Of a DNA stretch of 64,000 nucleotides, positions 1 through 64,000 are shown piece after piece. The position numbers were made by a program, and so were the translations under genes. The first letter of the stretch is position 1. Each line of letters opens with the position of its first letter. The notes beneath the pieces are model-generated. The model did no database searches. It was not told where the DNA came from and saw only the letters and a list, made by a program, of their open reading frames with translations. Source of the stretch: an uncultured Myxococcales bacterium (GTDB lineage: Bacteria; Desulfobacterota; Binatia; UBA1149; CAYXZP01); assembly GCA_964469485.1 (NCBI GenBank), contig CAYXZP010000001.1, forward strand, positions 3,660 through 67,659, in the 5' to 3' direction.

Positions 1-631
1 GGATAAGGGGTGGCATGCCGGGGCCCCCTTCGATTTCGCCGCCGCCTACGCCGACCCGGATGCGGTTCCGGAGGTGATCTCGAGCGGCCGCTACCGCACC
101 ACACAGACGGCGCTCGGCCGGCAAGGGGCGCTGTCGGTCGCAGCCGCGATGAGACTCATGCGCGACCATTACGATGGCGGACCCGACTACCTTCGGCGCG
201 AAGATCCGGCCGTGGAGATCTATTACAGCCTGTGCATGCACGCCGACCCGGTCGGCACGACCACCGCTTCCATGATCACGGAACTCGGTGCACAGCGGCC
301 ATTGTTGGTATGGGTCGCGCTGGGCAATCCCTGCGCGAGCGTCTACACGCCCGTGGTCGTCGGCGTCAGACCGCCGGAGGAACTTCTCACCGGCGGCCGC
401 GAGCCCGGGCCAAGCTCGGCCTGGTGGCGGTTCCGTACCTTGGTCGAAGCCCTCGAGGCCGATCCGGTCCGCCTGGCCCCGCTGCTACGCGAACACTGGC
501 GGGCGGTCGAGGAGAAGCTGGCCCGGCTGGCCGCGGCCGTGGACAGGGACAGCGCCCGGGCCTTCATGGAAGAGGCCTGGCGCTTGGTGTCGGGTAAGCT
601 CGGTGAGGCCCTGCGCCTGGCTAGGGCCTGA
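1..631 (+). CDS. C45-family acyltransferase/hydrolase-like protein, C-terminal fragment (5' end outside window)
   Basis: Frame 2 is open from base 2 (DKGWHAGAPFDF...). The ORF track lists the 74..631 portion. The assignment rests on weak family resemblance only. Confidence 0.35.
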   Translation, partial: DKGWHAGAPFDFAAAYADPDAVPEVISSGRYRTTQTALGRQGALSVAAAMRLMRDHYDGGPDYLRREDPAVEIYYSLCMHADPVGTTTASMITELGAQRPLLVWVALGNPCASVYTPVVVGVRPPEELLTGGREPGPSSAWWRFRTLVEALEADPVRLAPLLREHWRAVEEKLARLAAAVDRDSARAFMEEAWRLVSGKLGEALRLARA

Positions 632-648
632 AGCGACGGCCCTGGCGA

Positions 649-1104
649 TTACTGGCCGGTGAGCGCGGCCTCGGCATCGGTACCGAGAACCATCAGATAA
701 TCTCGTATCGCAAGCACGATCTTGTACTGCTGGTGGGCATCGGGGTCGGAGTAGATCGGGTTCCAGTCGTCGTCCTCGTTGAAGTTGAAGAAGTTCGGCA
801 TCTTTGTGCCGGGCTGAAGCGTCTGCGGGTCTATCATCCAGCGCACTATCCATTCGGGGCGAAGTCTGTCCTTGGCCAAGATGAGGTTGGGGGCGATGAT
901 GTCGTCCGTGAGCGGTTGTCCCGGCTCCGTGGCGTGGCAAAGCGCGCATTGGTAGGCGTCGAACATCTGCTTCCCGAGCTTGGCACTGGCCCGGAACTCC
1001 GGGTTGTCGAGGCGGAAGTAGCGCATCGAGTCCGCTGCCGCGGGTTCGGCCAAGAGACCGCCCGCCACACCGAGGGCCACTACGAGGAACAACGCTTGTT
1101 TCAC
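649..1104 (-). CDS. Small c-type cytochrome (monoheme), secreted
   Basis: CALCH heme-binding motif. A GTG at 1104 gives the start VKQALFLVVALGVAGGLLAEPAAADS, which reads as a signal peptide. An MPNFF motif is present, as seen in class I c-type cytochromes. Confidence 0.6.
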   Translation of the reverse strand: MKQALFLVVALGVAGGLLAEPAAADSMRYFRLDNPEFRASAKLGKQMFDAYQCALCHATEPGQPLTDDIIAPNLILAKDRLRPEWIVRWMIDPQTLQPGTKMPNFFNFNEDDDWNPIYSDPDAHQQYKIVLAIRDYLMVLGTDAEAALTGQ

Positions 1105-1190
1105 TATCGGGTACGCGCCTGCCGGGAGGCCGTGACCAGCAGGGGTACCAAGTCCGCGGCACGCGGGCAAGTGTGGCCGTGGGTGCTGGG

Positions 1191-1219
1191 TTGCCGCGCT
1201 GCATGTGGCTTCCTATACT
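1191..1219 (+). promoter_or_regulatory. Putative sigma70-like promoter (TTGCCG-17-TATACT) upstream of the phasin-like gene
   Basis: TTGCCG at 1191-1196 and TATACT at 1214-1219 with a 17-nt spacer. The ATG at 1242 lies about 22 nt downstream. Confidence 0.3.
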
Positions 1220-1241
1220 CGCGCTTCTGCCGCCGGCAAGC

Positions 1242-1568
1242 ATGAACAGCGAGGACCTCGAGAAGAAGCTCTACGGGCTGGTATCCGAACTGGGCCAGCT
1301 GCTGGCCAGCGAGCGCTTGGCCGAAGCCGTGACCGAACTCATTGCCGGCGCTTCCAAGACCAAGGCCAGCCTCGACCGCAATATCGACGGCCTGCTGAGC
1401 CTGGCCAATATACCGACGCGTTCGGACTATCGCCGTATCGAGACCAAGGTCGACAGCTTGCAGGCCAGCGTGCTGAGCCTGTCGCGCAAGGTCGACCGCC
1501 TCGCCGGCGCCAAGAAGGCCAAGAAGGCCAAGAAAAAACCTAGTGGCTCGCGCTCACGCAAAGCCTAG
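1242..1568 (+). CDS. Phasin-like / PHA-granule-associated-like protein with a histone-H1-like Lys/Ala C-terminal tail
   Basis: MNSEDLEKKLYGL... coiled-coil sequence with an IPTRSDYRRIETKVDSL segment typical of the phasin/PhaF family. The tail is AKKAKKAKKKPSGSRSRKA. Confidence 0.5.
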   Translation: MNSEDLEKKLYGLVSELGQLLASERLAEAVTELIAGASKTKASLDRNIDGLLSLANIPTRSDYRRIETKVDSLQASVLSLSRKVDRLAGAKKAKKAKKKPSGSRSRKA

Positions 1569-2704
1569 GCGGCAGGCCGCTCGGGTCTGCGGCCGAGCCC
1601 CGACCACAGTAGCTCGAGCTCCGGCGGTCCGCTGACATCGCCCGCCAGTTCGTGCACCAAGCCGTAAGCCGGTCTCGGCTCCATTGATCCAGCCAGCTCG
1701 GACAGCTCGCCCAGCACAGCACTTTCGCTCGCGCGCAGGCCCAGCATTTCGGCTTCCATTAGCGCGAGCGCCTCGGTGGTTCCGGCTGGAGCCTCGCTGA
1801 GCGCGGCGGCGAGCCCCGGGCGGCGCCCGCCGTCTCCTGGCGTGACTCGGTTTACGATCAGTGCGGCGACCCTGAGGCCGGCACCGGCGAGTTCCCCGGC
1901 CAACTCGCCGGCCATGGCGGTTCCCCTGCGGTCGGGCCGGGCCACCACCACGAAAGAGCTGTCGGGGCGCCGTAGCATGCGCTCGACCTCGCCGGCGCCC
2001 TGTTCGAGCGCCTCGAGCACGCGGTCGAAACCGTCGATGAACTCAGCCACCTGGCGGCGCAGGGCCATGCCGCTCACCCGCTCTATGACGGTCAGTAGCG
2101 CCCACAGCGTCATGCGGGCCAATCGCGAACCGGCCTTGGCAATAACAAGGGCGGGCTCGGTCAGTATCCTGGTGGCGCCGCTGTCGAGCAGGGCCGTAAG
2201 ACGGGCCGGCGCCGACAAGAGGTCGGACAGGTGCGCGGCCGGCGGAGTATCGATTATGAGAAGGTCCCAGTCCTCATCCTTGTCGAGTTCGTTTATACGC
2301 TGCATGGCCACGTAGGCCTCCGAACCTCCCACGGCGCCCGCGATGGCCTTGTAGATGGGATTGTCGAGCAGGGTGGGGGCCGAGCCCGGCACTAGGGCGG
2401 TCACCATACGGTCGAGCGTGGCCTTGGTGTCGAGCTTCATGGCCACCAAGAGACCGCCGTCGGCTGCGCCTTCGCCCAGCGGGATCTCGCGGGCGAGTCC
2501 GCCGAGCTTGTCGAGCCCGAGGGTATCGGCCAGGCGCGGCGCGGGGTCTACGGTGATAACGGCCACCCGGCGCCCCGCGCGTGCGGCGGCCAGGGCGCTT
2601 GCCGCGGCCAGCGAGGTCTTGCCCACACCGCCCTCGCCGGCGAAGACCAAGAGCGAGTTGTCCTCGAGGACCTTTTCCAGCGGGTGGCCGCTGAGGCCGC
2701 TCAT
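1565..2704 (-). CDS. ArsA/Get3-family (anion-transporting ATPase-like) P-loop ATPase, paralog 2
   Basis: MSGLSGHPLEKVLEDNSLLVFAGEGGVGKTS... The deviant Walker A here has Glu in place of the signature Lys (GEGGVGKTS). The ATG at 2704-2702 overlaps the TGA of the upstream paralog (ATGA). The ORF track merges this gene into a spurious 720-aa ORF. Confidence 0.7.
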   Translation of the reverse strand: MSGLSGHPLEKVLEDNSLLVFAGEGGVGKTSLAAASALAAARAGRRVAVITVDPAPRLADTLGLDKLGGLAREIPLGEGAADGGLLVAMKLDTKATLDRMVTALVPGSAPTLLDNPIYKAIAGAVGGSEAYVAMQRINELDKDEDWDLLIIDTPPAAHLSDLLSAPARLTALLDSGATRILTEPALVIAKAGSRLARMTLWALLTVIERVSGMALRRQVAEFIDGFDRVLEALEQGAGEVERMLRRPDSSFVVVARPDRRGTAMAGELAGELAGAGLRVAALIVNRVTPGDGGRRPGLAAALSEAPAGTTEALALMEAEMLGLRASESAVLGELSELAGSMEPRPAYGLVHELAGDVSGPPELELLWSGLGRRPERPAA

Positions 2705-3456
2705 GGTCTCTCCTCCAGAAAGCGCCGGCCGAGGTCGACCGAGAGCCCTTCGCCCGAGAAGCTGAAGGGTGTCGAAAAAGGAACAGGGTGAAGCTCCGCG
2801 ACCGCCGCCAGCTGGCGGCGACGCCTGGCCAGGTGGAGCAGTGCGTCGGTGGACAGCTCGGTACGCTCGAGCCAGGCGGTCTGTTCCCGGTCGAGGCGTT
2901 CCGGATAGACGCCGTTCAGCAGTAGCCGCGGTGCTATGCCTTCGCCGGTCAGCGCGCGGCAGGTCTGGCGCGCTTCGTTCACGGACATTTCTTCTGGGCT
3001 GGTGACCACGACGACCGACATGCGTGTCTCGTCGGTCACGAAACGGGCCAGCTCGTGGGCCAAACGGCGCGCCGGCCCGACCAGAGCCAATCGCGAAAGA
3101 CGTGCCGGTGCGAGCAACATTGCCAGGGCCTGTCCGGAGGCCTGACCGTCGATGACCAAGCGGTTCCGCTCCGACCGCTGACGGAGAGCGTCCAGGCGGG
3201 CGATGTCGGCCAAGCCCGGGAGTGCCGCTGCCAGGGCCTGAAAACTGCGGCTGTTGCGCAAACGGCGGCTTACGGGGCGCACGCGCACGAGACGGTCGAG
3301 GAGGGCCGCTACCGTTTCGCGCTCGTCGAAGGAGCCGTTGATATCCAGCAGGCGTGCCGGTGCGGCGGCCTCGGCGAGCAGGGCGGCGATGGTCGTCCTG
3401 CCGACCCCGCCCTTGCCCGTCACAAACAGTACCCGCGCCCCGCTCACCGTGGCCAA
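2701..3456 (-). CDS. ArsA/Get3-family P-loop ATPase, paralog 1
   Basis: MATVSGARVLFVTGKGGVGRTTIAALL... The signature Lys is present but the P-loop Lys is replaced by Arg (GKGGVGRTT). Transcribed divergently from glpK. Confidence 0.7.
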   Translation of the reverse strand: MATVSGARVLFVTGKGGVGRTTIAALLAEAAAPARLLDINGSFDERETVAALLDRLVRVRPVSRRLRNSRSFQALAAALPGLADIARLDALRQRSERNRLVIDGQASGQALAMLLAPARLSRLALVGPARRLAHELARFVTDETRMSVVVVTSPEEMSVNEARQTCRALTGEGIAPRLLLNGVYPERLDREQTAWLERTELSTDALLHLARRRRQLAAVAELHPVPFSTPFSFSGEGLSVDLGRRFLEERP

Positions 3457-3528
3457 GACTTAGACGTGGCAGAGGCCACCGGCAAGGCCCGTTGCAATGG
3501 GTCAGGGCGGCGCTAAAACTCCGCGCCG

Positions 3529-5022
3529 ATGAAGCGTTACGTTCTGGCCATAGACCAGGGAACCACGGGTTCGACCGTGATGATATTCGATCGCAGCGGC
3601 TCGGTGGTATCACGCGCCTATTCCGAGTTCCGCCAGCACTACCCGAGGCCCGCCTGGGTCGAGCACGACGCCGAAGAGATCTGGAGCACCACGCACGGGC
3701 TGATCGACAAAGCCTGTCGCAGCGCAAAGGTGGCCAAGGACGAGCTGGCCGCCATCGGGATCACCAACCAGCGCGAGACCACTGTCATATGGGATCGCAG
3801 TAGCGGACGGCCCATCTCAAAGGCCATCGTGTGGCAGGACCGCCGTACCTCGGCGCGTTGCGATAGGCTCAAGGCGGACGGGTTGGAATCGGCGGTACGC
3901 CGCAAGACCGGCCTGATGATCGACCCTTACTTCTCGGCCAGCAAGATCGAGTGGTTGCTGGCCAACACCCGGGGTGCGGCAGCGAGGGCGGCGCGCGGCG
4001 AACTGGCCTTCGGCACCATCGATAGCTGGCTGATCTGGAAGCTCACGGGCGGTTCCTGCCATGTGACCGACTACACCAACGCCTCGCGCACCATGCTGTT
4101 CGACATCCACAAGAAGCGCTGGGACCCGGCTCTGTGCGACATTTTCTCGGTACCCGCCGAGATCCTGCCGGAGGTTCGGCCCTCCTCCGGCGTGTTCGGA
4201 GAGACGGCCCCCGGGCTTGTCGGCCGCAGTCCGCTCCCGATAAGCGGCGTGGCCGGCGACCAGCAGGCCGCGCTTTTCGGCCAGGCCTGCTTCAGGCCCG
4301 GCATGGTCAAGAACACCTACGGAACCGGCTGTTTCATACTCATGTTCACGGGAAAGACGCCCGTGCGCTCCAACAACCGGCTGGTCACCACAATGGCCTG
4401 CGATGCCGCCGGGCGTCCGGCCTATGCGCTCGAAGGCTCTATCTTCATTGCCGGTGCCGCGGTTCAGTGGCTGCGCGACGGGCTCGGCCTGATAGCCCGC
4501 GCGGCCGACAGCGAAACCGCCGCCCGCCGGGTCGACTCCACGCTGGGGACATACCTGGTGCCGGCCTTCGCCGGCCTCGGCGCCCCATACTGGGACGCGG
4601 AGGCTCGCGGAGCGGTGGTGGGCCTAACCCGCGGGGTGACGGCCGACCACATTACGCGGGCCACACTCGAGTCCTTGGCCTACCAGACCCGCGACGTCGT
4701 CGAGGCCATGATGGCCGACTGCGGCCGGCGCATACGGCTGCTCAGGGTCGACGGCGGCGCCACCACCAACGACTTCCTCATGCAGTTCCAGGCCGACATC
4801 CTCGGAGTCACGGTCGACCGGCCCGAGGTGGTCGAGACAACAGCGGCCGGGGCCGCCTTCCTGGCGGGCCTCGGCGTGGGCTTTTGGAAGAATGCCGCCG
4901 ACGTCGAGAAGGCCCGTCGCAGGGACAGGGTGTTCAAACCCGGCATGCGGCCCGGGCAACGGCGCGAGCTTTACCAGGGGTGGCTCGAAGCGGTGTCGCG
5001 CGTGAGCAGCAGTCAGGGTTGA
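3529..5022 (+). CDS. glpK: Glycerol kinase
   Basis: Full-length match to the FGGY sugar kinase glycerol kinase family (MKRYVLAIDQGTTGS..., WQDRRT, GTGCF motifs). Confidence 0.95.
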   Translation: MKRYVLAIDQGTTGSTVMIFDRSGSVVSRAYSEFRQHYPRPAWVEHDAEEIWSTTHGLIDKACRSAKVAKDELAAIGITNQRETTVIWDRSSGRPISKAIVWQDRRTSARCDRLKADGLESAVRRKTGLMIDPYFSASKIEWLLANTRGAAARAARGELAFGTIDSWLIWKLTGGSCHVTDYTNASRTMLFDIHKKRWDPALCDIFSVPAEILPEVRPSSGVFGETAPGLVGRSPLPISGVAGDQQAALFGQACFRPGMVKNTYGTGCFILMFTGKTPVRSNNRLVTTMACDAAGRPAYALEGSIFIAGAAVQWLRDGLGLIARAADSETAARRVDSTLGTYLVPAFAGLGAPYWDAEARGAVVGLTRGVTADHITRATLESLAYQTRDVVEAMMADCGRRIRLLRVDGGATTNDFLMQFQADILGVTVDRPEVVETTAAGAAFLAGLGVGFWKNAADVEKARRRDRVFKPGMRPGQRRELYQGWLEAVSRVSSSQG

Positions 5023-5073
5023 AGCGACCGGGACGGCTTGGTATAGCTCGGGGATTCCGGGAGACCGGAGACC

Positions 5074-5289
5074 ATGAAGGCTGACATACACCCCGAGTAC
5101 CACGAGACCGACGTCGTCTGTGCATGCGGCCACAGCTTCAAGACCCGTTCGACCGTCGACAAGATACACGTCGAGGTGTGCTCGAAGTGCCACCCCTTCT
5201 ACACCGGTCAGCAGAAGATCGTCGACACGGCCGGCCGCGTCGAGCGTTTTCGCAAGAAGTACGAAAAGTTCGGTTACGGCTCCGAGTGA
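5074..5289 (+). CDS. rpmE: 50S ribosomal protein L31
   Basis: [28 protein letters not shown]... with a CxxC...CxxCH Zn-ribbon. Confidence 0.95.
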
Positions 5290-5314
5290 GCCGGGTCATG
5301 TCCGGGCCTGGCGA

Positions 5315-5345
5315 GGGCGGGAGTATAAACTCCGGCCCTTTTTTT
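5315..5345 (+). terminator. Rho-independent terminator after rpmE
   Basis: GGGCGGGAGT-ATAA-ACTCCGGCCC hairpin followed by a 7-T run. Confidence 0.6.
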
Positions 5346-5382
5346 GCGCCACCCCGGCTGTATAACCAGGCCGTTAGCGGCG

Positions 5383-6449
<1,067 letters not shown>

Positions 6450-6453
<4 letters not shown>

Positions 6454-7328
6454 CGGCGCCGGCCGATCGCGTTCTCATGGACTATCTGTCCCTCGCAGCC
6501 GGTTTTCTGGCCGACAAGGGGGTAGAGAGCGCCCGCCTCGATTCCGAACTGATGCTGGCCGAGGTGCTCGGCGTGGACCGGGTCTCCCTGTACACGAACC
6601 ACGACAGGCCCTTATTGCCTCCGGAGGTCGACGGTTTCCGTCGTCTGATCCGCCGGCGGGCGGCACGCGAACCCCTGGCCTACATACTGGGCCGCCGTGA
6701 GTTCCGTTCGACGGATTTTTTCGTCGACCGTCGTGTGCTCATTCCCAGGCCCGAAAGCGAACTTCTCGTGGAGATCGCCGTCGCCGCGGCTCCGGCTTCC
6801 TCCAACGGGACCGGCATCAGCTTGGCCGACGTGGGCACCGGTTCGGGCGTGCTCGCTGTTTGTCTAGCTCTCGAACTGTCCGCGGCCCGCATCCTGGCCA
6901 CGGACCTTTCGGCCTCGGCGCTCGAGGTCGCAACCGAGAACGCCGGTCGCCACGGTGTCGACGGCCGTATCGACTTCGCCCTGGGCGACTGCCTCGAACC
7001 CCTCCACGAACACGGTCCTTTCGCCGCCGTGGTCTCGAACCCGCCCTACGTGAGCGACGACGAGTGGAAGGGGCTCGCGCCCGAGGTCGCGCGCTGGGAG
7101 CCGCCCCTGGCCCTGGCGGCCGGGCTCGAAGGGATGGACATGATCGAACGTCTTATCGACGGAGCGCCTGCGGTGCTCGAACCCGACGGCCTGCTGGTCA
7201 TGGAAGCGGGCACGCAGGCCCGTGCCGTATGCGAGCGAATGCAAGAAGCCTCCTGGCGCGATGTCAGCCTCCACAAGGACCTGGGGGGCCGCGACCGTGT
7301 GATCGCCGGCCGCCGGCCGGTCCCCTGA
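6450..7328 (+). CDS. prmC: Release factor glutamine N5-methyltransferase
   Basis: NPPY motif and SAM-binding VGTGSG motif. Overlaps the prfA stop. Confidence 0.9.
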
Positions 7329-7332
7329 GCAA

Positions 7333-8592
7333 GTGGACAGGATAGTCGTCGAGGGCGGTCGCCGACTGGCCGGAGAGGTCGAGGTAAGCGGTGCCAAGAA
7401 CGCGGCGCTCCCCTTGATATTCGCCAGCCTGCTATGCGACCGGCCCTGCCGCCTTCGGGGTCTGCCCGAGGTGGACGACATAAGGACGGCGCTCGGACTC
7501 CTCGAGCACATGGGCGCGCGTGTCGAGCGCTCGGGCAGCGCGGCGACCATCGATTGCTCAAGGCTCGAGGTGACAGAGGCGCCCTACGAACTGGTGCGTA
7601 CCATGCGCGCATCCTTCCTGGTTCTCGGCCCCCTGCTCGCACGTTTTGGCAGGGCCCGGGTCTCGCGGCCGGGCGGCTGTGCCATCGGCAGCCGGCCGGT
7701 CGACATACACGTGGAAGCGATGTCCGCGCTCGGCGCGCGCGTCGAAGAGGACGGCGGCTACGTGGAGGCCAGGAGCGACCGTCTGGCCGGTTCACACGTC
7801 ATACTGGAGAAACCTTCGGTCGGTGCCACCGAGAATCTCATGATGGCCGCCTCTCTGGCCGAGGGCCGCACCCGCATAGAGAACGCCGCGCGTGAGCCGG
7901 AGATAACGGACCTCGCGCGCGCTCTCACCGCGATGGGGGCCGGTGTCAGCGGTGCCGGGAGCTCGGTCATAGATGTGGAGGGCGTCGAACGGCTCGACGG
8001 CTTCGACCATGACGTCATGCCCGACCGGATAGAGGCGGGCACCTTTCTTGTCGCCGGGGCGATCACCGGCGGCGATGTGACCGTGCGCGGTGCGCGGTCC
8101 TCGGATCTGGCAATGTTCATCGAATGTCTCGAGGCTGCCGGTGCCACGGTGGAGGACCTCGGCGGGTCCGTCCGTGTTAGTGCCGGTGGGCGCGCACGTC
8201 CCGTCGACGTCCGGACCGCGCCATACCCCGGCTTCGCGACCGACCTGCAGGCCCAGTTCATGGCGTTGATGTGCACCGCTTCCGGGGAGTCCGTGATCAC
8301 CGAGACCGTGTTCGAGAACCGCTTCATGCACGTCGGCGAACTGGCCCGCATGGGAGCCGAGATCCGCTTGGCGGGGAACCAGGCCTATGTCAGCGGCAGT
8401 CCCGGCCTTACCGGCGCGCAGGTCATGGCGACCGACCTGCGCGCTAGCGTGTGTCTCGTGCTGGCCGGCCTCGCCGCGCAACAGGAGACCGAGATATCAC
8501 GGGTCTACCATTTGGACCGCGGCTACGAGCGTATCGAGGACAAGCTCAATGCCATTGGCGCTCGCATAGAGCGACGACCGGTGCAAGGCTAG
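7333..8592 (+). CDS. murA: UDP-N-acetylglucosamine 1-carboxyvinyltransferase
   Basis: MDRIVVEGGRRLAGEVEVSGAKNAALPL... Full-length EPSP-synthase fold. Confidence 0.95.
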   Translation: MDRIVVEGGRRLAGEVEVSGAKNAALPLIFASLLCDRPCRLRGLPEVDDIRTALGLLEHMGARVERSGSAATIDCSRLEVTEAPYELVRTMRASFLVLGPLLARFGRARVSRPGGCAIGSRPVDIHVEAMSALGARVEEDGGYVEARSDRLAGSHVILEKPSVGATENLMMAASLAEGRTRIENAAREPEITDLARALTAMGAGVSGAGSSVIDVEGVERLDGFDHDVMPDRIEAGTFLVAGAITGGDVTVRGARSSDLAMFIECLEAAGATVEDLGGSVRVSAGGRARPVDVRTAPYPGFATDLQAQFMALMCTASGESVITETVFENRFMHVGELARMGAEIRLAGNQAYVSGSPGLTGAQVMATDLRASVCLVLAGLAAQQETEISRVYHLDRGYERIEDKLNAIGARIERRPVQG

Positions 8593-8607
8593 GCGCGGGC
8601 CCGCGAC

Positions 8608-9927
8608 ATGTCTGCGAAGAACAAGAACAGGCCGCCATTGGAACTGCTCATCGACGGCCGGGCACCCGCTAGGGCGCGTCTGGCGCGTCTCATGGAACGC
8701 GACCGGGGCGGTTCTTCGGTCGACGCCGAGGTGGCGCGCATCATTGCCAGTGTGCGCCGCCGTGGTGACGGCGCGCTCCTGTCCTACACGAAGAAGTTCG
8801 ACGGAGTGGCCATGCGCGCGCGCGACATCGAGGTGGACCGCGGCGAAATCGAAGAGGCCCGCCGCGAGCTTCCGCGGACGGCCACGGCTGCACTGTCCAA
8901 GGCCAAGCGTCGCATAGAGCGTTTCCACCGCAAGCAACTCGAGCGCGGTTATAAGGTTCGCGAGGCGGGGCTCGTGACGTCGATGCGCGTCTCGGCGCTC
9001 GCGCGCGTCGGGGTCTACGTGCCCGGCGGACGCGCGGCTTACCCGTCGACGGTTCTGATGAACATAGTGCCGGCTCGCGTGGCCGGGGTTGCAGACATAA
9101 CCGTGGTGACCCCGCCCTCGACGGCGGGGGTCGCGCCCGAAGTGCTCGCGGCGGCCGATATCGCCGGCGCCACGCGCGTCCTGCGTATAGGCGGAGCCCA
9201 GGCCGTGGCGGCCCTGGCCTATGGTACCGAGACGGTGGCGGCCGTCGATAAGATCGTTGGGCCGGGCAACCAGTGGGTCGCGGCAGCCAAGCGCGCCGTC
9301 TTCGGGCAGGTCGGCATCGACATGATAGCCGGGCCCACCGAGGTGCTCGTCATCGCCGATTCGAGCGCCGATCCGGCCTGGGTGGCGGCCGACATGCTCG
9401 CGCAAGCCGAACACGATCCGATGGCCGCGGCCGTTTGCCTGACGACCAGCCGGCGTGTGGCCGAACGCGTCAGGGTCGAGCTCGGCCGTCAGCTGGCCGC
9501 CCTCGACCGCGGCTCGGTGGCCGGGCGCTCCATACGCGACTATGGCGCGGTCGTGGTGGTAGCTTCGTTAGCCCGGGCGGTCGAGTTGGCCAACGAGTTG
9601 GCGCCCGAGCACGTCGAGATCATCACCTCGCGGCCCGGGCCTGTGGCCGGCAAGATCCGCAATGCCGGTGCCATCTTTGTCGGCCCTTTCTCGCCCGAAC
9701 CGCTCGGCGATTACGCCGCCGGGCCCAACCACGTGCTACCCACCGGTGGAACGGCGCGGTTCAGTTCGCCGCTCGGAGTTTATGATTTTCTCAAACGAAC
9801 CAGTATCATCGAATCGCGCCGGCGCGGTCTCGAAGAACTTTCGGGCACGATCGTCGAATTGGCCGGTCGCGAAGGCCTCCACGCTCACGCCCGAGCCGTA
9901 CGCGTGAGGCTGGAGGAGGCGGACTAG
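8608..9927 (+). CDS. hisD: Histidinol dehydrogenase
   Basis: Conserved HisD core (GPGNQWVAAAKR, AEHDP). Confidence 0.95.
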   Translation: MSAKNKNRPPLELLIDGRAPARARLARLMERDRGGSSVDAEVARIIASVRRRGDGALLSYTKKFDGVAMRARDIEVDRGEIEEARRELPRTATAALSKAKRRIERFHRKQLERGYKVREAGLVTSMRVSALARVGVYVPGGRAAYPSTVLMNIVPARVAGVADITVVTPPSTAGVAPEVLAAADIAGATRVLRIGGAQAVAALAYGTETVAAVDKIVGPGNQWVAAAKRAVFGQVGIDMIAGPTEVLVIADSSADPAWVAADMLAQAEHDPMAAAVCLTTSRRVAERVRVELGRQLAALDRGSVAGRSIRDYGAVVVVASLARAVELANELAPEHVEIITSRPGPVAGKIRNAGAIFVGPFSPEPLGDYAAGPNHVLPTGGTARFSSPLGVYDFLKRTSIIESRRRGLEELSGTIVELAGREGLHAHARAVRVRLEEAD

Positions 9928-9940
9928 CCCGGCCGGGTCG

Positions 9941-10573
9941 ATGGCAGGAGCCAAAAAGAGAACGAGGAAGAAAGCGTCGGCGCGCCGTAGCGCGAGGGTC
10001 AAGCGTGCGACCAGCGAGACCTCGGTCACCGTCAGTCTCGATCTCGACGGCGACGGGACCTACTCGATAGACACGGGCATACCGTTCTTCGACCACATGC
10101 TCGAGACGCTGTCGCGGCACAGTCTGATCGATCTCTCGATCAAGGCCCGGGGTGATACCGAGATCGACGACCACCACACCGTCGAGGACGTCGGCCTGGC
10201 CATCGGCAAGGCGCTCGGGCGCGCGCTCGGCGACAAGCGCGGTATAAACAGGTTCGGGTACGCCCAGGTGCCTTTGGACGAGGCCTTGGTGGCCGCCACG
10301 GTCGATCTCAGCGGTCGGCCCTTTCTCGTTTACAATCTCAAGCTGCGCCACCACCGGGTGGGGGAGTTCGAGACAGAACTCGTCAACGATTTCATGCAGG
10401 CTCTGATGAACGAGGCGGCGATGAACCTGCACATCAACAAGTTGTACGGGCGTAACCCGCACCACACCATCGAGGCGGCCTTCAAGGCCGTCGCGCGTGC
10501 GCTCGGAACGGCCGTGTCCCGCGACCCGCGCGTAAAAGGCGTGCCGTCGACCAAGGGCAGCCTGGTCGACTAA
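9941..10573 (+). CDS. hisB: Imidazoleglycerol-phosphate dehydratase, carrying a Lys/Arg-rich N-terminal extension
   Basis: The core ETSVTVSLDLDGDG...FDHMLE...HH motifs align to HisB. About 17 extra basic residues (MAGAKKRTRKKASARRS) precede the conserved start. Confidence 0.9.
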   Translation: MAGAKKRTRKKASARRSARVKRATSETSVTVSLDLDGDGTYSIDTGIPFFDHMLETLSRHSLIDLSIKARGDTEIDDHHTVEDVGLAIGKALGRALGDKRGINRFGYAQVPLDEALVAATVDLSGRPFLVYNLKLRHHRVGEFETELVNDFMQALMNEAAMNLHINKLYGRNPHHTIEAAFKAVARALGTAVSRDPRVKGVPSTKGSLVD

Positions 10574-10578
10574 AGCGC

Positions 10579-11205
10579 GTGATCGCCGTCGTAGACTACG
10601 GCATGGGCAACCTGAGAAGCGTTGCCAAGGCGCTCGAGCACGTCGGTGCCGAGGTCCGGGTGACCGCCGAGGCGGCCGACATCGCCAAGGCAGACGGTGT
10701 CGTGCTTCCCGGTGTGGGCGCCTTCGGCCGTTGCATAGACAACCTGTGCGCGGCCGGGCTCGACAAGCCCGTCAAGATCGCGGCGGCTTCCGGGCGGCCC
10801 TTCCTGGGGATCTGCGTCGGCATGCAGATACTCTTTGAGGAGAGCGACGAGTTCGGGCCCGTCAAGGGCCTCGGGATACTCCGCGGCCGGGTCCGGCGCT
10901 TTGAGGGACTCGGTCCGGGCTTGCGCGTGCCGCACATCGGTTGGAACGCGCTACACATCCGTAGCCGGCCGCCGGTCCTCAAGGGGGTTGCCGATGGCGC
11001 CCGCGTCTACTTTGTCCACTCCTACTATGCCGAGTGCGAGTCGGACGAACTCGCGGCCGCAACGACGATCCACGGCGAGGAGTTCGTCTCGGCCGTCGAA
11101 AAGGGTTCGATATTTGCGACGCAGTTCCATCCGGAAAAAAGCCAAGCCGCAGGTCTGCGCCTGCTCGACAACTTCGCGGCTTTGGCCGCCGGCAGGCAGC
11201 TGTGA
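10579..11205 (+). CDS. hisH: Imidazole glycerol phosphate synthase, glutamine amidotransferase subunit
   Basis: MIAVVDYGMGNLRSV... class I GATase triad (C, H, E). Confidence 0.95.
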   Translation: MIAVVDYGMGNLRSVAKALEHVGAEVRVTAEAADIAKADGVVLPGVGAFGRCIDNLCAAGLDKPVKIAAASGRPFLGICVGMQILFEESDEFGPVKGLGILRGRVRRFEGLGPGLRVPHIGWNALHIRSRPPVLKGVADGARVYFVHSYYAECESDELAAATTIHGEEFVSAVEKGSIFATQFHPEKSQAAGLRLLDNFAALAAGRQL

Positions 11206-11939
11206 TCGTAGTCCCGGCCATAGACATACGAGGCGGCAAGTGCGTGCGCTTGGAACGCGGCGATTTCGCACGCGAGACGGTATTCGATGACGACCCGGCC
11301 GTTCCCGCCGCGCGCTGGGTCGCCGAGGGCGCCGAAGCACTGCACATCGTCGACCTCGACGGCGCCCGTGTGGGTCACTCCGACAACCGCCGCGCGGTCG
11401 AGTCCGTGATAACGGAGGCCCGTCGCAAGCCCGGCGTGGTCGTCGAGTTGGGCGGTGGCATCCGTGACCTCGCCGCGGTCGAACATTGGCTCGGGGTCGG
11501 CGTCGACCGCGTGATACTTGGCACCGCGGCCGTGCGCCGGCCGGAACTGGTCGAACAGGCCGCCGCGGCTTACCCGGAGCGTGTGTGGGTCGGCATAGAC
11601 GCCCGCGACGGTGTGGTTGCCACCGACGGTTGGACGCGGCAGGCGGGCCTGCGTGCGGTCGAACTGGCCAGCCAGGTCGTCGACCGTGGCGCCGCCGGTC
11701 TGATCTACACCGACATAGAGCGCGACGGCCTGCGGACCGGCGTCAACGTGGCCGCCACGGCCGAGTTCGCGCGCGGGGCCGGAGTGCCGGTCTATGCCTC
11801 TGGCGGCGTCGCTTCTGCCGACGACATCAACGCCCTGCGTGCCAGCCGGTCGAGCGGTATAGCCGGGGTCATAGTCGGGCGAGCCCTCTACGACGGGAGC
11901 ATCAAGCTTCAAGACCTTCTGGCCGCGGCCCGGACCTGA
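11202..11939 (+). CDS. hisA: ProFAR isomerase (1-(5-phosphoribosyl)-5-[(5-phosphoribosylamino)methylideneamino]imidazole-4-carboxamide isomerase)
   Basis: A GTG at 11202 overlaps the hisH TGA (GTGA). The protein begins [17 protein letters not shown]. Confidence 0.9.
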
Positions 11940-11940
11940 A

Positions 11941-12777
11941 ATGTTGGCCAAACGCATAATTCCCTGTCTCGACGTCAGGCGTGGACGTGTCGTAAAAGGC
12001 ATAAATTTCATCGAACTCCGGGACGCGGGCGACCCTGTCGAGTCGGCCGCGCGCTACGATCTCGAGGGCGCCGACGAGCTTACCTTCCTCGATATTACGG
12101 CGAGCCACGAACGCCGCCCCATAATCCTCGACGTTGTGGCCAAGACGGCCGAGCAGGTGTTCATCCCACTTACGGTGGGCGGCGGCGTGACGGCCGAGGA
12201 GGACATCCGCAGGCTCCTCGAGGCCGGCTGCGACAAGGTCTCTATCAACACTGCGGCGGTCTCCGATCCCGACTTCGTCGCGGCCGCGGCGCGCCGCTTC
12301 GGAAGCCAGTGCACGGTGGTCGCCGTTGATGCCCGTGCCTGCACGGACGAGGATGGTCCGGCCGAGCTGCCGGACTGGGCCGGCACCTATCCCGGGCTAT
12401 TGCTCGGTCGCGAGCGCGCGGGTTGGCAGGTCTACACGCATGGTGGACGCGTGCCCACGGGAATAGACGCGCTGGCCTGGTGCGAGCACATGGCCGGGGT
12501 CGGCGCCGGCGAGATACTGCTGACCAGCATGGACCGTGACGGGACCAAGTCGGGCTACGACATCAAACTGACACGCGCGGTATCCGATGCCGTGCCCGTC
12601 CCGGTCATAGCTTCGGGCGGGGTAGGTGGGCCCGAGCATCTCCTCGAGGGGCTCACAGCCGGTGGCGCCGAGGCCGCGCTTGCGGCTAGCATCTTCCACT
12701 ACGGCGAGTACTCGATAGCCGAGTGCAAGGACTTTCTGGCCGATGGCGGTGTCGAGGTACGCCGGCCGGTCATCTGA
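11941..12777 (+). CDS. hisF: Imidazole glycerol phosphate synthase, cyclase subunit
   Basis: [20 protein letters not shown]... Contains an insertion of roughly 20 residues after the DAR motif relative to typical HisF proteins. Confidence 0.95.
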
Positions 12778-12789
12778 GCGCGACCGGCC

Positions 12790-13317
12790 TCAGGCCGTTA
12801 TGCGGCGGACCGGCTCGCGGCCGTCCCAGCCGGCGGCCTCCTCGGCGATGAACTTGAAGAACTCGCCCTTGAGGCCCACCACCTCGCTCAGTTCCACCAC
12901 GGTTCCGGGGTGCGCCTCGGTATCGAAATAGACGAAGCGTCCATCCTCCCCGACGCGTCCGGACTGGGCGATCTCGTAACCGAGACCGTCGAGTCGGGCT
13001 AGGTCCTCGTCCATGGACCCGGTCCAGTGGGCCACGTGTTGCAGACCCTCCCTGCCGGCGGCCAAGAAGTCCCGGTACATCGAGGGCCTGTCGTTCTTCT
13101 GCTCGATCAGCTCTATTTGTAGGGGGCCGCTGTTGGCCAGGGCTATGGCCATCCGGGCCTCGCTCGGGCTGCCGCGGTAAACAAGGTCCTCGATCGGGGC
13201 CGGGTCGAACACGTAAAAGGGGCCGACCCCCAGCCTTTCCACCCAATGCTCGAGGGCGGCCTCGAGATCACGCACGACGTAACCGTTCTGGCGAATGTCG
13301 CCGAATATGCGGCTCAT
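12790..13317 (-). CDS. VOC (glyoxalase/bleomycin-resistance/dioxygenase) family protein
   Basis: 175 aa with a duplicated beta-alpha-beta-beta-beta module pattern typical of the family. Confidence 0.55.
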   Translation of the reverse strand: MSRIFGDIRQNGYVVRDLEAALEHWVERLGVGPFYVFDPAPIEDLVYRGSPSEARMAIALANSGPLQIELIEQKNDRPSMYRDFLAAGREGLQHVAHWTGSMDEDLARLDGLGYEIAQSGRVGEDGRFVYFDTEAHPGTVVELSEVVGLKGEFFKFIAEEAAGWDGREPVRRITA

Positions 13318-14096
13318 AGTTCCTCCAGGCGAACCAGTTCGGGCACCGGGCTCTTGAGCTGGCTCAATGCAGGCACGGGCGTCTTGCCGTAACGTTCGAA
13401 AGAGCGCCGGTGAAGCTCGTGGAGCTCGGCCTCGACCTCGGCGCGGCAGCGTTCGACCTCAGCCGGCTCGGCGCGTTCGGCCACCGGGAAAGGGCCGGTG
13501 ACCTCGAAGCGGAGTTCGCCGAAGGGAAGCGGCACCATGGACCGGTCCCAGGTGTTGAGGTGTAGCGCCCTGTTCCCGTGCACCCGAACACAGTAGACCG
13601 ACACCCCGGTGGTGCTGGCGAACTGGGCCACGCCCAACCTGCACACTCCCGCCGGACCGCGGGAGCCGTCGGTGGTGAAGGCGGTGATGAGACCGCTGCT
13701 CCTGTGCTCCCGTGCATGCGTTATCATCCTGTTCAACACGGGCACACGCCGGCTCGCTCGCGAACTGCTGCCGCCACGCTGTGTTACCAGCCCGACCCTC
13801 GCAAGCAGCGCGCTTATGACGGTACCGGCATCGCCCACGCTGGCCACGGTCTGCACCCGCTGGCCGCCGAAGAAGAAGAGCGCGGCAAAGATGTCCTGGT
13901 GAAGGATGGCCATAGCGAGGTCTTCGCCGTCCGTGCTGCGGCGGAAAAGCCCATCGAGCTCGGTTCGGTCCACCCTGCTGGTGGCCACCACCAGACGCAT
14001 GTAGCCGAGGTAGAGGAAAGGAACGATGATGGCGGCGAGCCTCACGCTCGCCTTCTTGAGCCTGCGTCCTAGCGGCAGTTCCGCCACGGCTAGGAC
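13314..14096 (-). CDS. DUF374 / lysophospholipid-acyltransferase-like family protein
   Basis: C-terminal TWDRSMVPLPFGE matches the DUF374 SWDRFxIPxPF signature. The start is uncertain: the ORF extends upstream to 14276 but would then overlap the next gene. A start at 14096 or the ATG at 14000 is more likely. Confidence 0.5.
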   Translation of the reverse strand, partial: VLAVAELPLGRRLKKASVRLAAIIVPFLYLGYMRLVVATSRVDRTELDGLFRRSTDGEDLAMAILHQDIFAALFFFGGQRVQTVASVGDAGTVISALLARVGLVTQRGGSSSRASRRVPVLNRMITHAREHRSSGLITAFTTDGSRGPAGVCRLGVAQFASTTGVSVYCVRVHGNRALHLNTWDRSMVPLPFGELRFEVTGPFPVAERAEPAEVERCRAEVEAELHELHRRSFERYGKTPVPALSQLKSPVPELVRLEEL

Positions 14097-14115
14097 CTGC
14101 GAACGCTGCGCGCGT

Positions 14116-15366
14116 TCATCGCCACCCGCGGGCGGAGAGCCACTCGGCAATGGAGGCGACCGCCATGTCCCTCCCGGGCAGCTCTTGGCCTGCGGCCGGG
14201 TGGCCGTAATGGTCGCCGGAGATCTCGACGCTCTGTTTGTCGCTCGTGCCCAGGCTCGCATGGATGAGCCGGGCATCGGAGGGGAACACGCCGTTGTCGG
14301 CGGTGTAGCTGATCACAAGCGCGGGCAGGTCCACCGCCGCGCCGGCTGCCGGAACCGAGGCCCGCGAGGACAGCCCCGACCAGGTCGAAAGCCACGCTTC
14401 GGGCGTCACAACGCGGGCGAAACCGAAGGGTCCGTAGTTTATGAGGTCCGGGCGGTAGCCGAACAGCGATCCGTAGTCGCGCGCCGAGCTGTCAAGGGAA
14501 AGGTCGGTGTAACGGGGGTCGGCCTCGGTGCGGTAGACGGTTATGAATTCGACCGCGATCGCCCGGCGCCAGGCCTCGGTGTCGCCGGGGTCGGCGGCAA
14601 GCGCCGGGCGCGCCGCGCGTCTGAACGAGGCCAGCTCACGCGCGCGTTCGTCGATAGCTGCGACCCGCGCGCGCTGCGCTTCGCGGTAGGTGGCCAGGAA
14701 CTCGGGTGTGTATGAGCTCGGCTCCGGCGGAGGTCTGAACCCGTTGGCCGGGTCGTACATGTCGAGTTCGCGGTTGCAGCCCAGCGGGTCCGCTTCGTCG
14801 GTTATCGAGGGGTCGATGGCCTCGAGCAGGAACAGGCCCTCTCCGCGATGGGCTGCGACGTATACGATCCCGTCGATGCCGGGCAGCTCATAGGCACCGA
14901 GGTCGAATGCGTCGCCGGCGGCCGTGTCCTCGAGGCGGCGCTCCGGGGCGGCGTGGGCCTGCGAGGCGTAGAAGGTGTAGAGCGAACCGCCACCGCGGTT
15001 GCCGACGGCCACGATCCGTTCGAACCCGGCCCCGCGCAGATGTTTCATGCCGGCGGCCACGTCGAGCAACACACGTTCATGCTCGAGCATGGAGTCGTTG
15101 CCGACCGAGCGGCTGTTCTGCGTGAGCACGGCCACACCGGCCCGCAGCAGACCCGGCACCAGGTAGTGCCTGAGGAAGTCCGCGCGCGGGTGCATCAGGG
15201 TCAGCACGGTGGCCGGCCGTCTACCGGGCGGCAACCACAGCGCGGCGTGCGATGCGGCGCTGTCCTCGCTTTCGAGGGTAAGGATCTCGACCGAACTGCC
15301 CTCGGGAAGAGCCTCGGTCATCTCGACGACGAGATAGGGGTTCGGGTAGCGCCCCAGGCGCGTCAC
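14116..15366 (-). CDS. Alpha/beta hydrolase-fold protein
   Basis: 416 aa. GNRGGGS nucleophile-elbow-like motif and general alpha/beta hydrolase layout. Confidence 0.45.
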   Translation of the reverse strand: MTRLGRYPNPYLVVEMTEALPEGSSVEILTLESEDSAASHAALWLPPGRRPATVLTLMHPRADFLRHYLVPGLLRAGVAVLTQNSRSVGNDSMLEHERVLLDVAAGMKHLRGAGFERIVAVGNRGGGSLYTFYASQAHAAPERRLEDTAAGDAFDLGAYELPGIDGIVYVAAHRGEGLFLLEAIDPSITDEADPLGCNRELDMYDPANGFRPPPEPSSYTPEFLATYREAQRARVAAIDERARELASFRRAARPALAADPGDTEAWRRAIAVEFITVYRTEADPRYTDLSLDSSARDYGSLFGYRPDLINYGPFGFARVVTPEAWLSTWSGLSSRASVPAAGAAVDLPALVISYTADNGVFPSDARLIHASLGTSDKQSVEISGDHYGHPAAGQELPGRDMAVASIAEWLSARGWR

Positions 15367-15375
15367 GCTAACGCT

Positions 15376-16314
15376 CTAGCCATGGCGGCTCTCGAGCCAC
15401 CGTTCGGCATCGATGGCCGCTTCGCACCCGCTACCGGCCGCCGTTACGGCCTGGCGGTAGACCGAGTCTTGGACGTCGCCGCAGGCGAACACGCCCTCCA
15501 CGTTCGTATGGGTGGAGTCGGCGCGGGTGACTATGTAGCCCTTGGCGTCGAGTTCAAGGCTTCCGGCGAACAGTTGCGTGTTGGGGACGTGGCCTATGGC
15601 CATGAATACGCCGTCGCAGGCCTCCTCTACGGTCGTGTCCGAGGCGGTGTCGCGCAGCGTCACGCCGGTCACGCCACCCTCGGGGTCGCCGTGGATCTCC
15701 TCGACCACCGCGTTGGTCTTGAAACTTATCTTCGGGTTCTTGCGCGCGCGCTCCAGCATGATCTTGGAGGCGCGGAAGCCTTCGCGCCTGTGGACGATGA
15801 CGACAGGGTCGGCGAACTTGCTGAGGAAGCTGGCTTCTTCCATCGCCGAGTCGCCGCCTCCTATGACCAGAACCTTTTTTTCCTTGAAGAAGAAACCGTC
15901 GCAGGTGGCGCAGGCCGAAACGCCGTGCCCCATCAGCCGGGTCTCCGAATCGAGCCCGAGCAGACGCGCGACGGCCCCGGTGGCGATAATCAGCGCGTCG
16001 CAACCCAGCTCGCCGTTGTCGGTCGTGAGCGTGAAGGGCGGACCGTCGAGGTCGACCCCGGTGACGTCGCCGGTTACGAACCGCGTTCCGAAACGCGCCG
16101 CCTGCGCGCGGAAGAGGTCAATCATCGCGGGTCCCATCAATCCGTCCGGAAAACCGGGGTAGTTCTCTACGTCCGTCGTGATGGTAAGCTGCCCGCCGGG
16201 TTCGGCGCCTTCGACGACCAGCGGTTCGAGGTTGGCGCGGGCGGCGTAGAGGGCGGCGGTGAGCCCGGCCGGACCGGAGCCGAGGATTATGACGCGGTTG
16301 TGTTCGTGGGACAT
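15376..16314 (-). CDS. trxB: Thioredoxin-disulfide reductase
   Basis: [26 protein letters not shown]... with the CATC redox-active disulfide. Confidence 0.95.
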
Positions 16315-16374
16315 TCCCGTCGTCTAAGGAATTGATGGTGCGCATGCAAGCCCGGCACGGGCAGGAGGATTGCC

Positions 16375-16848
16375 ATGGCTGATCTTACACACGTCGACAA
16401 GAAAGGACGGGCACAGATGGTGGATGTCGGCGAGAAAGCGGTCACACGGCGGCGCGCACTCGCGCGCGCCCGCCTGGTCATGGAAGCGGCCACACTCGAA
16501 CGGATCATGCAGGGTGACGTCCCCAAGGGGGACGTTGTTACGGTCGCACGTATCGCGGGGGTAATGGCGGCGAAACGCACTGACGAACTGATACCGCTTT
16601 GTCACCCGTTGGCCATCGACTCGGCCGAACTCAGCTTCGAAGGGGCCGGGGGCGAGCTGCTCATCGAGGCCGCGGTGTCGGTCACCGGCCGTACCGGCGC
16701 CGAGATGGAGGCGCTGGTAGCGGCTTCGGTGGCGGCACTAACGGTCTATGACATGTGCAAGGCCATCGACCGTTCCATGCACGTGGCCGAGCTGGCCTTG
16801 CTGGAAAAGAGCGGCGGCCGTAGCGGAGACTACCGGCGCAGCCCCTGA
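16375..16848 (+). CDS. moaC: Cyclic pyranopterin monophosphate synthase accessory protein
   Basis: MADLTHVDKKGRAQMVDV... Conserved MoaC core. Confidence 0.9.
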   Translation: MADLTHVDKKGRAQMVDVGEKAVTRRRALARARLVMEAATLERIMQGDVPKGDVVTVARIAGVMAAKRTDELIPLCHPLAIDSAELSFEGAGGELLIEAAVSVTGRTGAEMEALVAASVAALTVYDMCKAIDRSMHVAELALLEKSGGRSGDYRRSP

Positions 16849-16912
16849 CCGCGGCCCGAACATGACGCGGCTGTCATTGCTGCCGCCGGTGCCGCGGCGT
16901 TAAGGTCGTCGC

Positions 16913-17623
16913 ATGAAGGACAAGTTTGCCTGCGCGGCGATAGAAACGCTGGCCGCCAGGGCCGATGAACGCGGCCTGTCGGTTCTCTCGGACGCCGAGC
17001 TGGTCGCCCTGGTGGCCGTCGGGCCGGCGGCCCCGGCCTCCTCGTACAGGTCCGGCCTGCTTGCCGCCGAGGGCCTGCTCGAAAGCAGCGGCGGGGTCCG
17101 CAGGGTCCTCGGACTGGCGCGGCCGGCCGCAAGCGAATCCTTCGGGTCTGCTGGCGCGCTCGTGCTCGCGGCCGCGGCCGAACTCGGGCGGCGGGCGGCA
17201 GCCTCGGCGCTGGGCCGCGGGGTGCGATTGCTCTCCTCGCGCAGCGTTGCCGGGCATTTCGGCCCCTTGCTCGCGGCCGAGCCGAGAGAACTTTTCTACG
17301 CCTTGCTCGTCGATACGCGCAACCGGCTGATCAGCAAGGTGCGTGTTTCGGAGGGTTCCCTGGCCGCCTCGCTGGTGCATCCCCGCGAGGCTTTCGCGCA
17401 TGCCGTGCGAGCGGCGGCTGCAGCCGTGATCTTTCTCCACAATCATCCGAGCGGCGACCCCGAGCCGAGCCGGGAGGACCGGCGGCTCACCGAACGGCTG
17501 GTTGCCGGCGGGCGCCTGCTCGGGATACCCGTGCTAGACCACGTCGTGGTCGCCGGCGATGCCCACTATTCGTTCGCCGACCATGGCGAAATTGGAACCG
17601 GGCGGGCCGGCACGGCGGCCTGA
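16913..17623 (+). CDS. radC: RadC-family JAB/MPN domain protein
   Basis: HNHPSGDPEPSREDRRLT JAMM motif. Confidence 0.85.
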   Translation: MKDKFACAAIETLAARADERGLSVLSDAELVALVAVGPAAPASSYRSGLLAAEGLLESSGGVRRVLGLARPAASESFGSAGALVLAAAAELGRRAAASALGRGVRLLSSRSVAGHFGPLLAAEPRELFYALLVDTRNRLISKVRVSEGSLAASLVHPREAFAHAVRAAAAAVIFLHNHPSGDPEPSREDRRLTERLVAGGRLLGIPVLDHVVVAGDAHYSFADHGEIGTGRAGTAA

Positions 17624-17633
17624 GCCGGCGGTC

Positions 17634-18050
17634 TCAGAAGGGGATGTCGTCGGCGGGGGGAGCCGTGGCGCCTGCGGTCTCTGCGGGGAGGTCGTCGCTG
17701 AAGCCGGTCGCAGCGCTCGGGGCCGAGCCGACGAACTGCACACGCTCGGCGACGATCTCGGTGGTGTAGCGGTCATTGCCGTCCCGGTCCTGCCACTTGC
17801 GGGTCTGGAGACGGCCTTCGACGAATACCGAACGGCCCTTGGACAGGTACTGCGCGGAGGTCTCGGCCTGACGGCCCCACACGACCACGCGGTGCCATTC
17901 GGTCCGCTCTTGGCGTTCGCCCGACTGGTCTGACCACTGCTCGTTGGTGGCCACGCTCAGCGTGGCCACGGCCTTACCACCGCTGGTGTGCCGAAGTTCC
18001 GGATCGCGTCCGAGGTTGCCAAGCACGATGACCTTGTTTACTGATGCCAT
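17634..18050 (-). CDS. ssb: Single-stranded DNA-binding protein
   Basis: [20 protein letters not shown]... OB fold with an acidic C-terminal tail DDIPF. Confidence 0.9.
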
Positions 18051-18121
18051 GAGTCGTTCTCCGCGTCTGTTTCGAGAGTGAGGGCGAGGCTAGGCCCGGC
18101 TGTCTGGCGTGTCAATACACG

Positions 18122-18883
18122 ATGAGTGATAACGACGAAGCCATGCACTCCCTGCCCGCGGTATCGTTCTTCGGTCGCATTACGAGCCTGATCAGGCTCG
18201 CGCTTTTCTTCGCCGAATCGGCCGGGCTCCTTCCCGCCCTTATCATTGCCGCCGTACTGGCCGGCGGGCGCCGCACCAAGGTCTGGGCCATGTCCTGGTC
18301 GGTGCTGTCGATGCGCGTGTTCGGTATGCGCGTCGACAGCGAAGGCCGTGAGAATCTGGAGCCTGGCCGCAGTTACGTCGTTGCCTCCAATCACAAGAGC
18401 CTGCTCGATCCCTTCTCGGTCGTTCTCGCCCTCGGTCCCGACCACCAGACCCGGTGGGTATCGAAGAAGGAGCTGCTCAAGGTGCCGCTGTTCGGCTTGG
18501 GGCTCAGGGTCACAGGGATGGTCATGATCGACCGTAGTGACAGTAGCCAGGCCGTCCGCGAGATCGCTCGTATGAGGAGCGAGGAGGGTATCTCGGTGGC
18601 CTTCTTCGCCGAGGGCGCCCGCGCACCCGGGGCCGAACTGCTGCCTTTCAAGAAAGGTGCCGCGGCCTTTGCCATCGACAGCGGTTGGCCTGTCGTGCCC
18701 GTGGCCGTGGCCGGTTCTCATTTGGCCCTGCCAAAGCATTCTTTGCTGCTGAGGCCGCGTACCATCCGGGTCCGTATCGGCGAGCCTATCGAGGTCACCG
18801 GGCTCGGTGAGGGCGACCGTGGCGCGCTCACCGAGCGTCTGCGCGGGCGCATCGCCGCCATGCTTGGTGAGATGAGCGAGTGA
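18122..18883 (+). CDS. plsC: 1-acyl-sn-glycerol-3-phosphate acyltransferase
   Basis: NHKSLLD (HX4D) acyltransferase motif and an N-terminal TM segment. Confidence 0.8.
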   Translation: MSDNDEAMHSLPAVSFFGRITSLIRLALFFAESAGLLPALIIAAVLAGGRRTKVWAMSWSVLSMRVFGMRVDSEGRENLEPGRSYVVASNHKSLLDPFSVVLALGPDHQTRWVSKKELLKVPLFGLGLRVTGMVMIDRSDSSQAVREIARMRSEEGISVAFFAEGARAPGAELLPFKKGAAAFAIDSGWPVVPVAVAGSHLALPKHSLLLRPRTIRVRIGEPIEVTGLGEGDRGALTERLRGRIAAMLGEMSE

Positions 18884-19674
18884 CACTGCTCGAGGCCGCC
18901 CTGCTCGGTATCGTCCAGGGGATCACCGAGTTCCTTCCGATCTCCAGTTCCGGCCATCTCGTCATCGGCCGCCACCTGCTTGGCAGCGATCTGGTTGGCT
19001 CCCTGGCCTTCGACGTCGCCCTTCACTGCGGCACGATGGCCGCCGTCATGGTCTATTTCCGCGCCGACCTGGCCCGTCTGCTGCGCGCTGCGCTCACGAC
19101 CGGCGACGAACACCGGGAGGGCCGCCGCGAACTGGCCATGCTCGCCCTTGCCACGGTGCCGATCGCCGTGGCTGGCCTGCTGTTCGCGGAGCCGCTGACC
19201 GTCGCCTTCCAGTCGCCGCTCATGGCCGGCTGCGGCCTGCTCGTGAGCGCGGCCCTATTGGCATCAACAAGGCTGTTGCCGCCCGGGCCGGACGGGAATG
19301 GCCGTCTTGGGCCACGGCAGGCCGTCATCGTCGGCCTGGTACAAGCCCTGGCCATCATGCCGGGCATTTCCCGGTCGGGGGCCACGATAGTTGCCGGTCT
19401 CTGGCTGGGGCTCGGGCGCGCACCCGCGGCCCGCTTTGCCTTTCTCCTGGCCCTGCCGGCCATTGCCGGCGCCACGCTGCTCGAACTGTCCGCGATCTCA
19501 ACGCTGGCCACCAGCTTGGCCCCATCGCTGGCTGCAGGCGTCGGACTTGCGGCTCTGAGCGGAATGGCGGCCATAGCGGTCATGATGCGTGCGGTCGAGG
19601 GCGGACGTCTGCTACCATTTGCGCTATACTGCCTGGTTCTCGGGACGGCGGCGCTGGTAGTAGGTGTGGGGTAA
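18880..19674 (+). CDS. uppP: Undecaprenyl-diphosphatase
   Basis: GITEFLPISSSGHL signature. Multi-TM protein. Confidence 0.9.
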   Translation: MTLLEAALLGIVQGITEFLPISSSGHLVIGRHLLGSDLVGSLAFDVALHCGTMAAVMVYFRADLARLLRAALTTGDEHREGRRELAMLALATVPIAVAGLLFAEPLTVAFQSPLMAGCGLLVSAALLASTRLLPPGPDGNGRLGPRQAVIVGLVQALAIMPGISRSGATIVAGLWLGLGRAPAARFAFLLALPAIAGATLLELSAISTLATSLAPSLAAGVGLAALSGMAAIAVMMRAVEGGRLLPFALYCLVLGTAALVVGVG

Positions 19675-22017
19675 GTGGCGCGGGCGAAAAGCGCAGATAG
19701 AGAGGTCTCACGGGTAGTCCACGAGGTTGAGGCGATCGTGGCCGCCGCCGTTGGTCTGGCCCTTGTCCTGAGCTTCCTGTCCTATGTACCCGGCTCCCCG
19801 GCCGCCAACCATGTCGGGCCCGTAGGGCACCGTCTGGCCGACGTTCTGATCCAGGCCTTCGGATACGCCGCCTATGTATTCCCTCTCTTGCTGCTGGGCG
19901 CCGCCGTGTGGCTTTTCCGCGGGGCCAAAGGCTCCCCGGGGGCCGTGCGCGCGGCCGGTGCGGCCGCCGCCCTGGTCGAGTGTGCCACGGCCCTGGCCCT
20001 GGCCCGCCCCGAGGCTCCGACCGAGCTGGCCGGCGGCTGGCTCGGCGGTTTTGCCGCGCGCCTGCTGGCCGACGCCTTCGGGTTGGTCGGCTCCACGCTG
20101 CTGCTGGCCGCGGCAGGCCTGCTCATCTTCATCATGCTGACAGGACTGCCCGTCTCGCGGTTGGCGGCCGGCCTGGGTGCAGCCGCATCCGGCTTGGCGG
20201 CGGTCCTGGCAAGCCTGGTCACATCGACCGGCCGTCGCTTGGCGGCCTCTCTCGGTCTGTTGCTCGAACGCTTGCTGGCAGCGGCGCGCCGCATCCCGAG
20301 ACCTTCGTTGCGCATCCCGAGGCTCAGGCGCCCGCCCGTCGTGTTCGCGGACAACGCGGAACCCGCGAGCCGGCCCGCCGAGGCCGCTGCGGACCCGGGG
20401 CCGCCACACCACGCTTCGGCCCAGACCGGCGTCGAAGGGGGCCCGGAGATAGTCAAGACCGATACCGAGGCCGGCGCCCGGTCGGATGCCAAGGCACTGG
20501 CCAAGAAGGCCGCCGCGCGTCAGGAAGAGTTCTATTTCGACCTCGAGAGCGGCGATTACCGCCTGCCGCCGCCAAACCTGCTGGGCGCCAGCGACGAGGT
20601 GCGCGATTTCAGCAACGAGAAGGTGCTGGTCGAGCAATCAAAGATCCTCGAGCAGAAACTGTCGACCTTCGGTATCGCCGGGCGTGTGGTGGCGGTACGG
20701 CCGGGCCCCGTGATTACCACCTTCGAGTTCGAGCCCGAGGCCGGCATCAAGGTGAGCCGTGTCGTCAATCTTTGCGACGACCTCACGATGGCGCTTCGTG
20801 CGCACAGCGTTCGCATCATCGCGCCGATACCGGGCAAGAACGTCGTGGGCATAGAGGTGTCCAACCGCGACCGCTCGGTGGTCGGGCTCCGCGACCTGAT
20901 CGACTCCGACGAGTTCAGGTCCCACCCATCGCCTTTGGCGCTCGCCGTGGGGCGCGGCACCACGGGGGTGCCGGCCTACGCAGACCTAACCGCGATGCCC
21001 CACCTGTTGATGGCGGGAGCCACGGGCACCGGCAAGTCGGTGTCCCTCAACGCGATGATTCTGAGCATCCTCTACAAGTCCACGCCGCGTGACGTGCGCT
21101 TCATCATGATAGACCCCAAGATGCTCGAACTCTCTCTGTACGACGGCATTCCCCATTTGCTCGTCCCCGTGGTCACCGACGTGAAGAAGGCCTCGGCCGC
21201 GCTGGCCAATGTGATGCGAGAGATGGACGGGCGTTTCGAGATGCTCCGCGACATGCGCGTGCGTAGCATCGACGACTACAACCGCCGCTTGAAGGAGCGT
21301 ATCGAGGCCGGGGAGTCCTTCGACGGGGTGGAAGAAGGCGACGACGGGCAGAGCGCGATCGTGCACGAGCATCTGCCACGCGTGGTCGTCGTCGTTGACG
21401 AGTTGGCCGATCTGATGATGGCCGCCGGGCGCGATATAGAGACGGCGGTAACGCGATTGGCGCAAAAGGCCCGGGCGGCCGGCATTCATCTCATCTTGGC
21501 CACCCAACGGCCCTCGGTCGATGTCATCACGGGGCTGATAAAGGCCAACTTCCCGGCGCGTATCTCTTTCAAGGTCACCGCGCGTCCCGATTCGCGCACG
21601 ATACTCGACTCCGTCGGCGCCGAACGCCTGCTGGGCAACGGCGACATGCTCTATCTCGCCCCCGGCACGTCGTTTCTCCAGCGGCTACACGGCGCGCTCA
21701 TCGGCGACAACGAGATCCGCGCGCTCGTCGACTTCCTCAAAAAACAGGGTGCCCCCGACTACCGTATGGACCTTTTGGAGGAAGCCTCCTCGGCCTCCGA
21801 TGACGATGACGAGGACTTCTTCGACGAGCTTTACGAACGCGCCGTTGACCTGGTGGTCGAACAGGGCCAGGGTTCGACCTCGTGGCTGCAGCGCAAGCTT
21901 GGCATAGGCTACAATCGCGCGGCCAGGATCATGGAACACATGGAGAGTTCGGGCATCGTGGGACCCGCCGACGGCGTGAGGCCACGCCGCGTGGTCGGTT
22001 CCATGGCCGCCGAGTAG
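19675..22017 (+). CDS. ftsK: DNA translocase FtsK
   Basis: A GTG start overlaps the uppP stop. N-terminal TM segments, a Pro/Ala-rich linker, then the RecA-like motor (GATGTGKS) and a gamma domain. Confidence 0.95.
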   Translation: MARAKSADREVSRVVHEVEAIVAAAVGLALVLSFLSYVPGSPAANHVGPVGHRLADVLIQAFGYAAYVFPLLLLGAAVWLFRGAKGSPGAVRAAGAAAALVECATALALARPEAPTELAGGWLGGFAARLLADAFGLVGSTLLLAAAGLLIFIMLTGLPVSRLAAGLGAAASGLAAVLASLVTSTGRRLAASLGLLLERLLAAARRIPRPSLRIPRLRRPPVVFADNAEPASRPAEAAADPGPPHHASAQTGVEGGPEIVKTDTEAGARSDAKALAKKAAARQEEFYFDLESGDYRLPPPNLLGASDEVRDFSNEKVLVEQSKILEQKLSTFGIAGRVVAVRPGPVITTFEFEPEAGIKVSRVVNLCDDLTMALRAHSVRIIAPIPGKNVVGIEVSNRDRSVVGLRDLIDSDEFRSHPSPLALAVGRGTTGVPAYADLTAMPHLLMAGATGTGKSVSLNAMILSILYKSTPRDVRFIMIDPKMLELSLYDGIPHLLVPVVTDVKKASAALANVMREMDGRFEMLRDMRVRSIDDYNRRLKERIEAGESFDGVEEGDDGQSAIVHEHLPRVVVVVDELADLMMAAGRDIETAVTRLAQKARAAGIHLILATQRPSVDVITGLIKANFPARISFKVTARPDSRTILDSVGAERLLGNGDMLYLAPGTSFLQRLHGALIGDNEIRALVDFLKKQGAPDYRMDLLEEASSASDDDDEDFFDELYERAVDLVVEQGQGSTSWLQRKLGIGYNRAARIMEHMESSGIVGPADGVRPRRVVGSMAAE

Positions 22018-22031
22018 TTGCGGCCGCTCTC

Positions 22032-22643
22032 GTGGCCTTGTTCGCTGCCGGCCTTTCCAGTGCCGGCGCCACCGACCCTGACAGCTGGCAGCAGTTCCGC
22101 TCGCGTTGGGATTCGGCCCGTACCTGGAGCGCGGAGTTCACCCAGAGGCTCGATCTCGGCGACGGCGCGCCGGCACTCGAGAGCAGGGGCCGGGTCCTAC
22201 TCTCGAAGCCCGGCCGTATCCGTTGGGAGTACGACGGCGCGCCCGGGCAACTCGTGGTGGGCGACGGGGACTGGCTGTGGATCTACCAGGCCGGGCTCGA
22301 GCAGGTCTACAAGATCTCCTATGGCCAATCGCTGGTTCACACGATGATCGCCACGCTGGTGGGCGGCCCCGAGCCGCTAGATAACGCCTACGAGGTCAGC
22401 CAGGCCGGAACCAACGCACGCGGGCATACCGTGTTCCGCCTGCAGCCGAAGGACGGGAGCGGCCCCCCCCTGGAGTTGGCCGTTGCGCCCGGCGCCGCCG
22501 AGCCTTCTTCGGTGGTGGTCGTGGAAGCGGCCGGTGGTCGTAACGAGCTGACCTTCACGGACAGCTCGCTCGACCTTCCGCTCGGCGCCTCGCTGTTCAA
22601 CTTTACACCGCCGCCCGGAACCGACGTCATCACCGGACAATGA
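22032..22643 (+). CDS. lolA: Outer-membrane lipoprotein carrier protein LolA
   Basis: LolA-like beta-barrel sequence (RIRWEY...DGDWLWIY). Start uncertain: GTG at 22032 or TTG at 22038, just after the ftsK stop. Confidence 0.7.
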   Translation: MALFAAGLSSAGATDPDSWQQFRSRWDSARTWSAEFTQRLDLGDGAPALESRGRVLLSKPGRIRWEYDGAPGQLVVGDGDWLWIYQAGLEQVYKISYGQSLVHTMIATLVGGPEPLDNAYEVSQAGTNARGHTVFRLQPKDGSGPPLELAVAPGAAEPSSVVVVEAAGGRNELTFTDSSLDLPLGASLFNFTPPPGTDVITGQ

Positions 22644-23998
22644 ACCGTCGCAAGTTGTACATGCTCGGTCTGGGTTGCCCGAAGAACCAGGTCGACGCCG
22701 AGATCATGTTGGCCAAGGCCGCCGCTGAGGGCTACAGCGTCGTCGATGACCCCGAGGATGCCGACGTGCTGGTCGTCAACACCTGCGCGTTCATTGACGC
22801 CGCCCGCGAGGAGTCGGTAGCGGCCATCCTCGAATTGGCCGGGCTCAAGGCCGCGGGCACCGGGCCCCGGCGGCTGGTCGTTTCAGGCTGTATGGCCGAG
22901 CGTTACGGTGGCGAGCTTGCCGGCGAGCTTCCCGAGGTGGACGCCTTCGTCGGCACCGGTGCGCTGGCCGAGTTTCCCCGCGCCCTCGGTGCCGAGGGCG
23001 GCCGCGTGTTCAAGGGGGACAAGCACTACCTTCCCGCCGCGTCGATGGAGCGGAGGCTCACCGACGGAGACGGCTCGGCTTACGTCAAGGTGTCCGAGGG
23101 CTGCGACCACGAGTGCGCCTTCTGTGTCATCCCGCTGATACGGGGCCGCCATGAGAGCCGCGAGATCGAGGACGTGGCCGCCGAGGTCGAGGGTCTGGCC
23201 GGACGCGGCATAGTCGAGATAAACCTCATCGCGCAGGATCTGAGCGCTTACGGGCGCGACCGCGGCCACAGGGAAGGTCTGGCCGGTCTGCTCTACCGCC
23301 TCGGCAGGATCCGGGGGATAGAACGGATACGCTGCCTCTATCTCTATCCCAACACGCTGACCGACGCCGTGTTGGAGGCCATCGATTCGGTCGAGGCCGT
23401 GTGCCCTTACATAGACCTGCCCCTGCAGCACGCCGACCGAGCGGTGCTGGCGGCCATGAACCGCGGCAAGGACGCTGATTCCTTGCTGCGCCTGCTCGAC
23501 CGCATCCGGGAACGTGTTCGCGGGGCGGCGATCCGGAGCGCTTTCATAACCGGCTTTCCCGGCGAGACGGAGTCGGCTTTCGTCACGTTGCGGGATTTCG
23601 TCGAGCGGGCCCGCTTCCAGAGCATCGGGGTCTTTCGCTATTCCCCCGAGGAGGACAGCAGGGCCGTCACGCTCGATAATGTGGTGCCGAGGGAAACGGC
23701 CCAACGTCGCCGCGACGAGCTCGTCGCCGTGCAGGAGGGGATCTCCGAAAGCGTCCTGGCCGAGAGGGTCGGCGGGTTCGAGCGCATACTGGTCGGGGGT
23801 ACCGATGAGGGCGGAGTGTGGTGGGGGCGCACGGATTGGCAAGCGCCTGAGATAGACGGGGTCACCTGGCTCGGCAGCGAACCGGCCCTGCGTCCGGGGG
23901 ACCTCATAGAGGCCCAGGTGACGGGCTCCGGCGTGCACGATGTCTTTGCCCGGCCCCTGGCCGGGCCACGGATTGACGCCGCCGAAGACCGCAATTAG
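22640..23998 (+). CDS. rimO: Ribosomal protein S12 methylthiotransferase
   Basis: The ATG overlaps the lolA TGA. MTTase N-terminal domain, radical SAM CxxxCxxC (CDHECAFC) and TRAM domain. Confidence 0.9.
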   Translation: MNRRKLYMLGLGCPKNQVDAEIMLAKAAAEGYSVVDDPEDADVLVVNTCAFIDAAREESVAAILELAGLKAAGTGPRRLVVSGCMAERYGGELAGELPEVDAFVGTGALAEFPRALGAEGGRVFKGDKHYLPAASMERRLTDGDGSAYVKVSEGCDHECAFCVIPLIRGRHESREIEDVAAEVEGLAGRGIVEINLIAQDLSAYGRDRGHREGLAGLLYRLGRIRGIERIRCLYLYPNTLTDAVLEAIDSVEAVCPYIDLPLQHADRAVLAAMNRGKDADSLLRLLDRIRERVRGAAIRSAFITGFPGETESAFVTLRDFVERARFQSIGVFRYSPEEDSRAVTLDNVVPRETAQRRRDELVAVQEGISESVLAERVGGFERILVGGTDEGGVWWGRTDWQAPEIDGVTWLGSEPALRPGDLIEAQVTGSGVHDVFARPLAGPRIDAAEDRN

Positions 23999-24034
23999 GG
24001 TGTCGCGCCTTCGCGGCCGGGGGCCGGGGCCGAT

Positions 24035-24460
24035 ATGAGAAAACGCGACCGGGACAAGTTCCAAGCTCGACTGCTCGATATGCGCAAGGCGATCATGCGC
24101 GAGATCCGGCAGGACATGAAGGAAGGCCGCGAGGGAGAGGCCAGCGAGGGGCGCGACACTTACGACATCGCCAGCGATGAGCGCGATCGTGAGATCAACC
24201 TCTTGCTCGGAGGCCGCGACCGCAAGAAGCTCGAGCAGGTCGACGACGCGCTCCATCGCATCGAGAACGGCGAGTACGGCGAGTGCGAGGAGTGCGGAGG
24301 CGAGATCGCGTCCGGCCGTTTGGAAGCGATGCCGTTCTCGCGTTTGTGCGTGACCTGCCAGGGCGAGTTCGAGCAGGCCCAGCGGACGGTACAGTCGGAT
24401 AGCAACACCGCCGTGACGCCGCGTTACCCGGGTGCTGAGGGAGAGGAAGAAGCTTCCTGA
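24035..24460 (+). CDS. dksA: DksA/TraR-family C4 zinc-finger transcription factor
   Basis: Coiled coil followed by a CEECGGEI...CVTC zinc finger. Confidence 0.85.
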   Translation: MRKRDRDKFQARLLDMRKAIMREIRQDMKEGREGEASEGRDTYDIASDERDREINLLLGGRDRKKLEQVDDALHRIENGEYGECEECGGEIASGRLEAMPFSRLCVTCQGEFEQAQRTVQSDSNTAVTPRYPGAEGEEEAS

Positions 24461-24503
24461 CCCGGCGCGGTTCTTGACGGCCGTTCGTGCTAGGGTCGCG
24501 CGC

Positions 24504-25250
24504 GTGGGCTGTGCGGCCAACATCTCGGAGCTTTTCGTGTCTTGGCAGGGCGAAGGCTCGCGCGTGGGCGAGAAGCACCTGTTCGTACGCTTTGCTGGCT
24601 GCAACATACGCTGCAACTACTGCGATACGCCCGAGTCGTTGGTTCCGGTGGACCAGGCGCGCGTCGACTTTCCCGACGGCCGCCGCCGCCGCCTCGATAA
24701 CCCATTGGCGCCGGCCGCGCTGGCCGCTCTCGTCGAGGAGTTCTGCCGTCTCGACCCAACGATAGCCATGATTGCGATCACCGGCGGCGAACCGCTCGTG
24801 CAGCACGAGGCCATCGCCGAGTGGCTCGGTTGTTTCCGTCCGCCGCGGCCCTGCCTGCTCGAGACCAACGCCGTGCTGCCCGCCGCGCTCGCCGGCGTGA
24901 TCGAATACGTCGCCGTGATCTCGGCCGACATCAAGCTGCCTTCGGCCGGCGGCGAGCGGCCGATGTGGGACGAGCACCGCCGCTTCCTCGAGGCCTGCTC
25001 GGGCTCCGAGGTCTACGTCAAGATGCCGGTGGACCGCGGCACCGAGGTGACCGAGGTAAGGCGGGCGGCGCGCCTGGTACGCGAGACCGCCGGCGAGGTG
25101 GACCTGTTCGTCCAGCCGATCTGCGATCCGGCCGATGATAGCTGGCTGATCGAGACCGGCCAGCTGGAGTGTTTGGTGGATGCGGCCGCTGCCGAGCTTC
25201 CGGGGGCGCGCATGTTACCCCAGGTCCACAAGCTCATGGGGCTGCGTTGA
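24504..25250 (+). CDS. queE: 7-carboxy-7-deazaguanine synthase (radical SAM)
   Basis: ISELFVSWQGEG and CNIRCNYCDT motifs. Probable GTG start at 24504, just after the dksA stop. Confidence 0.75.
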   Translation: MGCAANISELFVSWQGEGSRVGEKHLFVRFAGCNIRCNYCDTPESLVPVDQARVDFPDGRRRRLDNPLAPAALAALVEEFCRLDPTIAMIAITGGEPLVQHEAIAEWLGCFRPPRPCLLETNAVLPAALAGVIEYVAVISADIKLPSAGGERPMWDEHRRFLEACSGSEVYVKMPVDRGTEVTEVRRAARLVRETAGEVDLFVQPICDPADDSWLIETGQLECLVDAAAAELPGARMLPQVHKLMGLR

Positions 25251-26833
25251 CGGACGCGCCGGCGCGCCCGGTCCCGGCACGGGCACTGGCCCAGCGAGAG
25301 GAGACATGGGGCCGTCTCGGGGACGAGGTCTTCGATGTGGCCGTCATCGGGGGCGGCATCAACGGCGCCGGGGTCGCCCGCGACGCGGCGTTGCGCGGCA
25401 TGTCGGTCGCACTCGTCGAGCGTTCCGACTTCGCCTCGGGCACGAGCAGCCGCTCCTCCAAGCTCATCCACGGCGGGGTGCGTTATCTCGAGCAAGGGGA
25501 TGTCGGTCTCGTGCTCGAGGCATGCCGCGAACGCGACCTGCTGCGTTCGCGCCTGGCCCCGCATCTGGTGCGCGCCCAGCGCTTCGTGTTTCCCGTGTAC
25601 CGCGACGACCCCTTGGCCCTGTGGCAGCTACGCCTCGGACTCCTCACCTACGACGCGCTTGCGGGGTTCCGCAACGTCGAGCGTCACCGCGCCCTTTCCA
25701 GGAAGGACCTGTGCCTGGAGGAACCTTCGCTGCTCTCCGACGGTCTGACCGGCGGGGCCCTTTACTACGATTGCGCCACCGACGATGCCCGTTTGAGTCT
25801 CGAGAACGCCCTGTCCGCGCGCCACAGCGGGGCGGCCGTGATCAACTACGTCGAGGTCACCGCTCTCGACAAGGACAGATCGGGCCGTTTGGCGGCCGCC
25901 AGGCTACGAGACCGGATGGGGGCCGGGGAGACCAGCCTGCGCGCGCGCTCCTTCGTCAACGCTGCCGGCCCCTGGTTGGATTCGGTTCGTAAGCTCGACG
26001 ATGGCGGTACGCCCCCGCGCCTGAAGGCGACCAAGGGGGTCCACGTCCTCGTCGAGCGTGAGCGCCTGGGCAACCGCAACGCGGTGGTCATCCGCGGGGT
26101 GGGCGACGGTCGGGTGATGTTTGCCATCCCCTGGCAGGACCTGACCCTGCTCGGTACCACCGACACCTTCTACGAAGGCGACCCCGCGGCAGTGGCGGTC
26201 GAGCGCGACGACATCGATTACATCCTGGCCGCGGCCAACCGCGCCTTTCCGGGGGCGGGTTTGCAGGCCGGGGACGTCGTCAGCGCCTACGCGGGGCTCC
26301 GCCCCCTGGTCGCGGCCGAGGACGAGAGCGACGCATCCGACCTAAGCCGCGAGGATTGTATTTTCGAGAGCCCGTCGGGGCTCGTTTCGATAGGGGGCGG
26401 TAAACTCACCACTTACCGCCGTGTCGCCGAGCGCGTCGTCGACCTTGCCGCAGGCCGGGCCGGGCGCAGCGTCGGGCGCTGCCGTACAGCCTCGCTGGCC
26501 CTGCCGGCCGCCGCCGGGGTCGAACCGGGCGAGGTTGCCGGGACCGCGTCCCAAGCTGCCGGCCCCGTCGAACTGGCGGCCGAGGTCGAGCGCGCGGTCG
26601 AGGACGAGATGGCGCTCAGGCTCGACGACCTTCTACTGCGGCGCTCGCAGATGGGGCTGCGTACGGGCGACGGAGGTTTCGGCCTGGCCACCGATGCCGC
26701 CGTCCTGATGGGGCGCCTTCTCGGATGGGACAAGGCCCGGCTCGGCGAGGAACTGGCCCGCTACCGGCGGGCGCTCGGGCACTCGGCCTGGAAGCCGGTG
26801 CCGGGCGCGGCAACGTCAAGGGTAAAATCTTGA
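25247..26833 (+). CDS. glpD: FAD-dependent glycerol-3-phosphate dehydrogenase
   Basis: FDVAVIGGGINGAGVARDAALRG Rossmann motif. Full GlpD/GlpA-family length. The start is uncertain: TTG at 25247 overlaps the queE stop. Confidence 0.85.
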   Translation: MTDAPARPVPARALAQREETWGRLGDEVFDVAVIGGGINGAGVARDAALRGMSVALVERSDFASGTSSRSSKLIHGGVRYLEQGDVGLVLEACRERDLLRSRLAPHLVRAQRFVFPVYRDDPLALWQLRLGLLTYDALAGFRNVERHRALSRKDLCLEEPSLLSDGLTGGALYYDCATDDARLSLENALSARHSGAAVINYVEVTALDKDRSGRLAAARLRDRMGAGETSLRARSFVNAAGPWLDSVRKLDDGGTPPRLKATKGVHVLVERERLGNRNAVVIRGVGDGRVMFAIPWQDLTLLGTTDTFYEGDPAAVAVERDDIDYILAAANRAFPGAGLQAGDVVSAYAGLRPLVAAEDESDASDLSREDCIFESPSGLVSIGGGKLTTYRRVAERVVDLAAGRAGRSVGRCRTASLALPAAAGVEPGEVAGTASQAAGPVELAAEVERAVEDEMALRLDDLLLRRSQMGLRTGDGGFGLATDAAVLMGRLLGWDKARLGEELARYRRALGHSAWKPVPGAATSRVKS

Positions 26834-26901
26834 CTCAACCCGCCCATGCGATAAGGCAGGCCACTGGCTGAACGGGCCCGTTCGTCCCCGTACCGGCCGG
26901 C

Positions 26902-27951
26902 ATGACCTCGCACAAAGGGCCTCTGGCAAAACAGCAACTGGCCGAGCTTGCAGCAGAGTTCGGTCTGGGAAAGCTGACCTCCTCTTCGGGGCCGGTCGAA
27001 GGCTGGGGTGCGCGCCGTTATATCCTGTCGAGCTCCAAGGGCCGCTTCGAGCTGCAGGTGCACGGTGCCGACCAGGAGTACGAACTCAGGCGCGAGATAG
27101 ACCTGCTCACCTTCTTTGACAAGCACGATTTTCCCAGCCCGCGCCCTACGGTCGACCGCCGGGGGCGTTTCATCATAGAGCACGACGGCCGCTGTCTGTT
27201 GCTTCTCAAGATCCCGGCCGCCCAGACGGTGACCGAGAACAAACTGACGCTGAAACAGGTCAACGACGCGGGGCATCTGATCGGCGAGATGCACATGCTC
27301 GGGCGCGGGTACAAGAAATCGGTCGACAACCGTTACGGCTTCGACCGCATGTTCGAGACCTATGCGGCCGCACGACGCCGTATGCCGTCGCATTTCAAAA
27401 AGGTCGTTCGCACGCTCGACGAGGAGACCGAGTACCTCGGCAACTACCTCGAGAGCAAGCTGCCCAAAGGCATCATCCACGGCGCCATTCACCGTGAGCT
27501 GCTCAGCTTCAAGGGCGAGAACGTCGTTTGCATCGGCGGCTTCGGCTATGCCTGCCGTGGCAAGTACGTCTTCGACCTGGCCACGGCCGTCAACGCCCTT
27601 TGCTTCGTCGGCGACCGTTATGAACTCGAGCGCTTCGAGGCCCTGATGGCCGGCTATGAATCGCTGAGAACCCTTTCTCTCGCCGAGTGGGACTCCTTCC
27701 CCAACGAGCTGCGCTTCGCGGCTCTCCGTTTCACCGTTATGCGCCTCGACGAGTTCTTCGAGAGCGAGAACGACGAGGAGAGGACGCGCATCAACGAGGA
27801 CTTCCGGGCCTATCTCGAAAGGCTCAGGGTCCTGCGTCGTGAAAAGGAAGGGGGCATGGAGAAGCTGCTCATGGCCATGGCCACGGGATACGACTACCGC
27901 AAGTACCAGCGTGTGGTCGTGGGTGATTCGCCGCGCGATAGACGAAAGTGA
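26902..27951 (+). CDS. Protein-kinase-like (APH / homoserine kinase type II-like) phosphotransferase-family protein
   Basis: The kinase-like Brenner region reads HGAIHRELL rather than the usual HGDxxxxN. The usual catalytic Asp and Asn are not evident. Confidence 0.45.
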   Translation: MTSHKGPLAKQQLAELAAEFGLGKLTSSSGPVEGWGARRYILSSSKGRFELQVHGADQEYELRREIDLLTFFDKHDFPSPRPTVDRRGRFIIEHDGRCLLLLKIPAAQTVTENKLTLKQVNDAGHLIGEMHMLGRGYKKSVDNRYGFDRMFETYAAARRRMPSHFKKVVRTLDEETEYLGNYLESKLPKGIIHGAIHRELLSFKGENVVCIGGFGYACRGKYVFDLATAVNALCFVGDRYELERFEALMAGYESLRTLSLAEWDSFPNELRFAALRFTVMRLDEFFESENDEERTRINEDFRAYLERLRVLRREKEGGMEKLLMAMATGYDYRKYQRVVVGDSPRDRRK

Positions 27952-28511
27952 ACGGTGAGGCGGTAGAGCGGCACATCCGTGCACTACTTGTCGAGCTCGG
28001 CGAGGATCCCGAACGCGCGGGGCTTGCCAAGACCCCCGAGCGTGTGGCCCGCAGTCTCGAGTTCTTCACCAAGGGTTCCAACGAAGAACCGTCGGCCATC
28101 ATAGGCGACGCGCTGTTCGTCGAAGAGTACTCGGAGATGATCATCGTCCGCGATATCGATTTCTTCTCGCTCTGCGAGCATCACGTCCTTCCCTTTTTCG
28201 GGCGCGCACACGTGGCCTATATACCCGATCATCACATAGTGGGGATCAGCAAGATCTGCCGTCTGGTGGAATGTTTCGCGCGCCGCCTGCAGGTTCAGGA
28301 GCGCATGACCTCGCAGATCGCCGCCACACTCCACGATATCCTCAGCCCGCAGGGCGTGGGCGTGGTGGTGCGCGCCGAGCACCTCTGCATGCGTATGCGC
28401 GGGGTCGAGAAGCCCAACTCGACCGTGGTGACGAGCGCGCTGCTGGGGGCCTTTCAGAAGCGTGACACGAGGCAGGAGTTCATGAACCTGATCTCGAACA
28501 GCGCTTCCTAG
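27948..28511 (+). CDS. folE: GTP cyclohydrolase I
   Basis: FSLCEHHVLPF motif. The GTG start overlaps the upstream TGA. Confidence 0.9.
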   Translation: MNGEAVERHIRALLVELGEDPERAGLAKTPERVARSLEFFTKGSNEEPSAIIGDALFVEEYSEMIIVRDIDFFSLCEHHVLPFFGRAHVAYIPDHHIVGISKICRLVECFARRLQVQERMTSQIAATLHDILSPQGVGVVVRAEHLCMRMRGVEKPNSTVVTSALLGAFQKRDTRQEFMNLISNSAS

Positions 28512-30181
28512 AACCTCGCCCACCAGGGCACGCCGGGCTCGCCCTCGAGCTCGACGGTGACCGCGTAGTTCTCAAGCAGACGTCCCTCGGCAAGCGCAAG
28601 CACGGCCAGCGCCCCGGCATGGTCACTGACGGCTTCGACCTCGGTGGCCAGAGCGCGGGCCAGCTTTTCCTGAAAATCGAGCACGTCGGTGGTGGTCACC
28701 ATCCCGACCTCGTATCGTTTCTTCTGGTTGGCGAGATTTTCCTCCGCCAGTTCACGGGCCAGGCGGGCTGCCGCCACGCGCTGCTGGGCCGAGGCCAGTT
28801 CGCCGCCGGCACGCTGGACCTCCAGGGCGATCTCGGAGAGGACCTGACGCAGGCGCTCGCGCGCGTAGGCCAGCTCGGCCTCGGCACGGGCGTGTGCGGC
28901 CCTCGGGGCGGCGTTGGAAAGCGGCATTTCGAGGGTGAGCCCGACCCTGTAGCTGTAGTGGTCGCCGTCGGCTAGCAGGTCGAGCGCGTCGCCGTAGGAA
29001 CCGCCGAAGGCGCTCGTCACCGTCTCACCGGTGTACAGCGAGGTAAGCGGCACGGGGTCGCCGCTGAGCCCGACCAGTTTGTATTCGCCCACCAAGGCCA
29101 GTGCGGGAAGCCGTTCCATGCGCGCTTGGCGCTCGGTCAATTCCGCGCTCGCCACGGTCACTTGCGCGGCCCGTACCTCCGGCCTCCGTTCGGCCGCCAT
29201 GCGAAGGCTCGCCTCAAGTTCGACCGCGACCGCTTCAACGACATGGGTCTGGCTCGGCCGCACCGGCTTTGGGCCGCCACCCTGGTCGAGGCCGAGCATG
29301 ACGGTGTACTGGAGCGTGCGTGCGGCCATATCCAGGTCGTGTTCGGCCACAAGCACCTTTTCTTCCCGAGCGGCGGCCTCGGCCCTGGTCTCGCGCACGG
29401 CAACCGGTGCGAGCAGGCCGACGTCGACCTTGGCCTGGGTCTGTTTGACCAGCTCATGCGCCAACGCGAAGGAGCGACGCTCGACATCGAGGGTGGCTTG
29501 CGCGCGGGCATGGTCCCAGTAGGCGTTGACGACTTCCGCAACGAAGGATGCCAGTTCGGCTTCGAAGGCGGCCATGGCCCCGGCCGAGGAGTTGCGGGCC
29601 AACTCGACGGTGGTACGGGTGGCGCGCCCGCCAAAGTTTTGCAGCAGCGGCTGTTCCAGCGAAAGGCCGATGGCCGGGTCGTACTGCGGCACCAGCCCTT
29701 GGAAGCTGGAGTTGGAGGAGCTGCGCGAGTTCGTCCAATTCAGATCGACGCTGGCGCCGCTGCGCGTGAGCTTGGATACGGTAACGTCGCCCCACCTGTT
29801 GGTCCTTCGGACGACGTCGTTGCCGGACAGCGAGTTGTGGGTGGCCAGCTGGTCCTCACCGACCCCGAGATCGATAACAAGAGTAGGCTCATAGGCGGCC
29901 ACCGCCCCGGCAATATCCTCACGGGCCGCCCGTGGAAGGTGGGAAAGCGCCCGTAGCCCGGGGTTGTTCGCCACCGCCGTGCGCACCGCGTCGGCCAGGG
30001 TGATGGCGGCCGGCTCGCCTTGGGCATTTCTGACGGAGGCAAGAAGCGCCTCGATGTGGTCCGGCCGGTCTGAGGTCTGGGCGGCCGCTCCCCCCCCCGT
30101 TACGCCCTGGACGGCGATCGTGGCGATGAGCAGGGCCATCTTAGAAATGAATGAAACGGGGCTCTCGTGTCGTCTCCTCAT
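28508..30181 (-). CDS. TolC-family outer-membrane efflux protein
   Basis: Signal peptide and a duplicated alpha-helical/beta-barrel repeat architecture. Confidence 0.85.
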   Translation of the reverse strand: MRRRHESPVSFISKMALLIATIAVQGVTGGGAAAQTSDRPDHIEALLASVRNAQGEPAAITLADAVRTAVANNPGLRALSHLPRAAREDIAGAVAAYEPTLVIDLGVGEDQLATHNSLSGNDVVRRTNRWGDVTVSKLTRSGASVDLNWTNSRSSSNSSFQGLVPQYDPAIGLSLEQPLLQNFGGRATRTTVELARNSSAGAMAAFEAELASFVAEVVNAYWDHARAQATLDVERRSFALAHELVKQTQAKVDVGLLAPVAVRETRAEAAAREEKVLVAEHDLDMAARTLQYTVMLGLDQGGGPKPVRPSQTHVVEAVAVELEASLRMAAERRPEVRAAQVTVASAELTERQARMERLPALALVGEYKLVGLSGDPVPLTSLYTGETVTSAFGGSYGDALDLLADGDHYSYRVGLTLEMPLSNAAPRAAHARAEAELAYARERLRQVLSEIALEVQRAGGELASAQQRVAAARLARELAEENLANQKKRYEVGMVTTTDVLDFQEKLARALATEVEAVSDHAGALAVLALAEGRLLENYAVTVELEGEPGVPWWARF

Positions 30182-30298
30182 CCGGACATTCTAGCGTACA
30201 GGTAAGCTGCTTTCCGCTCGCTCGTTACAAGCGCGTTCCCGGGCCCGGAACTGCTTTGCTATCCGGGTCGGCCACGCTATTAGGAAACTCTCCGAACG

Positions 30299-31462
30299 AT
30301 GTTGAAACGCTACTTACTGGCACCGGGACCGACCCCGGTTCCGCACGAGGCAACGCTGGCGATGGCGGCGCCGATGATCCACCACCGCACGCCGGAGTTC
30401 AGCCGTATCTTCCGGCGCGCGGCCGATGGGGCCAAGGCTCTGTTCGGAACCGAACAGGACGTCATGATGCTTGCCGCGACCGGGACCGGCGGCATGGAGG
30501 CGGCCCTCACCAACACGCTGGCCTGTGGAGACCGTGTCGTGGTCGTGCGCGGGGGCAAGTTCGGCGAGCGCTGGGAGGAGATAGCGCGCGGCTACGGGCT
30601 CGAACCGCTGGTGATCGATGTCGAGTGGGGAAGCGCCGTGGCACCGGCCGATATAGCCGCCGCGCTCGACGCGGACCCGGCACCCAAGGCCGTTCTCATG
30701 CAGGCCAGCGAGACCTCGACCACGGTGTTCCACCCGGTGTCGGCTGTCGCCGAGCTGACACGAGAGCGTGACTGCTTGCTCATAGTCGACGGCATAACCG
30801 CCGTCGGGGTGGTCGATATGGCGATGGACGCCACGGGTATCGACGTCCTGGTCACCGGTTCACAGAAGGCGCTCATGCTGCCCCCGGGCCTGGCCTTGGT
30901 GGCCCTGAGCGAGAAAGCCTGGGCAATGGCCGGGCGTTCGGATCTGCCGCGCTATTATTTCGACCTTGCCAAGGAACGAAAGAGCCTGGCCTCGGACACT
31001 TCGGCCTACACGCCGGCCGTGTCACTGGTAAGCGGCCTGGCTGCCGTGTTCGATCTCATAGAGGCCAGCGGCGGCCTGGCCGAGCTCTACCGCCGCCACG
31101 CGATACTCGCCGAAGCCGTCAGAACGGGCCTTGCGGCCATCGGGCTCCGTCTGCTCGCACCAGATGCGCCCAGCCCGGCCGCCACCGGGGTCTACCTCCC
31201 AGACGGCATCGATGGCGGCGAGCTTGCCCGTTACATGCGAGATGTGATGGGTGTGACCGTGGCCGGCGGACAGGGCCACCTCAAAGGCAAGGTCCTGCGT
31301 CTGGCACACATCGGCTATGCCGACTGTTTCGACGTCGTGGTCGGTCTGGCCGCCGTCGAGATGGCCCTTGCCCGCTTCGGGGCCGGGCCCCGGGCCGGAG
31401 TGGCCGTTGGCGCCGCCGAACCCGTACTGGCCCGTCTCTACGACGGCCAGGACAGGGGATAG
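30299..31462 (+). CDS. Class V aminotransferase (serine-pyruvate / alanine-glyoxylate type), possibly acting as phosphoserine aminotransferase
   Basis: MLKRYLLAPGPTPVP... AGXT-like fold. Lies 5 nt upstream of serA. Confidence 0.8.
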   Translation: MLKRYLLAPGPTPVPHEATLAMAAPMIHHRTPEFSRIFRRAADGAKALFGTEQDVMMLAATGTGGMEAALTNTLACGDRVVVVRGGKFGERWEEIARGYGLEPLVIDVEWGSAVAPADIAAALDADPAPKAVLMQASETSTTVFHPVSAVAELTRERDCLLIVDGITAVGVVDMAMDATGIDVLVTGSQKALMLPPGLALVALSEKAWAMAGRSDLPRYYFDLAKERKSLASDTSAYTPAVSLVSGLAAVFDLIEASGGLAELYRRHAILAEAVRTGLAAIGLRLLAPDAPSPAATGVYLPDGIDGGELARYMRDVMGVTVAGGQGHLKGKVLRLAHIGYADCFDVVVGLAAVEMALARFGAGPRAGVAVGAAEPVLARLYDGQDRG

Positions 31463-31467
31463 GGGCC

Positions 31468-33060
31468 ATGTCCGAGCTTCGCAGGGTTCTCATCTCGGAC
31501 AAGCTGGCGCCCGAAGGCGTGGCCATCCTCGAGGATGCCGACGGCATCGAGGTGGACCACAGGCCGGGCATATCGGGCGGGGAGCTCGAGGCGGCCGTGG
31601 CCGGGTGTCACGGATTGGTAGTTCGCAGCGGGACGCACGTGACGGCCGGACTTCTCGAAGCCGCCGCATTGCTCGAGGTCATCGGGCGCGCCGGTATCGG
31701 GATCGACAACGTGGACGTGGAAGCGGCCAGCAAGCGCGGCGTGGTCGTCATGAACACGCCGACGGGGAACAACGTGACCACGGCCGAGCATACGATCTCC
31801 ATGCTGTTGGCCGCCGCCCGGCATATCCCGCGCGCCGACGCTTCGCTGCGCGCGGGACAGTGGCGGCGCGGGGACTTCGTGGGTACCGAGGTGTGCAACA
31901 AGACCCTGGGCATAATCGGCATCGGCAACGTGGGGGCAATCGTCGCCGACCGCGCACGCGGGCTGAAGATGAAAGTCATCGCATATGATCCCTACATCAC
32001 GGAGGAAGCGGCCGGGCGTGCCGGAATAGAGCCGGTGGGGTTGGACGAACTCTACGCACGATCGGATTTCATAAGCGTGCACACGCCGCTTACCCCGGAG
32101 ACCGACGGCTTGCTCGGGCGCGACGCCATGACCCGGATGAGACCGGGCGTGCGGCTCATTAACTGCGCGCGCGGGGGCATCGTCGACGAGCAGGCGCTGG
32201 CCGAGGCGATACGGGACGGCGCGATCGCAGCCGCCGCTATCGACGTCTTCGCCGAGGAGCCGCCGGGCCCGGACAACCCGTTGCTCGGGCTCGAAGAGGT
32301 CGTCGTCACGCCCCATCTCGGAGCCAGCACCGACGAGGCCCAGCTCAACGTGGCCATCGCCGTGGCCGAGCAGATGCGCGATTTCCTGCTCGACGGGGTG
32401 ATAAGCAATGCGGTCAATGTCCCGTCGCTGGCGGCGGAGACGGCCGAAGTGTTGCTGCCTTATATGAAACTGGCCTCGCGCATCGGGAGCATGCACGCCC
32501 AGCTTGCCGGCCGGATACCGAGTCAGGTCACAATCGAGTTCCAGGGAGAGGTGGCCGAGGCCGACTCGAGGCCGGTCGCCGCCGCGGTTCTCGAAGGATT
32601 GCTCGGTGCCGTCATGGAATCGCCGGTCAACAGCGTCAACGCGCCCCTGATCGCCCGCGACCGAGGCGTAAAGGTCATCGAGAGCCGCACGAGCGAGGCC
32701 TCCGGTTTCGCGAGCGCGATCAAGGTGACGTTCGAGGGCCACGGTGCCGCGAATGTGATCACGGGCGCCGTGTTCGGCGGCCGCGTGGCGCGGCTGGTCC
32801 GCTTCGACGACTTCTATCTGGAGTGCGTGCCCGAGGGCATCATCCTGGTTCTGCACAACAATGACGTCCCCGGGGTGGTCGGCCGGGTGGGAACATTCCT
32901 TGGCGACGAGGGGGTGAACATCGCCGGTCTTGCCCTCGGCGGTGACGGCAAAGAGGCGGTCTCCTTCGTGCACGTCGACAAGGCGCTCAGCCATGGGCAG
33001 CTCGAAGCGCTGAGAGCGCTCAGGGACATCACCACGGCCGACATGGTCGAGCTGGACTGA
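31468..33060 (+). CDS. serA: D-3-phosphoglycerate dehydrogenase
   Basis: 2-hydroxyacid dehydrogenase core (GIIGIGNVG) plus ASB and ACT C-terminal domains. Confidence 0.9.
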   Translation: MSELRRVLISDKLAPEGVAILEDADGIEVDHRPGISGGELEAAVAGCHGLVVRSGTHVTAGLLEAAALLEVIGRAGIGIDNVDVEAASKRGVVVMNTPTGNNVTTAEHTISMLLAAARHIPRADASLRAGQWRRGDFVGTEVCNKTLGIIGIGNVGAIVADRARGLKMKVIAYDPYITEEAAGRAGIEPVGLDELYARSDFISVHTPLTPETDGLLGRDAMTRMRPGVRLINCARGGIVDEQALAEAIRDGAIAAAAIDVFAEEPPGPDNPLLGLEEVVVTPHLGASTDEAQLNVAIAVAEQMRDFLLDGVISNAVNVPSLAAETAEVLLPYMKLASRIGSMHAQLAGRIPSQVTIEFQGEVAEADSRPVAAAVLEGLLGAVMESPVNSVNAPLIARDRGVKVIESRTSEASGFASAIKVTFEGHGAANVITGAVFGGRVARLVRFDDFYLECVPEGIILVLHNNDVPGVVGRVGTFLGDEGVNIAGLALGGDGKEAVSFVHVDKALSHGQLEALRALRDITTADMVELD

Positions 33061-33062
33061 GA

Positions 33063-34376
33063 GTGGCCGTCGCCGGGAACGCATACAACAGCCTGGTCGT
33101 CGTCGGTCTGCAGTGGGGCGACGAGGGCAAGGGCAAGGTCGTCGACCTGCTCTCGGCCGAAGCCGACGTCGTCGTCCGGTTCCAGGGTGGCAACAACGCC
33201 GGCCACACCCTCGTCGTCGAAGGCGAGCAGACCATACTGCACCTGATACCTTCGGGGGCGCTCCACGAAGGGACGGTCTGCGTCATAGGCGGCGGTGTGG
33301 TCGTCGACCCGCCCACCTTGGTCGGCGAGCTCGAGGCTCTTCGCGCGACCGGCTATATGCTCGATGACTCCCGCCTCCTGGTCAGCCGTGAGGCACAACT
33401 CATTCTTCCCTACCACAAGGCCATAGACCGGGCGCGTGAGCGCAGGCGCGGCAAAGGCAAGATCGGCACCACCGGACGCGGCATCGGGCCGGCCTACGAG
33501 GACAAGGCCGCGCGTACGGGCCTGAGGATGGTCGACCTCGGCGACGAAGCGGCCTTGCGCGAGAAACTGCGTGCCAACTTCGAGGAGAAGAACGCCTACC
33601 TCGAGGCCATGCTCGGTGAAGAGGTGCTCGAGTACGAAGACATGGTCGAGGAACTGGTCGAGGCCGGCCGCAAGCTCGCGCCCCACGTTGCCGACACCTC
33701 CGAGTATCTTCACGATGCCATCATCTCGGGCAACCGGGTCCTCTTCGAGGGCGCCCAGGGCGTCATGCTCGACGTCGACCTCGGCACCTACCCATATGTG
33801 ACCTCCTCGAACACCTCTGCAGGTGCTGTCTGTTCCGGGGCCGGCCTTGCGCCCGCGCTGGTAGGGCGTGTGATGGGGATCTCGAAGGCCTACACGACAA
33901 GGGTCGGCGCCGGGCCCTTTCCCACCGAACTTGACGACGAGACCGGGAACCATCTTCGCGAGGAGGGCGCCGAGTTCGGCGCCACGACCGGGCGGCCGCG
34001 CCGCTGTGGCTGGTTCGACGCGGTCGTGGTCGGGCGCAGCGTGAGGCTGTCCGGAGCCATGGCCGTCGCGCTGACGAAGCTCGATGTCCTCACCGGACTG
34101 GACCCGTTGCGGATCTGCACGGCCTACCGGCTCGACGGCGAGGAGATCCGTTCGGTGCCCGCTGCGGCCGATGCGCTCGAGCGTTGCCAACCTGTCTACG
34201 AAGAGATGGAGGGCTGGACCGAGGACATCTCGGGGCTATCGAGCATGGAAGACCTGCCCGCGGCGGTGCGCCGTTATACGGAGCGTCTCGAGGAGCTCGT
34301 CGGTGCCGAGGTGGCCCTGGTCTCCACCGGCCCCGGCCGCGAAGAGACCATCATGGTCTCGGATCCCTTCGGCTAG
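33063..34376 (+). CDS. purA: Adenylosuccinate synthetase
   Basis: QWGDEGKGK and GGNNAGHT motifs. Confidence 0.95.
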   Translation: MAVAGNAYNSLVVVGLQWGDEGKGKVVDLLSAEADVVVRFQGGNNAGHTLVVEGEQTILHLIPSGALHEGTVCVIGGGVVVDPPTLVGELEALRATGYMLDDSRLLVSREAQLILPYHKAIDRARERRRGKGKIGTTGRGIGPAYEDKAARTGLRMVDLGDEAALREKLRANFEEKNAYLEAMLGEEVLEYEDMVEELVEAGRKLAPHVADTSEYLHDAIISGNRVLFEGAQGVMLDVDLGTYPYVTSSNTSAGAVCSGAGLAPALVGRVMGISKAYTTRVGAGPFPTELDDETGNHLREEGAEFGATTGRPRRCGWFDAVVVGRSVRLSGAMAVALTKLDVLTGLDPLRICTAYRLDGEEIRSVPAAADALERCQPVYEEMEGWTEDISGLSSMEDLPAAVRRYTERLEELVGAEVALVSTGPGREETIMVSDPFG

Positions 34377-34383
34377 AGGCCCG

Positions 34384-36090
34384 TCAGAAGGCGGCCGGGC
34401 GCCCGCCCTTGCGCGGGTCGGAGACGGCCTGCAGGCGCGAATTGCCGCCGTCCTTGGAGGGCAAGCGTTGGACCACCCCTACGGCCGCTCCGCGCACAAG
34501 CGGCATGACGGAATGGCCGCGGCGTTCGAGGCTGCGATGCACGGCGCCCGGCAGGCCCGCTTCGATTCCGAGCACCTCGGGCATCCACTGGTGATGGATG
34601 CGCGCCGAGCGCACCGCCTCGGCAAGCGGCAGCGAGAAGTCGAGCACCGAGACTAGTGTCTGCAGGCTTGCAGATATTATTAGCGGTCCGCCGGAGGCGC
34701 CGAGGGCCAGCCGCGCATGGCCGTCCTCGAGCACTATGGTCGGTGACATGCTCGACAAAGGGCGCTTGGCGGGCGCGATCGAATTGGCCTCGCTGCCGAG
34801 CAGTCCGTAGATGTTGGGAAGCCCCGGCCGGGCCGAGAAGTCATCCATGGTGTTGTTGAGAACTATGCCGCGCCGGGGAACGGCGACCATGGAACCGAAG
34901 GCGGTGTTGATGCTGGTGGTCATGGCCACGGCGTTGCCCTCGGCGTCTATCACCGAGATGTGCGATGTGCCCGAGTCGGCCCGACTGCTGGCCCCGCCAT
35001 AGTCGGCCGAGGGAACCGAGCGCAGGGAACTGAGCCGTGAGCGGATGGCCGTGGCGTGGCCGGCCGAGAGCAAACGTTCGAGGGGAACCTCGACGAAGTC
35101 CGGGTCGCCGTAATGTGCGGCGCGGTCGGCGAACACGGCCTTGAGCACTTCGGCGAGCAGATGGAGATAGGTCGCAGAGCCCGCGCCCATGTCCGAGAGC
35201 CGGTAAGGTGCTAGCACCCCCAAGGCCGCGGCCATCGTGCCCCCGCCCGAGCTTGGCGGTGGCATGCCAGCTACGCTGAGACCGCGGTAGTCGGTGACGA
35301 TCGGTTCACGCCACTTGACGCGATAGGCGCCCAGGTCCTTGGCGTCGACCATACCGCCGCGCCTCGATACGGCCTTGGCTATGTCCATGGCGACGACGCC
35401 TTCGTAAAAGACGCGCGTGCCGGACTTGGCCAAAAGCTCGAGAGTGCCGGCCAACCCCTCGCGCTTCATAATCTCTCCGGCCAGGTAGGGGCTGCCGTCT
35501 TCGTGGAGGAACAGCGCGGCCATGGTCTCGCTCGCGGCTATCTTTTCCCGCCGGGCGGCGATGGCCGATGCCAGGTGCTCCTCGACCTTGAAGCCGCGGC
35601 GCGCCATCTCGATGGCCGGGGCCGCCAGTTCCTCGAAAGGCTTGGTCCCGAAGCGGTCGAGCGCCGCCTCCAGTCCGGCAACCTCGCCCGGTACCGCCAC
35701 AGCCTTGCCGCCGTACAGGCTGAGCTCTCCGTGGTAGGCACCGCCCGGTGTGTACATGGTGCGGCTTGCCCGCCGCGGGGCGGTCTCACGATAGTCGAGG
35801 GCGTGGACACGGCCTTCGGAGGCCATGAACACGAGCATGAAGCCGCCGCCGCCGAGTCCGGCCGAGGAGGGGTTGACCACCCCGATGGCTAGTGAGGCGG
35901 CTACTGCGGCGTCGACGGCGTTGCCACCGTCACGAAGGATCTCGAGGGCGGCCTCGGATGCCAGTCCGTGCTCGGTCGCCACCGCGCCGTGGCTGCCCTC
36001 GGCATAGTGGGCGTATGCCGGGCAGGCGCACAAGGCGGCGGCCAGGGTCAGAACGAGCCCGAGGGGTCGAGGAGCGGTCGCCCGGTCCAT
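34384..36090 (-). CDS. ggt: Gamma-glutamyltransferase
   Basis: Signal peptide, the autoprocessing Thr region (TTHISV-like TSHISVID) and GGPLI motif. Confidence 0.9.
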   Translation of the reverse strand: MDRATAPRPLGLVLTLAAALCACPAYAHYAEGSHGAVATEHGLASEAALEILRDGGNAVDAAVAASLAIGVVNPSSAGLGGGGFMLVFMASEGRVHALDYRETAPRRASRTMYTPGGAYHGELSLYGGKAVAVPGEVAGLEAALDRFGTKPFEELAAPAIEMARRGFKVEEHLASAIAARREKIAASETMAALFLHEDGSPYLAGEIMKREGLAGTLELLAKSGTRVFYEGVVAMDIAKAVSRRGGMVDAKDLGAYRVKWREPIVTDYRGLSVAGMPPPSSGGGTMAAALGVLAPYRLSDMGAGSATYLHLLAEVLKAVFADRAAHYGDPDFVEVPLERLLSAGHATAIRSRLSSLRSVPSADYGGASSRADSGTSHISVIDAEGNAVAMTTSINTAFGSMVAVPRRGIVLNNTMDDFSARPGLPNIYGLLGSEANSIAPAKRPLSSMSPTIVLEDGHARLALGASGGPLIISASLQTLVSVLDFSLPLAEAVRSARIHHQWMPEVLGIEAGLPGAVHRSLERRGHSVMPLVRGAAVGVVQRLPSKDGGNSRLQAVSDPRKGGRPAAF

Positions 36091-36169
36091 GGCGGCCTTC
36101 TAGGGGCCCGTGGGCATATTTGCAAGATGGCCGGGGGCTGCGTAGACGGCATGCCGGACGCTAACCGTC

Positions 36170-37225
36170 ATGGCCTCGCGCAACCGACTTTCAGAGAAGG
36201 AGTTCTACCTCCACGCTTTCAAGCACCGTTCGATGCTGTTTCACCTCGCCGACCCCGTGGGATTGTCCGAGGTAAAGAGCGTCATCGACCGGTTGCTGGC
36301 CAACCACACCATGGTCGCCGTCTGCGGCGGCCCGCGCGCGGGTCTGGGAAGGCTTGCCCATCGCGGCCTTGATCCGGGCCGCGCCGGCCAACTTGCACCG
36401 GTGAGCCGTGACCTTCTCGAGCGCGGACTGGCCCTGCTCGGCTACGGCAGCCTCCGTTCCCGCGCGGCCCGGCTGCGATTCGCCGTGCGCGTGGCCGCCG
36501 GTCTTGGGATCTCGAAGCTGGTCATCGTGGACCCGCGCGGCGGACTGACCGCCGGTGAGGAGCGGCTGTCCTTTGTCAGGGCCGCGCGGCTGGCCCGCCT
36601 CAGAGCGCCCGGCACTTGGACGGCGGCCGAGCTCGAGCTTTGCCGGCTGTCTCTCGGCCAGGGCGTGGCCGCGGTCAATCTCACCGATGCAGCCGGCCTC
36701 GAACGCGAACTGTTCACTTACGAGGGCGCCGGTACCCTGCTCACGCGCGGTCAGTACTGCCGTGTCGAAAAGCTCGGCGTCGACGGTTTCGACCAGGCCC
36801 TGCGCCTTATCACCCGCGGTGAACAGGAAGGTTATCTGTTGAAGCGCACGCAGGACGAACGCAGGGCGCTCTTGCTTTCGGCCTATGGCGCCTGGTTCGA
36901 GGACCCTCGTGCGAGCGGCCTGGCCGGCTTGGCCGGCCTCGAACTAGAAGCTTACCGGGGTAAGGGTCTGGCCGAGGTCGTGGGCCTTTACTCGATAACG
37001 CGCTTCAAGGGCCAGGGCGTGGGCAAGCGTATCCTCGAGCGGCTCGCAGAGGTGGCTCGTGCCAAGCGGCGAAGCGCGATGTTTGCCTGTAGCTCGAAAG
37101 CCGAGGCCGTGGCCTTCTTCGTGCGCAACGGCTTCGAGCGTGTCGGGGCCGAGCGCGTACCGGCGGCCAAATGGCGAGGGCGCCGGCATCGTCGGCCGTC
37201 GACGGTGCTGTGGCGACGGCTATAA
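36170..37225 (+). CDS. Amino-acid kinase domain + GNAT acetyltransferase fusion (N-acetylglutamate synthase-like)
   Basis: N-terminal carbamate/amino-acid-kinase-like region followed by a C-terminal GNAT motif (RFKGQGVGKRILERL). Confidence 0.5.
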   Translation: MASRNRLSEKEFYLHAFKHRSMLFHLADPVGLSEVKSVIDRLLANHTMVAVCGGPRAGLGRLAHRGLDPGRAGQLAPVSRDLLERGLALLGYGSLRSRAARLRFAVRVAAGLGISKLVIVDPRGGLTAGEERLSFVRAARLARLRAPGTWTAAELELCRLSLGQGVAAVNLTDAAGLERELFTYEGAGTLLTRGQYCRVEKLGVDGFDQALRLITRGEQEGYLLKRTQDERRALLLSAYGAWFEDPRASGLAGLAGLELEAYRGKGLAEVVGLYSITRFKGQGVGKRILERLAEVARAKRRSAMFACSSKAEAVAFFVRNGFERVGAERVPAAKWRGRRHRRPSTVLWRRL

Positions 37226-37530
37226 TGGGGACCATGTCGGCCTACATGAAGGCCCTTGGGCTGCTGCTGGTCGTCCTCGGGATGGCGGGGTCCCTTTACT
37301 GCTGGCGCGCGGCAGCCGGCGATGAAGCATACTTCCGGGCCCTTCGCGGCTACGAGCGTTACCCCGGAAACGTTCTCTACCTGCAGGAACTCAAGATGGC
37401 CGAGCCGCGCCACATGCTGCTCCTGGCCGGTGCCTGGGCCTCGGCTCCGGCCGGCCTGGTCGGAGGCAGTCTCTGTGTGGCCCTATCGGGCCTGCTCGCG
37501 GCGGCAGCCAATCGCGAGGGCCAGTTATAA
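37225..37530 (+). CDS. Small two-TM membrane protein, hypothetical
   Basis: The ATG overlaps the TAA of the previous gene (TAATG). The protein begins MGTMSAYMKALGLLLVVLGMAGS. Hydrophobic, no recognised family. Confidence 0.35.
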   Translation: MGTMSAYMKALGLLLVVLGMAGSLYCWRAAAGDEAYFRALRGYERYPGNVLYLQELKMAEPRHMLLLAGAWASAPAGLVGGSLCVALSGLLAAAANREGQL

Positions 37531-37557
37531 CGCATCGCGTATAATGCGACGCGTTAT
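37527..37557 (+). promoter_or_regulatory. Imperfect inverted repeat (12-bp stem, one mismatch) with the loop spelling TATAAT
   Basis: ATAACGCATCGCG-TATAAT-GCGACGCGTTAT. Sits at the stop codon of the small membrane-protein gene, at the head of the 265-nt low-GC leader of the porin gene. Confidence 0.4.
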
Positions 37558-37794
37558 CTCGACTGCCTTATCCCTGTGCATTTCATGAGCTAAAGGTGCC
37601 TAAGTCAGCTTTCTGTAAGCCCCTGACTTGACTTCCGGTACCCTCGTGGGCACCTTGATTCGGTACCCCCAATTTGGGGGAGGGCCCTTTGGCTCGCACC
37701 GGTCGCCGGCTGGGGGCAGGTGCTGTGGGGGACTGGTAACAGGCCAAGCCAGGCGGCTCTAGATCGCGGATTTGAAGCTAGAAGGAGGAGAATC

Positions 37795-38811
37795 ATGAGG
37801 AGAGTGGCAGTATTTTTTGCGGTGGGGATATTCCTCGTCAGCTTCGCGGCAGTTGCCTCGGCTGATGAGGTTTCGGTGGGGGCTTCGGTCTCCTACACCA
37901 TGGACCTGAACGACCCGGCAACGGGCAACACCAGCATTTACGCCGGTGGTGAGCAGGACGAGGCCTTTGGCGTCGACCTGGTCCAGATCGGGGTCTCGGG
38001 TGCGCGCGGTGACGTTAGCTATGCCGCGGCGATCAATTTCGGTGACACGGCCGACTCGGCCGGTGACACCGAGGGTGGCAACGCCACCTTGGCGATCGCC
38101 AACATAGCCTACGACGCCGGTGGCGTTACTGTGACGGCAGGTCGTTTCGGCACGCCCATTGGCTACGAGGTTCTCGAGCCCTGGGGCAACGGCAACATCA
38201 GCCGTTCATATGGCTGGCAGGCCCAACCGATCAGCCACGACGGTGTGACCGTCAGCACGGCTGTCGGTGGCGCGGATGTCACGCTGGGTGTGGTGAACAA
38301 CTTCTCGGTCAACGACACGTCGAACGACGCCGATGACGAGATGGGGCTCATCGGCGCCCTCGGCACGGCGGTAGGCGACTGGAGCCTCAACCTTGCCGGT
38401 ATCGTGACCGAAGAGTCCGACACGACCGACATCACGATGGCTAACCTCATCCTTTCGGGTGAGTTGGCAGGAATGCCTCTGGCCATCGCGGCCAACTACA
38501 GAGAGAACGACGTCTCGGGGACCAAGACCGAGATGAACGGCGTGGCTCTGTACACGAGCACCAGCATCGGCTCGGCCGACCTCGACCTCCGTCTCGATCT
38601 CATCGATGACGAAGGCATCACGACGGGCGGCACGAACACCGAGGTCTGGGCCGTGACGGTCACGGCTTCCTGGGCACTGTCCGACGGTGTGGATCTCCGT
38701 CTCGAGTATCGTCACGACGATGCCGACGACGCGATCTTCAAAGACGATAGCTCCGGTGGTACCGACGACGCTCTGGACACCGTCCAGGCCCAGCTCGTCT
38801 GGAGCCCGTAG
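37795..38811 (+). CDS. Outer-membrane beta-barrel porin-like protein
   Basis: Strong SD GAAGGAGGAG 5 nt before the ATG. Signal peptide MRRVAVFFAVGIFLVSFAAVASA. Gly/Thr/Asp/Ala-rich sequence with alternating hydrophobic beta-strand pattern. C-terminal ...QAQLVWSP. Confidence 0.6.
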   Translation: MRRVAVFFAVGIFLVSFAAVASADEVSVGASVSYTMDLNDPATGNTSIYAGGEQDEAFGVDLVQIGVSGARGDVSYAAAINFGDTADSAGDTEGGNATLAIANIAYDAGGVTVTAGRFGTPIGYEVLEPWGNGNISRSYGWQAQPISHDGVTVSTAVGGADVTLGVVNNFSVNDTSNDADDEMGLIGALGTAVGDWSLNLAGIVTEESDTTDITMANLILSGELAGMPLAIAANYRENDVSGTKTEMNGVALYTSTSIGSADLDLRLDLIDDEGITTGGTNTEVWAVTVTASWALSDGVDLRLEYRHDDADDAIFKDDSSGGTDDALDTVQAQLVWSP

Positions 38812-38857
38812 GACCGATTTCCTGACCCTTAGTGTGACCCCCGGGTCGCACGGAAAG

Positions 38858-38886
38858 GCCCCGGCATTGCCGGGGCCTTTTTTTTG
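38858..38886 (+). terminator. Rho-independent terminator after the porin gene (probably bidirectional, shared with convergent tusA)
   Basis: GGCCCCGGCA-T-TGCCGGGGCC perfect stem followed by a 9-T run. Confidence 0.75.
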
Positions 38887-38898
38887 GCCCCGTCCGCT

Positions 38899-39153
38899 CT
38901 AGCGCTCTATAACGATAAGGGTGCTGCCGTTGCCCGGCTCTACGCTCACGACGGCGTGCCCCTCGGCCTCGGCCGCCCGTGGTATGTCGGTGCCGGCCCG
39001 GGGGTCATCGACGAGCAGCTCGAGGCGGGCACCGCGGGCCATGGTGGCCAGACGCGCCTTGGCCCGGGCCCAATTGAGCGGGCAGGCCACCCCCCGCAGG
39101 TCCAGGCAAATGGGAGCGGGGGGGCCGCCAGCGGGCTCTGTGGAGCGTGCCAT
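38899..39153 (-). CDS. tusA: TusA-family sulfurtransferase
   Basis: LDLRGVACPLNWARAKARL contains the CPxP motif. 84 aa. Confidence 0.75.
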   Translation of the reverse strand: MARSTEPAGGPPAPICLDLRGVACPLNWARAKARLATMARGARLELLVDDPRAGTDIPRAAEAEGHAVVSVEPGNGSTLIVIER

Positions 39154-39339
39154 GGGCGGCTCTTAGCAGGCTCCCACTAAACTGGCCACAGGGGCCCCTT
39201 TATTGCGCATTAAGGCCCCCAAACGGGGGGCATTCGGACTTGTTAAAAAGTCCGCTTCGGGCTTATCCTGCACGGGCGGTGTGCGGGCCTGTGTCCGCCC
39301 ACCAAAGATGTCCTGAATCAGCCTGGAGGGAGTTCGCAC

Positions 39340-41937
39340 ATGAGGTCAGCAAAGCATTTGGCACTTATCACCACGGCCGCGCTCCTGGCGCTAGGCCTTA
39401 CGGCGGGACCGGCCGGGGCCGCTTTCTCCAAGGGGGAGTTGAAGTGCCGTGGGATGATATCCAAGAACGGCATGAAGCTCGGCATGACGGCGGCCAAGGT
39501 TCTCGGGGGCTGCCACAAGTCGCGGGCCAAGGGCAAGGTTCCCGTTGCCACCGATTGCAACTCCATCGATGCGGCCGACTCCAAGGGCAAGTTCGGCAAG
39601 ACCAAGACCAAGCTCGAGAGCGCCGTGGGCGGGGCCAAGGACAAGTGCGTGGGGCTTTCCCCCGCCAACCTCGGCTATAGCGGGTGCCCGGACCCCTGTA
39701 GCGGGATCGCGATAGACGATTTCAGCGACGTAGCGGACTGCACGGTGTGCCTGGTCAAATCGCACGCGGAGGCCATGGCGGCCGCCGCGCTCGGGAGCCC
39801 CTCGGTTCCCATGGACAAGGGCGATGCCAAGTGCCACGGCGGCGTAGGCAAGAACCAGGGCAAGCATTTCTCTACCGTTCTCAAGGAACGTGTGAAGTGT
39901 CAGAACAGCGCCGAGAAGAAAGAGGGCGAGACCACCACCACCTGGTGCGCCGCGGCCAACCCAAAACAAAAGATATCGAGGTCGCGGTCGAAGTCTGAGG
40001 CGGGGATAGACAAATCCTGCGGTTCGGCCGACCTGGCCAACGTCGACTCCTGCGATGACCTGAGCGTTGCCGGGCTCAAGTCCTGCGCCCTCGACGATGC
40101 CGACACCCGGGGCAACACGCTCTTCCTGGCCTTCTATTCGGCATCGGCACCGGCCACCACGACCACCACGACGACAACCACCACAACGACCATCAGCGTC
40201 GGTCCGCAGGACCCGCGCTGTCCGGATCACGGCACCATCACGGTCTATGCCGGCTTCGGCGCGGCCTGTAACAACGATTTGGACTGTCCGGTCGGAAACT
40301 GCGACGTGGCGCTAGGCCGCTGCGTGACGGTCACCCGGCTCAACACCGGCGGTAGCGGCATCGCCCACGGCGGTGACGTGAACAACGTCGTGGCCACGGC
40401 TGGCCGCATACGATGCGAGGGGCCCTTCGACGAGAACAGCGCCGAGCCCTGCGGGACCTGCACGGTCCTCGGCCTGGACCCGGCCACCGGCAACTGCCGT
40501 TGTGCCGGGGACAACCGGCAGGTCTGCGACCAGCCTTTCCAATCCGACGCCGATGACTGCGGCGGGGCGATCTGCAACTGTTACTTCGGACCGCCGCTTC
40601 CCTTCTCGGCCGGCAACACGCCGGCCTGCGTGGTCAACCGCTTCGCGCAGCAGACCGTCGGTTCGGTCAAGCCCGACACCGGCGAGGGCAGCATCGAGGC
40701 CCACCTGCGCGCGGTGGCCTATCTTGGTGAGTCGCTTATCGCCCCCTGCCCCTACTGCGACGGGGACGGGACATTCAATGACGGACTCCGCGAGGGGACC
40801 TGTGTTCTTGGCACGAACGACGGCGAGAGCTGCGATGCCAACGGCATGAACGAGAGCTTCCCCGGACCCAATGGCGGTGGCCACAGTCTCGATTGTTTCC
40901 CGAGTCCCGGTAAGAACGTTTCGGGTGCGGGTCTGCAGATCGATCTGACCCAATCGACCGGCTCGGTGGAGTTGGCCGCCGGCCTGGCGTGCGGGTTCCC
41001 GTTCTTCAACCAGAACTGCCCCTGCCGGCAGTGCACCGGGGACACGACCGTGCCCTGCTCCAGCGACGCCGACTGCGACGCGGTGGGCGGCACCTGTTCG
41101 TCGCTTGGGGCGGGTACCAATGTCGGCCCGAATGGTTGCGACGGTTACCTTTGCGAGGCCCAGACGGATAGTGGCGGCAACCCGACCGTGTTCGGACAGT
41201 GCGCCACCGGACCGGACAGCCAGTTCTGTGACGGGGTCCTCAGGGCCAGCGGCGCGGGCTACATCGCCTGTCAGGGCGATGCCGATTGCACTATGAGCGT
41301 GATCGGTATCGACGCCGGCGCCTGTACGCTCACGCAACGGCGGGGCTGCTTCCTCGATCCCATCCAAGCCAGCGGCCAGGCCCATCCCACCGAACCGGTC
41401 GGTGTGGCCCTGTTCTGCATACCGCCCACCGGCAATGCCGGCATCAACGGTGTGGCCGGGCTGCCCGGAGCCGGCCAGGTCATCAACCAGGCCAAGTCGG
41501 AGGCCTACTGTCCCGACGGTTCCGCCTACGTTGCCGGTGCGGGCTGCGCCTCCGAGCAGGCCACCTGGCCTGTGGTCTGGGATATCCTCAAGACCAACTG
41601 TGCCGCCTGCCATGGTGGCGACGCCAACTCTGGCGGTTTTGCCGGTATCGACTGGACCTCCGCGATGGCCTTCCAGGCCGTCATGGGCGGTAGCTCACAG
41701 GTGCCGGGGTATTTCCTGGTCGAGAGCGGTAATTCGGCAATGAGCTACCTGATGCACAAGCTCGACGGCACCCAGGCTAACTTTAACTGTGAGGCCTACT
41801 CCGACGAGAGCTTCGTGTGTCCCGATGGCTGGCCTGACCAAGTGGCCGGTGCGCAGATGCCGCTCGGTGGTCAGCTCTCGGATACCGACCGCGAGCTTAT
41901 CCGTGCCTGGATAAACGCGGGGACACCATACCCGTAG
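39340..41937 (+). CDS. Large secreted Cys-rich protein with an N-terminal Lys-rich duplicated module, poly-Thr linker, Cys-rich body and C-terminal PSCyt1-like c-type cytochrome domain
   Basis: Signal peptide MRSAKHLALITTAALLALGLTAGPAGA. About 56 Cys by manual count. 12 consecutive Thr. The C-terminal region VVWDILKTNCAACHGG...MPLGGQLSDTDRELIRAWINAGTPYP matches the Planctomycete cytochrome c (PSCyt1) consensus and includes a CxxCH motif. Confidence 0.7.
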   Translation: MRSAKHLALITTAALLALGLTAGPAGAAFSKGELKCRGMISKNGMKLGMTAAKVLGGCHKSRAKGKVPVATDCNSIDAADSKGKFGKTKTKLESAVGGAKDKCVGLSPANLGYSGCPDPCSGIAIDDFSDVADCTVCLVKSHAEAMAAAALGSPSVPMDKGDAKCHGGVGKNQGKHFSTVLKERVKCQNSAEKKEGETTTTWCAAANPKQKISRSRSKSEAGIDKSCGSADLANVDSCDDLSVAGLKSCALDDADTRGNTLFLAFYSASAPATTTTTTTTTTTTISVGPQDPRCPDHGTITVYAGFGAACNNDLDCPVGNCDVALGRCVTVTRLNTGGSGIAHGGDVNNVVATAGRIRCEGPFDENSAEPCGTCTVLGLDPATGNCRCAGDNRQVCDQPFQSDADDCGGAICNCYFGPPLPFSAGNTPACVVNRFAQQTVGSVKPDTGEGSIEAHLRAVAYLGESLIAPCPYCDGDGTFNDGLREGTCVLGTNDGESCDANGMNESFPGPNGGGHSLDCFPSPGKNVSGAGLQIDLTQSTGSVELAAGLACGFPFFNQNCPCRQCTGDTTVPCSSDADCDAVGGTCSSLGAGTNVGPNGCDGYLCEAQTDSGGNPTVFGQCATGPDSQFCDGVLRASGAGYIACQGDADCTMSVIGIDAGACTLTQRRGCFLDPIQASGQAHPTEPVGVALFCIPPTGNAGINGVAGLPGAGQVINQAKSEAYCPDGSAYVAGAGCASEQATWPVVWDILKTNCAACHGGDANSGGFAGIDWTSAMAFQAVMGGSSQVPGYFLVESGNSAMSYLMHKLDGTQANFNCEAYSDESFVCPDGWPDQVAGAQMPLGGQLSDTDRELIRAWINAGTPYP
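40156..40191 (+). repeat. Imperfect ACC/ACG/ACA trinucleotide tract encoding 12 consecutive Thr
   Basis: acc acg acc acc acg acg aca acc acc aca acg acc. Confidence 0.9.
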
Positions 41938-41965
41938 GCCGAACGGTTCAGGTATCTTCGATGAA

Positions 41966-41992
41966 GGGGGCGGAAATTTCCGCTCCCTTTTT
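41966..41992 (+). terminator. Rho-independent terminator after the Cys-rich protein gene
   Basis: GGGGGCGGAAA/TTTCCGCTCCC hairpin with one mismatch, followed by TTTTT. Confidence 0.65.
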
Positions 41993-42142
41993 CGTGGGAA
42001 AACGCCGGGCGGCAAAATAGTCCGCTGGTGAATATGGACCGGCCAAATCCAAAGCGTCCTTTTGTGCGTCCTTATCCCTATCCGTCATTGTCCGGCCCTG
42101 GGTCCACGGTTTAGCTGTCGGCAGAACTATGGGGGTAAGCCG

Positions 42143-42406
42143 ATGAGAACCAGGCTATCGAAGATACTCTACGACAAGGGCTGGACCGAGATGGAGCTTT
42201 CGCGCCGTACCGGGCTGGCCCAGAGCTACATCAACCGGGTCAAGAACTCGCGCGTGGTACCGACCGTGCGTACGGCCATGAAGATCTGCACCGCTCTCGG
42301 GGTGGCCGTCGAGGATGCCTTCATCTATGAGGAGAAGCCCTTCGGCATAGAGCGCGGGCAGTATTTCCCGACGCTACGCTCGCGCAGCCCCGAACGCCGT
42401 CTCTGA
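42143..42406 (+). CDS. XRE-family helix-turn-helix transcriptional regulator
   Basis: MRTRLSKILYDKGWTEMELSRRTGLAQSYINRVKNS HTH motif. SD GGGGTAAG precedes the ATG at 42143. The ORF-track start at 42062 is probably too far upstream. Confidence 0.7.
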   Translation: MRTRLSKILYDKGWTEMELSRRTGLAQSYINRVKNSRVVPTVRTAMKICTALGVAVEDAFIYEEKPFGIERGQYFPTLRSRSPERRL

Positions 42407-42459
42407 GCCCCCGGGTTTGCAGGCCCGGCCGCGTTGCCGCTAACCTCGGGCGGTCTGCC

Positions 42460-43479
42460 ATGAACACGGAAGCCACGGCCATGGGGTCTCTCAAGATCGG
42501 GGAGGTCCGTAGCAGGACCAACCTGGTGCTCTCGCCCATGTCGGGCATAACAGACTGCGCCTTTCGCCGTCTGGTACGCGAAATGAGCGGGCCCGCGCTC
42601 GGCCTGGTCGTGAGCGAGTTCGTCTCTGCCGAGGGCCTTACCCGCGGCAACGCCAAGACCCGGGCCATGCTGCGGCTCGAGGAATGCGAACGGCCGATAT
42701 CCATACAGATATTCGGGGCTGACGTGGACCGCATGGCGCGCGCGGCAGAGATGGCCGAGGAGGCCGGTGCCGACATCATCGACGTCAACTGCGGATGTCC
42801 GGCGCCCAAGGTCGTGCGCCGCGGCGGCGGGGCTGAGCTGATGCGCCAGCCCGACCGGCTGCGCTCGATACTGAGGGCCATCAGGAGGCGGGTCTCGATC
42901 CCGATGACGGTCAAGATCCGCTCGGGCTGGGACGACGCTTCGCTCAACGCCATGGAGATCGCCCGCCTGGCGGCCGGCGAGGGTGCGGCCATGCTCGCCG
43001 TCCACGGACGCACACGGCGCGCCCTTTACACGGGCGCGGCCGATTGGGACCTGGTCGCCCGTATAAAGCGCGAGATTGAAATTCCGATCGTCGGCAGCGG
43101 CGACCTGGCAGACCCCGATACCGTGCTCTCGCGCATGGACGAGACCGGCGTGGACGGCGTCATGATAGGGCGGACCGCCATATACAACCCGTGGATATTC
43201 TCCCAGGTGCTCGCCCGTGCCCGTGGCCTTGCGGTCGAGCAACCGGCGGCGGCCGAGCGCATGCGGGCCGTGCTGCGCTTCCGCCAGCTGTTGGCCGAAA
43301 CCTCTGAAGAGCGTGCATACCTGGGCCGTCTTCGCGGTATCGCCTGCCGCTTGGTAAAGGGCATACCGGGGAGCGCCGCCACCCGCCAGGCCCTGGGTCG
43401 GGCGCGAAGCGCCGACGAGGTCGAGGACGTCCTCGGGGTTGCGCTCGGGTCCGGGCGCCGGCTGGCCGAGGTCGCCTGA
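42460..43479 (+). CDS. dusB: tRNA-dihydrouridine synthase
   Basis: Dus family TIM barrel (SPMSGITD, NCGCP motifs). Confidence 0.9.
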   Translation: MNTEATAMGSLKIGEVRSRTNLVLSPMSGITDCAFRRLVREMSGPALGLVVSEFVSAEGLTRGNAKTRAMLRLEECERPISIQIFGADVDRMARAAEMAEEAGADIIDVNCGCPAPKVVRRGGGAELMRQPDRLRSILRAIRRRVSIPMTVKIRSGWDDASLNAMEIARLAAGEGAAMLAVHGRTRRALYTGAADWDLVARIKREIEIPIVGSGDLADPDTVLSRMDETGVDGVMIGRTAIYNPWIFSQVLARARGLAVEQPAAAERMRAVLRFRQLLAETSEERAYLGRLRGIACRLVKGIPGSAATRQALGRARSADEVEDVLGVALGSGRRLAEVA

Positions 43480-43493
43480 AGGGGTCTGAGACG

Positions 43494-43982
43494 ATGGCTG
43501 AGAGCTACGAGGTCTTCGTGGCCAAGGACTCTTTCAAGTTCAACGCGGCCCATTTCCAGGTCTATGATGGTTTTCGCGAGCGGCTGCACGGCCACAACTA
43601 CCGTGTCTCGGTCCGGGTGGAGGGCCGTCTGGGGACGGATGGCTACGTTGTCGATTTCGGCGACATCAAGCAGGTCGCACGCGAGATCTGCGACGAACTG
43701 AACGAGCGCGTCATCGTCCCGGCCGCCAATGAGACGCTCGTGATAGAAAAAAGCGGTGGCCAGATCGAGATAAGTTGCCAGGACGGTTCGCGTTTCAGTC
43801 TGCCGGCTGACGACTGCGTGCTGCTGCCTATCGCCCACTCATCGGCCGAGGAACTGGCATCCTATCTGGCCGCCCGTTTCGTCGAACGCCTGGCCATCCT
43901 TCCCGAGCGCGGTGCCGAGGCGATAGAGCTTGTCGTCGAAGAGGCTCCGGGGCAGGAAGCCAGGTGCCGGCTCGAGCTCTGA
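43494..43982 (+). CDS. queD: 6-carboxy-5,6,7,8-tetrahydropterin synthase
   Basis: FKFNAAHF...HGHNY signature of the QueD/PTPS family. Confidence 0.85.
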   Translation: MAESYEVFVAKDSFKFNAAHFQVYDGFRERLHGHNYRVSVRVEGRLGTDGYVVDFGDIKQVAREICDELNERVIVPAANETLVIEKSGGQIEISCQDGSRFSLPADDCVLLPIAHSSAEELASYLAARFVERLAILPERGAEAIELVVEEAPGQEARCRLEL

Positions 43983-44248
43983 GCGGCATTATTACGGTCT
44001 GCCTCGTGGCAACCGTAGGCTGCTCACGGCCCCTGCCCGAGGAGCCGGGACCGGATGCGGCTCTTTACCGCGAAAAGTGCGGCATCTGCCACCAGGCCTT
44101 CCAGCCTGCCCTGTTGACGGCCGCCATGTGGCGCACTCAGGTCGAGCGTATGGCCGCCGCGGAGATGAAGAGGGCCGCGGTGACGCTATCGGAGGGGGAC
44201 AAGCAACGGCTGCTGGCCTATCTGACCCGTAACGCCGCCGGCCGCTGA
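43964..44248 (+). CDS. Small lipoprotein with a single CxxCH motif (putative monoheme c-type cytochrome-like protein)
   Basis: Lipobox-like LVATVGCS. CGICH heme-binding motif. 94 aa. Overlaps the queD 3' end by 19 nt. Confidence 0.4.
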   Translation: MPARALSGIITVCLVATVGCSRPLPEEPGPDAALYREKCGICHQAFQPALLTAAMWRTQVERMAAAEMKRAAVTLSEGDKQRLLAYLTRNAAGR

Positions 44249-44256
44249 GCGCCGGC

Positions 44257-45546
44257 TCAGGCCAGCGCCCGCGCCCGAAGCTCTTCCAGTTCGGTCGTTT
44301 CTTTGGGGGCCGCTGTGGTCAGAACCTCGTGGCCGCCGGCAGTCACCAGGACATCGTCTTCGATACGAACGCCTATGCCCCGGAACTGTCGTGGGCAGGC
44401 GGCGTCCTCGGGGACGTATATGCCGGGCTCGACGGTGAGCACCATGCCGGGCTCGAGCAGGCGTGCGCCGTTGTCGCCGTAACTACCCGGATCGTGGACG
44501 TCCATACCCAACCAATGTCCGGTCCTGTGCATGTAGTAGCTGGTGTAGGCGCCCGACTCGATGCACTCCTCCGTGCTGCCCTCTAAAAGTCCGAGCTCTA
44601 TCATGGCCGGGACCATCGAGGTGACGGCTCTCATGTTGACCTCCTGGTAACTGGTTCCCGGAGCCACGGCCTCGATCGCGACCTTCTGGGCCTCCAGGAC
44701 CACCTCGTAGATCTCCCGCTGCCCGGCCGAGTAGGAAGCGCCCACCGGTATGGTGCGGGTTATGTCGGCGCAGTAGCCGCCCCACTCGCCGCCGGCATCG
44801 AGCAGCAGGAGGTCGCCGTCACACGTGGTGCGGTCGTTGCGGGTGTAGTGCAGTATGGTGGCGTTCGACCCCGAGGCGGCGATCGTGGGGTAGGCCGGTC
44901 CCGCGCAACCGGCACGCCGGAACTCGTGTTCGATGGCCGCTTCTATCTCATACTCGGCCATGCCGGGCCGCAACCGTTCGGCAAGATCGCGGTGGGCGCG
45001 CGCACTAATCGCGGTGGCCTGGCGCATCACCTCTATCTCTTCGGCTTCCTTGACCACCCGAAACTCACCAAAAAGCTCTGCGGCCGAACGCAGCTCGAGG
45101 CCGCCGTTGGCCTTGATCAACTCGCGGAGCTTGGCCGCGGCGCGCGCCTCCAGCGGAGGGTCGTAGTAAAGAACGGCGGTTCGCCCGAGTGCTTCGGCAA
45201 GGACCCCGGGCCAGTCCTCGAGCGCGTGGGCATGGCAGGCCCCGTAACGCTCGGCCGCTCCTTCAGGGCCGAGGCGTGGGCCGGTCCAGCGTTCCCTTTC
45301 CGGATCGCGCCCTTCGACGAAGAGCGTGAACTCTCCGTCCGGGCCCCCGAACATGAGACAGGCCGGGTCCTCGTAGCCCGCCAGATAACGGATGTTGGTA
45401 TCGGGGCGGTAGCGGTAGCAGACATCATTGGAGTAGACGGCTTCGGGCGGACCGGCGATGAAGACGAGAGCGTCGGCTCCGACGGCCTCGAGCATCCGGC
45501 GGCGGCGCTGAGCGTGGATCTCGGCCTTGGGTCCGTTGGGCGTCAC
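44257..45546 (-). CDS. pepP: Xaa-Pro aminopeptidase (M24 family)
   Basis: Creatinase N-domain plus pita-bread domain. HRTGHWLGMDVHD metal-ligand motif. Confidence 0.85.
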   Translation of the reverse strand: MTPNGPKAEIHAQRRRRMLEAVGADALVFIAGPPEAVYSNDVCYRYRPDTNIRYLAGYEDPACLMFGGPDGEFTLFVEGRDPERERWTGPRLGPEGAAERYGACHAHALEDWPGVLAEALGRTAVLYYDPPLEARAAAKLRELIKANGGLELRSAAELFGEFRVVKEAEEIEVMRQATAISARAHRDLAERLRPGMAEYEIEAAIEHEFRRAGCAGPAYPTIAASGSNATILHYTRNDRTTCDGDLLLLDAGGEWGGYCADITRTIPVGASYSAGQREIYEVVLEAQKVAIEAVAPGTSYQEVNMRAVTSMVPAMIELGLLEGSTEECIESGAYTSYYMHRTGHWLGMDVHDPGSYGDNGARLLEPGMVLTVEPGIYVPEDAACPRQFRGIGVRIEDDVLVTAGGHEVLTTAAPKETTELEELRARALA

Positions 45547-45830
45547 GGCGAGCCTTCGGGCGCGGGGAAGACCTGTTTGAAGGGATGTATCTCCACCTCG
45601 GCGAAGACGCCGCCCTCATTGTACGGGTCCCTGTCCGCGAAACGACGCGCGGCCTTCTCGTCGGTGAGGTCGATCACGATGAGACTGCCCGCGGCGTCGG
45701 TAAGCGGACCTGCCAGCGCAAGTTTGCCGCGCTGGTCGAAGGTCTCGAGGTATTCGAGGTGCGCCGAGCGAAGCCGGGGCCTTAGCTCCTTTGCATCGGG
45801 TCCGTCGTGACAGATAATAACGAACAGCAT
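45543..45830 (-). CDS. YciI-family protein
   Basis: MLFVIICHDGPDAKELRPRLR...H.YL... typical YciI-like ferredoxin-fold stress protein. 95 aa. Confidence 0.65.
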   Translation of the reverse strand: MLFVIICHDGPDAKELRPRLRSAHLEYLETFDQRGKLALAGPLTDAAGSLIVIDLTDEKAARRFADRDPYNEGGVFAEVEIHPFKQVFPAPEGSP

Positions 45831-45851
45831 TGACCGAATATCTAGCCGACC

Positions 45852-46442
45852 ATGTCAGAGAACGAAAGGCAGCGGGTCATCGAGGGCTCCGCCAGGGTTC
45901 CGCCCGGGCAGCGTGTGACTACGGGCTTCCCGGTACTTAGCTACGGCGCCACGCCGAGGCTGGGCAGCGAAGACTGGAAGTTCCGTGTGTTCGGTCTTGT
46001 CGAACATGAGCGTCAATGGGACTGGGAGGGCTTTCTCGCGCTCGGACGGGTCATCATCAGGGCCGACTTCCACTGCGTGACCTCATGGAGCCGGCTCGAC
46101 AATAGTTGGACGGGGGTGCCGACGGCGCGTCTCATTGAGGAGGCCGGTGTGAAGGCCGGGGCCCGTTACGTCATGGTCCACTGTCATGGCGGTTACACGA
46201 CCAACATGCCGCTCGAGGCTTTTGCCGCCGGGGACTCGCTGTTCGCCCACATGCACGACGGTCGTCCCTTGGAACCCGACCACGGCGGCCCCATGCGCCT
46301 GGTGGTCCCGCAGCTCTACGCCTGGAAGTCCGCCAAATGGGTATCGGCCATCGAGTTCATGGCGCGGGACCGTCGTGGTTTTTGGGAGAGCAACGGCTAC
46401 TCCAACAGCGCCGACCCCTGGACCGAGGACCGCTACTCTTGA
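45852..46442 (+). CDS. Sulfite-oxidase-family molybdopterin-binding oxidoreductase (catalytic domain only)
   Basis: FHCVTSWS places the conserved Mo-ligand Cys in context. 196 aa with no dimerisation or heme domain. Confidence 0.7.
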   Translation: MSENERQRVIEGSARVPPGQRVTTGFPVLSYGATPRLGSEDWKFRVFGLVEHERQWDWEGFLALGRVIIRADFHCVTSWSRLDNSWTGVPTARLIEEAGVKAGARYVMVHCHGGYTTNMPLEAFAAGDSLFAHMHDGRPLEPDHGGPMRLVVPQLYAWKSAKWVSAIEFMARDRRGFWESNGYSNSADPWTEDRYS

Positions 46443-47218
46443 GCGCGCCCGTCATTACCTTGCTGACCGACTTCGGTACGGCCGACGGTTATGTGGCAGC
46501 CATGAAGGGAGTTGTGCTGTCCCTGGCACCCGCGGCCCGGCTCTTCGACATCGGCCACGAGATAGACGGGTGTGACGTTGTTGCGGGCGCCCTGGCTCTC
46601 GAGAGTTCGGCGCCGCTTTTCCCGGCCGGCAGCATACACCTCGCCGTTGTGGACCCCGGCGTGGGCGGGGCGCGGGCCCCATTGCTGGTGGAGTCCGGAG
46701 GTCGGTTCTACGTCGGCCCCGACAACGGCCTGCTATCCTTGGCCGCCTCGCCGCCGAGAACCGTTCGTCGCCTGGCAAACGACCGCTTCTTTCGGTTGCC
46801 ACTGTCCGACACCTTTCACGGACGCGATCTGTTCGCGCCCGTGGCCGGGCATCTGGCCGCCGGCCGCGCCCCTGCTGAGTTCGGGCCGGCAGCAGACGGT
46901 ATGCAGCAGCTCGCGCTGCCCGAGCCTACACTGGACGGCGGCTCGGTACGGGGGGAGGTCCTCGTGGTCGACCGGTTCGGCAACCTCATTACCAACATCT
47001 CCGACAAGGACCTGCCCGCCGCACGCGACCGCTGTAGGGTAAGGCTCGGTGAGGCCATGATAACCGGGATATCGGCCGGCTATTTCCAGGCGGACAGCGG
47101 CTCTCTGGTGGCCGTGATCTCGAGTCGCGGCACGCTCGAGATAGCCGTCAAGGAGGGTTCTGCGGCCGGCCAGACCCGAAGCGGGCGCGGCACGGGCGTC
47201 GTGGTCGAGTCCGGCTAG
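46439..47218 (+). CDS. SAM hydroxide adenosyltransferase (DUF62, fluorinase/chlorinase-like) family protein
   Basis: The TTG start overlaps the upstream TGA. VITLLTDFGTADGYVAAMKGV N-terminal signature of the family. Confidence 0.7.
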   Translation: MSAPVITLLTDFGTADGYVAAMKGVVLSLAPAARLFDIGHEIDGCDVVAGALALESSAPLFPAGSIHLAVVDPGVGGARAPLLVESGGRFYVGPDNGLLSLAASPPRTVRRLANDRFFRLPLSDTFHGRDLFAPVAGHLAAGRAPAEFGPAADGMQQLALPEPTLDGGSVRGEVLVVDRFGNLITNISDKDLPAARDRCRVRLGEAMITGISAGYFQADSGSLVAVISSRGTLEIAVKEGSAAGQTRSGRGTGVVVESG

Positions 47219-48933
47219 CGTATCACCGGCACGGCGACGGCCAGGGCGTGAATGCCCGGTTCGAGCACGGCCGCCAGTTCAAGCGTCGAGGCCAGACCCC
47301 GCGAAAGCGCGGCGGAGAGCTTGGCGACCGGCGCCGCAGGTCCCCGACCCCTGATCGAGAGCAGCGCGCCGAGCGGGCCCGGGGGTTCGGGCAGGTGGCG
47401 GACCTCGATCGCGGCGGTGTTGTCGATGCCGGCGCGCCTGGCCGCAAGCCGGACGGCGGTGCGTAGCCCCCCGAGGCGGTCGACCAGTCCGGCCTCCAGC
47501 GCCTGCCGTCCTGTCCACACGCGTCCGCGCGCCACACGGTCGACCTCTTCGACCGTCATCGAACGACCCTCGGCCACACGGTCGAGGAACAGTACGTAGA
47601 TACGTTCCATCTGTGTCCTGAGCAGCGAGCGTTCGGCGCGGTCCAGTCCCTTGGTCACATCCATGATGCGTGAGTAGCGGCCGCGGCCGAGAGTCTCGCT
47701 GCCGATGCCCAGCCGGCCCAGCAGGCCCGCTATGTTGGGTTTGAACAGCACCACCCCGATCGAGCCGGTAAGCGTGGCCGGCTCGGCCACCACGCGGTCC
47801 GCCGCCGAGGCCAGGTAGTAGCCGCCCGAGGCGGCCATATCGCCGAGCGAGGCCACCACCGGTTTCTCGGCCGCGGTGCGCCGTATCTCCTGCCAAAGCT
47901 CGTCCGAGGCGTGGGCCGAGCCACCGGGGCTGTCGATGCGAAGCACTATTGCCGCCGTGGAACGGTCGGCCGCGGCCTTGCGGAGCAGTTCGGCCAGCGA
48001 GTCGGCGCCGACCGTCATGGCCGAGCCGGGGGTCCGGCGGCCGCTGCCGCCGACGATGGTGCCGTTGACATGGGCGACGCCTATACCGGCTCCGCCGCCG
48101 AGCCCGACACGGTTGCGCCGTACGCGGTCGTAAACGGCCTCTGTCACGGTTGCTATCGGACGGCCGTCGGCGGACAGACCGGCCAGCAGTTCCTCGCGCG
48201 AACCGACCGCGTCGGTCAAGCCGGCCTCTATGAAGGCCTCGGGCGAGGCCGGCGCGGCGTCGATGATGGACTCGATATCGTCATACGGTAAGGCGCGGCT
48301 TCGTGAAAGGGTGTTGGTGAACTCGGCGTTCACCGAATCGAGTATGGAATCGGCCATCTCGCGGTGGGCGGCCGACATCGCGCGCCCGGCCAAGGTGTCG
48401 GCCGCGGTCTTGTACTCGCCGCGCCGTTCCACCTCGATGGCCACATCGACCTTCTCCCAGACCCCGCCAAGGAAGACGAAGTTGGCCGAAAGGCCGTTGA
48501 CCATCAGCGTCGACGACGGTGATATGTGTATTTTTTCGGCGGCCGAGGCGACGTAGTATTCCAGGTTGCCGCTGAGGTGGCCGCCTTCGAGAAGCGCGAC
48601 CACTCGCTTGCCGCGGCGGCGCGCATCGTGCAGCCGGTCGCGGATCTCGGCTGCCTGCGCCCAACCGGTCTCGAGGTCTCCGACCTCGAGGAGGACACCG
48701 GCCAGACGTTCGTCGGCGGCGGCCTTCTCGAGATTGTCGAGCAGCCCCACCAGCGAGCGGTCGCCGCCCATGAGGCGGCTCATGAGTCCGGGGCGGGCGC
48801 CCTCGGAGTACTCGCCCTCGAGTTCGACGAGCAGGTAGGAGCCGTCGGGGATGCCGGGCCCGCGCTGGGTCCAGAACAGGGCCAGGGCCACGATAAGGGC
48901 CGCGGCGATGAGCCACTTGAGGCGGCGGCGCAC
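47215..48933 (-). CDS. sppA: Signal peptide peptidase SppA (67K type)
   Basis: N-terminal TM segment and two ClpP/crotonase-like S49 domains. Confidence 0.85.
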   Translation of the reverse strand: MRRRLKWLIAAALIVALALFWTQRGPGIPDGSYLLVELEGEYSEGARPGLMSRLMGGDRSLVGLLDNLEKAAADERLAGVLLEVGDLETGWAQAAEIRDRLHDARRRGKRVVALLEGGHLSGNLEYYVASAAEKIHISPSSTLMVNGLSANFVFLGGVWEKVDVAIEVERRGEYKTAADTLAGRAMSAAHREMADSILDSVNAEFTNTLSRSRALPYDDIESIIDAAPASPEAFIEAGLTDAVGSREELLAGLSADGRPIATVTEAVYDRVRRNRVGLGGGAGIGVAHVNGTIVGGSGRRTPGSAMTVGADSLAELLRKAAADRSTAAIVLRIDSPGGSAHASDELWQEIRRTAAEKPVVASLGDMAASGGYYLASAADRVVAEPATLTGSIGVVLFKPNIAGLLGRLGIGSETLGRGRYSRIMDVTKGLDRAERSLLRTQMERIYVLFLDRVAEGRSMTVEEVDRVARGRVWTGRQALEAGLVDRLGGLRTAVRLAARRAGIDNTAAIEVRHLPEPPGPLGALLSIRGRGPAAPVAKLSAALSRGLASTLELAAVLEPGIHALAVAVPVIR

Positions 48934-48985
48934 GGGTCTCCCATAGCCTCATTGACGGCCTGTGGCGAGCTTCTGCTAAGCTGGC

Positions 48986-50014
48986 GTGGTGAACAACCGG
49001 CTCTCACTATGGAATGCCGGCGCCGAGACCGCCGCCGAGGGTTTCGCGCGTGACCAGGCGATGATGACGCTCGTCGCTTCGACGGGCAGCGCGCTCGGCC
49101 GGCTCTGGCGGCGCAGCCGGGAGGCGCTTTGCCTGGGCCGTTTTCACCGCCGGCCCGCCGGCGGGCCGGCGGGCCTGGAAAGACGGCTAAGCGGCGGGCG
49201 CGCCGTCGTAGTGGGCCCGGACGTCGCCTGCATGACCCTGGTCGTGCCGGGCGTGGACTGGTTGGCTGCGGACCAGGCGCCCTTGAGGCCCGACCAGGTC
49301 CTCAACCGGGCCCTCAGGCCCATGCTCGCGGCCCTGCGGGCGGCCGGGCTCGACGCTTTCTACGGCGGACGCGATCTGGTGACGGTAGCGGGCCGCCCCC
49401 TGGCGCACGCCGCCTTCACTGTGGCTGCGGACGGCGTCTGCGTCATCGAGCAACAGGTGGCGCTTGCCGCCGGTTTTTCCGATCTCCCGGCACTGCTTGC
49501 CAAGCACGACCCCGAGGGGGTGTCGGTCGTTGATGCGTACTGCTTCGAGGATGCGGCGACCGTGTGCGCACTCAGGGACGGCTTCAGACCGGATAGCTGG
49601 GAGGAGCTTTTCGCCGAACACATTGGCCGGACCTGGACGCTGGACGAGACCCGAACCGGCCTTGATGACTGGTGCGCCGGCGTCGATCTGGTCGCGGCCG
49701 ACCCTTGCGCTCACGAGGCCTTCCTGGCCGAACGCGGGCCTGTGGCCCCGGAGGACCGTTCGGCGGTGGCGCGCACGATGTTGGGAGCCGCAGAGGCCTC
49801 GGCCCGTGTGGCCGGCGGTCGTTGCCACGGGCTCGTGATCTCCGGCGACATCATCGCTCCCTTCCACACGCTCGACGAGATCTCGGTCGGTCTCGAGGAC
49901 AAGCGTCCGGACGCGGCCGTGGTGCGCCGTGTGATGACCTCGGTGATGTCCATGCCCCGCAACTTCATCCTTGGAGCCACCGAACTGGACCTGCTCATAA
50001 CGAGGCTTGCCTGA
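48986..50014 (+). CDS. BPL/LPL catalytic-domain protein (lipoate-protein ligase/octanoyltransferase-like)
   Basis: RRLSGGRAVVVGPD and GRDLVTVAGRPLAHAAF resemble LplA/LipB family motifs. Weak assignment. Confidence 0.45.
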   Translation: MVNNRLSLWNAGAETAAEGFARDQAMMTLVASTGSALGRLWRRSREALCLGRFHRRPAGGPAGLERRLSGGRAVVVGPDVACMTLVVPGVDWLAADQAPLRPDQVLNRALRPMLAALRAAGLDAFYGGRDLVTVAGRPLAHAAFTVAADGVCVIEQQVALAAGFSDLPALLAKHDPEGVSVVDAYCFEDAATVCALRDGFRPDSWEELFAEHIGRTWTLDETRTGLDDWCAGVDLVAADPCAHEAFLAERGPVAPEDRSAVARTMLGAAEASARVAGGRCHGLVISGDIIAPFHTLDEISVGLEDKRPDAAVVRRVMTSVMSMPRNFILGATELDLLITRLA

Positions 50015-50038
50015 CCGGATTGCGGAACTGGGACGGCC

Positions 50039-50401
50039 GTGCCATCAAATCCGTCCGTGAGCGACTGTCTGTTCTGCAAGATACGCGACGGCGAGCTTCC
50101 CGCCGACAAGCTTCAGGATGACGGCCGGCTTTTCGTTATAAGCGACATCAACCCGGCCGCACCCACGCACGTTCTCATCATTCCCCACCGGCACATCGAG
50201 ACCATCGCCGATCTCCGGGAGGCCGACGCGGCCTTGGTGGGCGAGGTCTATCTTGTGGCCGCCCGTATGGCGCGCGAGCAGGGCTTCGCCGACAGCGGCT
50301 ACCGCGTGGTCGCCAACTGCAACCGCGACGGCGGACAGACCGTTTTCCACGTCCACTTCCACCTGTTGGCCGGGCGCGGCCTGGCCTGGCCGCCGGGCTG
50401 A
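50039..50401 (+). CDS. HIT-family histidine triad protein
   Basis: CLFCKI... and HVHFHLL (HxHxHxx) motif. Confidence 0.85.
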   Translation: MPSNPSVSDCLFCKIRDGELPADKLQDDGRLFVISDINPAAPTHVLIIPHRHIETIADLREADAALVGEVYLVAARMAREQGFADSGYRVVANCNRDGGQTVFHVHFHLLAGRGLAWPPG

Positions 50402-50420
50402 GCGGGCGGACGCCCGAAGC

Positions 50421-51116
50421 ATGCTCGGAGCCGTTATCTTCGATTTCGACGGCGTCATCGCCGACGATGAACTCCTGCACCTGGCCGGTTTTCGCCAAGC
50501 GCTGGCCTCCTACGGCATAACCGTCAGCGAGGCCGATTACTTCACACGCTATGTCGGCCTCAATGATCGAGACGGTTTCAAGGCCATACTCGAGGACAAC
50601 CGGGGGCGGGCGGAGCCGGACGCCGTGTGGGCGCTGATGGCCGACAAGGCGCGCATCTTCAAGGAACTGGTCAGCGATCGTGTTCGTATCTTTCCCGGGG
50701 TCGAAGGTCTGCTCGGCCAGCTCGCCTCAGGACCCGAGCCCGTGCCCACCGCCATCGGCTCGGGCGCGCTGCGTTCCGAGATAGACCTGGTGCTGGCCGC
50801 GGCCGGTCTCGGCGGCTTCTTTCGTGAGATCGTAGCGGCCGACGACGTCAGCAACGGCAAGCCCGATCCCGAGACTTTTCTCGAGGCCGGCCGCCGACTC
50901 GGGGTCGACCCCGGACGCTGCGTCGTCATCGAGGATTCCACCGGCGGGCTCGAGGCCGCGGCCAGAGCGGGCATGAGGCGCGTGGCCGTGGCCAACACTT
51001 ACCAGGCCGCCGAACTCGAGGCGGACCTTGTCGTGGGCAGTCTCGAGGGGCTGACCCGGACCGATCTCGAGTCACTGTTCGAGGGTCGGGATGGCCCCGG
51101 AGGGCGGGAGGAATAG
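50421..51116 (+). CDS. HAD-family hydrolase (beta-phosphoglucomutase-like)
   Basis: MLGAVIFDFDGVIAD (motif I DxDG). Internal ATG start. The longer ORF-track N-terminus is likely spurious. Confidence 0.8.
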   Translation: MLGAVIFDFDGVIADDELLHLAGFRQALASYGITVSEADYFTRYVGLNDRDGFKAILEDNRGRAEPDAVWALMADKARIFKELVSDRVRIFPGVEGLLGQLASGPEPVPTAIGSGALRSEIDLVLAAAGLGGFFREIVAADDVSNGKPDPETFLEAGRRLGVDPGRCVVIEDSTGGLEAAARAGMRRVAVANTYQAAELEADLVVGSLEGLTRTDLESLFEGRDGPGGREE

Positions 51117-51350
51117 ATGAGCCAAGCCGACCTGAAACGGCACCTGCTCGAGCAGATCGCCGAGACCCACCAACATCTGTCTGGGCTTGTCGAGCAGCGC
51201 CTCGAGGCCGAGGACCTCGAGGATATCGAGCGCTACTTCGCGGCTATGGGCAAGGTGGTCATCATGCTCGAGAACGGCGACCGGGGGCTTCGGGACCTGG
51301 CCCAGGAACTGGTCGCCGATATGGCCCCTCTGATCATCTCGGAGCTTTGA
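51117..51350 (+). CDS. Hypothetical small acidic protein
   Basis: 77 aa, begins immediately after the HAD gene stop. No recognised family. Confidence 0.3.
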   Translation: MSQADLKRHLLEQIAETHQHLSGLVEQRLEAEDLEDIERYFAAMGKVVIMLENGDRGLRDLAQELVADMAPLIISEL

Positions 51351-51353
51351 CCC

Positions 51354-52706
51354 TCAGAAACGTCGGTCCAGCGGCAGGGTGACCCTGTAGTGGCGCTTGC
51401 CGCGCAGCACCGAGACCAGCACGCTGTTGCTGTTGCGGAAGGAGGCCAGGCGGCGGCGGAAGCCGTCGTGGTTGTCTATGTCACGCCCGCCTAGTGCCGT
51501 TATCCGGTCTCCCTTCTCTATGCCTATCTCTTGGGCCGGACTCCGGTAGCGCACTTGCTCGACGACCACACCGCTTCCTTCCGTCCCGTCGGCGGTCTTT
51601 AGCCCCATCGCGGTCCAGGCGAACTCATCGATGCGCTCGGCGGGCAGGGCCGCAAGCTTGATCGTCAGCTCGCGCTCGGCGCCGTTCTGCCGGGTGCGAA
51701 GACGCAGCCGGTCGCCGGCTGCCATTCCACGCGTGGTGCGTGCATAGGAGGCGGCCGTTGCCACCTTCTCACCTTGGGCGTGGGTGATGATGGTGCCGCG
51801 TTCGAGCCCGGCACTCTCGCCCGGGCTCCCTTCCTCGACGCCGCTTACGAGCACGCCGGCGCCCGATTCGACGCCGAAATGGAAAGCGATCTCCGGCGTC
51901 AGGTTCTGGACCTGTATGCCCACCCAGGGCGGCTGTACTCCGCCGTGCTCGATGATCTGCTCGACGATGTTCCTCACCCTGTGGATCGGGATGGCAAATC
52001 CTATGCCCTCGGCGTCGTTGTGGATGGCCGTGTTGATGCCGATAAGGCGGCCTTCGACGTTCATGAGCGGGCCGCCCGAGTTGCCCGGGTTGATCGAGGC
52101 GTCGGTCTGAATGAAGTCGTGGTAGACCAGGTCCTTGGCTTGTATGGTGCGACCCATCGCGCTTACCACGCCCGTGGTCACCGTGTGGGAAAGACCGTAG
52201 GGGTTGCCGATGGCGATCACCGTCTCGCCGATGAGGATCTTGTCGTCGTCCGCCATGGCTATCACCGGTAGCGGCTTGTCCGTCTCCACCTTCAACACGG
52301 CGAGGTCGGAGTCCGAGTCGGCCCCGGCCAGGGTGGCCGGAAACTCGCGTTTGTCGGCCATCAGGACCCTGATGTCGGAGGCGTGCACGATGACGTGCTC
52401 GTTGGTCACGATCATTCCGTCCTTGCGAATGATGACACCGGAGCCGAGCGAGGTGCGTTTTTGGCGTGTGCGCGGGCTCGGCATGCCGTTGAAAAAGTCG
52501 GAGAAGAAATCGTCGAAGAACGGGTCGCCGGTAAAGGGCGAGGGCCGCCGGAAGGGCGTGCTGACGACCCTCTCGGTGTAGATGTTGACCACCGCCGGGC
52601 TGGCCGTTTCCACGGCCTTGACGACGGGGGTGCGGCGCAGGTCGGCGCCGGCCTCTTGGACCAAGAGTAGCGCTAGTGCCGATGCGAGGGCTGAGGTTCG
52701 GGTCAA
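51354..52706 (-). CDS. htrA: Do/DegP-family serine endoprotease
   Basis: Trypsin-like domain (GNSGGPL) plus PDZ domains. Signal peptide. Confidence 0.9.
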   Translation of the reverse strand: MTRTSALASALALLLVQEAGADLRRTPVVKAVETASPAVVNIYTERVVSTPFRRPSPFTGDPFFDDFFSDFFNGMPSPRTRQKRTSLGSGVIIRKDGMIVTNEHVIVHASDIRVLMADKREFPATLAGADSDSDLAVLKVETDKPLPVIAMADDDKILIGETVIAIGNPYGLSHTVTTGVVSAMGRTIQAKDLVYHDFIQTDASINPGNSGGPLMNVEGRLIGINTAIHNDAEGIGFAIPIHRVRNIVEQIIEHGGVQPPWVGIQVQNLTPEIAFHFGVESGAGVLVSGVEEGSPGESAGLERGTIITHAQGEKVATAASYARTTRGMAAGDRLRLRTRQNGAERELTIKLAALPAERIDEFAWTAMGLKTADGTEGSGVVVEQVRYRSPAQEIGIEKGDRITALGGRDIDNHDGFRRRLASFRNSNSVLVSVLRGKRHYRVTLPLDRRF

Positions 52707-54754
52707 GTGAGGGGCTCCAGTTCGAGGCTGCGCTCGGCGAGTTCAGCCGAAGTCACCCGTACCGTCAACCTTTGGCCGACCTTGACGGTGCGGCCCGACT
52801 CGCGGCTCTTCAGCTCGAGCCGCTCGCGATGGAAGTCGTAATACTCCTCGAGGCGGGCCAAGGGTACCAGTCCCTCCACGAAGAAGTCGTCCAACTCCAC
52901 GAAGAAACCGAACCTTTCGACCGAGGTGACCGTGCCACGGAAGGTCTTGCCGACATGGCGGACCATGATCATGACCCCGGCCGCGCGCCGTATATCACGT
53001 TCGGCCCCGGTTGCACGTCGCTCGCCCTGGCTACAGAGCAGGGCCAGCTCCGGAAGCGAGGACGCCTTTTCGGCTTCCTCGGGCCTGTTGCCGAAAGTGG
53101 CGGCGAGAGCACGGTGGGTGATGATATCCGGATAGCGGCGGATCGGCGAGGTGAAGTGCGTGGAACACTGACTGGCAAGGCCGAAGTGGATCGCGCGTTC
53201 GGCCGAGTAGCGGGCCTGTGTCATCGCGCGCAACACCATGAGATTGGCCAGGCGTTCGAACGGCTTGCCGGCCGCCTTCTTGACGACGGCCTGCAGCGCG
53301 GCCGGCTCCCGGGCCGCGTCCCCGCCGGCCAGCCTCAGGCCCAGCAGCGATAGCCGCGCGGCCAGCCGTATGATGGATTCCTCGTCGGGGCGCTCGTGGT
53401 TGCGGTAGAGCAGGGCGCGGTCGAGCGATGTGATATGACGGGCGACGGCCTCGTTGGCCGCCAGCATGAACTCTTCGATCATGCGGTGGCTCATGAGCCG
53501 TGCGGTCTGTCGCATGGTCTGCGGGCGGCCGTTGCCATCAAGTTCGACTAGGGCTTCGGGGATGTCGAGGTCTATGGCGCCGCGTGCCATGCGCTGCGTG
53601 CGGAGCCGTGACGCGCAGTCTTGCATCATGAGGAGCGACGGACCGAGTTCGTTGCTTTCCGGGCCGTCGAGAATGGCTTGGGCCTCCTCGTAGCTGACGT
53701 TGGCGCGGCTGCGTATCACGCTCTTGGCAAAGGAGGTCGAAAGCGGTCGGCCTTCCGGGTCGATCTCCAGGCTGACCGACATCGTCAGACGATCGCGGCC
53801 GGGGACCAGGCTTGCCGCGCCGGCGGCCAGGGCCTCCGGGAGCATGTGCACGGCACGGCCGGGGAAGTAGGTGCTGGTCGTTCGCCGGCGCGCCTCCTCG
53901 TCGAGCGCGGAACCGGGCCGCACATAGTGCGAGACGTCCGCGATCGCGACGGTAAGGCGCCAGCCGTCGCCGGTCTTCTCTATGCCCACGGCATCGTCGT
54001 GGTCGGCCGCGTCGGCGGGATCGATCGTGAACATTGCGAGCGGTCTCAGGTCCAGGCGGCCCTCGATGTCACCGGGGCCGGGCTCGCTGCAGGCTTCGGC
54101 CTCGTCGACGGCCGCGCCGGGGAACTCGGTGGCGATCGCCATCATCGAACAGACGGCCTCGATCTCGGTCGCCAGTTCGCCGGGCTGTCCCAGCGGGCGC
54201 AGCGGGCGAAGCTCCAGGTCCCGGTAAGAGGTCGGGTAGGCCGTGATCTCGCACTCGACGACTTCTGCTTGCGGCGCGGGTTCGGCGCCCGCGGACAGGC
54301 GTGCCGTGTAGTCGATCTTGGGATCGGTGGGTACCAGCTGCGCCGGGTCACGGTCCGAGACCACAGCCGTTATACGTTCGCGGCCGCGTTCGATGACACG
54401 GGCCAGGCGGCCCGTCGGCCGTCCCCGTTTCAGATAAGGCAGGACCTCGACCAGCACCAGGTCGCCGTCCATGGCCGGCCGCACCCCGTGGCGCCCGAGC
54501 GACACGACCTCGCCGCCTTCGCCGGGATGTTCCGGCCGGACCACGGCGCGGCCCCTGCGACCGACTGAAAGCCGGCCCGTGACCATGCCCAGGCGCGAGG
54601 GCAAGGCCACGCGCCCCTTGCGGGTACGGATGATGTCGCCGCGGGCTTCGAGCCGGCCGAGCACGGCCTCGATCTCTTCGGGGGAGGCCGGCAGACGGCG
54701 GGTCAACTGATCGACGAGCGTGTGCTTGCGCTTGGCCGAGCCGAGCGCCCTCAT
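52703..54754 (-). CDS. rnr: Ribonuclease R
   Basis: RNB catalytic domain and C-terminal S1 domain. Confidence 0.9.
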   Translation of the reverse strand: MRALGSAKRKHTLVDQLTRRLPASPEEIEAVLGRLEARGDIIRTRKGRVALPSRLGMVTGRLSVGRRGRAVVRPEHPGEGGEVVSLGRHGVRPAMDGDLVLVEVLPYLKRGRPTGRLARVIERGRERITAVVSDRDPAQLVPTDPKIDYTARLSAGAEPAPQAEVVECEITAYPTSYRDLELRPLRPLGQPGELATEIEAVCSMMAIATEFPGAAVDEAEACSEPGPGDIEGRLDLRPLAMFTIDPADAADHDDAVGIEKTGDGWRLTVAIADVSHYVRPGSALDEEARRRTTSTYFPGRAVHMLPEALAAGAASLVPGRDRLTMSVSLEIDPEGRPLSTSFAKSVIRSRANVSYEEAQAILDGPESNELGPSLLMMQDCASRLRTQRMARGAIDLDIPEALVELDGNGRPQTMRQTARLMSHRMIEEFMLAANEAVARHITSLDRALLYRNHERPDEESIIRLAARLSLLGLRLAGGDAAREPAALQAVVKKAAGKPFERLANLMVLRAMTQARYSAERAIHFGLASQCSTHFTSPIRRYPDIITHRALAATFGNRPEEAEKASSLPELALLCSQGERRATGAERDIRRAAGVMIMVRHVGKTFRGTVTSVERFGFFVELDDFFVEGLVPLARLEEYYDFHRERLELKSRESGRTVKVGQRLTVRVTSAELAERSLELEPLT

Positions 54755-54780
54755 GATTCGGCTTTCGAGCTGGTCGGAGC

Positions 54781-55326
54781 TCAGCCGTCTATGAGGACGC
54801 AGGCTGAGACCACCGAGGTCCAGCGCCCGTCCTTGGCCCCACGTGCCGACTGCGAGATGTTGCGGGTACGGACTATCTGGTCGCTAAGACGCCATATGTC
54901 GCGGCGTTCGTCGTAACTGGTGTCCGCGTTGAAGGGGACGTCGAGAATGGTCGCCAGCATCTGGGCCGCCAGGTCTTCGGCATAGTCACCGGCCGCCTCG
55001 TCGGTCTGCCCGAAGGCGTGGTGTTCGCTGAGATAGCCGTACATCGAACGGTCCTTGGGAATGGCCACCCCCACGGATGCCGCAAGATGGCGATGGGGTT
55101 CGTTGCTCTCGGCGCGGCTCATGACCACGTGCAGTATCTGGCCGGGACTGAGGTGTTTCAGCCCCTCCTTCCTAGGCACGATCTTGCAGTGTGGCGGGAA
55201 GATGCTCGACACGGTGACGAGGTTGAACTGGGCGATATCGGCCATGCGAAGCGCCAGCTCGAAGGCGGCCAGTTGTTCCGTGTGGCGGCCCACCCCCTTG
55301 GTGAGAAATGCTTGTTTGGCTACCAA
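54781..55326 (-). CDS. pdaD: Pyruvoyl-dependent arginine decarboxylase
   Basis: VAKQAFLTKGVGRHTEQLAAFE...SS cleavage region typical of PdaD. Probable TTG start at 55326. The longer ORF-track N-terminus overlaps the upstream gene. Confidence 0.75.
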   Translation of the reverse strand: MVAKQAFLTKGVGRHTEQLAAFELALRMADIAQFNLVTVSSIFPPHCKIVPRKEGLKHLSPGQILHVVMSRAESNEPHRHLAASVGVAIPKDRSMYGYLSEHHAFGQTDEAAGDYAEDLAAQMLATILDVPFNADTSYDERRDIWRLSDQIVRTRNISQSARGAKDGRWTSVVSACVLIDG

Positions 55327-55336
55327 CCGTGCCGCC

Positions 55337-56992
55337 TCAGAGGAACACGGGCGCGTCGAACTCTCCGAAGGCCGTTCGCATCGCATCCGAGATCTCGCCG
55401 AGGGTCGCGCGCTGGCCCACCGCATCGACGATCTTCGGCATCAGGTTGTCGTCGCCGGCAGCCGTTTTGGTCACCGCCGCCAGGGCCCGTTCGACGGCAC
55501 CGTCGTCGCGGGATCGTTTGAGGGCGGCAAGTTTCTCTTTCTGCTTCTTTTCGAGGCTCGGGTCGATCTTTAGCAGGTCGATCGGTTCCTCCACGTCGAT
55601 GCCGAAGGCGTTGACCCCGACAACGATCTGGTCGTGCGACTCGATGGCCTTCTGGTACTCGTAGGCGGCCTGCTGGATCTCGCGCTGCTGGAACCCGTTC
55701 TCGATGGCACGAACGGCCCCTCCCATGTCATCGATGGCCTTGATGTACTCCTCGGCCCGGCGTTGCACCTCGTCGGTGAGCTCTTCGATGAAGTAAGAAC
55801 CGGCCATCGGGTCTATCGTGTCGGCCACACCCGATTCCGAGGCGATGGTCTGCTGGGTGCGGAGGGCCACCCGGGCCGAGGTCTCCGTGGGCAAGGCCAG
55901 TGCTTCGTCGTAGCCGTTGGTGTGCAGCGATTGGGTGCCGCCACAGATCGCGGCTAGGGCCTGGACCGAAGTGCGAATGATGTTGTTTAGCGGCTGCTGG
56001 GCCGTCAGCGAGGACCCGGCTGTCTGGCTGTGGTAGCGCATCATCATGGAACGTTCCTTCTTGGCGCCGAAACGCTCCTTCATGATCTTGGCCCAAAGTC
56101 TGCGGGCAGCCCTGAACTTCGCGATCTCCTCGAAGAAGTTGTTGTGGACATTGAAGAAGAACGACAGGCGGTCGGCGAAGTCGTCCACGTTGAGCCCGCG
56201 GTCGACCGCGGCTTGGATGTAGGCGATGCCGTTGGCGATCGTGAAGGCCAACTCCTGGACGGCCGTGCACCCGGCCTCGCGGATGTGATAGCCGCTTATC
56301 GAGATCGTGTTCCAGCGCGGCACGTGCTCGGTGCAAAACGCGAAAATGTCGCTGGTTACCCTCATCGTAGAGGCGGGAGGATAGATGTAGGTGCCGCGGG
56401 CGATGTACTCCTTGAGGACGTCGTTCTGCACGGTGCCGCCGATCTTGTCCCAGGGCACCCCCTGTTCTTCTGCGACCTTGAGGTATAGGGCCAGAACGAT
56501 CGCGGCCGTAGAGTTGATCGTCATCGAGGTGGTGACCTTGTCCAGAGGTATCTCGTCGAACAGCGTGTTCATGTCATCGACCGAGTCGATGGCGACGCCG
56601 ACCTTGCCGACCTCGCCGGTGGCGAGCGGGTGGTCGGAATCGCGGCCCATCTGGGTCGGCAGGTCGAAGGCCACGCTCAGGCCCTTGCTGCCGTGTTCGA
56701 GGAGGTAGCGGTAGCGGCGGTTGGATTCTTCGGCGGTGCCGAAGCCGCCGTATTGGCGCATCGTCCACAGCCGGCCGCGGTACATGGTGGCCTGGGCGCC
56801 GCGCGTGAAAGGGTATTGGCCCGGCATGCCGAGCGAGTCGGGGTATTCCTCGTTACCGTCGGGGCCGTAAAGGCGTCCTATCTCTATCCCCGAGGTGGTT
56901 ACGAACTTGTCCTTGCGTTCCCCCGAACGCTCCATGGCCTTCTTGAGCGTGCCCCCGTTCCATTTTTGCAACTTGCTGTTGAAATCGGACAT
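55337..56992 (-). CDS. Methylmalonyl-CoA mutase catalytic (N-terminal) subunit, without a B12-binding domain
   Basis: 551 aa. MCM substrate-binding TIM barrel. Ends before the position where a cobalamin-binding domain would be found. Confidence 0.9.
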
Positions 56993-57026
56993 TCCGTACT
57001 CTTTCCCCGCGGCGTTCGGGCCGGCG

Positions 57027-58151
57027 TTAGCCGAGTATAGCCAAGAGCACGCCTGCCGCTACTGCCGAGCCGATCACGCCGGCCACATTGGGGGCCATTG
57101 CGTGCATGATGAGGAAGTTGGAGGGGTCCTCCTCCTGTGCGGTGGTCAGTGCCACACGTGCCGCCATCGGAACGGCCGACACGCCAGCGGCGCCGATGAT
57201 GGGGTTTATGGGCGCGCTCGAGAGCTTGTTCATGAGCTTGCCGAGCAAGACGCCGGCCGCGGTGGCCACCATGAAGGCGGCCAGGCCGAGAGCGAATATC
57301 ATGAGCGATTCCGGTCTCAGGAAGCGGTCGGCCGTGGCCGCCGCGCCCACGCAGATGCCGAGTATGATGGTGACCGAATCGATGAAGGCTGTCTTGGCCG
57401 TGTTGGCCAGACGGTCCGTCACGCCCGACTCTTTGAGGAGATTTCCGAAAAACAGCATGCCGAGTAGTATCGTGGCCTTGGGCGCCACGAGCGTACACAC
57501 GAGGAATGCCACTATCGGGAACAATATCTTTTCGGTACGCGACACCTCGCGCGGCGGGTTCATGCGTATGAGCCTTTCGGCGCGCGTCGTGAGCAACCTG
57601 ACGATGGGCGGTTGTATGACGGGCACCAGGGCCATGTAGGAGTAGGCGGCCACGGCCACGGCCGGAAGAAGTTCCGGTGCCAGACTGGCCGTTACGAAGA
57701 TGGTGGTCGGCCCGTCGGCGCCGCCTATGATGCCGATCGCGCCGGCTTCCTGGGGGCTGAAGCCGAGCAGCAGCGCTCCCCAGTAGGTGGCGAATATGCC
57801 GACCTGGGCGGCGGCTCCGAGCAGTATCAGGCGCGGCTGGGAGAGCATGGCCGAGAAGTCGGTCATCGCCCCGAGGCCGAGGAAAATGAGCGCCGGGTAG
57901 ATCTCGTGTTTTACGCCGAAGTAGAGGAAGTGGATCACGCCCTCGGTCTCTTCCGGCGACGCCCCCGAGCCGGGGATGTTGCCCATGATCATGCCAAAGC
58001 CGATCGGGACAAGCAGTAGCGGTTCGTAATTTTTGCGGATGGCCAGCGCGATGAGCACCAAGCCGACGGCGAGCATCACGAGATTGAGCGGCTCGGCGGG
58101 GTAGCCGGCAAAACCGGTCTCAAGGATGAAGGCTTGTACGGCCTCGAGCAT
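57027..58151 (-). CDS. Na+-translocating decarboxylase beta subunit (OadB/MmdB family)
   Basis: Polytopic membrane protein with the conserved OadB-family sequence. Confidence 0.9.
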
Positions 58152-58181
58152 GGGCAGTTCCAGCGTCTGGGGACGGGCGGG

Positions 58182-58604
58182 TCAGGAGACGACCAGCAGG
58201 ACCTGACCGTCGCTCACCTCGGCCCCCTCGCTTACCTTGATCTCTTCGACGCTACCCGCGACCGGGGTGGAGATGTCGTTTTCCATCTTCATCGCTTCCA
58301 GCTTGAGAACCACTTGACCGGCCTCGACGCTGTCGCCGGTGCCCACGCACAACTTGGTTACAACGCCGGGTATGGGCGCGGTTATCGTGCCCGTGCCGGC
58401 GGCGGCCGGGGCGGCCTTTGGTGCCGGCGCCGGCACGGTCCGAACGGCCGGAACGGCCGCGGGAGCGGCTGGCTGGGGCCGCGAGCGGGCCGGCTCGACC
58501 TCGAAGCTCTGGCCCTCGACGCTTACCGTGGCCCTGCCGCCGGCGCTCTCGCTTACCGTGACCGAGTATTCCTTGCCTTCCAGGCGTACCTTGTAGACCG
58601 GCAC
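58182..58604 (-). CDS. Biotin carboxyl carrier subunit (biotinyl domain) of the decarboxylase
   Basis: C-terminal EAMKMEN biotinylation motif. Pro/Ala-rich linker. Confidence 0.85.
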   Translation of the reverse strand: MPVYKVRLEGKEYSVTVSESAGGRATVSVEGQSFEVEPARSRPQPAAPAAVPAVRTVPAPAPKAAPAAAGTGTITAPIPGVVTKLCVGTGDSVEAGQVVLKLEAMKMENDISTPVAGSVEEIKVSEGAEVSDGQVLLVVS

Positions 58605-58607
58605 CGT

Positions 58608-58910
58608 CTATCTCCTGAGTTGACTGCGCTCGAAGCGCATCACCTGGCGCGAGCGCGCCGCGCGCAGCCAGGCTGAAGCCGGTGCGGGACCGCGAACCGC
58701 CGTCCGGCTTGCCGCGTGAAGTCCGTAGGCGGCAAGCGCGACCCGGGCGAGCAGGTCCGTGTCGTGGCGGTCGGAGTTCTGGCCGCCGTCGGCGACCGAG
58801 AAAAGCCGCGCCATGACCGTCAATACGGCCACCAGCATGGACAGGGCGATGAACACCGTTCCCACGCCCACGACCGTGATATTGAGACCGCCTGTTGCCA
58901 CGACGTCCAT
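58608..58910 (-). CDS. OadG-like small membrane subunit of the Na+-decarboxylase (putative)
   Basis: 100 aa with an N-terminal TM helix. Position between the alpha and biotin-carrier genes. Confidence 0.45.
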   Translation of the reverse strand: MDVVATGGLNITVVGVGTVFIALSMLVAVLTVMARLFSVADGGQNSDRHDTDLLARVALAAYGLHAASRTAVRGPAPASAWLRAARSRQVMRFERSQLRR

Positions 58911-60461
58911 CTAGAGCGGAATGTTCCCGTGCTTCTTGGGTGGGATGCTGTCCTTCTTGTTGGCCAGCATGGCAAGAGCCTGCGCGACCTTGATCCTCGT
59001 GTCGGCCGGCGAGATGACCTCGTCTATGAAACCGAGCTCCGCGGCCTTGAAAGGCGTGGCGAAGCGGCCGCGGTAGTCCGCGGCCAGTTCCTTGCGCTTG
59101 CCTTCGGGGTCGCCCGCCGCGGCTATCTCCTTGCGTGAGATGATGTTGACGGCGCCATCGGGGCCCATCACGGCTATCTCGGCCGTCGGGTAGGCCAGGT
59201 TGACGTCGGCACGGACGTGTTTTGAGCCCATCACACAGTAGGCTCCGCCGTAGGACTTGCGTGTGATGATTGTGATCTTTGGTACCGTGGCCTCGGCGTA
59301 GGCATACACGATCTTGGCCCCGTGGCGGATGATGCCCCCCCATTCTTGCTGCGTTCCCGGTAAGTAACCCGGTACGTCCTCAAAGGTGACCACGGGAATG
59401 TTGAAACAGTCGCAGAAACGTATGAAGCGCCCGATCTTGTTGGAAGCGTCGCAATCGAGACAGCCGGCTAGATGGGACGGCTGGTTGGCGACTATCCCGA
59501 CGCTACGGCCGCCGACACGTCCGAAACCGACGATGGCATTGCGCGCGAAGTGCCGGTGCACCTCGAAGAAGCTGTCGCTATCGAGCACGGCTTCGATGAT
59601 CGTGTGCATGTCGTAGGGCTTGTTGGGATCGTCCGGGACGACGTCGATGAGTTCGGGGGTGGTGCGGTCGAGTGGGTCGTTCGAGGCAAGCACCGGCGGG
59701 TCCTCGATGTTGTTTGGCGGCAGGTAACCGAGCAGGCGACGGATCTGGGCTATGCAATCGGAGTCGTCGGCAGCCAGGAAGTGGGCCACGCCACTGCGAC
59801 TGTTGTGCGTCATGGCCCCGCCGAGGTCTTCCTGGGTGACCTCTTCGCGGGTCACCGATCTTATGACCTCCGGTCCGGTGATGAACATGTAGCTGGTCTT
59901 GTCGACCATGAAGATGAAATCGGTCAGGGCCGGCGAGTAGGTCGCACCGCCGGCGCAGGGGCCGAGAATTCCCGAGATCTGCGGTATCACACCCGAGGCC
60001 AGGGTGTTGGCACAGAATATGTCGGCGTAACCGCCGAGGCTTTCCACGCCTTCCTGGATGCGCGCCCCCCCCGAGTCGTTCAGTCCCACGACCGGGGCGC
60101 CCGCCTTCATGGCCATGGAGGAGATCTTGCATATCTTCTCGGCCACCGTCTTGCTCAGACTGCCCCCGAGCACCGTGAAGTCCTGGGCGTAAGCGAACAC
60201 CGTGCGCTGGTCTACCGTGCCGTAACCGCAGACAATGCCGTCGCCCGGGGTCTTCTGTTCATCCATACCGAAGTCGGTACAGCGATGCGTTCTCAGCTTG
60301 TCGACCTCGACGAAGCTGCCCCTGTCGAACAGTTCATCGATGCGCTCGCGAGCGGTGAGAAGTCCCTTCTCGTGGCGCTTGGCCACGCGTTCAGGCCCGC
60401 CACCGGCCTCGGCCAGTTCGTTGCGGCGCTTGAGCTCCTGAAGGACTTCCTCTAGCGGCAT
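58911..60461 (-). CDS. Methylmalonyl-CoA decarboxylase alpha subunit / carboxyltransferase (propionyl-CoA carboxylase beta-chain family)
   Basis: 516 aa. Duplicated crotonase-like carboxyltransferase domains. Confidence 0.9.
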   Translation of the reverse strand: MPLEEVLQELKRRNELAEAGGGPERVAKRHEKGLLTARERIDELFDRGSFVEVDKLRTHRCTDFGMDEQKTPGDGIVCGYGTVDQRTVFAYAQDFTVLGGSLSKTVAEKICKISSMAMKAGAPVVGLNDSGGARIQEGVESLGGYADIFCANTLASGVIPQISGILGPCAGGATYSPALTDFIFMVDKTSYMFITGPEVIRSVTREEVTQEDLGGAMTHNSRSGVAHFLAADDSDCIAQIRRLLGYLPPNNIEDPPVLASNDPLDRTTPELIDVVPDDPNKPYDMHTIIEAVLDSDSFFEVHRHFARNAIVGFGRVGGRSVGIVANQPSHLAGCLDCDASNKIGRFIRFCDCFNIPVVTFEDVPGYLPGTQQEWGGIIRHGAKIVYAYAEATVPKITIITRKSYGGAYCVMGSKHVRADVNLAYPTAEIAVMGPDGAVNIISRKEIAAAGDPEGKRKELAADYRGRFATPFKAAELGFIDEVISPADTRIKVAQALAMLANKKDSIPPKKHGNIPL

Positions 60462-60548
60462 TGTCTAAAAGGGGGATAACAGAGAATGACTAGCCCGGAA
60501 GGATTAGCCGAGGAGGCCAGAATATACAAAATCGCTCGCGGCCGGTTC

Positions 60549-60995
60549 TCAGCGATGCTCCGGATGGGCGAGCGGGGGCAGGCGGACGATGCTGCCGCGG
60601 GCGACGCCGTGACGAGCCGCCAGGCCCGCGCCCACCTCCAGCACGTAACGGGCCGGCCCCGCCGAGGCGATGGGCTCGCCGGAGTAAGGACGGGTATCGT
60701 GAGCGACCGAGACGACCCGGCGATCGCGGGAGATAAAGATGATGTCGAGCGGCACGGGCGTGTTCTTCATCCAGAACACTCGTGTCTCGTCGTCGTCGAA
60801 GACGAACAGCATGCCGCTCGTTTCCGCGAGGCTCTCGCGCCACATGAGGCCGCGGCGTCTGGCCTCTGGCGTGGCCGCGACCTCGACGCTGACGCTGAGC
60901 TCTCCGGCGTTTCCCTCTATGGCCACAGTAGCGGCGGGCCGTCCCGTGCAGGACGCCGCCGACAGGCCAAGCGAGAGTGCTGCGGAGGCGGCCAT
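60549..60995 (-). CDS. DUF192-domain lipoprotein
   Basis: MAASAALSLGLSAASC lipobox. FVFDDDETRVFWMKNTPVPLDIIFI matches the DUF192 core. The ORF-track 450-aa ORF extends spuriously upstream. Confidence 0.6.
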   Translation of the reverse strand: MAASAALSLGLSAASCTGRPAATVAIEGNAGELSVSVEVAATPEARRRGLMWRESLAETSGMLFVFDDDETRVFWMKNTPVPLDIIFISRDRRVVSVAHDTRPYSGEPIASAGPARYVLEVGAGLAARHGVARGSIVRLPPLAHPEHR

Positions 60996-61058
60996 GACCG
61001 ATTGCAAGGCTGTCCTGGCCACGGTTAAATCCCGACCGCTGTCGAAGGAGGAGATGCG

Positions 61059-63077
61059 GTGAGCCCTATCATATGGTCGCTGGTCCTGTTGGCATACCTG
61101 GCGCTGTTCGGTTGGCAGGTCTTCCGCCGCCTGCGTGTGCTTTTCAAGGTTCGTTCGGCGGCCCGCTTCGACCGTATCGGTGAGCGCATCACCAAGACCC
61201 TGGTATACGCCTTCGGCCAGCTCAAGTTCTTCCGCGGCGAACAGCCGGCCGGAATCATCCACGCCCTGGTCTTCTGGGGCTTTCTGGTGCTGGGGGCCCA
61301 GGTGATGACGATGTTCCTGCGTGGTTGGGCCCCCGAGGCCCACCTGCCGCTGCTCGGCCCCGAGCTTCTCGGAGGGCCCTACATGCTCGTTCGCGACCTC
61401 ATGGAGGCCATCGTTCTGGTCTGCGCGCTGGTCCTCTTGGCCCGTTGGTTGGTGACGCACCCGCCACGGCTCATGGGTTTCAAGCCCGCCGAGACCAAAC
61501 TGGCCGGCCAGTCCCATTGGGAGGCTGTCCTTATCCTGTGCTTCATCTCCGCGATCATGATCACCGGCATGATCTACGACGGTGGACGGATGGTCTTCCT
61601 CCAGGGCAACCCCGTCATCGAGGCTGAGCGTCCCTGGCAGCCGGTCGCCGGTATCGCCGCCTCGTTCATGTCCGGCTCGGGAAACCATGCCGCGCGTACG
61701 GCAAGCGACGTCTCGTGGTGGATACACAATCTGGTCGTGCTGACTTTCCTCAACTTGCTGCCGCTGTCCAAACACTTCCACGTGATAACGGCCATCCCGA
61801 ATGTTTTCTTCAGCAAACTCGAGCCGGCCGGCCAGCTTTCCAAGCAGGACCTGGACCTCGATTCGGACGACGCGATATTCGGCACCTCGCAGATGCGCCA
61901 CTTCGACTGGAAGCAGGTGCTCGACATGTTCAGCTGCACCGAGTGCGGGCGTTGTTCCGAGCAGTGTCCGGCCACCTCGACCGACAAGCCGCTGGCGCCG
62001 CGCCAGATGTTGCTCGACCTGCGCGACTTCCTCTACGAGAAACCCGAATCGGTCCTCGACCGGTCCTTCGACGAAGCCGTGGTCGGCGAGAACTGCGTGA
62101 CCGAGGAGGTCCTGTGGTCATGCACGACCTGCCGCGCCTGCGAGGACGCCTGTCCGGTGCACATCGAGTACGTGGACAAGATCGTCGACATGCGGCGCCA
62201 CTTGGTCCAGGAGCAGGCCAGTTTTCCCGAGGAACTCGGCCGCACCTTCCGCGGCATGGAGACCCACAGCAATCCCTGGGGAATAGGCGCCGATAAACGG
62301 GCCGACTGGGCCGAAGGGCTCGACATCCCGCTACTGTCGGAGAACCCGGATGCCGAATATCTGTTCTACGTCGGCTGTGCGGGCTCCTTCGACGACCGCG
62401 CCAAGAGGATCACCCAGGCTGTGGCCACCATCCTCACGAAGGCCGGCGTGAGCTTTGCGATCCTCGGCAAGGACGAGCCCTGCAACGGGGACACGGCCCG
62501 CCGGCTCGGTAACGAGTACCTCTACCAGACCATGGCCGGCATGGCCGTCGAGGTGCTGGCGGGTCACAACGTCAAGAAGGTGATCACCAACTGTCCGCAC
62601 TGTTTCAACACGATCAAGAACGAATTTCCGCAGTTCGACGGTAACTACGAGGTCGTACACGGCTCCGAGTTGGTCGCCGGGCTCGTTCGCGAGGGCAGGG
62701 TGCGCCTAGGTAAGGAGGCGGCCAAGACCATCGTCTACCACGACTCATGTTATCTCGGCCGCTACAACGAGGTCTACGACGCCCCCCGCCAGCTGCTCGA
62801 GGCCATCCCCGGTGTCATTCTCAAGGAAGCCGATCGCAGCCGTAACACGGGCATGTGCTGTGGCGCCGGTGGCGGCCGTATGTGGATCGAGGAGGACCCC
62901 TCTCAGCGCGTGAACTCACTACGTGTGGAACAGCTGTTGGAGACAGAGCCCGACGTCATCGCCTCGGCCTGTCCCTACTGCATGACCATGCTCGACGACG
63001 GCGTGAAGGCCAAGGAGCTAGAAGGCCGGGTCGACACCCGCGATATCCTCGAGATCGTCGCTGCCGCGATTTCCTGA
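61059..63077 (+). CDS. Membrane-anchored Fe-S oxidoreductase: N-terminal multi-TM His-rich (cytochrome b/NarI-like) domain fused to a 2x[4Fe-4S] + double CCG-domain (HdrD/DsrK/GlpC-like) module
   Basis: TM helices with conserved His. CTECGRCSEQCP and CTTCRACEDACP ferredoxin motifs. Two CCG domains (CPHCFN...DSCY and MCCGAGGG...ACPYCM). Confidence 0.75.
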   Translation: MSPIIWSLVLLAYLALFGWQVFRRLRVLFKVRSAARFDRIGERITKTLVYAFGQLKFFRGEQPAGIIHALVFWGFLVLGAQVMTMFLRGWAPEAHLPLLGPELLGGPYMLVRDLMEAIVLVCALVLLARWLVTHPPRLMGFKPAETKLAGQSHWEAVLILCFISAIMITGMIYDGGRMVFLQGNPVIEAERPWQPVAGIAASFMSGSGNHAARTASDVSWWIHNLVVLTFLNLLPLSKHFHVITAIPNVFFSKLEPAGQLSKQDLDLDSDDAIFGTSQMRHFDWKQVLDMFSCTECGRCSEQCPATSTDKPLAPRQMLLDLRDFLYEKPESVLDRSFDEAVVGENCVTEEVLWSCTTCRACEDACPVHIEYVDKIVDMRRHLVQEQASFPEELGRTFRGMETHSNPWGIGADKRADWAEGLDIPLLSENPDAEYLFYVGCAGSFDDRAKRITQAVATILTKAGVSFAILGKDEPCNGDTARRLGNEYLYQTMAGMAVEVLAGHNVKKVITNCPHCFNTIKNEFPQFDGNYEVVHGSELVAGLVREGRVRLGKEAAKTIVYHDSCYLGRYNEVYDAPRQLLEAIPGVILKEADRSRNTGMCCGAGGGRMWIEEDPSQRVNSLRVEQLLETEPDVIASACPYCMTMLDDGVKAKELEGRVDTRDILEIVAAAIS

Positions 63078-63080
63078 CGC

Positions 63081-63166
63081 GGACCCGAGTTAGCGAGGGT
63101 TCGCGGTCCGCTCTGGGACCCGAGTTAGCGAGGGTTCGCGGTCCGCTCTGGGACCCGAGTTAGCGC
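63081..63166 (+). repeat. Tandem direct repeat, 35-bp unit x about 2.5 copies
   Basis: GGACCCGAGTTAGCGAGGGTTCGCGGTCCGCTCT at 63081-63115 and 63116-63150, plus a partial copy at 63151-63166. The unit contains a GGTCC...GGACC inverted pair. Confidence 0.85.
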
Positions 63167-63200
63167 TTGACATAGCTCCAACCCGTGCTAATGTGCACAC
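63167..63200 (+). promoter_or_regulatory. Putative sigma70 promoter and palindromic operator of arsR
   Basis: TTGACA at 63167-63172, 16-nt spacer, TAATGT at 63189-63194, and a perfect palindrome TGTGCACA just downstream. The ATG at 63201 suggests a leaderless or near-leaderless transcript. Confidence 0.4.
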
Positions 63201-63557
63201 ATGTCCACGGTTGCTGAGGCAGCACTGGCCGACTGCGGTCCTCGGGAGAAGGCCGTGTCCGAGGTCCGTCAGTTCCTACACGGAGAGCTGTTCGCGGCCC
63301 TGGCCGACCCGGCCCGGCGCGAGGTGATCTTGCTGCTCGGCCTGGAGGGCGAGCTTAATGCGGGGGCCATCTCGGCCCGTTTCGGACTCGACCGGACCAC
63401 GGTTTCTCGTCACCTCGGCCGGCTGACGGCTGCCGGGCTCATCGCTCGACGCAAGGTCGGCCGCGAGGTTCTATACCGCCTGGAGGCCGACACGATCACG
63501 GGGCAGCTCGAAGGTCTCGTAACGGGGCTCAAGACCCACTGCCGGGATTGTTGCTGA
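63201..63557 (+). CDS. arsR: ArsR/SmtB-family metalloregulatory transcriptional repressor
   Basis: Winged-helix DRTTVSRHLGRLTAAGLI. C-terminal Cys cluster HCRDCC. Confidence 0.8.
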   Translation: MSTVAEAALADCGPREKAVSEVRQFLHGELFAALADPARREVILLLGLEGELNAGAISARFGLDRTTVSRHLGRLTAAGLIARRKVGREVLYRLEADTITGQLEGLVTGLKTHCRDCC

Positions 63558-63578
63558 CCCGGTCAAAGGAAGGAGTTC

Positions 63579-64000
63579 ATGATGAACACCAACGCTTTTC
63601 ACGTTTCCGTTTATGTGGACGACATAGACAAGGCTGTGACCGACTATAGCCGCCTGCTCGGCATCGAGCCGGCCAAGGTCAAGCACGACTATGCCAAGTT
63701 CGAACTAGAGGACCCGCCCGTGGTCTTCTCACTCAACGTCGGGGGAGAGCCGGGCGCTCTGAGCCACTTCGGCATTCGCTATGGCAGCTCGGGCGAACTT
63801 GCCACCGAGCGCATCCGTCTGAAGAACGGCGGGGTCGAGACCTTGGAGCAGGCCGATGCCACCTGCTGCTACGCCAGTGCCGAGAAGGTGTGGGCGCTCG
63901 ACGGCAGCGGTGTGGCTTGGGAGCTGTACGCGGTGACAGAGGCCGATGTCGAAACGGAAACGGCCGCCGACCCCGAGCTGCGCGAGCTTCTCGGTCAGTC
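63579..64000 (+). CDS. VOC-family protein resembling ArsI C-As lyase / CadI (3' end outside window)
   Basis: SD AAGGAAGGAG before the ATG at 63579. Glyoxalase-fold N-terminus. Vicinal cysteine pair in DATCCYA, as in ArsI-type enzymes. Confidence 0.55.
   Translation, partial: MMNTNAFHVSVYVDDIDKAVTDYSRLLGIEPAKVKHDYAKFELEDPPVVFSLNVGGEPGALSHFGIRYGSSGELATERIRLKNGGVETLEQADATCCYASAEKVWALDGSGVAWELYAVTEADVETETAADPELRELLGQ

Follow-up and report, generated by a model that had tools for sequence, protein, structure and literature searches.

Distant homologues of mycobacterial BagA and BagB lie beside glpK in an uncultured Binatota-type bacterium

The 64,000-nt stretch of DNA analysed here (the window) carries, beside a divergent glpK, two co-oriented minus-strand genes whose products are, by sequence, profile and fold comparison, distant homologues of BagA (Rv3679) and BagB (Rv3680) of Mycobacterium tuberculosis (Mtb), encoded in an uncultured Binatota-type bacterium. 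We think it quite probable that they constitute a translationally coupled pair of the BagAB type, whose products would form an asymmetric heterodimer with a role in glycerol stress. What a sequence-only reading had observed at this locus is real and confirmed, and its overall interpretation is supported.

Locus organization

The bagA-like ORF spans 2701..3456 (minus strand) and encodes 251 residues when read from a TTG at 3456; public gene calls start it 9 nt later, at GTG 3447, which gives a 248-residue protein (P0001). The bagB-like ORF follows at 1565..2704 (minus strand; 379 residues, P0052), and the stop codon of the former and the start codon of the latter share an ATGA at 2701..2704 (minus strand), an arrangement suggestive of translational coupling. 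Divergent from the pair, glpK lies at 3529..5022 (plus strand) and its product matches two NCBIfam GlpK models with 766 and 701 bits, both above their cut-offs (498 for the 766-bit model). The description of two ArsA/Get3-like ORFs with a 4-nt overlap, divergent from glpK across 72 bp, thus holds, the 72 bp being counted from the TTG start (81 bp from the GTG).

The compact intergenic region (3457..3528) harbours two promoter-like elements, one directed towards bagAB (minus strand; TTGCCG at 3480-3485, a 17-nt spacer and TAAGTC at 3457-3462) and one towards glpK (plus strand; TTGCAA at 3492-3497, a 16-nt spacer and TAAAAC at 3514-3519). Their hexamers and spacing are kept in the relative L085, and a strict consensus scan called neither of the two, which we treat as candidate promoters. 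The inverted repeat GTGGC-AGAG-GCCAC to which the reading had drawn attention is present at 3466..3479, inside the spacer of the bagAB element, but when the 72-bp spacer is shuffled, 35% of the resulting sequences hold a perfect repeat with arms of 5 bp or more and a loop of 3-8 nt, and the repeat seen here is not conserved in L085 (71% identity); we judge it to be a chance feature.

Convergent on bagB is a small conserved coiled-coil ORF (1242..1568, plus strand; 108 residues with a Lys/Ala-rich tail), preceded by a promoter-like site, TTGCCG-17-TATACT, at 1191-1219. It had been called phasin-like, but its phasin/PhaE-like motif is sub-threshold (PF05597, E 0.004), as are the phasin matches found in six of seven orthologues. 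The ORF adjoins bagAB in the clade and in L005, and is arranged differently in L103.

Relationship to BagA and BagB

The downstream protein is, by sequence, a clear Rv3680/BagB homologue and a predicted Get3-fold ATPase subunit. It matches PDB 6bs3_B with an E-value of 1.8e-42 and 148.7 bits, and its best NCBIfam family is BagB (201.8 bits, under the equivalog cut-off of 521). Its switch I motif, D53-P-A (2540..2548, minus strand), and its Walker B/switch II motif, D152-T-P-P (2240..2251, minus strand), are invariant in both BagB alignments (A2 and A5), and the former aligns with the DPA of Rv3680 and with that of a Get3 sequence.

The upstream protein is a shortened relative of the Rv3679/BagA family, likewise with a predicted Get3 fold. 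Its top NCBIfam family is BagA, yet at 44 bits, where the cut-off is 400. A profile built from its homologues finds 6bs3_A (Rv3679) as best PDB match over the full length (E 8.9e-49), and an AlphaFold2 model (pLDDT 93.9) has the same chain as top Foldseek match (TMq 0.74). It lacks about 35 residues at the position of switch I, about 10 before Walker B and about 23 near the C-terminus. Relative to L085, dN/dS is 0.21 for bagA, indicating purifying selection, and 0.17 for bagB. Homology also links the two families (hhalign E 4.9e-39), BagB having an extra hydrophobic insertion of about 55 residues. Both window proteins score far below the equivalog cut-offs (44/400 and 202/521 bits) and are described here as homologues, not as functional equivalents.

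That the genes might instead encode the separated halves of an ArsA arsenite/antimonite pump ATPase is suggested by Pfam, which places both proteins in ArsA_ATPase (PF02374), and by the ArsA chains among the PDB matches. The scores point the other way, with 72.8 bits for the best ArsA match of the BagB-like protein, about half of what it reaches with Rv3680, and 49 bits against a cut-off of 650 for NCBIfam ArsA. The three-Cys metalloid site is impossible, with no Cys in BagB and a single one in BagA, and no arsR, arsD, arsB, acr3 or arsC is found within 10 kb. We regard this extremely improbable alternative as effectively refuted, and the proposed homology to Rv3679/Rv3680 stands.

The association of the two subunits extends well beyond the window. 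In species-representative genomes, all 80 BagB loci collected have a BagA-like ORF directly upstream on the same strand, in a first scan whose pattern restricted the BagB signature residue to S, E or T. Among the 79 BagAB loci of other species, 52 show an in-frame [AGT]TGA overlap of 4 nt and 13 more an overlap of 1 nt, and in 18 of 150 unbiased BagA-like representatives A and B are fused into one chain, with the motifs in unchanged order. Actinobacterial BagAB loci recover the Mtb neighbourhood, with RidA, an MBL-fold hydrolase, WhiB and a PBP.

Walker A motifs and proposed site asymmetry

The BagA-like protein carries the deviant Walker A motif GKGGVGRTT (3391..3417, minus strand), in which the signature Lys (K15) is kept and Arg (R20), encoded by AGG (3397-3399), one transition from AAG, takes the place of the P-loop Lys. 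Since contigs of four different samples (L001-L004) carry the identical motif, a sequencing error does not account for it. In the BagB-like protein, the motif reads GEGGVGKTS (2612..2638, minus strand), with Glu (E24) for the signature Lys and an intact P-loop Lys (K29). Both substitutions are thus real rather than alignment artefacts, but the idea of two complementary degenerate motifs needs qualification, as their distributions differ. Loss of the signature Lys is a family-wide trait of BagB and not special to this pair: Lys occupies the position in none of 119 homologues showing the motif (S 65, E 30, T 14, A 3, Q 2, N 2, and one each of D, P and H), and the E-type is common to the 30 closest ones. 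The K-to-R change in BagA, on the other hand, is seen in this organism alone of its clade, the P-loop Lys being present in all seven clade relatives checked (L085-L093); in L005 the position is taken by Thr. Across the 150 unbiased BagA-like representatives, Arg is found in 16 of the 144 motif-bearing proteins (∼11%), so that complementary pairs make up only a minority; in an earlier, prefiltered tally the Arg count was inflated by the k-mer prefilter.

The P-loop Lys of BagB and the signature Lys of BagA are, by contrast with these variable positions, invariant in every sampled set, with the sole exception of L106, which came from a scan selecting for GEGGVGKT. The two invariant lysines fall in a single composite site, and the two variable positions in its counterpart. 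Such a distribution supports an asymmetric heterodimer and, at the level of sequence, fits a consensus ATP site paired with a degenerate one, in agreement with the pair of one competent and one crippled site that had been proposed.

An alternative is that both sites are active, with Arg20 doing the work of the P-loop Lys and some compensation for the lack of a trans-Lys, leaving no functional asymmetry. The Arg variant recurs in at least eight independent groups and is under purifying selection, the nearest neighbour being Lys-type for 11 of the 16 representatives, and NCBIfam includes a 'KGGVGR-motif variant AAA ATPase' family; a Lys-to-Arg replacement in a P-loop is not inactivating in every case. 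Whitaker et al. (2020) reportedly found that Mtb needs an intact ATP-binding motif in Rv3679 as well as in Rv3680, so the BagA site may matter more than the word 'degenerate' implies. The confinement of both variable positions to a single composite site and the absence of the switch I segment from the window BagA nevertheless make this alternative unlikely in our view.

Linkage to glpK

Within the clade, glpK adjoins bagAB in all 13 informative contig types (the window and 12 further ones), down to 39-41% BagB identity (L099, L100). In 6 of the 12, a PF01553 (PlsC-type) acyltransferase gene lies upstream of glpK in the same orientation, and gene order predicts an acyltransferase-glpK operon in most clade members. 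Conservation of the adjacency, as had been envisaged, is found only in this Binatota-type lineage: glpK is absent within 10 kb at all 80 BagAB loci of other species surveyed, and L103 and L109, which are more distant relatives, lack the linkage too.

The pair could be of the BagAB type and still owe its position to frozen synteny, acting as a general ATP-driven chaperone or targeting factor with no tie to glycerol. It is not only glpK and bagAB that stay together, but a 20-kb block that is syntenic in every glpK-linked contig (hisDBHA, murA, prmC, prfA, rpmE, glpK <> bagAB, small ORF, acpS, rSAM, ftsZ, ftsA), which weakens functional inference from the adjacency; this may be inherited rather than selected. 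The distribution outside the lineage and the divergent orientation, which precludes co-transcription of bagAB and glpK, fit such a view as well. The persistence of the linkage at 39-41% identity speaks against it, as does the P0062 contig, where glpK-acyltransferase-bagAB is intact although an insertion has parted the group from rpmE, and as does the nature of the gene that was acquired or lost in the interval from glpK to bagA, a glycerolipid-type acyltransferase. Independent genetic evidence comes from Mtb, where bagAB protects from glycerol-metabolism and NO toxicity (PMC10597346). We give frozen synteny somewhat less than an even chance, and take the lineage-wide adjacency as independent, if modest, support for the link to glycerol that Mtb genetics has revealed.

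Proposed mechanism

By homology to the solved Rv3679-Rv3680 complex, the two proteins most likely form an obligate heterodimer. The P-loop (K29, T30), switch I D53 and Walker B D152 of BagB would make up its consensus ATP site, together with BagA K15 reaching across the interface, and it is to this site that we would assign hydrolysis. The second site, with Arg20 in the BagA P-loop, BagB Glu24 in trans and no BagA switch I segment, would be degenerate and at most bind nucleotide, with a role in structure or regulation. Over the ATP cycle, the helical subdomains would open and close, presumably acting on a client; these subdomains are expected to be asymmetric, as the hydrophobic insertion of BagB is absent from BagA. 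The biological role is probably that shown by bagAB genetics in Mtb, protection against the stress of glycerol catabolism, with which the divergent glpK of this lineage is consistent.

Comparison with known systems

Heterodimeric ABC exporters such as TAP1/2, TM287/288 and CFTR combine one consensus and one degenerate ATP site. The resemblance is one of analogy only, with the substitutions of both subunits sharing one composite site and the other fully canonical; fold and motifs are unrelated and the window pair has no membrane domains.

Like E. coli-type ArsA, a pseudo-dimer of two fused halves, the pair combines two non-identical Get3-fold halves with two non-equivalent nucleotide sites, and some BagA-BagB relatives are fused into one chain, as ArsA is. 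The metalloid-binding Cys triad and the ars operon context are missing, and scores are much weaker.

Get3 (TRC40) is the ATPase that targets tail-anchored proteins. The eukaryotic and archaeal forms share with the window pair a deviant Walker A SIMIBI fold with a helical client-binding subdomain (fold matches at TMq 0.6-0.68) and a dimeric state with composite ATP sites, the heterodimer here being predicted by homology. Get3, however, assembles from two identical subunits, each with GKGGVGKT, into a symmetric homodimer that has a CXXC zinc clasp, unlike the two different subunits without Cys pairs seen here, and with TIGR00345 the window proteins stay under the cut-off of 135 (71 and 42 bits). 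We know of no Get1/2 partners in bacteria.

The closest counterparts are Mtb BagA and BagB, the 'bacterial Get3-like A and B' (PDB 6bs3/6bs4/6bs5; NCBIfam NF053622, NF053621), from a different phylum, the Actinomycetota. Identity to them is low (∼35-40% for BagB, <20% for BagA), the window BagA has 251 residues against 340 and has lost the switch I segment, and its P-loop Arg contrasts with GKGGTGKS in Mtb. The neighbours differ too, with glpK, sometimes an acyltransferase, and the phasin-like ORF in the window lineage against RidA, an MBL hydrolase, whiB4 and ponA2 in Mtb. In both systems, adjacent, co-oriented and overlapping genes, A then B, encode proteins with a Get3/ArsA fold, BagB is without the signature Lys that BagA keeps (the BagB motif reads GEGGVGKT here and GAGGVGKT in Mtb), and BagB has an extra helical insertion; a glycerol link exists in both, genetic in Mtb and positional in the window lineage. 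Mtb BagA and BagB are the best sequence, profile and fold matches of the pair.

The overlapping gene pair

Both genes lie on the minus strand, where the bagA-like ORF (2701..3456; 251 aa from a TTG codon, or 248 aa from the GTG at 3447 used in public calls) runs into the bagB-like ORF (1565..2704; 379 aa) through an ATGA stop/start overlap at 2701-2704. Re-read from the sequence, all coordinates and motifs of the sequence-only reading are correct: BagA, the upstream product, carries the Walker A motif GKGGVGRTT (3391-3417, minus strand, Arg codon AGG), and BagB, the downstream product, carries GEGGVGKTS (2612-2638, minus strand), with the signature Lys kept in BagA (K15) and replaced in BagB (E24). 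The Arg and Glu substitutions are real; the pair is identical in sequence in contigs from four independent samples, and the BagA Arg is therefore not an error. The divergent gene on the plus strand (3529..5022) is unambiguously glpK (766 bits, cut-off 498).

The 72-bp spacer between bagA and glpK holds promoter-like elements in both directions, TTGCCG-N17-TAAGTC towards bagAB, ending at the TTG codon, and TTGCAA-N16-TAAAAC towards glpK, 9 nt ahead of the ATG. A strict sigma-70 scan of this spacer made no calls, the hexamers being weaker matches, and the one argument for these putative promoters is that the hexamers and spacings of both directions are kept in L085, a relative with ~71% identity in BagB. 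If real, they would mean that the leaders are very short or missing, and would speak for the GTG start at 3447. An inverted repeat located within the spacer of the bagAB promoter-like element was considered as an operator and rejected, as 35% of shuffles hold an equivalent and L085 lacks it.

Homology to Rv3679 and Rv3680

The proposed homology to Rv3679/Rv3680 of Mycobacterium tuberculosis is borne out for both subunits. BagB is, by sequence, a clear homologue of Rv3680: residues 15-292 match residues 18-290 of chain B of PDB entry 6bs3 ('ADP-bound bacterial Get3-like A and B in Mycobacterium tuberculosis') with an E-value of 1.8e-42 and 148.7 bits, against 72.8 bits for the best ArsA, and its top NCBIfam family is the BagB model (201.8 bits, under the equivalog cut-off of 521). 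For BagA the direct match to Rv3679 is weak (6bs3_A, E 5.5e-4; NCBIfam BagA model, 44 bits, cut-off 400), and the assignment comes through its family and its fold. It matches typical proteins of 300-330 aa at E-values of 1e-20 to 1e-33, a profile of BagA homologues has 6bs3_A as its best match, over the full length (E 8.9e-49), and the AF2 model of BagA (pLDDT 93.9, pTM 0.90) returns the same chain as its top Foldseek match (TMq 0.74). BagA is thus homologous to Rv3679, and much more diverged from it than BagB is from Rv3680. Homology also extends between the A and B families (hhalign E 4.9e-39).

BagA and its closest relatives lack a ~35-residue segment at the switch I position of the alignment, together with two further segments, and BagB has a hydrophobic insertion of ~55 residues that is absent from BagA. 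That bagA is a decaying pseudogene was considered and rejected: it is under purifying selection (dN/dS 0.21 relative to L085; 0.17 for bagB), yields a high-confidence AF2 model and is intact as an ORF in four samples. Judging from its sequence, BagA is probably a degenerate, non-hydrolysing partner that still supplies the Lys acting in trans.

Proposed asymmetry of the composite sites

NifH, MinD, Soj, Get3 and ArsA belong to the deviant-Walker-A ATPases, in which the N-terminal signature Lys of one subunit contacts the nucleotide in the other, and two composite sites are therefore expected in the pair: site 1, formed by the BagB P-loop Lys K29 and the BagA signature Lys K15, and site 2, formed by the BagA P-loop residue R20 and the BagB signature position E24. 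Across the family samples, both positions of site 1 are invariant, with one exception, and both positions of site 2 are variable. The BagB P-loop Lys is found in 119/119 motif-showing homologues and in all surveyed loci, and the BagA signature Lys in 50/50 motif-showing homologues, 144/144 motif-bearing representatives and 76/76 readable loci. The exception is L106, a locus that came from a scan selecting the string GEGGVGKT, in which a BagA-like GEGGVGKT accompanies a BagB GSGGVGKT and neither subunit has the signature Lys.

At the BagB signature position we find S, E, T, A, P, G, Q, N, D or H, and never Lys. Arg replaces the BagA P-loop Lys in 16 of 144 unbiased representatives, spread over at least 8 groups at 50% identity (this count supersedes one of 22/50, which was biased by a k-mer prefilter); for 11 of these 16 the nearest neighbour is Lys-type, and the BagA of locus L005 has Thr instead (GKGGVGTT). 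Such a split between invariant and variable positions would be expected if one site is of the consensus type and the other degenerate, and it supports the asymmetric composite sites that had been proposed from the window. The two degenerate motifs described there as complementary are likewise real, with two corrections. The whole BagB family, including M. tuberculosis with its GAGGVGKT, has lost the signature Lys. Within the clade of the window, the K-to-R change in BagA is private to this organism, the relatives L085, L086, L088, L090, L091, L092 and L093 all having Lys.

Two caveats attach to a degenerate reading of the BagA site. Arg may sometimes be a functional substitute for the P-loop Lys, and NCBIfam curates a 'KGGVGR-motif variant' family. 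Whitaker et al. 2020 also reportedly found both ATP-binding motifs to be required in M. tuberculosis.

Pairing across genomes

A BagB profile scan over 185,579 species-representative genomes gave 80 retained loci, mostly from Actinomycetota, with a few from Myxococcota, Binatia, Desulfobacteraceae and Proteobacteria MAGs. In all 80 a BagA-like ORF directly precedes the BagB gene on the same strand, in A-then-B order; the two overlap in frame as [AGT]TGA in 52/79 loci and by 1 nt in a further 13, bringing overlapping pairs to 65/79. The actinobacterial loci reproduce the neighbourhood found in M. tuberculosis, with RidA/YjgF and an MBL-fold hydrolase upstream and WhiB and a class A PBP downstream, and are therefore true bagAB orthologues. 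With neighbouring ORFs clustered on a greedy non-overlapping set, 18 Actinomycetota loci have a RidA/YjgF-family gene directly next to bagA and divergent from it (median distance 56 bp; e.g., L034:7935-8630, minus strand), followed by an MBL-fold hydrolase in 13 (e.g., L030:6125-7417, minus strand). Both families are associated with the detoxification of reactive metabolites.

BagA-like proteins from an index-free search, which covered 1.84 billion cluster representatives, provided a further view of the pairing. Among the best 150 representatives examined, 18 are single chains of 637-841 aa with a BagA-type GK... motif followed by a BagB-type G[SAPG]GGVGKT (P0184, P0186, P0202, P0204, P0207, P0215, P0218, P0222, P0236, P0240, P0245, P0249, P0267, P0271, P0274, P0280, P0282 and P0284). 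Such chains are ArsA-like fusions of A and B, or else arose where gene calling merged the two ORFs through their 4-nt overlap; as A-B fusions in relatives, they would lend indirect, Rosetta-stone support to a heterodimer.

Linkage to glpK and an acyltransferase

The adjacency to glpK, which had been proposed as a conserved functional link, holds within the clade of the window and stops there. The window comes from an uncultured lineage, one relative of which is named 'Candidatus Binatota bacterium'. Wherever the contig of a relative extends sufficiently upstream, glpK is divergent from bagAB, as it is in the window. By BagB identity, the glpK-linked contigs comprise L085-87 (71-72%), L088/89 (50%), the contig of P0062 and L090 (47%), L091, L092 and L093 (43-45%), L094, L096 and L097, and, at 39-41%, the GS-type pair L099 and L100, which together with the window makes 13 distinct contig types. 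However, glpK lies within 10 kb of bagAB in 0/80 loci of other species, where ~0.4% per locus is expected by chance, and was not found at the bagAB of the more distant L103 and L109. The glpK gene of M. tuberculosis (Rv3696c) would come into view with flanks of 25 kb or more. The glpK-linked contigs moreover all share a wider block, hisDBHA, murA, prmC, prfA, rpmE ... acpS, radical SAM, ftsZ and ftsA, and all three observations are evidence against a specific functional link between glpK and bagAB. A genuine functional link, for which the basis is positional and within the clade, is in our view a roughly even call.

In 6 of the 13 contig types, a PF01553 (PlsC/GPAT-type) acyltransferase without NCBIfam assignment stands between glpK and bagA, upstream of glpK and co-oriented with it (L088:7980-9095 and L090:501-1301, both minus strand; also L094, L096, L099 and L100). 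Because of its position in these six, the ancestral arrangement was likely an acyltransferase-glpK operon divergent from bagAB; the acyltransferase is missing in the window and has apparently been lost at least twice. In the P0062 contig an insertion of a chromate transporter and two ORFs splits rpmE from glpK and leaves glpK-acyltransferase-bagAB intact. A PAP2 gene near bagAB in L090 was considered as a lipid phosphatase and rejected; its best-scoring assignment is to the PhoC-type acid phosphatases and it carries a lipoprotein signal, and it is therefore not taken as evidence for a glycerolipid link.

As a separate observation, ftsZ lies ~2.5 kb upstream of bagA in L033, L036, L041, L045, L052 and L068, which are Solirubrobacterales/Actinomycetes-type MAGs, and is also close to bagAB in the window clade (L085-L101), which places the pair at the edge of a division/cell-wall cluster in two distant phyla.

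The phasin-like small ORF

Convergent on bagB is a small coiled-coil ORF (1242..1568), phasin-like in motif, whose protein has the conserved core TKAxVDRNxDALLSMANxPSRxDY and a tail rich in Lys, Ala and Arg. The description of this flanking gene as phasin-like stands at the level of motif, and the gene is conserved in the clade, but its score against Pfam PF05597 (17.5 bits) is below the gathering cut-off of 28.8; six of seven orthologues give sub-threshold phasin/PhaE-type matches (best E 0.0016). The ORF is kept across the clade (including L085, L088, L090, L091 and L093) and in L005, and was not found in 79 other surveyed loci. In L103 it occurs on the opposite side of bagAB, divergent upstream of bagA, and since glpK is absent there, the small ORF accompanies bagAB more faithfully than glpK does.

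At 1565-1568 the minus-strand bagB and the plus-strand small ORF end in a shared palindrome, CTAG, in which their stop codons overlap, leaving no intergenic space between the convergent genes. Beside the small ORF, and conserved there across the clade, is an ORF at 649-1170 (minus strand) with an N-terminal signal-like segment, a CALCH haem-binding motif and weak cytochrome c/SoxX matches.

Functional implications

BagAB has a solved structure, and genetic evidence links it to the tolerance of glycerol and NO in M. tuberculosis, where the pair protects against the toxicity of glycerol metabolism and of NO (PMC10597346). That a distant phylum keeps it directly beside glpK, and in the likely ancestral state beside an acyltransferase-glpK operon, gives modest support to a glycerol/lipid connection independently of mycobacterial genetics. 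The survey adds two candidate partners, the conserved phasin-like small protein and the PlsC-type acyltransferase, as well as a clear evolutionary pattern in which one ATP site is of the consensus type and the other degenerate.

A bolder proposal, which we consider improbable, is that bagAB in this clade is part of a glycerolipid/lipid-inclusion module with the acyltransferase-glpK operon and the always-linked phasin-like protein. The asymmetric Get3-like ATPase would then chaperone or target an amphipathic client, for which the phasin-like protein and the PlsC-type acyltransferase are candidates, and glycerol-3-phosphate made by GlpK would be channelled into lipid; on failure, triose phosphates and methylglyoxal would accumulate. 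If true, this would explain the glycerol-toxicity phenotype of M. tuberculosis mechanistically and would name candidate clients of BagAB. What is new here is modest but useful: a member from a distant phylum with an unusually degenerate BagA, the family-wide signature of site asymmetry, and the lineage-level linkage to glpK, the acyltransferase and the phasin-like protein.

Comparison with ArsA, Get3 and mycobacterial BagAB

Neither the linkage nor the asymmetry alters the classification of the pair as a BagAB homologue, and the overall interpretation of the sequence-only reading is, with the corrections made here, essentially right. ArsA pump ATPases consist of two fused halves, have a metalloid-binding Cys triad and occur in the context of ars operons, whereas the window pair has none of the three: its halves are separate genes scoring 49 and 23 bits against the NCBIfam ArsA model TIGR04291 (cut-off 650), BagB has no cysteine and BagA only one, and no ars genes are found within 10 kb of the pair. 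On scores, cysteines and gene context, a split ArsA is thus ruled out. Get3/TRC40 is a homodimer with the canonical GKGGVGKT and a CXXC zinc motif, in contrast to the two unlike, non-canonical subunits without CXXC found here, which reach 70.8 and 41.9 bits against the Get3 model TIGR00345 (cut-off 135); Get3 proper is likewise excluded. The BagAB of M. tuberculosis, with Walker A motifs GKGGTGKS in A and GAGGVGKT in B, has the signature Lys in A only, as does the window pair, which on sequence grounds is a Get3-like, probably heterodimeric ATPase of the BagAB type, a kind already known from a solved structure and dedicated NCBIfam models.

Follow-up and report, generated by a model that had tools for sequence, protein, structure and literature searches.

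Repressors of the SmtB/ArsR family are known to recognize imperfect inverted repeats of 12-2-12 form that lie on the start site or close to it (PMC8790569). The position of the cysteines responsible for arsenic sensing differs among the described ArsR types: in the Type 1 protein of R773, they form a Cys32-x-Cys34-x2-Cys37 site in the DNA-binding region of helix alpha3, while AfArsR (Type 2, from Acidithiobacillus ferrooxidans) and the MAs(III)-selective SpArsR from Shewanella putrefaciens, which has two such residues, sense through C-terminal cysteines (PMC11868830). In the autoregulated arsRMC operon of Arsenicibacter rosenii, the operator of ArArsR overlaps the promoter, and the conserved C-terminal Cys107-Cys108 pair of this repressor is dispensable for sensing (PMC11868830). 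As for the enzymes, the C-As lyase ArsI (Bacillus sp. MD1; TcArsI of Thermomonospora curvata, PDB 5C4P) is a protein with a single VOC domain, whose gene adjoins arsR; it cleaves MAs(III) or aromatic As(III) in a reaction dependent on Fe(II) and O2. CadI (Rv2641) of Mycobacterium tuberculosis, a member of the same NCBIfam family (ArsI_CadI_VOC), is encoded next to an ArsR-family gene.

The locus analyzed here closes a window of 64 kb (the whole stretch of DNA under study) from an uncultured marine bacterium, Binatia-like and related to Candidatus Binatia. The pairing of arsR with an ArsI-type gene is in itself of an ordinary kind, i.e., an arsenic sensor accompanied by a detoxifying enzyme. 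Judging from the sequence, the locus is likely to represent an autoregulated operon of two genes, arsR and, behind it, one of the arsI/cadI family, embedded between an etfD-like gene and the convergent etfAB genes. The etfD-like gene (61,059–63,077, plus strand) has the same direction as arsR and codes for a 672-aa membrane Fe-S/CCG oxidoreductase with two Pfam CCG domains and a 4Fe-4S dicluster domain, sharing 73% identity with the product of the syntenic gene in a Ca. Binatia MAG; its stop codon lies 3 nt ahead of the array of tandem repeats discussed below. The original prediction had called for a check of the gene content beyond the window: etfA and etfB were found downstream, in convergent orientation, which would limit the operon to two genes. 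Moreover, the distance between the arsR stop codon and the start of the VOC gene is of 21 nt, which argues for a single operon. The neighbors are metabolic genes (the etfD-like gene, etfAB, and a carboxylase). A recent horizontal transfer was considered and discarded, as the GC content of the arsR-VOC region (0.61–0.67) is like that of the flanks, with no anomaly. All the sequence features described in the original prediction were found in the window, some of them with the amendments given hereinafter.

The arsR gene (63,201–63,557, plus strand) codes for a 118-aa ArsR/SmtB repressor, which matched the NF033788 model with 72.7 bits (cut-off 55) and both the HTH_20 and HTH_5 Pfam models above their gathering scores. 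The fold of its AF2 model (mean pLDDT 87.8) matches those of SrnR, AfArsR, and SmtB, with AfArsR (6j05) among the top structures (TMq 0.67). Its cysteines are Cys12 and the C-terminal Cys114, Cys117, and Cys118, none being present between residues 13 and 113; in the model, helix alpha5 comprises residues 96–114, Cys114 is placed at its C-terminal end, and the cluster as a whole lies at or after the end of the helix. The C-terminal HCRDCC sequence and the lack of the N-terminal CVC site, both pointed out earlier, were thus observed: the segment ELNAGAISARFG aligns at the alpha3 position of the R773 segment ELCVCDLC and is devoid of cysteines. Accordingly, the ArsR of the window does not possess the Type 1 site. 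Neither does it possess that of Type 3 (CgArsR; Cys15-Cys16 plus Cys55 of the other monomer), having a single N-terminal cysteine (Cys12), no vicinal pair in that part, and no cysteine at the position equivalent to 55.

The protein may be compared with Type 2, whose site consists of Cys95, Cys96, and Cys102 of a single subunit, where its C-terminal dimerization helix ends. It shares with AfArsR the ArsR/SmtB winged-helix fold, the absence of cysteines from the DNA-binding helix region, the position of the (here putative) sensing cysteines at or after the C-terminal end of the dimerization helix alpha5, and the organization in an ars operon that is autoregulated, as predicted in our case (PMC11868830). 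The order and spacing of the cysteines are different, though, with Cys-x2-Cys-Cys at the extreme C-terminus instead of Cys95-Cys96-x5-Cys102, and the identity between the two proteins is about 29%; in the alignment with 6j05, residue 95 of AfArsR comes some four positions ahead of Cys114. The C-terminal ligands also recall SpArsR, so that a cluster originally regarded as unusual has at least these two precedents (PMC11868830). The members of the clade with two C-terminal cysteines resemble the two-coordinate site of SpArsR and are linked to arsM, not to arsI, whereas the ArsR of the window has three of them, and MAs(III) selectivity is not predicted for it. Cys114 is the sole cysteine invariant in the clade; the arsM-linked members have just two C-terminal ones. 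Given that the Cys107-Cys108 pair of ArArsR is dispensable, sensing may not depend on the HCRDCC cluster. A specifically organoarsenical ligand, envisaged in the original prediction, is possible, and so is As(III).

Upstream of arsR, direct reading revealed a -35 hexamer, TTGACA (63,167–63,172, plus strand), and an extended -10 element, TGcTAATGT (63,186–63,194, plus strand). The TAATGT hexamer (63,189–63,194) corresponds to positions -12 to -7 from the A of the ATG and is separated from TTGACA by a 16-nt spacer, i.e., the TTGACA-16-TAATGT arrangement adjoining the array is just as it had been described. A scan with the sigma-70 consensus did not call this promoter, TAATGT matching TATAAT at three out of six positions; the hexamer fits TANNNT and is preceded by TGc, which gives an extended -10. 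In spite of the negative scan, the promoter was retained on the basis of the comparison with the orthologs, for which seven orthologous arsR loci, phylogenetically related and hence non-independent (ArsR proteins 54–69% identical), were aligned without gaps on the ATG. The seven loci share CTTG(AC) at -35, with CTTG invariant, and TGnTANNGT at positions -15 to -7, with GTGCTA..GT invariant.

In a leaderless mRNA, the A with which the start codon begins coincides with the transcription start or is a few nucleotides away from it, and a Shine-Dalgarno sequence is lacking. In each of the seven loci, the ATG is located exactly 6 nt past TANNGT and a Shine-Dalgarno sequence is absent; the extended -10 geometry places the A of the ATG at the predicted transcription start, and the arsR mRNA is therefore probably leaderless. 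The seven gap-free loci thus support the two features advanced from the single sequence, a leaderless transcript and an operator overlapping the promoter. Furthermore, the proteins of six ortholog clusters open with MST or MNT, the next 15 residues or so being variable, and the in-frame TAA/TAG within the -10 hexamer makes a longer upstream ORF impossible. A survey of the window retrieved four candidate starts with a leaderless geometry, a crude count that includes the spurious ORFs of high-GC DNA and is to be taken as a hint only.

The gene calls of NCBI/ENA place the start elsewhere, at a GTG (codon 19, 63,255) that has a GGGAG sequence (63,244–63,248) 6 nt ahead of it, and report a protein of 100 aa (P0001). 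According to this annotation, arsR would be a conventional, leadered gene, and the conserved block would represent its 5'-UTR. We consider this very unlikely, because neither the GTG nor its Shine-Dalgarno sequence is kept in the orthologs, all of which have a conserved ATG-TCN/AGC/AAC-ACG and a frame that is open from the ATG; moreover, with the -10 element fixed with respect to the ATG in 7/7 loci, the GTG would leave a 54-nt leader made up of conserved in-frame codons. If the ATG is the start, as we maintain, automatic gene callers trim 18 codons off the leaderless arsR.

The palindrome TGTGCACA (63,192–63,199) that had been noticed in front of the ATG is present, one base (C) separating it from the start codon at 63,201, but it represents merely the core of a larger element. 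This is a 26-bp imperfect 12-2-12 dyad, CGTGCTAATGTG-CA-CACATGTCCACG (63,184–63,209, positions -17 to +9), which also contains the start codon and is the predicted ArsR operator. Nine out of its 13 pairs are symmetric, a level reached by 0.3% of the window positions, and all seven orthologs have from seven to nine symmetric pairs out of 13 on the same axis. The column identity among the seven loci is 0.90 over the -17 to +9 region versus 0.60–0.67 in the flanks; the extended -10 and the start codon must by themselves account for part of this conservation. The third codon is ACG in the seven loci, while ACG represents just 34% of the Thr codons here. The match to the dyad is unique within the window. 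When a half-site matrix was built without the window, its two best hits in the 64 kb were the two halves of the dyad (19.5 and 19.1 bits), the next one scoring 12.7 bits. For the clade, the sequence of the putative operator can be written as (C)GTGCTArTGTG-yr-CACATGnnCACG, and in each of the seven members known this candidate site is the conserved element, its axis unchanged.

The dyad compares well with the operators of smtA, ziaA, and nmtA, which likewise are 26-bp imperfect 12-2-12 repeats placed over the -10/start-site region (PMC8790569). It differs from them in being unrelated to the TGAA/TTCA-type consensus and in that its right arm holds the start codon and codons 2 and 3 of the repressor's own leaderless gene. 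No paper linking the operator core TGTGTACACA to ArsR was retrieved from the literature.

The gene located downstream of arsR (63,579–64,000, plus strand) belongs to the ArsI/CadI-type VOC genes and is clipped by the end of the window. It is preceded by its own Shine-Dalgarno sequence, AAGGAG (63,570–63,575, plus strand), 3 nt before an ATG at 63,579 and 6 nt before another one at 63,582, either of which may be the start; the full-length protein, readable from an independent ENA scaffold (L003, positions 10325/10328-10777), has 149–150 aa. Its score with NF041414, a model that spans ArsI and CadI without separating them, is a near miss (113.6 bits vs. a cut-off of 116, i.e., 2.4 bits short), and its close relatives (57–62% identity) are named ArsI/CadI family by NCBI. 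The comparison with TcArsI (5c4p) gave an E-value of 1.3e-20 and 35% identity. The vicinal cysteines of the DATCCYA sequence, on which the original assignment to an ArsI-like protein had been based, are Cys96-Cys97; they align to Cys98-Cys99 of TcArsI, the pair to which the trivalent organoarsenical binds, are invariant among 27 aligned sequences, and, together with the TcArsI match, sustain that assignment.

The Fe(II) triad of ArsI, whose verification had been recommended, was recovered in part: numbering from the first ATG, His63 and Glu115 align exactly to His65 and Glu117 of TcArsI, but the first ligand is His8 rather than Gln8 (PMC6138428). This His8 is nearly invariant within the protein's own, well-populated environmental subfamily. 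Histidine is a competent metal ligand in VOC dioxygenases. Thus, as in ArsI, we find a single VOC domain next to arsR, in which the cysteine pair and the His and Glu ligands correspond residue for residue (PMC6138428); the differences are the histidine at position 8, the limited overall identity, and the score below the family cut-off. With its putative His-His-Glu metal site and vicinal cysteine pair, the VOC protein is most likely an enzyme that, like ArsI, attacks trivalent arsenicals and breaks their C-As bond.

As far as the distribution of the repressor is concerned, a protein search on 5.8 billion clusters, in which 8,000 word-filtered candidates were scored, returned at least seven above 187 bits, the next best scoring 84; the sole named genome among the seven clusters is the Ca. 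Binatia MAG. A profile protein search added only one ortholog (P0007). The scan of genomes for further orthologs retrieved the Ca. Binatia MAG alone, the remaining hits being generic ArsR proteins from Firmicutes, and no close relative was found among the matches listed by the metagenome scan. Within this small ArsR clade, four relatives have a true arsM as the partner gene, and two have a VOC gene. The arsM of L011 and L007 matched NF008823 with 321 and 306 bits, respectively (cut-off 263), L013 and L175 have arsM fragments 3' of arsR, and L006 has a VOC gene in the same position. The finding that orthologs of the repressor lie directly upstream of true arsM genes in four relatives favors the metalloid-responsive pair hypothesized in the original prediction, and a clade of repressors that would control arsM supports, in turn, arsenic sensing. 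The order arsR-arsM of L011 and L007 is the same as in arsRMC, where arsR also comes first; the window has a VOC gene where arsRMC has arsM. The two systems also differ in the cysteines (Cys41/80/82 in ArArsR) and in the operator, which lies over the -35 in ArArsR and over the -10/start site here.

One may wonder whether the pair handles a thiophilic metal, Cd(II) or Pb(II), in a CadI/CmtR-like manner, or some other electrophile, rather than arsenicals. The model under whose cut-off the VOC protein just falls includes CadI, the first metal ligand is a histidine and not the glutamine of the characterized ArsI, and the repressor weakly matches the CmtR and Rv2640c families of M. tuberculosis. 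However, these last matches fail both models widely (40.5 vs. a cut-off of 150 for CmtR and 41.9 vs. 155 for Rv2640c), the vicinal cysteine pair and the other two ligands coincide with the arsenical site of TcArsI, and four of the orthologous repressors, which share the operator, appear to control a true arsenite methyltransferase. On the whole, a role in Cd/Pb response is unlikely, and we keep arsenicals as the probable substrates and inducers of the pair.

The least informative component of the locus is the 35-bp tandem repeat. The array (63,081–63,165) is a minisatellite of 2.4 perfect copies (period 35, 100% matches) and, with a TRF score of 170, it is the top-scoring tandem repeat of the 64-kb window, the runner-up scoring 58. 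The unit is GGACCCGAGTTAGCGAGGGTTCGCGGTCCGCTCTG, and the trailing partial copy, GGACCCGAGTTAGCG, ends 1 nt short of the -35 hexamer. Two full copies plus a partial one had been correctly recognized, as had the GGTCC/GGACC inverted pair inside the unit; the partial copy, however, is of 15 nt and not 16, the copies are 2.4 and not 2.5, and the unit had been given without its final G. Inverted GGACC/GGTCC motifs occur in every unit and at every unit junction. Shuffled windows gave no match to the unit in any shuffle, and no further copy was found elsewhere in the 64-kb window.

An assembly artifact as the source of the array can be ruled out: the independent scaffold L003 carries an identical 2.4-copy array with both flanks attached, a MEGAHIT k127 contig (L005) carries the same array attached to the downstream flank only, and the break in three Logan k31 contigs falls 30 nt short of the array end, as expected with at least two full copies. 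Moreover, among the MEGAHIT k127 contigs of one sample, L179 stops exactly at the last base of the array and L005 begins exactly at the first one, a pattern expected if alleles with 2.4 copies and with 3.4 copies or more coexist. Judged from contig ends rather than reads, this suggests that the copy number of the array varies within one sample or population.

Five orthologous loci (L007, L011, L013, L014, and L175) lack the array, among them that of Ca. Binatia, which is fully syntenic. In L006, the same spacer holds a degenerate 39-bp repeat (2.1 copies) unrelated to the 35-bp unit; a homology between the two was rejected, as the units, compared by eye side by side, show no resemblance. Other origins were also discarded. 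A dispersed repeat (REP/MITE) is contradicted by the absence of either half of the unit from the rest of the 64-kb window and from about 9.5 kb (L003) to 10 kb (L004) downstream. Regarding integron attC/cassette signals, GTTAGCG does not match GTTRRRY, and the exchange between VOC and arsM takes place 3' of arsR, not at the array. A search of the spacer against Rfam gave no RNA family or riboswitch match at E ≤ 1.

Iterons are sets of several direct repeats to which the initiator binds, found at a replication origin that has a rep gene in its vicinity. According to the original prediction, the repeats could be additional binding sites or an iteron-like element modulating expression, and their absence in relatives with otherwise identical loci would speak against it; such an absence is what the five loci display. 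More generally, the repeats might be functional cis-elements, recognized by ArsR or another regulator, that tune the adjacent promoter. Their distance of a single nucleotide from the -35, the inverted motifs in units and junctions, and the identity of the array across several independent samples, while the arsR of L001 has synonymous SNPs, would fit such a role. Nevertheless, the best operator half-site inside the array scores -2.6 bits, compared with about 19 at the real site, the sequence of the array does not resemble that of the conserved dyad, and a 35-bp period corresponds to a non-integer number of helical turns. An iteron, in particular, is at odds with only 2.4 copies and with the metabolic nature of the neighbors, no replication or partition gene having been found nearby. 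Identical copies with an apparently variable number are, for their part, what recent slippage would leave, and we consider a cis-acting function of the repeats quite improbable. Taken together, these data indicate that the array looks like a young, lineage-specific slippage minisatellite, neither an iteron nor an extra ArsR site, and that it would lie outside the arsenic switch. Selection could also explain why it is perfectly conserved in four samples or more.

A further possibility is that the repeats act as RNA, in that stacked GC hairpins would terminate or stabilize the etfD-like transcript and shield the leaderless promoter from read-through. A GC-rich hairpin with a 9-bp stem (63,078–63,105, plus strand), formed by the flanking CGC and the first repeat unit, directly follows the etfD-like stop codon, with an RNA fold of -20 kcal/mol; the whole spacer folds at -58.5 kcal/mol (z = -2.5). 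A GC hairpin after the stop is also found in the orthologous spacers of L011, L175, and L014, and read-through would yield the VOC protein, translated from its own Shine-Dalgarno sequence, free of ArsR control. An intrinsic terminator consists of a GC-rich stem-loop followed by a U-tract; here the stem is present, but the T-run is absent and the terminator scanner called none, so that this candidate was rejected. In addition, the single units have weak z-scores (first unit, -1.6; second unit, +1.1), and the relatives manage with a single hairpin, whose duplication needs no function. We therefore regard a role as RNA as conceivable but doubtful.

If the array is a slippage minisatellite, as we favor, it would have arisen by duplication of a spacer that carried a hairpin 3' of the etfD-like stop codon, and the greatest effect it might have would be that of added hairpins lowering the read-through into the operon. 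It is like other bacterial intergenic minisatellites (VNTRs) in being a perfect head-to-tail array with a period of tens of bp, located in a spacer and flanked by a partial copy, and in the apparent copy-number differences within the population. Unlike in classical phase-variable promoters, it is placed 5' of the -35, and its copy number leaves the spacing of the promoter elements unchanged. It is highly improbable, though worth mentioning, that the minisatellite is a contingency locus, in which slippage alters the number of GC hairpins that separate an etfD-like gene under constitutive transcription from the leaderless promoter gated by ArsR; were this true, strains of the same population would differ in the ArsR-independent, read-through expression of the ArsI-like enzyme. 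Better supported than this is the idea that the putative operator runs into the first three codons of arsR, so that DNA binding would constrain the N-terminal MST of the protein.

The arsenic switch probably operates as follows. An ArsR dimer sitting on the dyad would make the -10 element and the start site inaccessible. The inducer, As(III) and/or MAs(III), would be bound by the thiolates of Cys114, Cys117, and Cys118, at the end of alpha5 and in the C-terminal tail, as in AfArsR; the repressor, once loaded with the arsenical, would leave the DNA, and the leaderless arsR mRNA would be made. After derepression, the VOC protein would be translated from its own Shine-Dalgarno sequence.

With this locus, the known ArsR types are joined by a small branch of probable arsenic repressors, specific to one clade and bearing a C-terminal Cys-x2-Cys-Cys site. 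Comparing the relatives is enough to read the predicted operator of this branch, which might be of use in the design of biosensors. Finally, the same regulatory module, in the same chromosomal position, precedes either arsM, for methylation, or an ArsI-like gene, for demethylation; this, in turn, suggests that related marine bacteria may hold opposite roles in the methylarsenic cycle.

The arsR gene (63201–63557, plus strand) codes for a 118-residue protein of the ArsR/SmtB family, which ends in HCRDCC and scores 72.7 bits with NF033788 (cut-off 55). On the same strand, it is preceded by a -35 hexamer TTGACA (63167–63172), a 16-nt spacer, a -10 hexamer TAATGT (63189–63194) and the palindrome TGTGCACA (63192–63199), followed by one C and by the ATG at 63201; a consensus scanner called neither a promoter nor a terminator in the region from the array to arsR. 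The public gene calls (NCBI, ENA and Logan) start the protein at a GTG (codon 19) behind GGGAG, yielding a 100-residue database form and losing 18 codons (63201–63254), Cys12 among them. Neither this GTG nor its Shine–Dalgarno sequence is conserved among the seven loci compared. The six orthologue clusters all start with MST or MNT and then diverge over ~15 residues, and the seven upstream regions, when anchored on the conserved ATG, align without gaps: they share CTTG(AC) at -35, then GTGCTAnnGT, corresponding to an extended -10 (TGnTANNGT at -15 to -7), and GTGyrCAC reaching up to the ATG. No ORF start further upstream is possible, since in-frame TAA/TAG triplets lie within the hexamer. No Shine–Dalgarno sequence precedes the arsR ATG, which is probably why the callers miss it.

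In the standard sigma-70 geometry, a hexamer at -12 to -7 sets the transcription start; this, in turn, would place the predicted start on the A of the ATG. A crude survey, in which many ORFs are spurious because of the high-GC DNA, retrieved only four candidate starts with leaderless geometry in the window; besides that of arsR, the single other one noted lies at 16913 (plus strand), where a 236-residue ORF has TAAGGT at -12 to -7 and a TTG at 18-nt spacing. Together with the strong Shine–Dalgarno sequence of the VOC gene, this scarcity suggests that the organism is not generally leaderless and that arsR represents a special case. The leaderless promoter with an overlapping operator, as depicted in the original prediction, is supported and sharpened by the seven-locus comparison.

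Indeed, TGTGCACA is the centre of a larger dyad, CGTGCTAATGTG-CA-CACATGTCCACG (63184–63209, i.e., -17 to +9), with 9 symmetric pairs out of 13. All seven loci have 7–9 of the 13 pairs on the identical axis, and the perfect 12-mer ATGTGTACACAT is present in two of them (L006 and L013). Column identity in the seven loci is 0.90 within the dyad versus 0.60–0.67 on either side. Moreover, when the half-site matrix was derived from the other six loci, leaving out the window, the two halves of this dyad ranked first and second over the 64 kb (19.5 and 19.1 bits; next hit, 12.7), and the full dyad pattern occurs nowhere else in the window. The 26-bp size and the position of the dyad fit the typical binding sites of SmtB/ArsR repressors, which are imperfect inverted repeats of 12-2-12 form lying close to the start site or on it (PMC8790569). 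From these sequence comparisons, we conclude that 63184–63209 is the predicted ArsR operator; ArsR bound there would block both the -10 hexamer and the start site. The dyad also enters the coding region: all seven loci use ACG as codon 3 (ACG represents 34% of the Thr codons in this genome), and in one of them (L007) Ser2 is encoded by AGC, which betters the symmetry. We infer that a constraint acting on the DNA explains, at least in part, why the N-terminal MST is conserved.

Concerning the sensor, three types of ArsR site have been defined (PMC11868830). The ArsR of the window has neither a Cys in the alpha3 region (Type 1, R773) nor an N-terminal vicinal Cys pair (Type 3, CgArsR). In the AlphaFold model (mean pLDDT 87.8), alpha5 spans residues 96–114, with Cys114 at its C-terminal end and Cys117-Cys118 within a four-residue tail; one of the best fold matches is AfArsR (6J05), whose alignment reaches Cys95 a few residues before Cys114. 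Both sequence and model bear out the C-terminal HCRDCC without an alpha3 Cys; as modelled, its placement is Type 2-like, although the order and spacing of the Cys residues differ from those of AfArsR. Only Cys114 is invariant in the ArsR clade. The proteins linked to a VOC gene have three C-terminal Cys (HCRDCC and HCEGCC; n = 2), while those linked to arsM have two, as C-x2-C or C-x3-C (HCLDCS, HCRDGCS, HCRNGCS and NCLDGCS; n = 4); the Cys number thus tracks the partner gene, which, with n = 7, may merely reflect phylogeny. As a caution on the role of this motif, a conserved C-terminal Cys pair of ArArsR proved dispensable (PMC11868830).

The VOC ORF begins 21 nt after the arsR stop codon, behind AAGGAG, contains DATCCYA and runs off the window. 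The full-length protein scores 113.6 bits with NF041414 (ArsI/CadI), 2.4 bits under the cut-off, and the best-matching solved structures are those of ArsI from Thermomonospora curvata (E = 1.3e-20, 35% identity). TcArsI binds Fe(II) through Gln8, His65 and Glu117 and arsenicals through Cys98-Cys99 (PMC6138428); these residues pair with His8, His63, Glu115 and Cys96-Cys97 of the VOC protein, the first ligand thus being His instead of Gln. The protein falls within a well-populated environmental subfamily of 187 clusters (E ≤ 1e-15), in which His63, Glu115 and the Cys pair never vary and His8 hardly does; several members, including Ca. Binatia ones, are named ArsI/CadI by NCBI. A triad-like set of residues aligns and the protein did not group with generic glyoxalases, contrary to what would have refuted the original proposal. 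Most of the aligned relatives (P0096–P0213) have, at the C-terminus, a variable extension of low complexity (15 to ~45 residues) ending in CC(V/A)P, a second vicinal pair absent from the VOC proteins of the window and of L006.

On an ENA scaffold bearing the same locus (L003), the VOC gene is complete (149–150 residues) and is followed, 15 nt on, by convergent etfA and etfB, with no further ars genes downstream, which suggests a two-gene operon. This is flanked by the gene for an EtfD-like membrane Fe-S/CCG protein and by the ETF genes, and the GC content is uniform throughout the region. Upstream of the etfD-like gene, a DUF192 gene lies on the minus strand (60549–61062), in the same orientation in L011 and L179; opposite to it, on L003 (7485–7808), the caller gave a 107-residue plus-strand ORF with no Pfam match. 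A mechanical 450-residue minus-strand ORF (60549–61901) extends into the etfD-like gene and is for the most part spurious.

When 5.8 billion protein clusters were searched with a profile (8,000 word-filtered candidates scored), seven ArsR clusters reached 187–210 bits, the next scoring ≤84 bits; by sequence, the protein is a member of a very small clade. The only genome of the GTDB species set to harbor this ArsR is a Candidatus Binatia MAG, which shares the entire neighbourhood (carboxyltransferase, OAD subunits, DUF192, EtfD-like (73% identical), arsR and etfAB); a metagenome scan gave no further close relatives among the matches listed. In four orthologous loci, the gene following arsR is arsM, full-length in L011 and L007 (NF008823, 321 and 306 bits; cut-off 263) and fragmentary in L013 and L175, while in L006, as in the window, it is an ArsI/CadI-type VOC gene. 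In L013 (420–1248), arsM was called as two pieces of 63 and 175 residues, the second matching only ArsM model positions 106–269, which could reflect a frameshift, a pseudogene or an assembly error. In L007 (263–1999) and in L008 and L009 (TARA/ENA marine contigs), arsR-arsM lies directly 3' of genes for a CpaM corrinoid-protein-associated methyltransferase (in L007, NF043040, 246 bits) and an HgcAB-like fusion (NF043039, 376 bits), so that a protein of unknown function related to mercury-methylation proteins adjoins an arsenic-methylation operon.

At a single chromosomal position, one predicted regulatory module thus appears to drive a methylating enzyme in some of these loci and a putatively demethylating one in others; of the evidence gathered here, this exchange speaks most strongly for a response of the sensor to arsenic. 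It supports the metalloid-responsive sensor–effector pair originally proposed; its possible organoarsenical specificity cannot be claimed, since three-Cys sites answer to both As(III) and MAs(III).

As for the repeats upstream of the promoter, direct reading confirmed the region as first described, except that the partial copy has 15 nt rather than 16. Tandem Repeats Finder gave a period of 35 and 2.4 copies at 63081–63165 (100% matches, score 170), by far the strongest tandem repeat of the window (runner-up, 58), ending 1 nt before TTGACA. The unit, taken whole or as either of its halves, is found nowhere else in the 64 kb nor in shuffles, and an Rfam search of the region gave no match. Searching for exact matches to the ArsR protein and to its 100-residue form retrieved contigs from several marine metagenomes; the identical 2.4-copy array is connected to both flanks on L003 and to the downstream flank only on L005. 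The array is real and common to the species. It is absent from the spacers of L011 (83 nt), L014 (64 nt) and L007 (49 nt) and from the visible spacer parts of L013 and L175. The same spacer in the closest relative, L006, harbors an unrelated, degenerate repeat (975–1055; 39 bp × 2.1, 79% matches), so that duplications seem to arise readily in this spacer in both VOC-linked lineages; a 7-bp × 2.6 repeat also lies at the stop codon of the etfD-like gene of L006.

Three Logan contigs (k = 31) start 30 nt before the end of the array; this break is expected if the 30-mer at a unit junction can be continued in two ways, and hence if the array has two full copies or more. In SRR5007147 (MEGAHIT, k127), L179 ends on the last base of the array and L005 begins on its first. 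Since the 85-bp array is shorter than k, the assembly would have passed through a single allele without interruption; contig ends at exactly both borders are expected of a 2.4-copy allele mixed with a longer one (at least 3.4 copies). From contig ends rather than reads, we infer that the copy number varies inside this population.

Together with the three bases before it, the first unit folds into a 9-bp GC stem immediately downstream of the stop codon of the etfD-like gene (-20 kcal/mol, z = -1.6), the second forms a weaker version, and the spacers of the relatives also have one GC hairpin after the stop. The whole spacer folds at z = -2.5 and no U-tract follows; a modest role of the array as an RNA-level insulator against read-through is possible and rather unlikely. 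That the repeats are additional binding sites, as originally suggested, is not supported: the best operator half-site within the array scores -2.6 bits and orthologous loci lack the array, which makes protein-binding iterons improbable indeed. The form X(15)-Y(20)-X-Y-X is what slippage between two direct repeats of 15 bp is expected to leave; this, together with identical copies, lineage specificity and apparent copy-number variation, points to a young minisatellite that arose by slippage and doubled the post-stop hairpin.

As read from the sequence, the system is composed of known kinds of parts, namely a putative autorepressor of the ArsR/SmtB family with its predicted 12-2-12 operator, an enzyme of ArsI/CadI type and, between the genes, a probable VNTR. 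What is noteworthy is the predicted operator reaching into the first codons of its own repressor, the variant Cys motif, the His that the enzyme has instead of Gln and the fact that arsM and arsI replace each other among the relatives.
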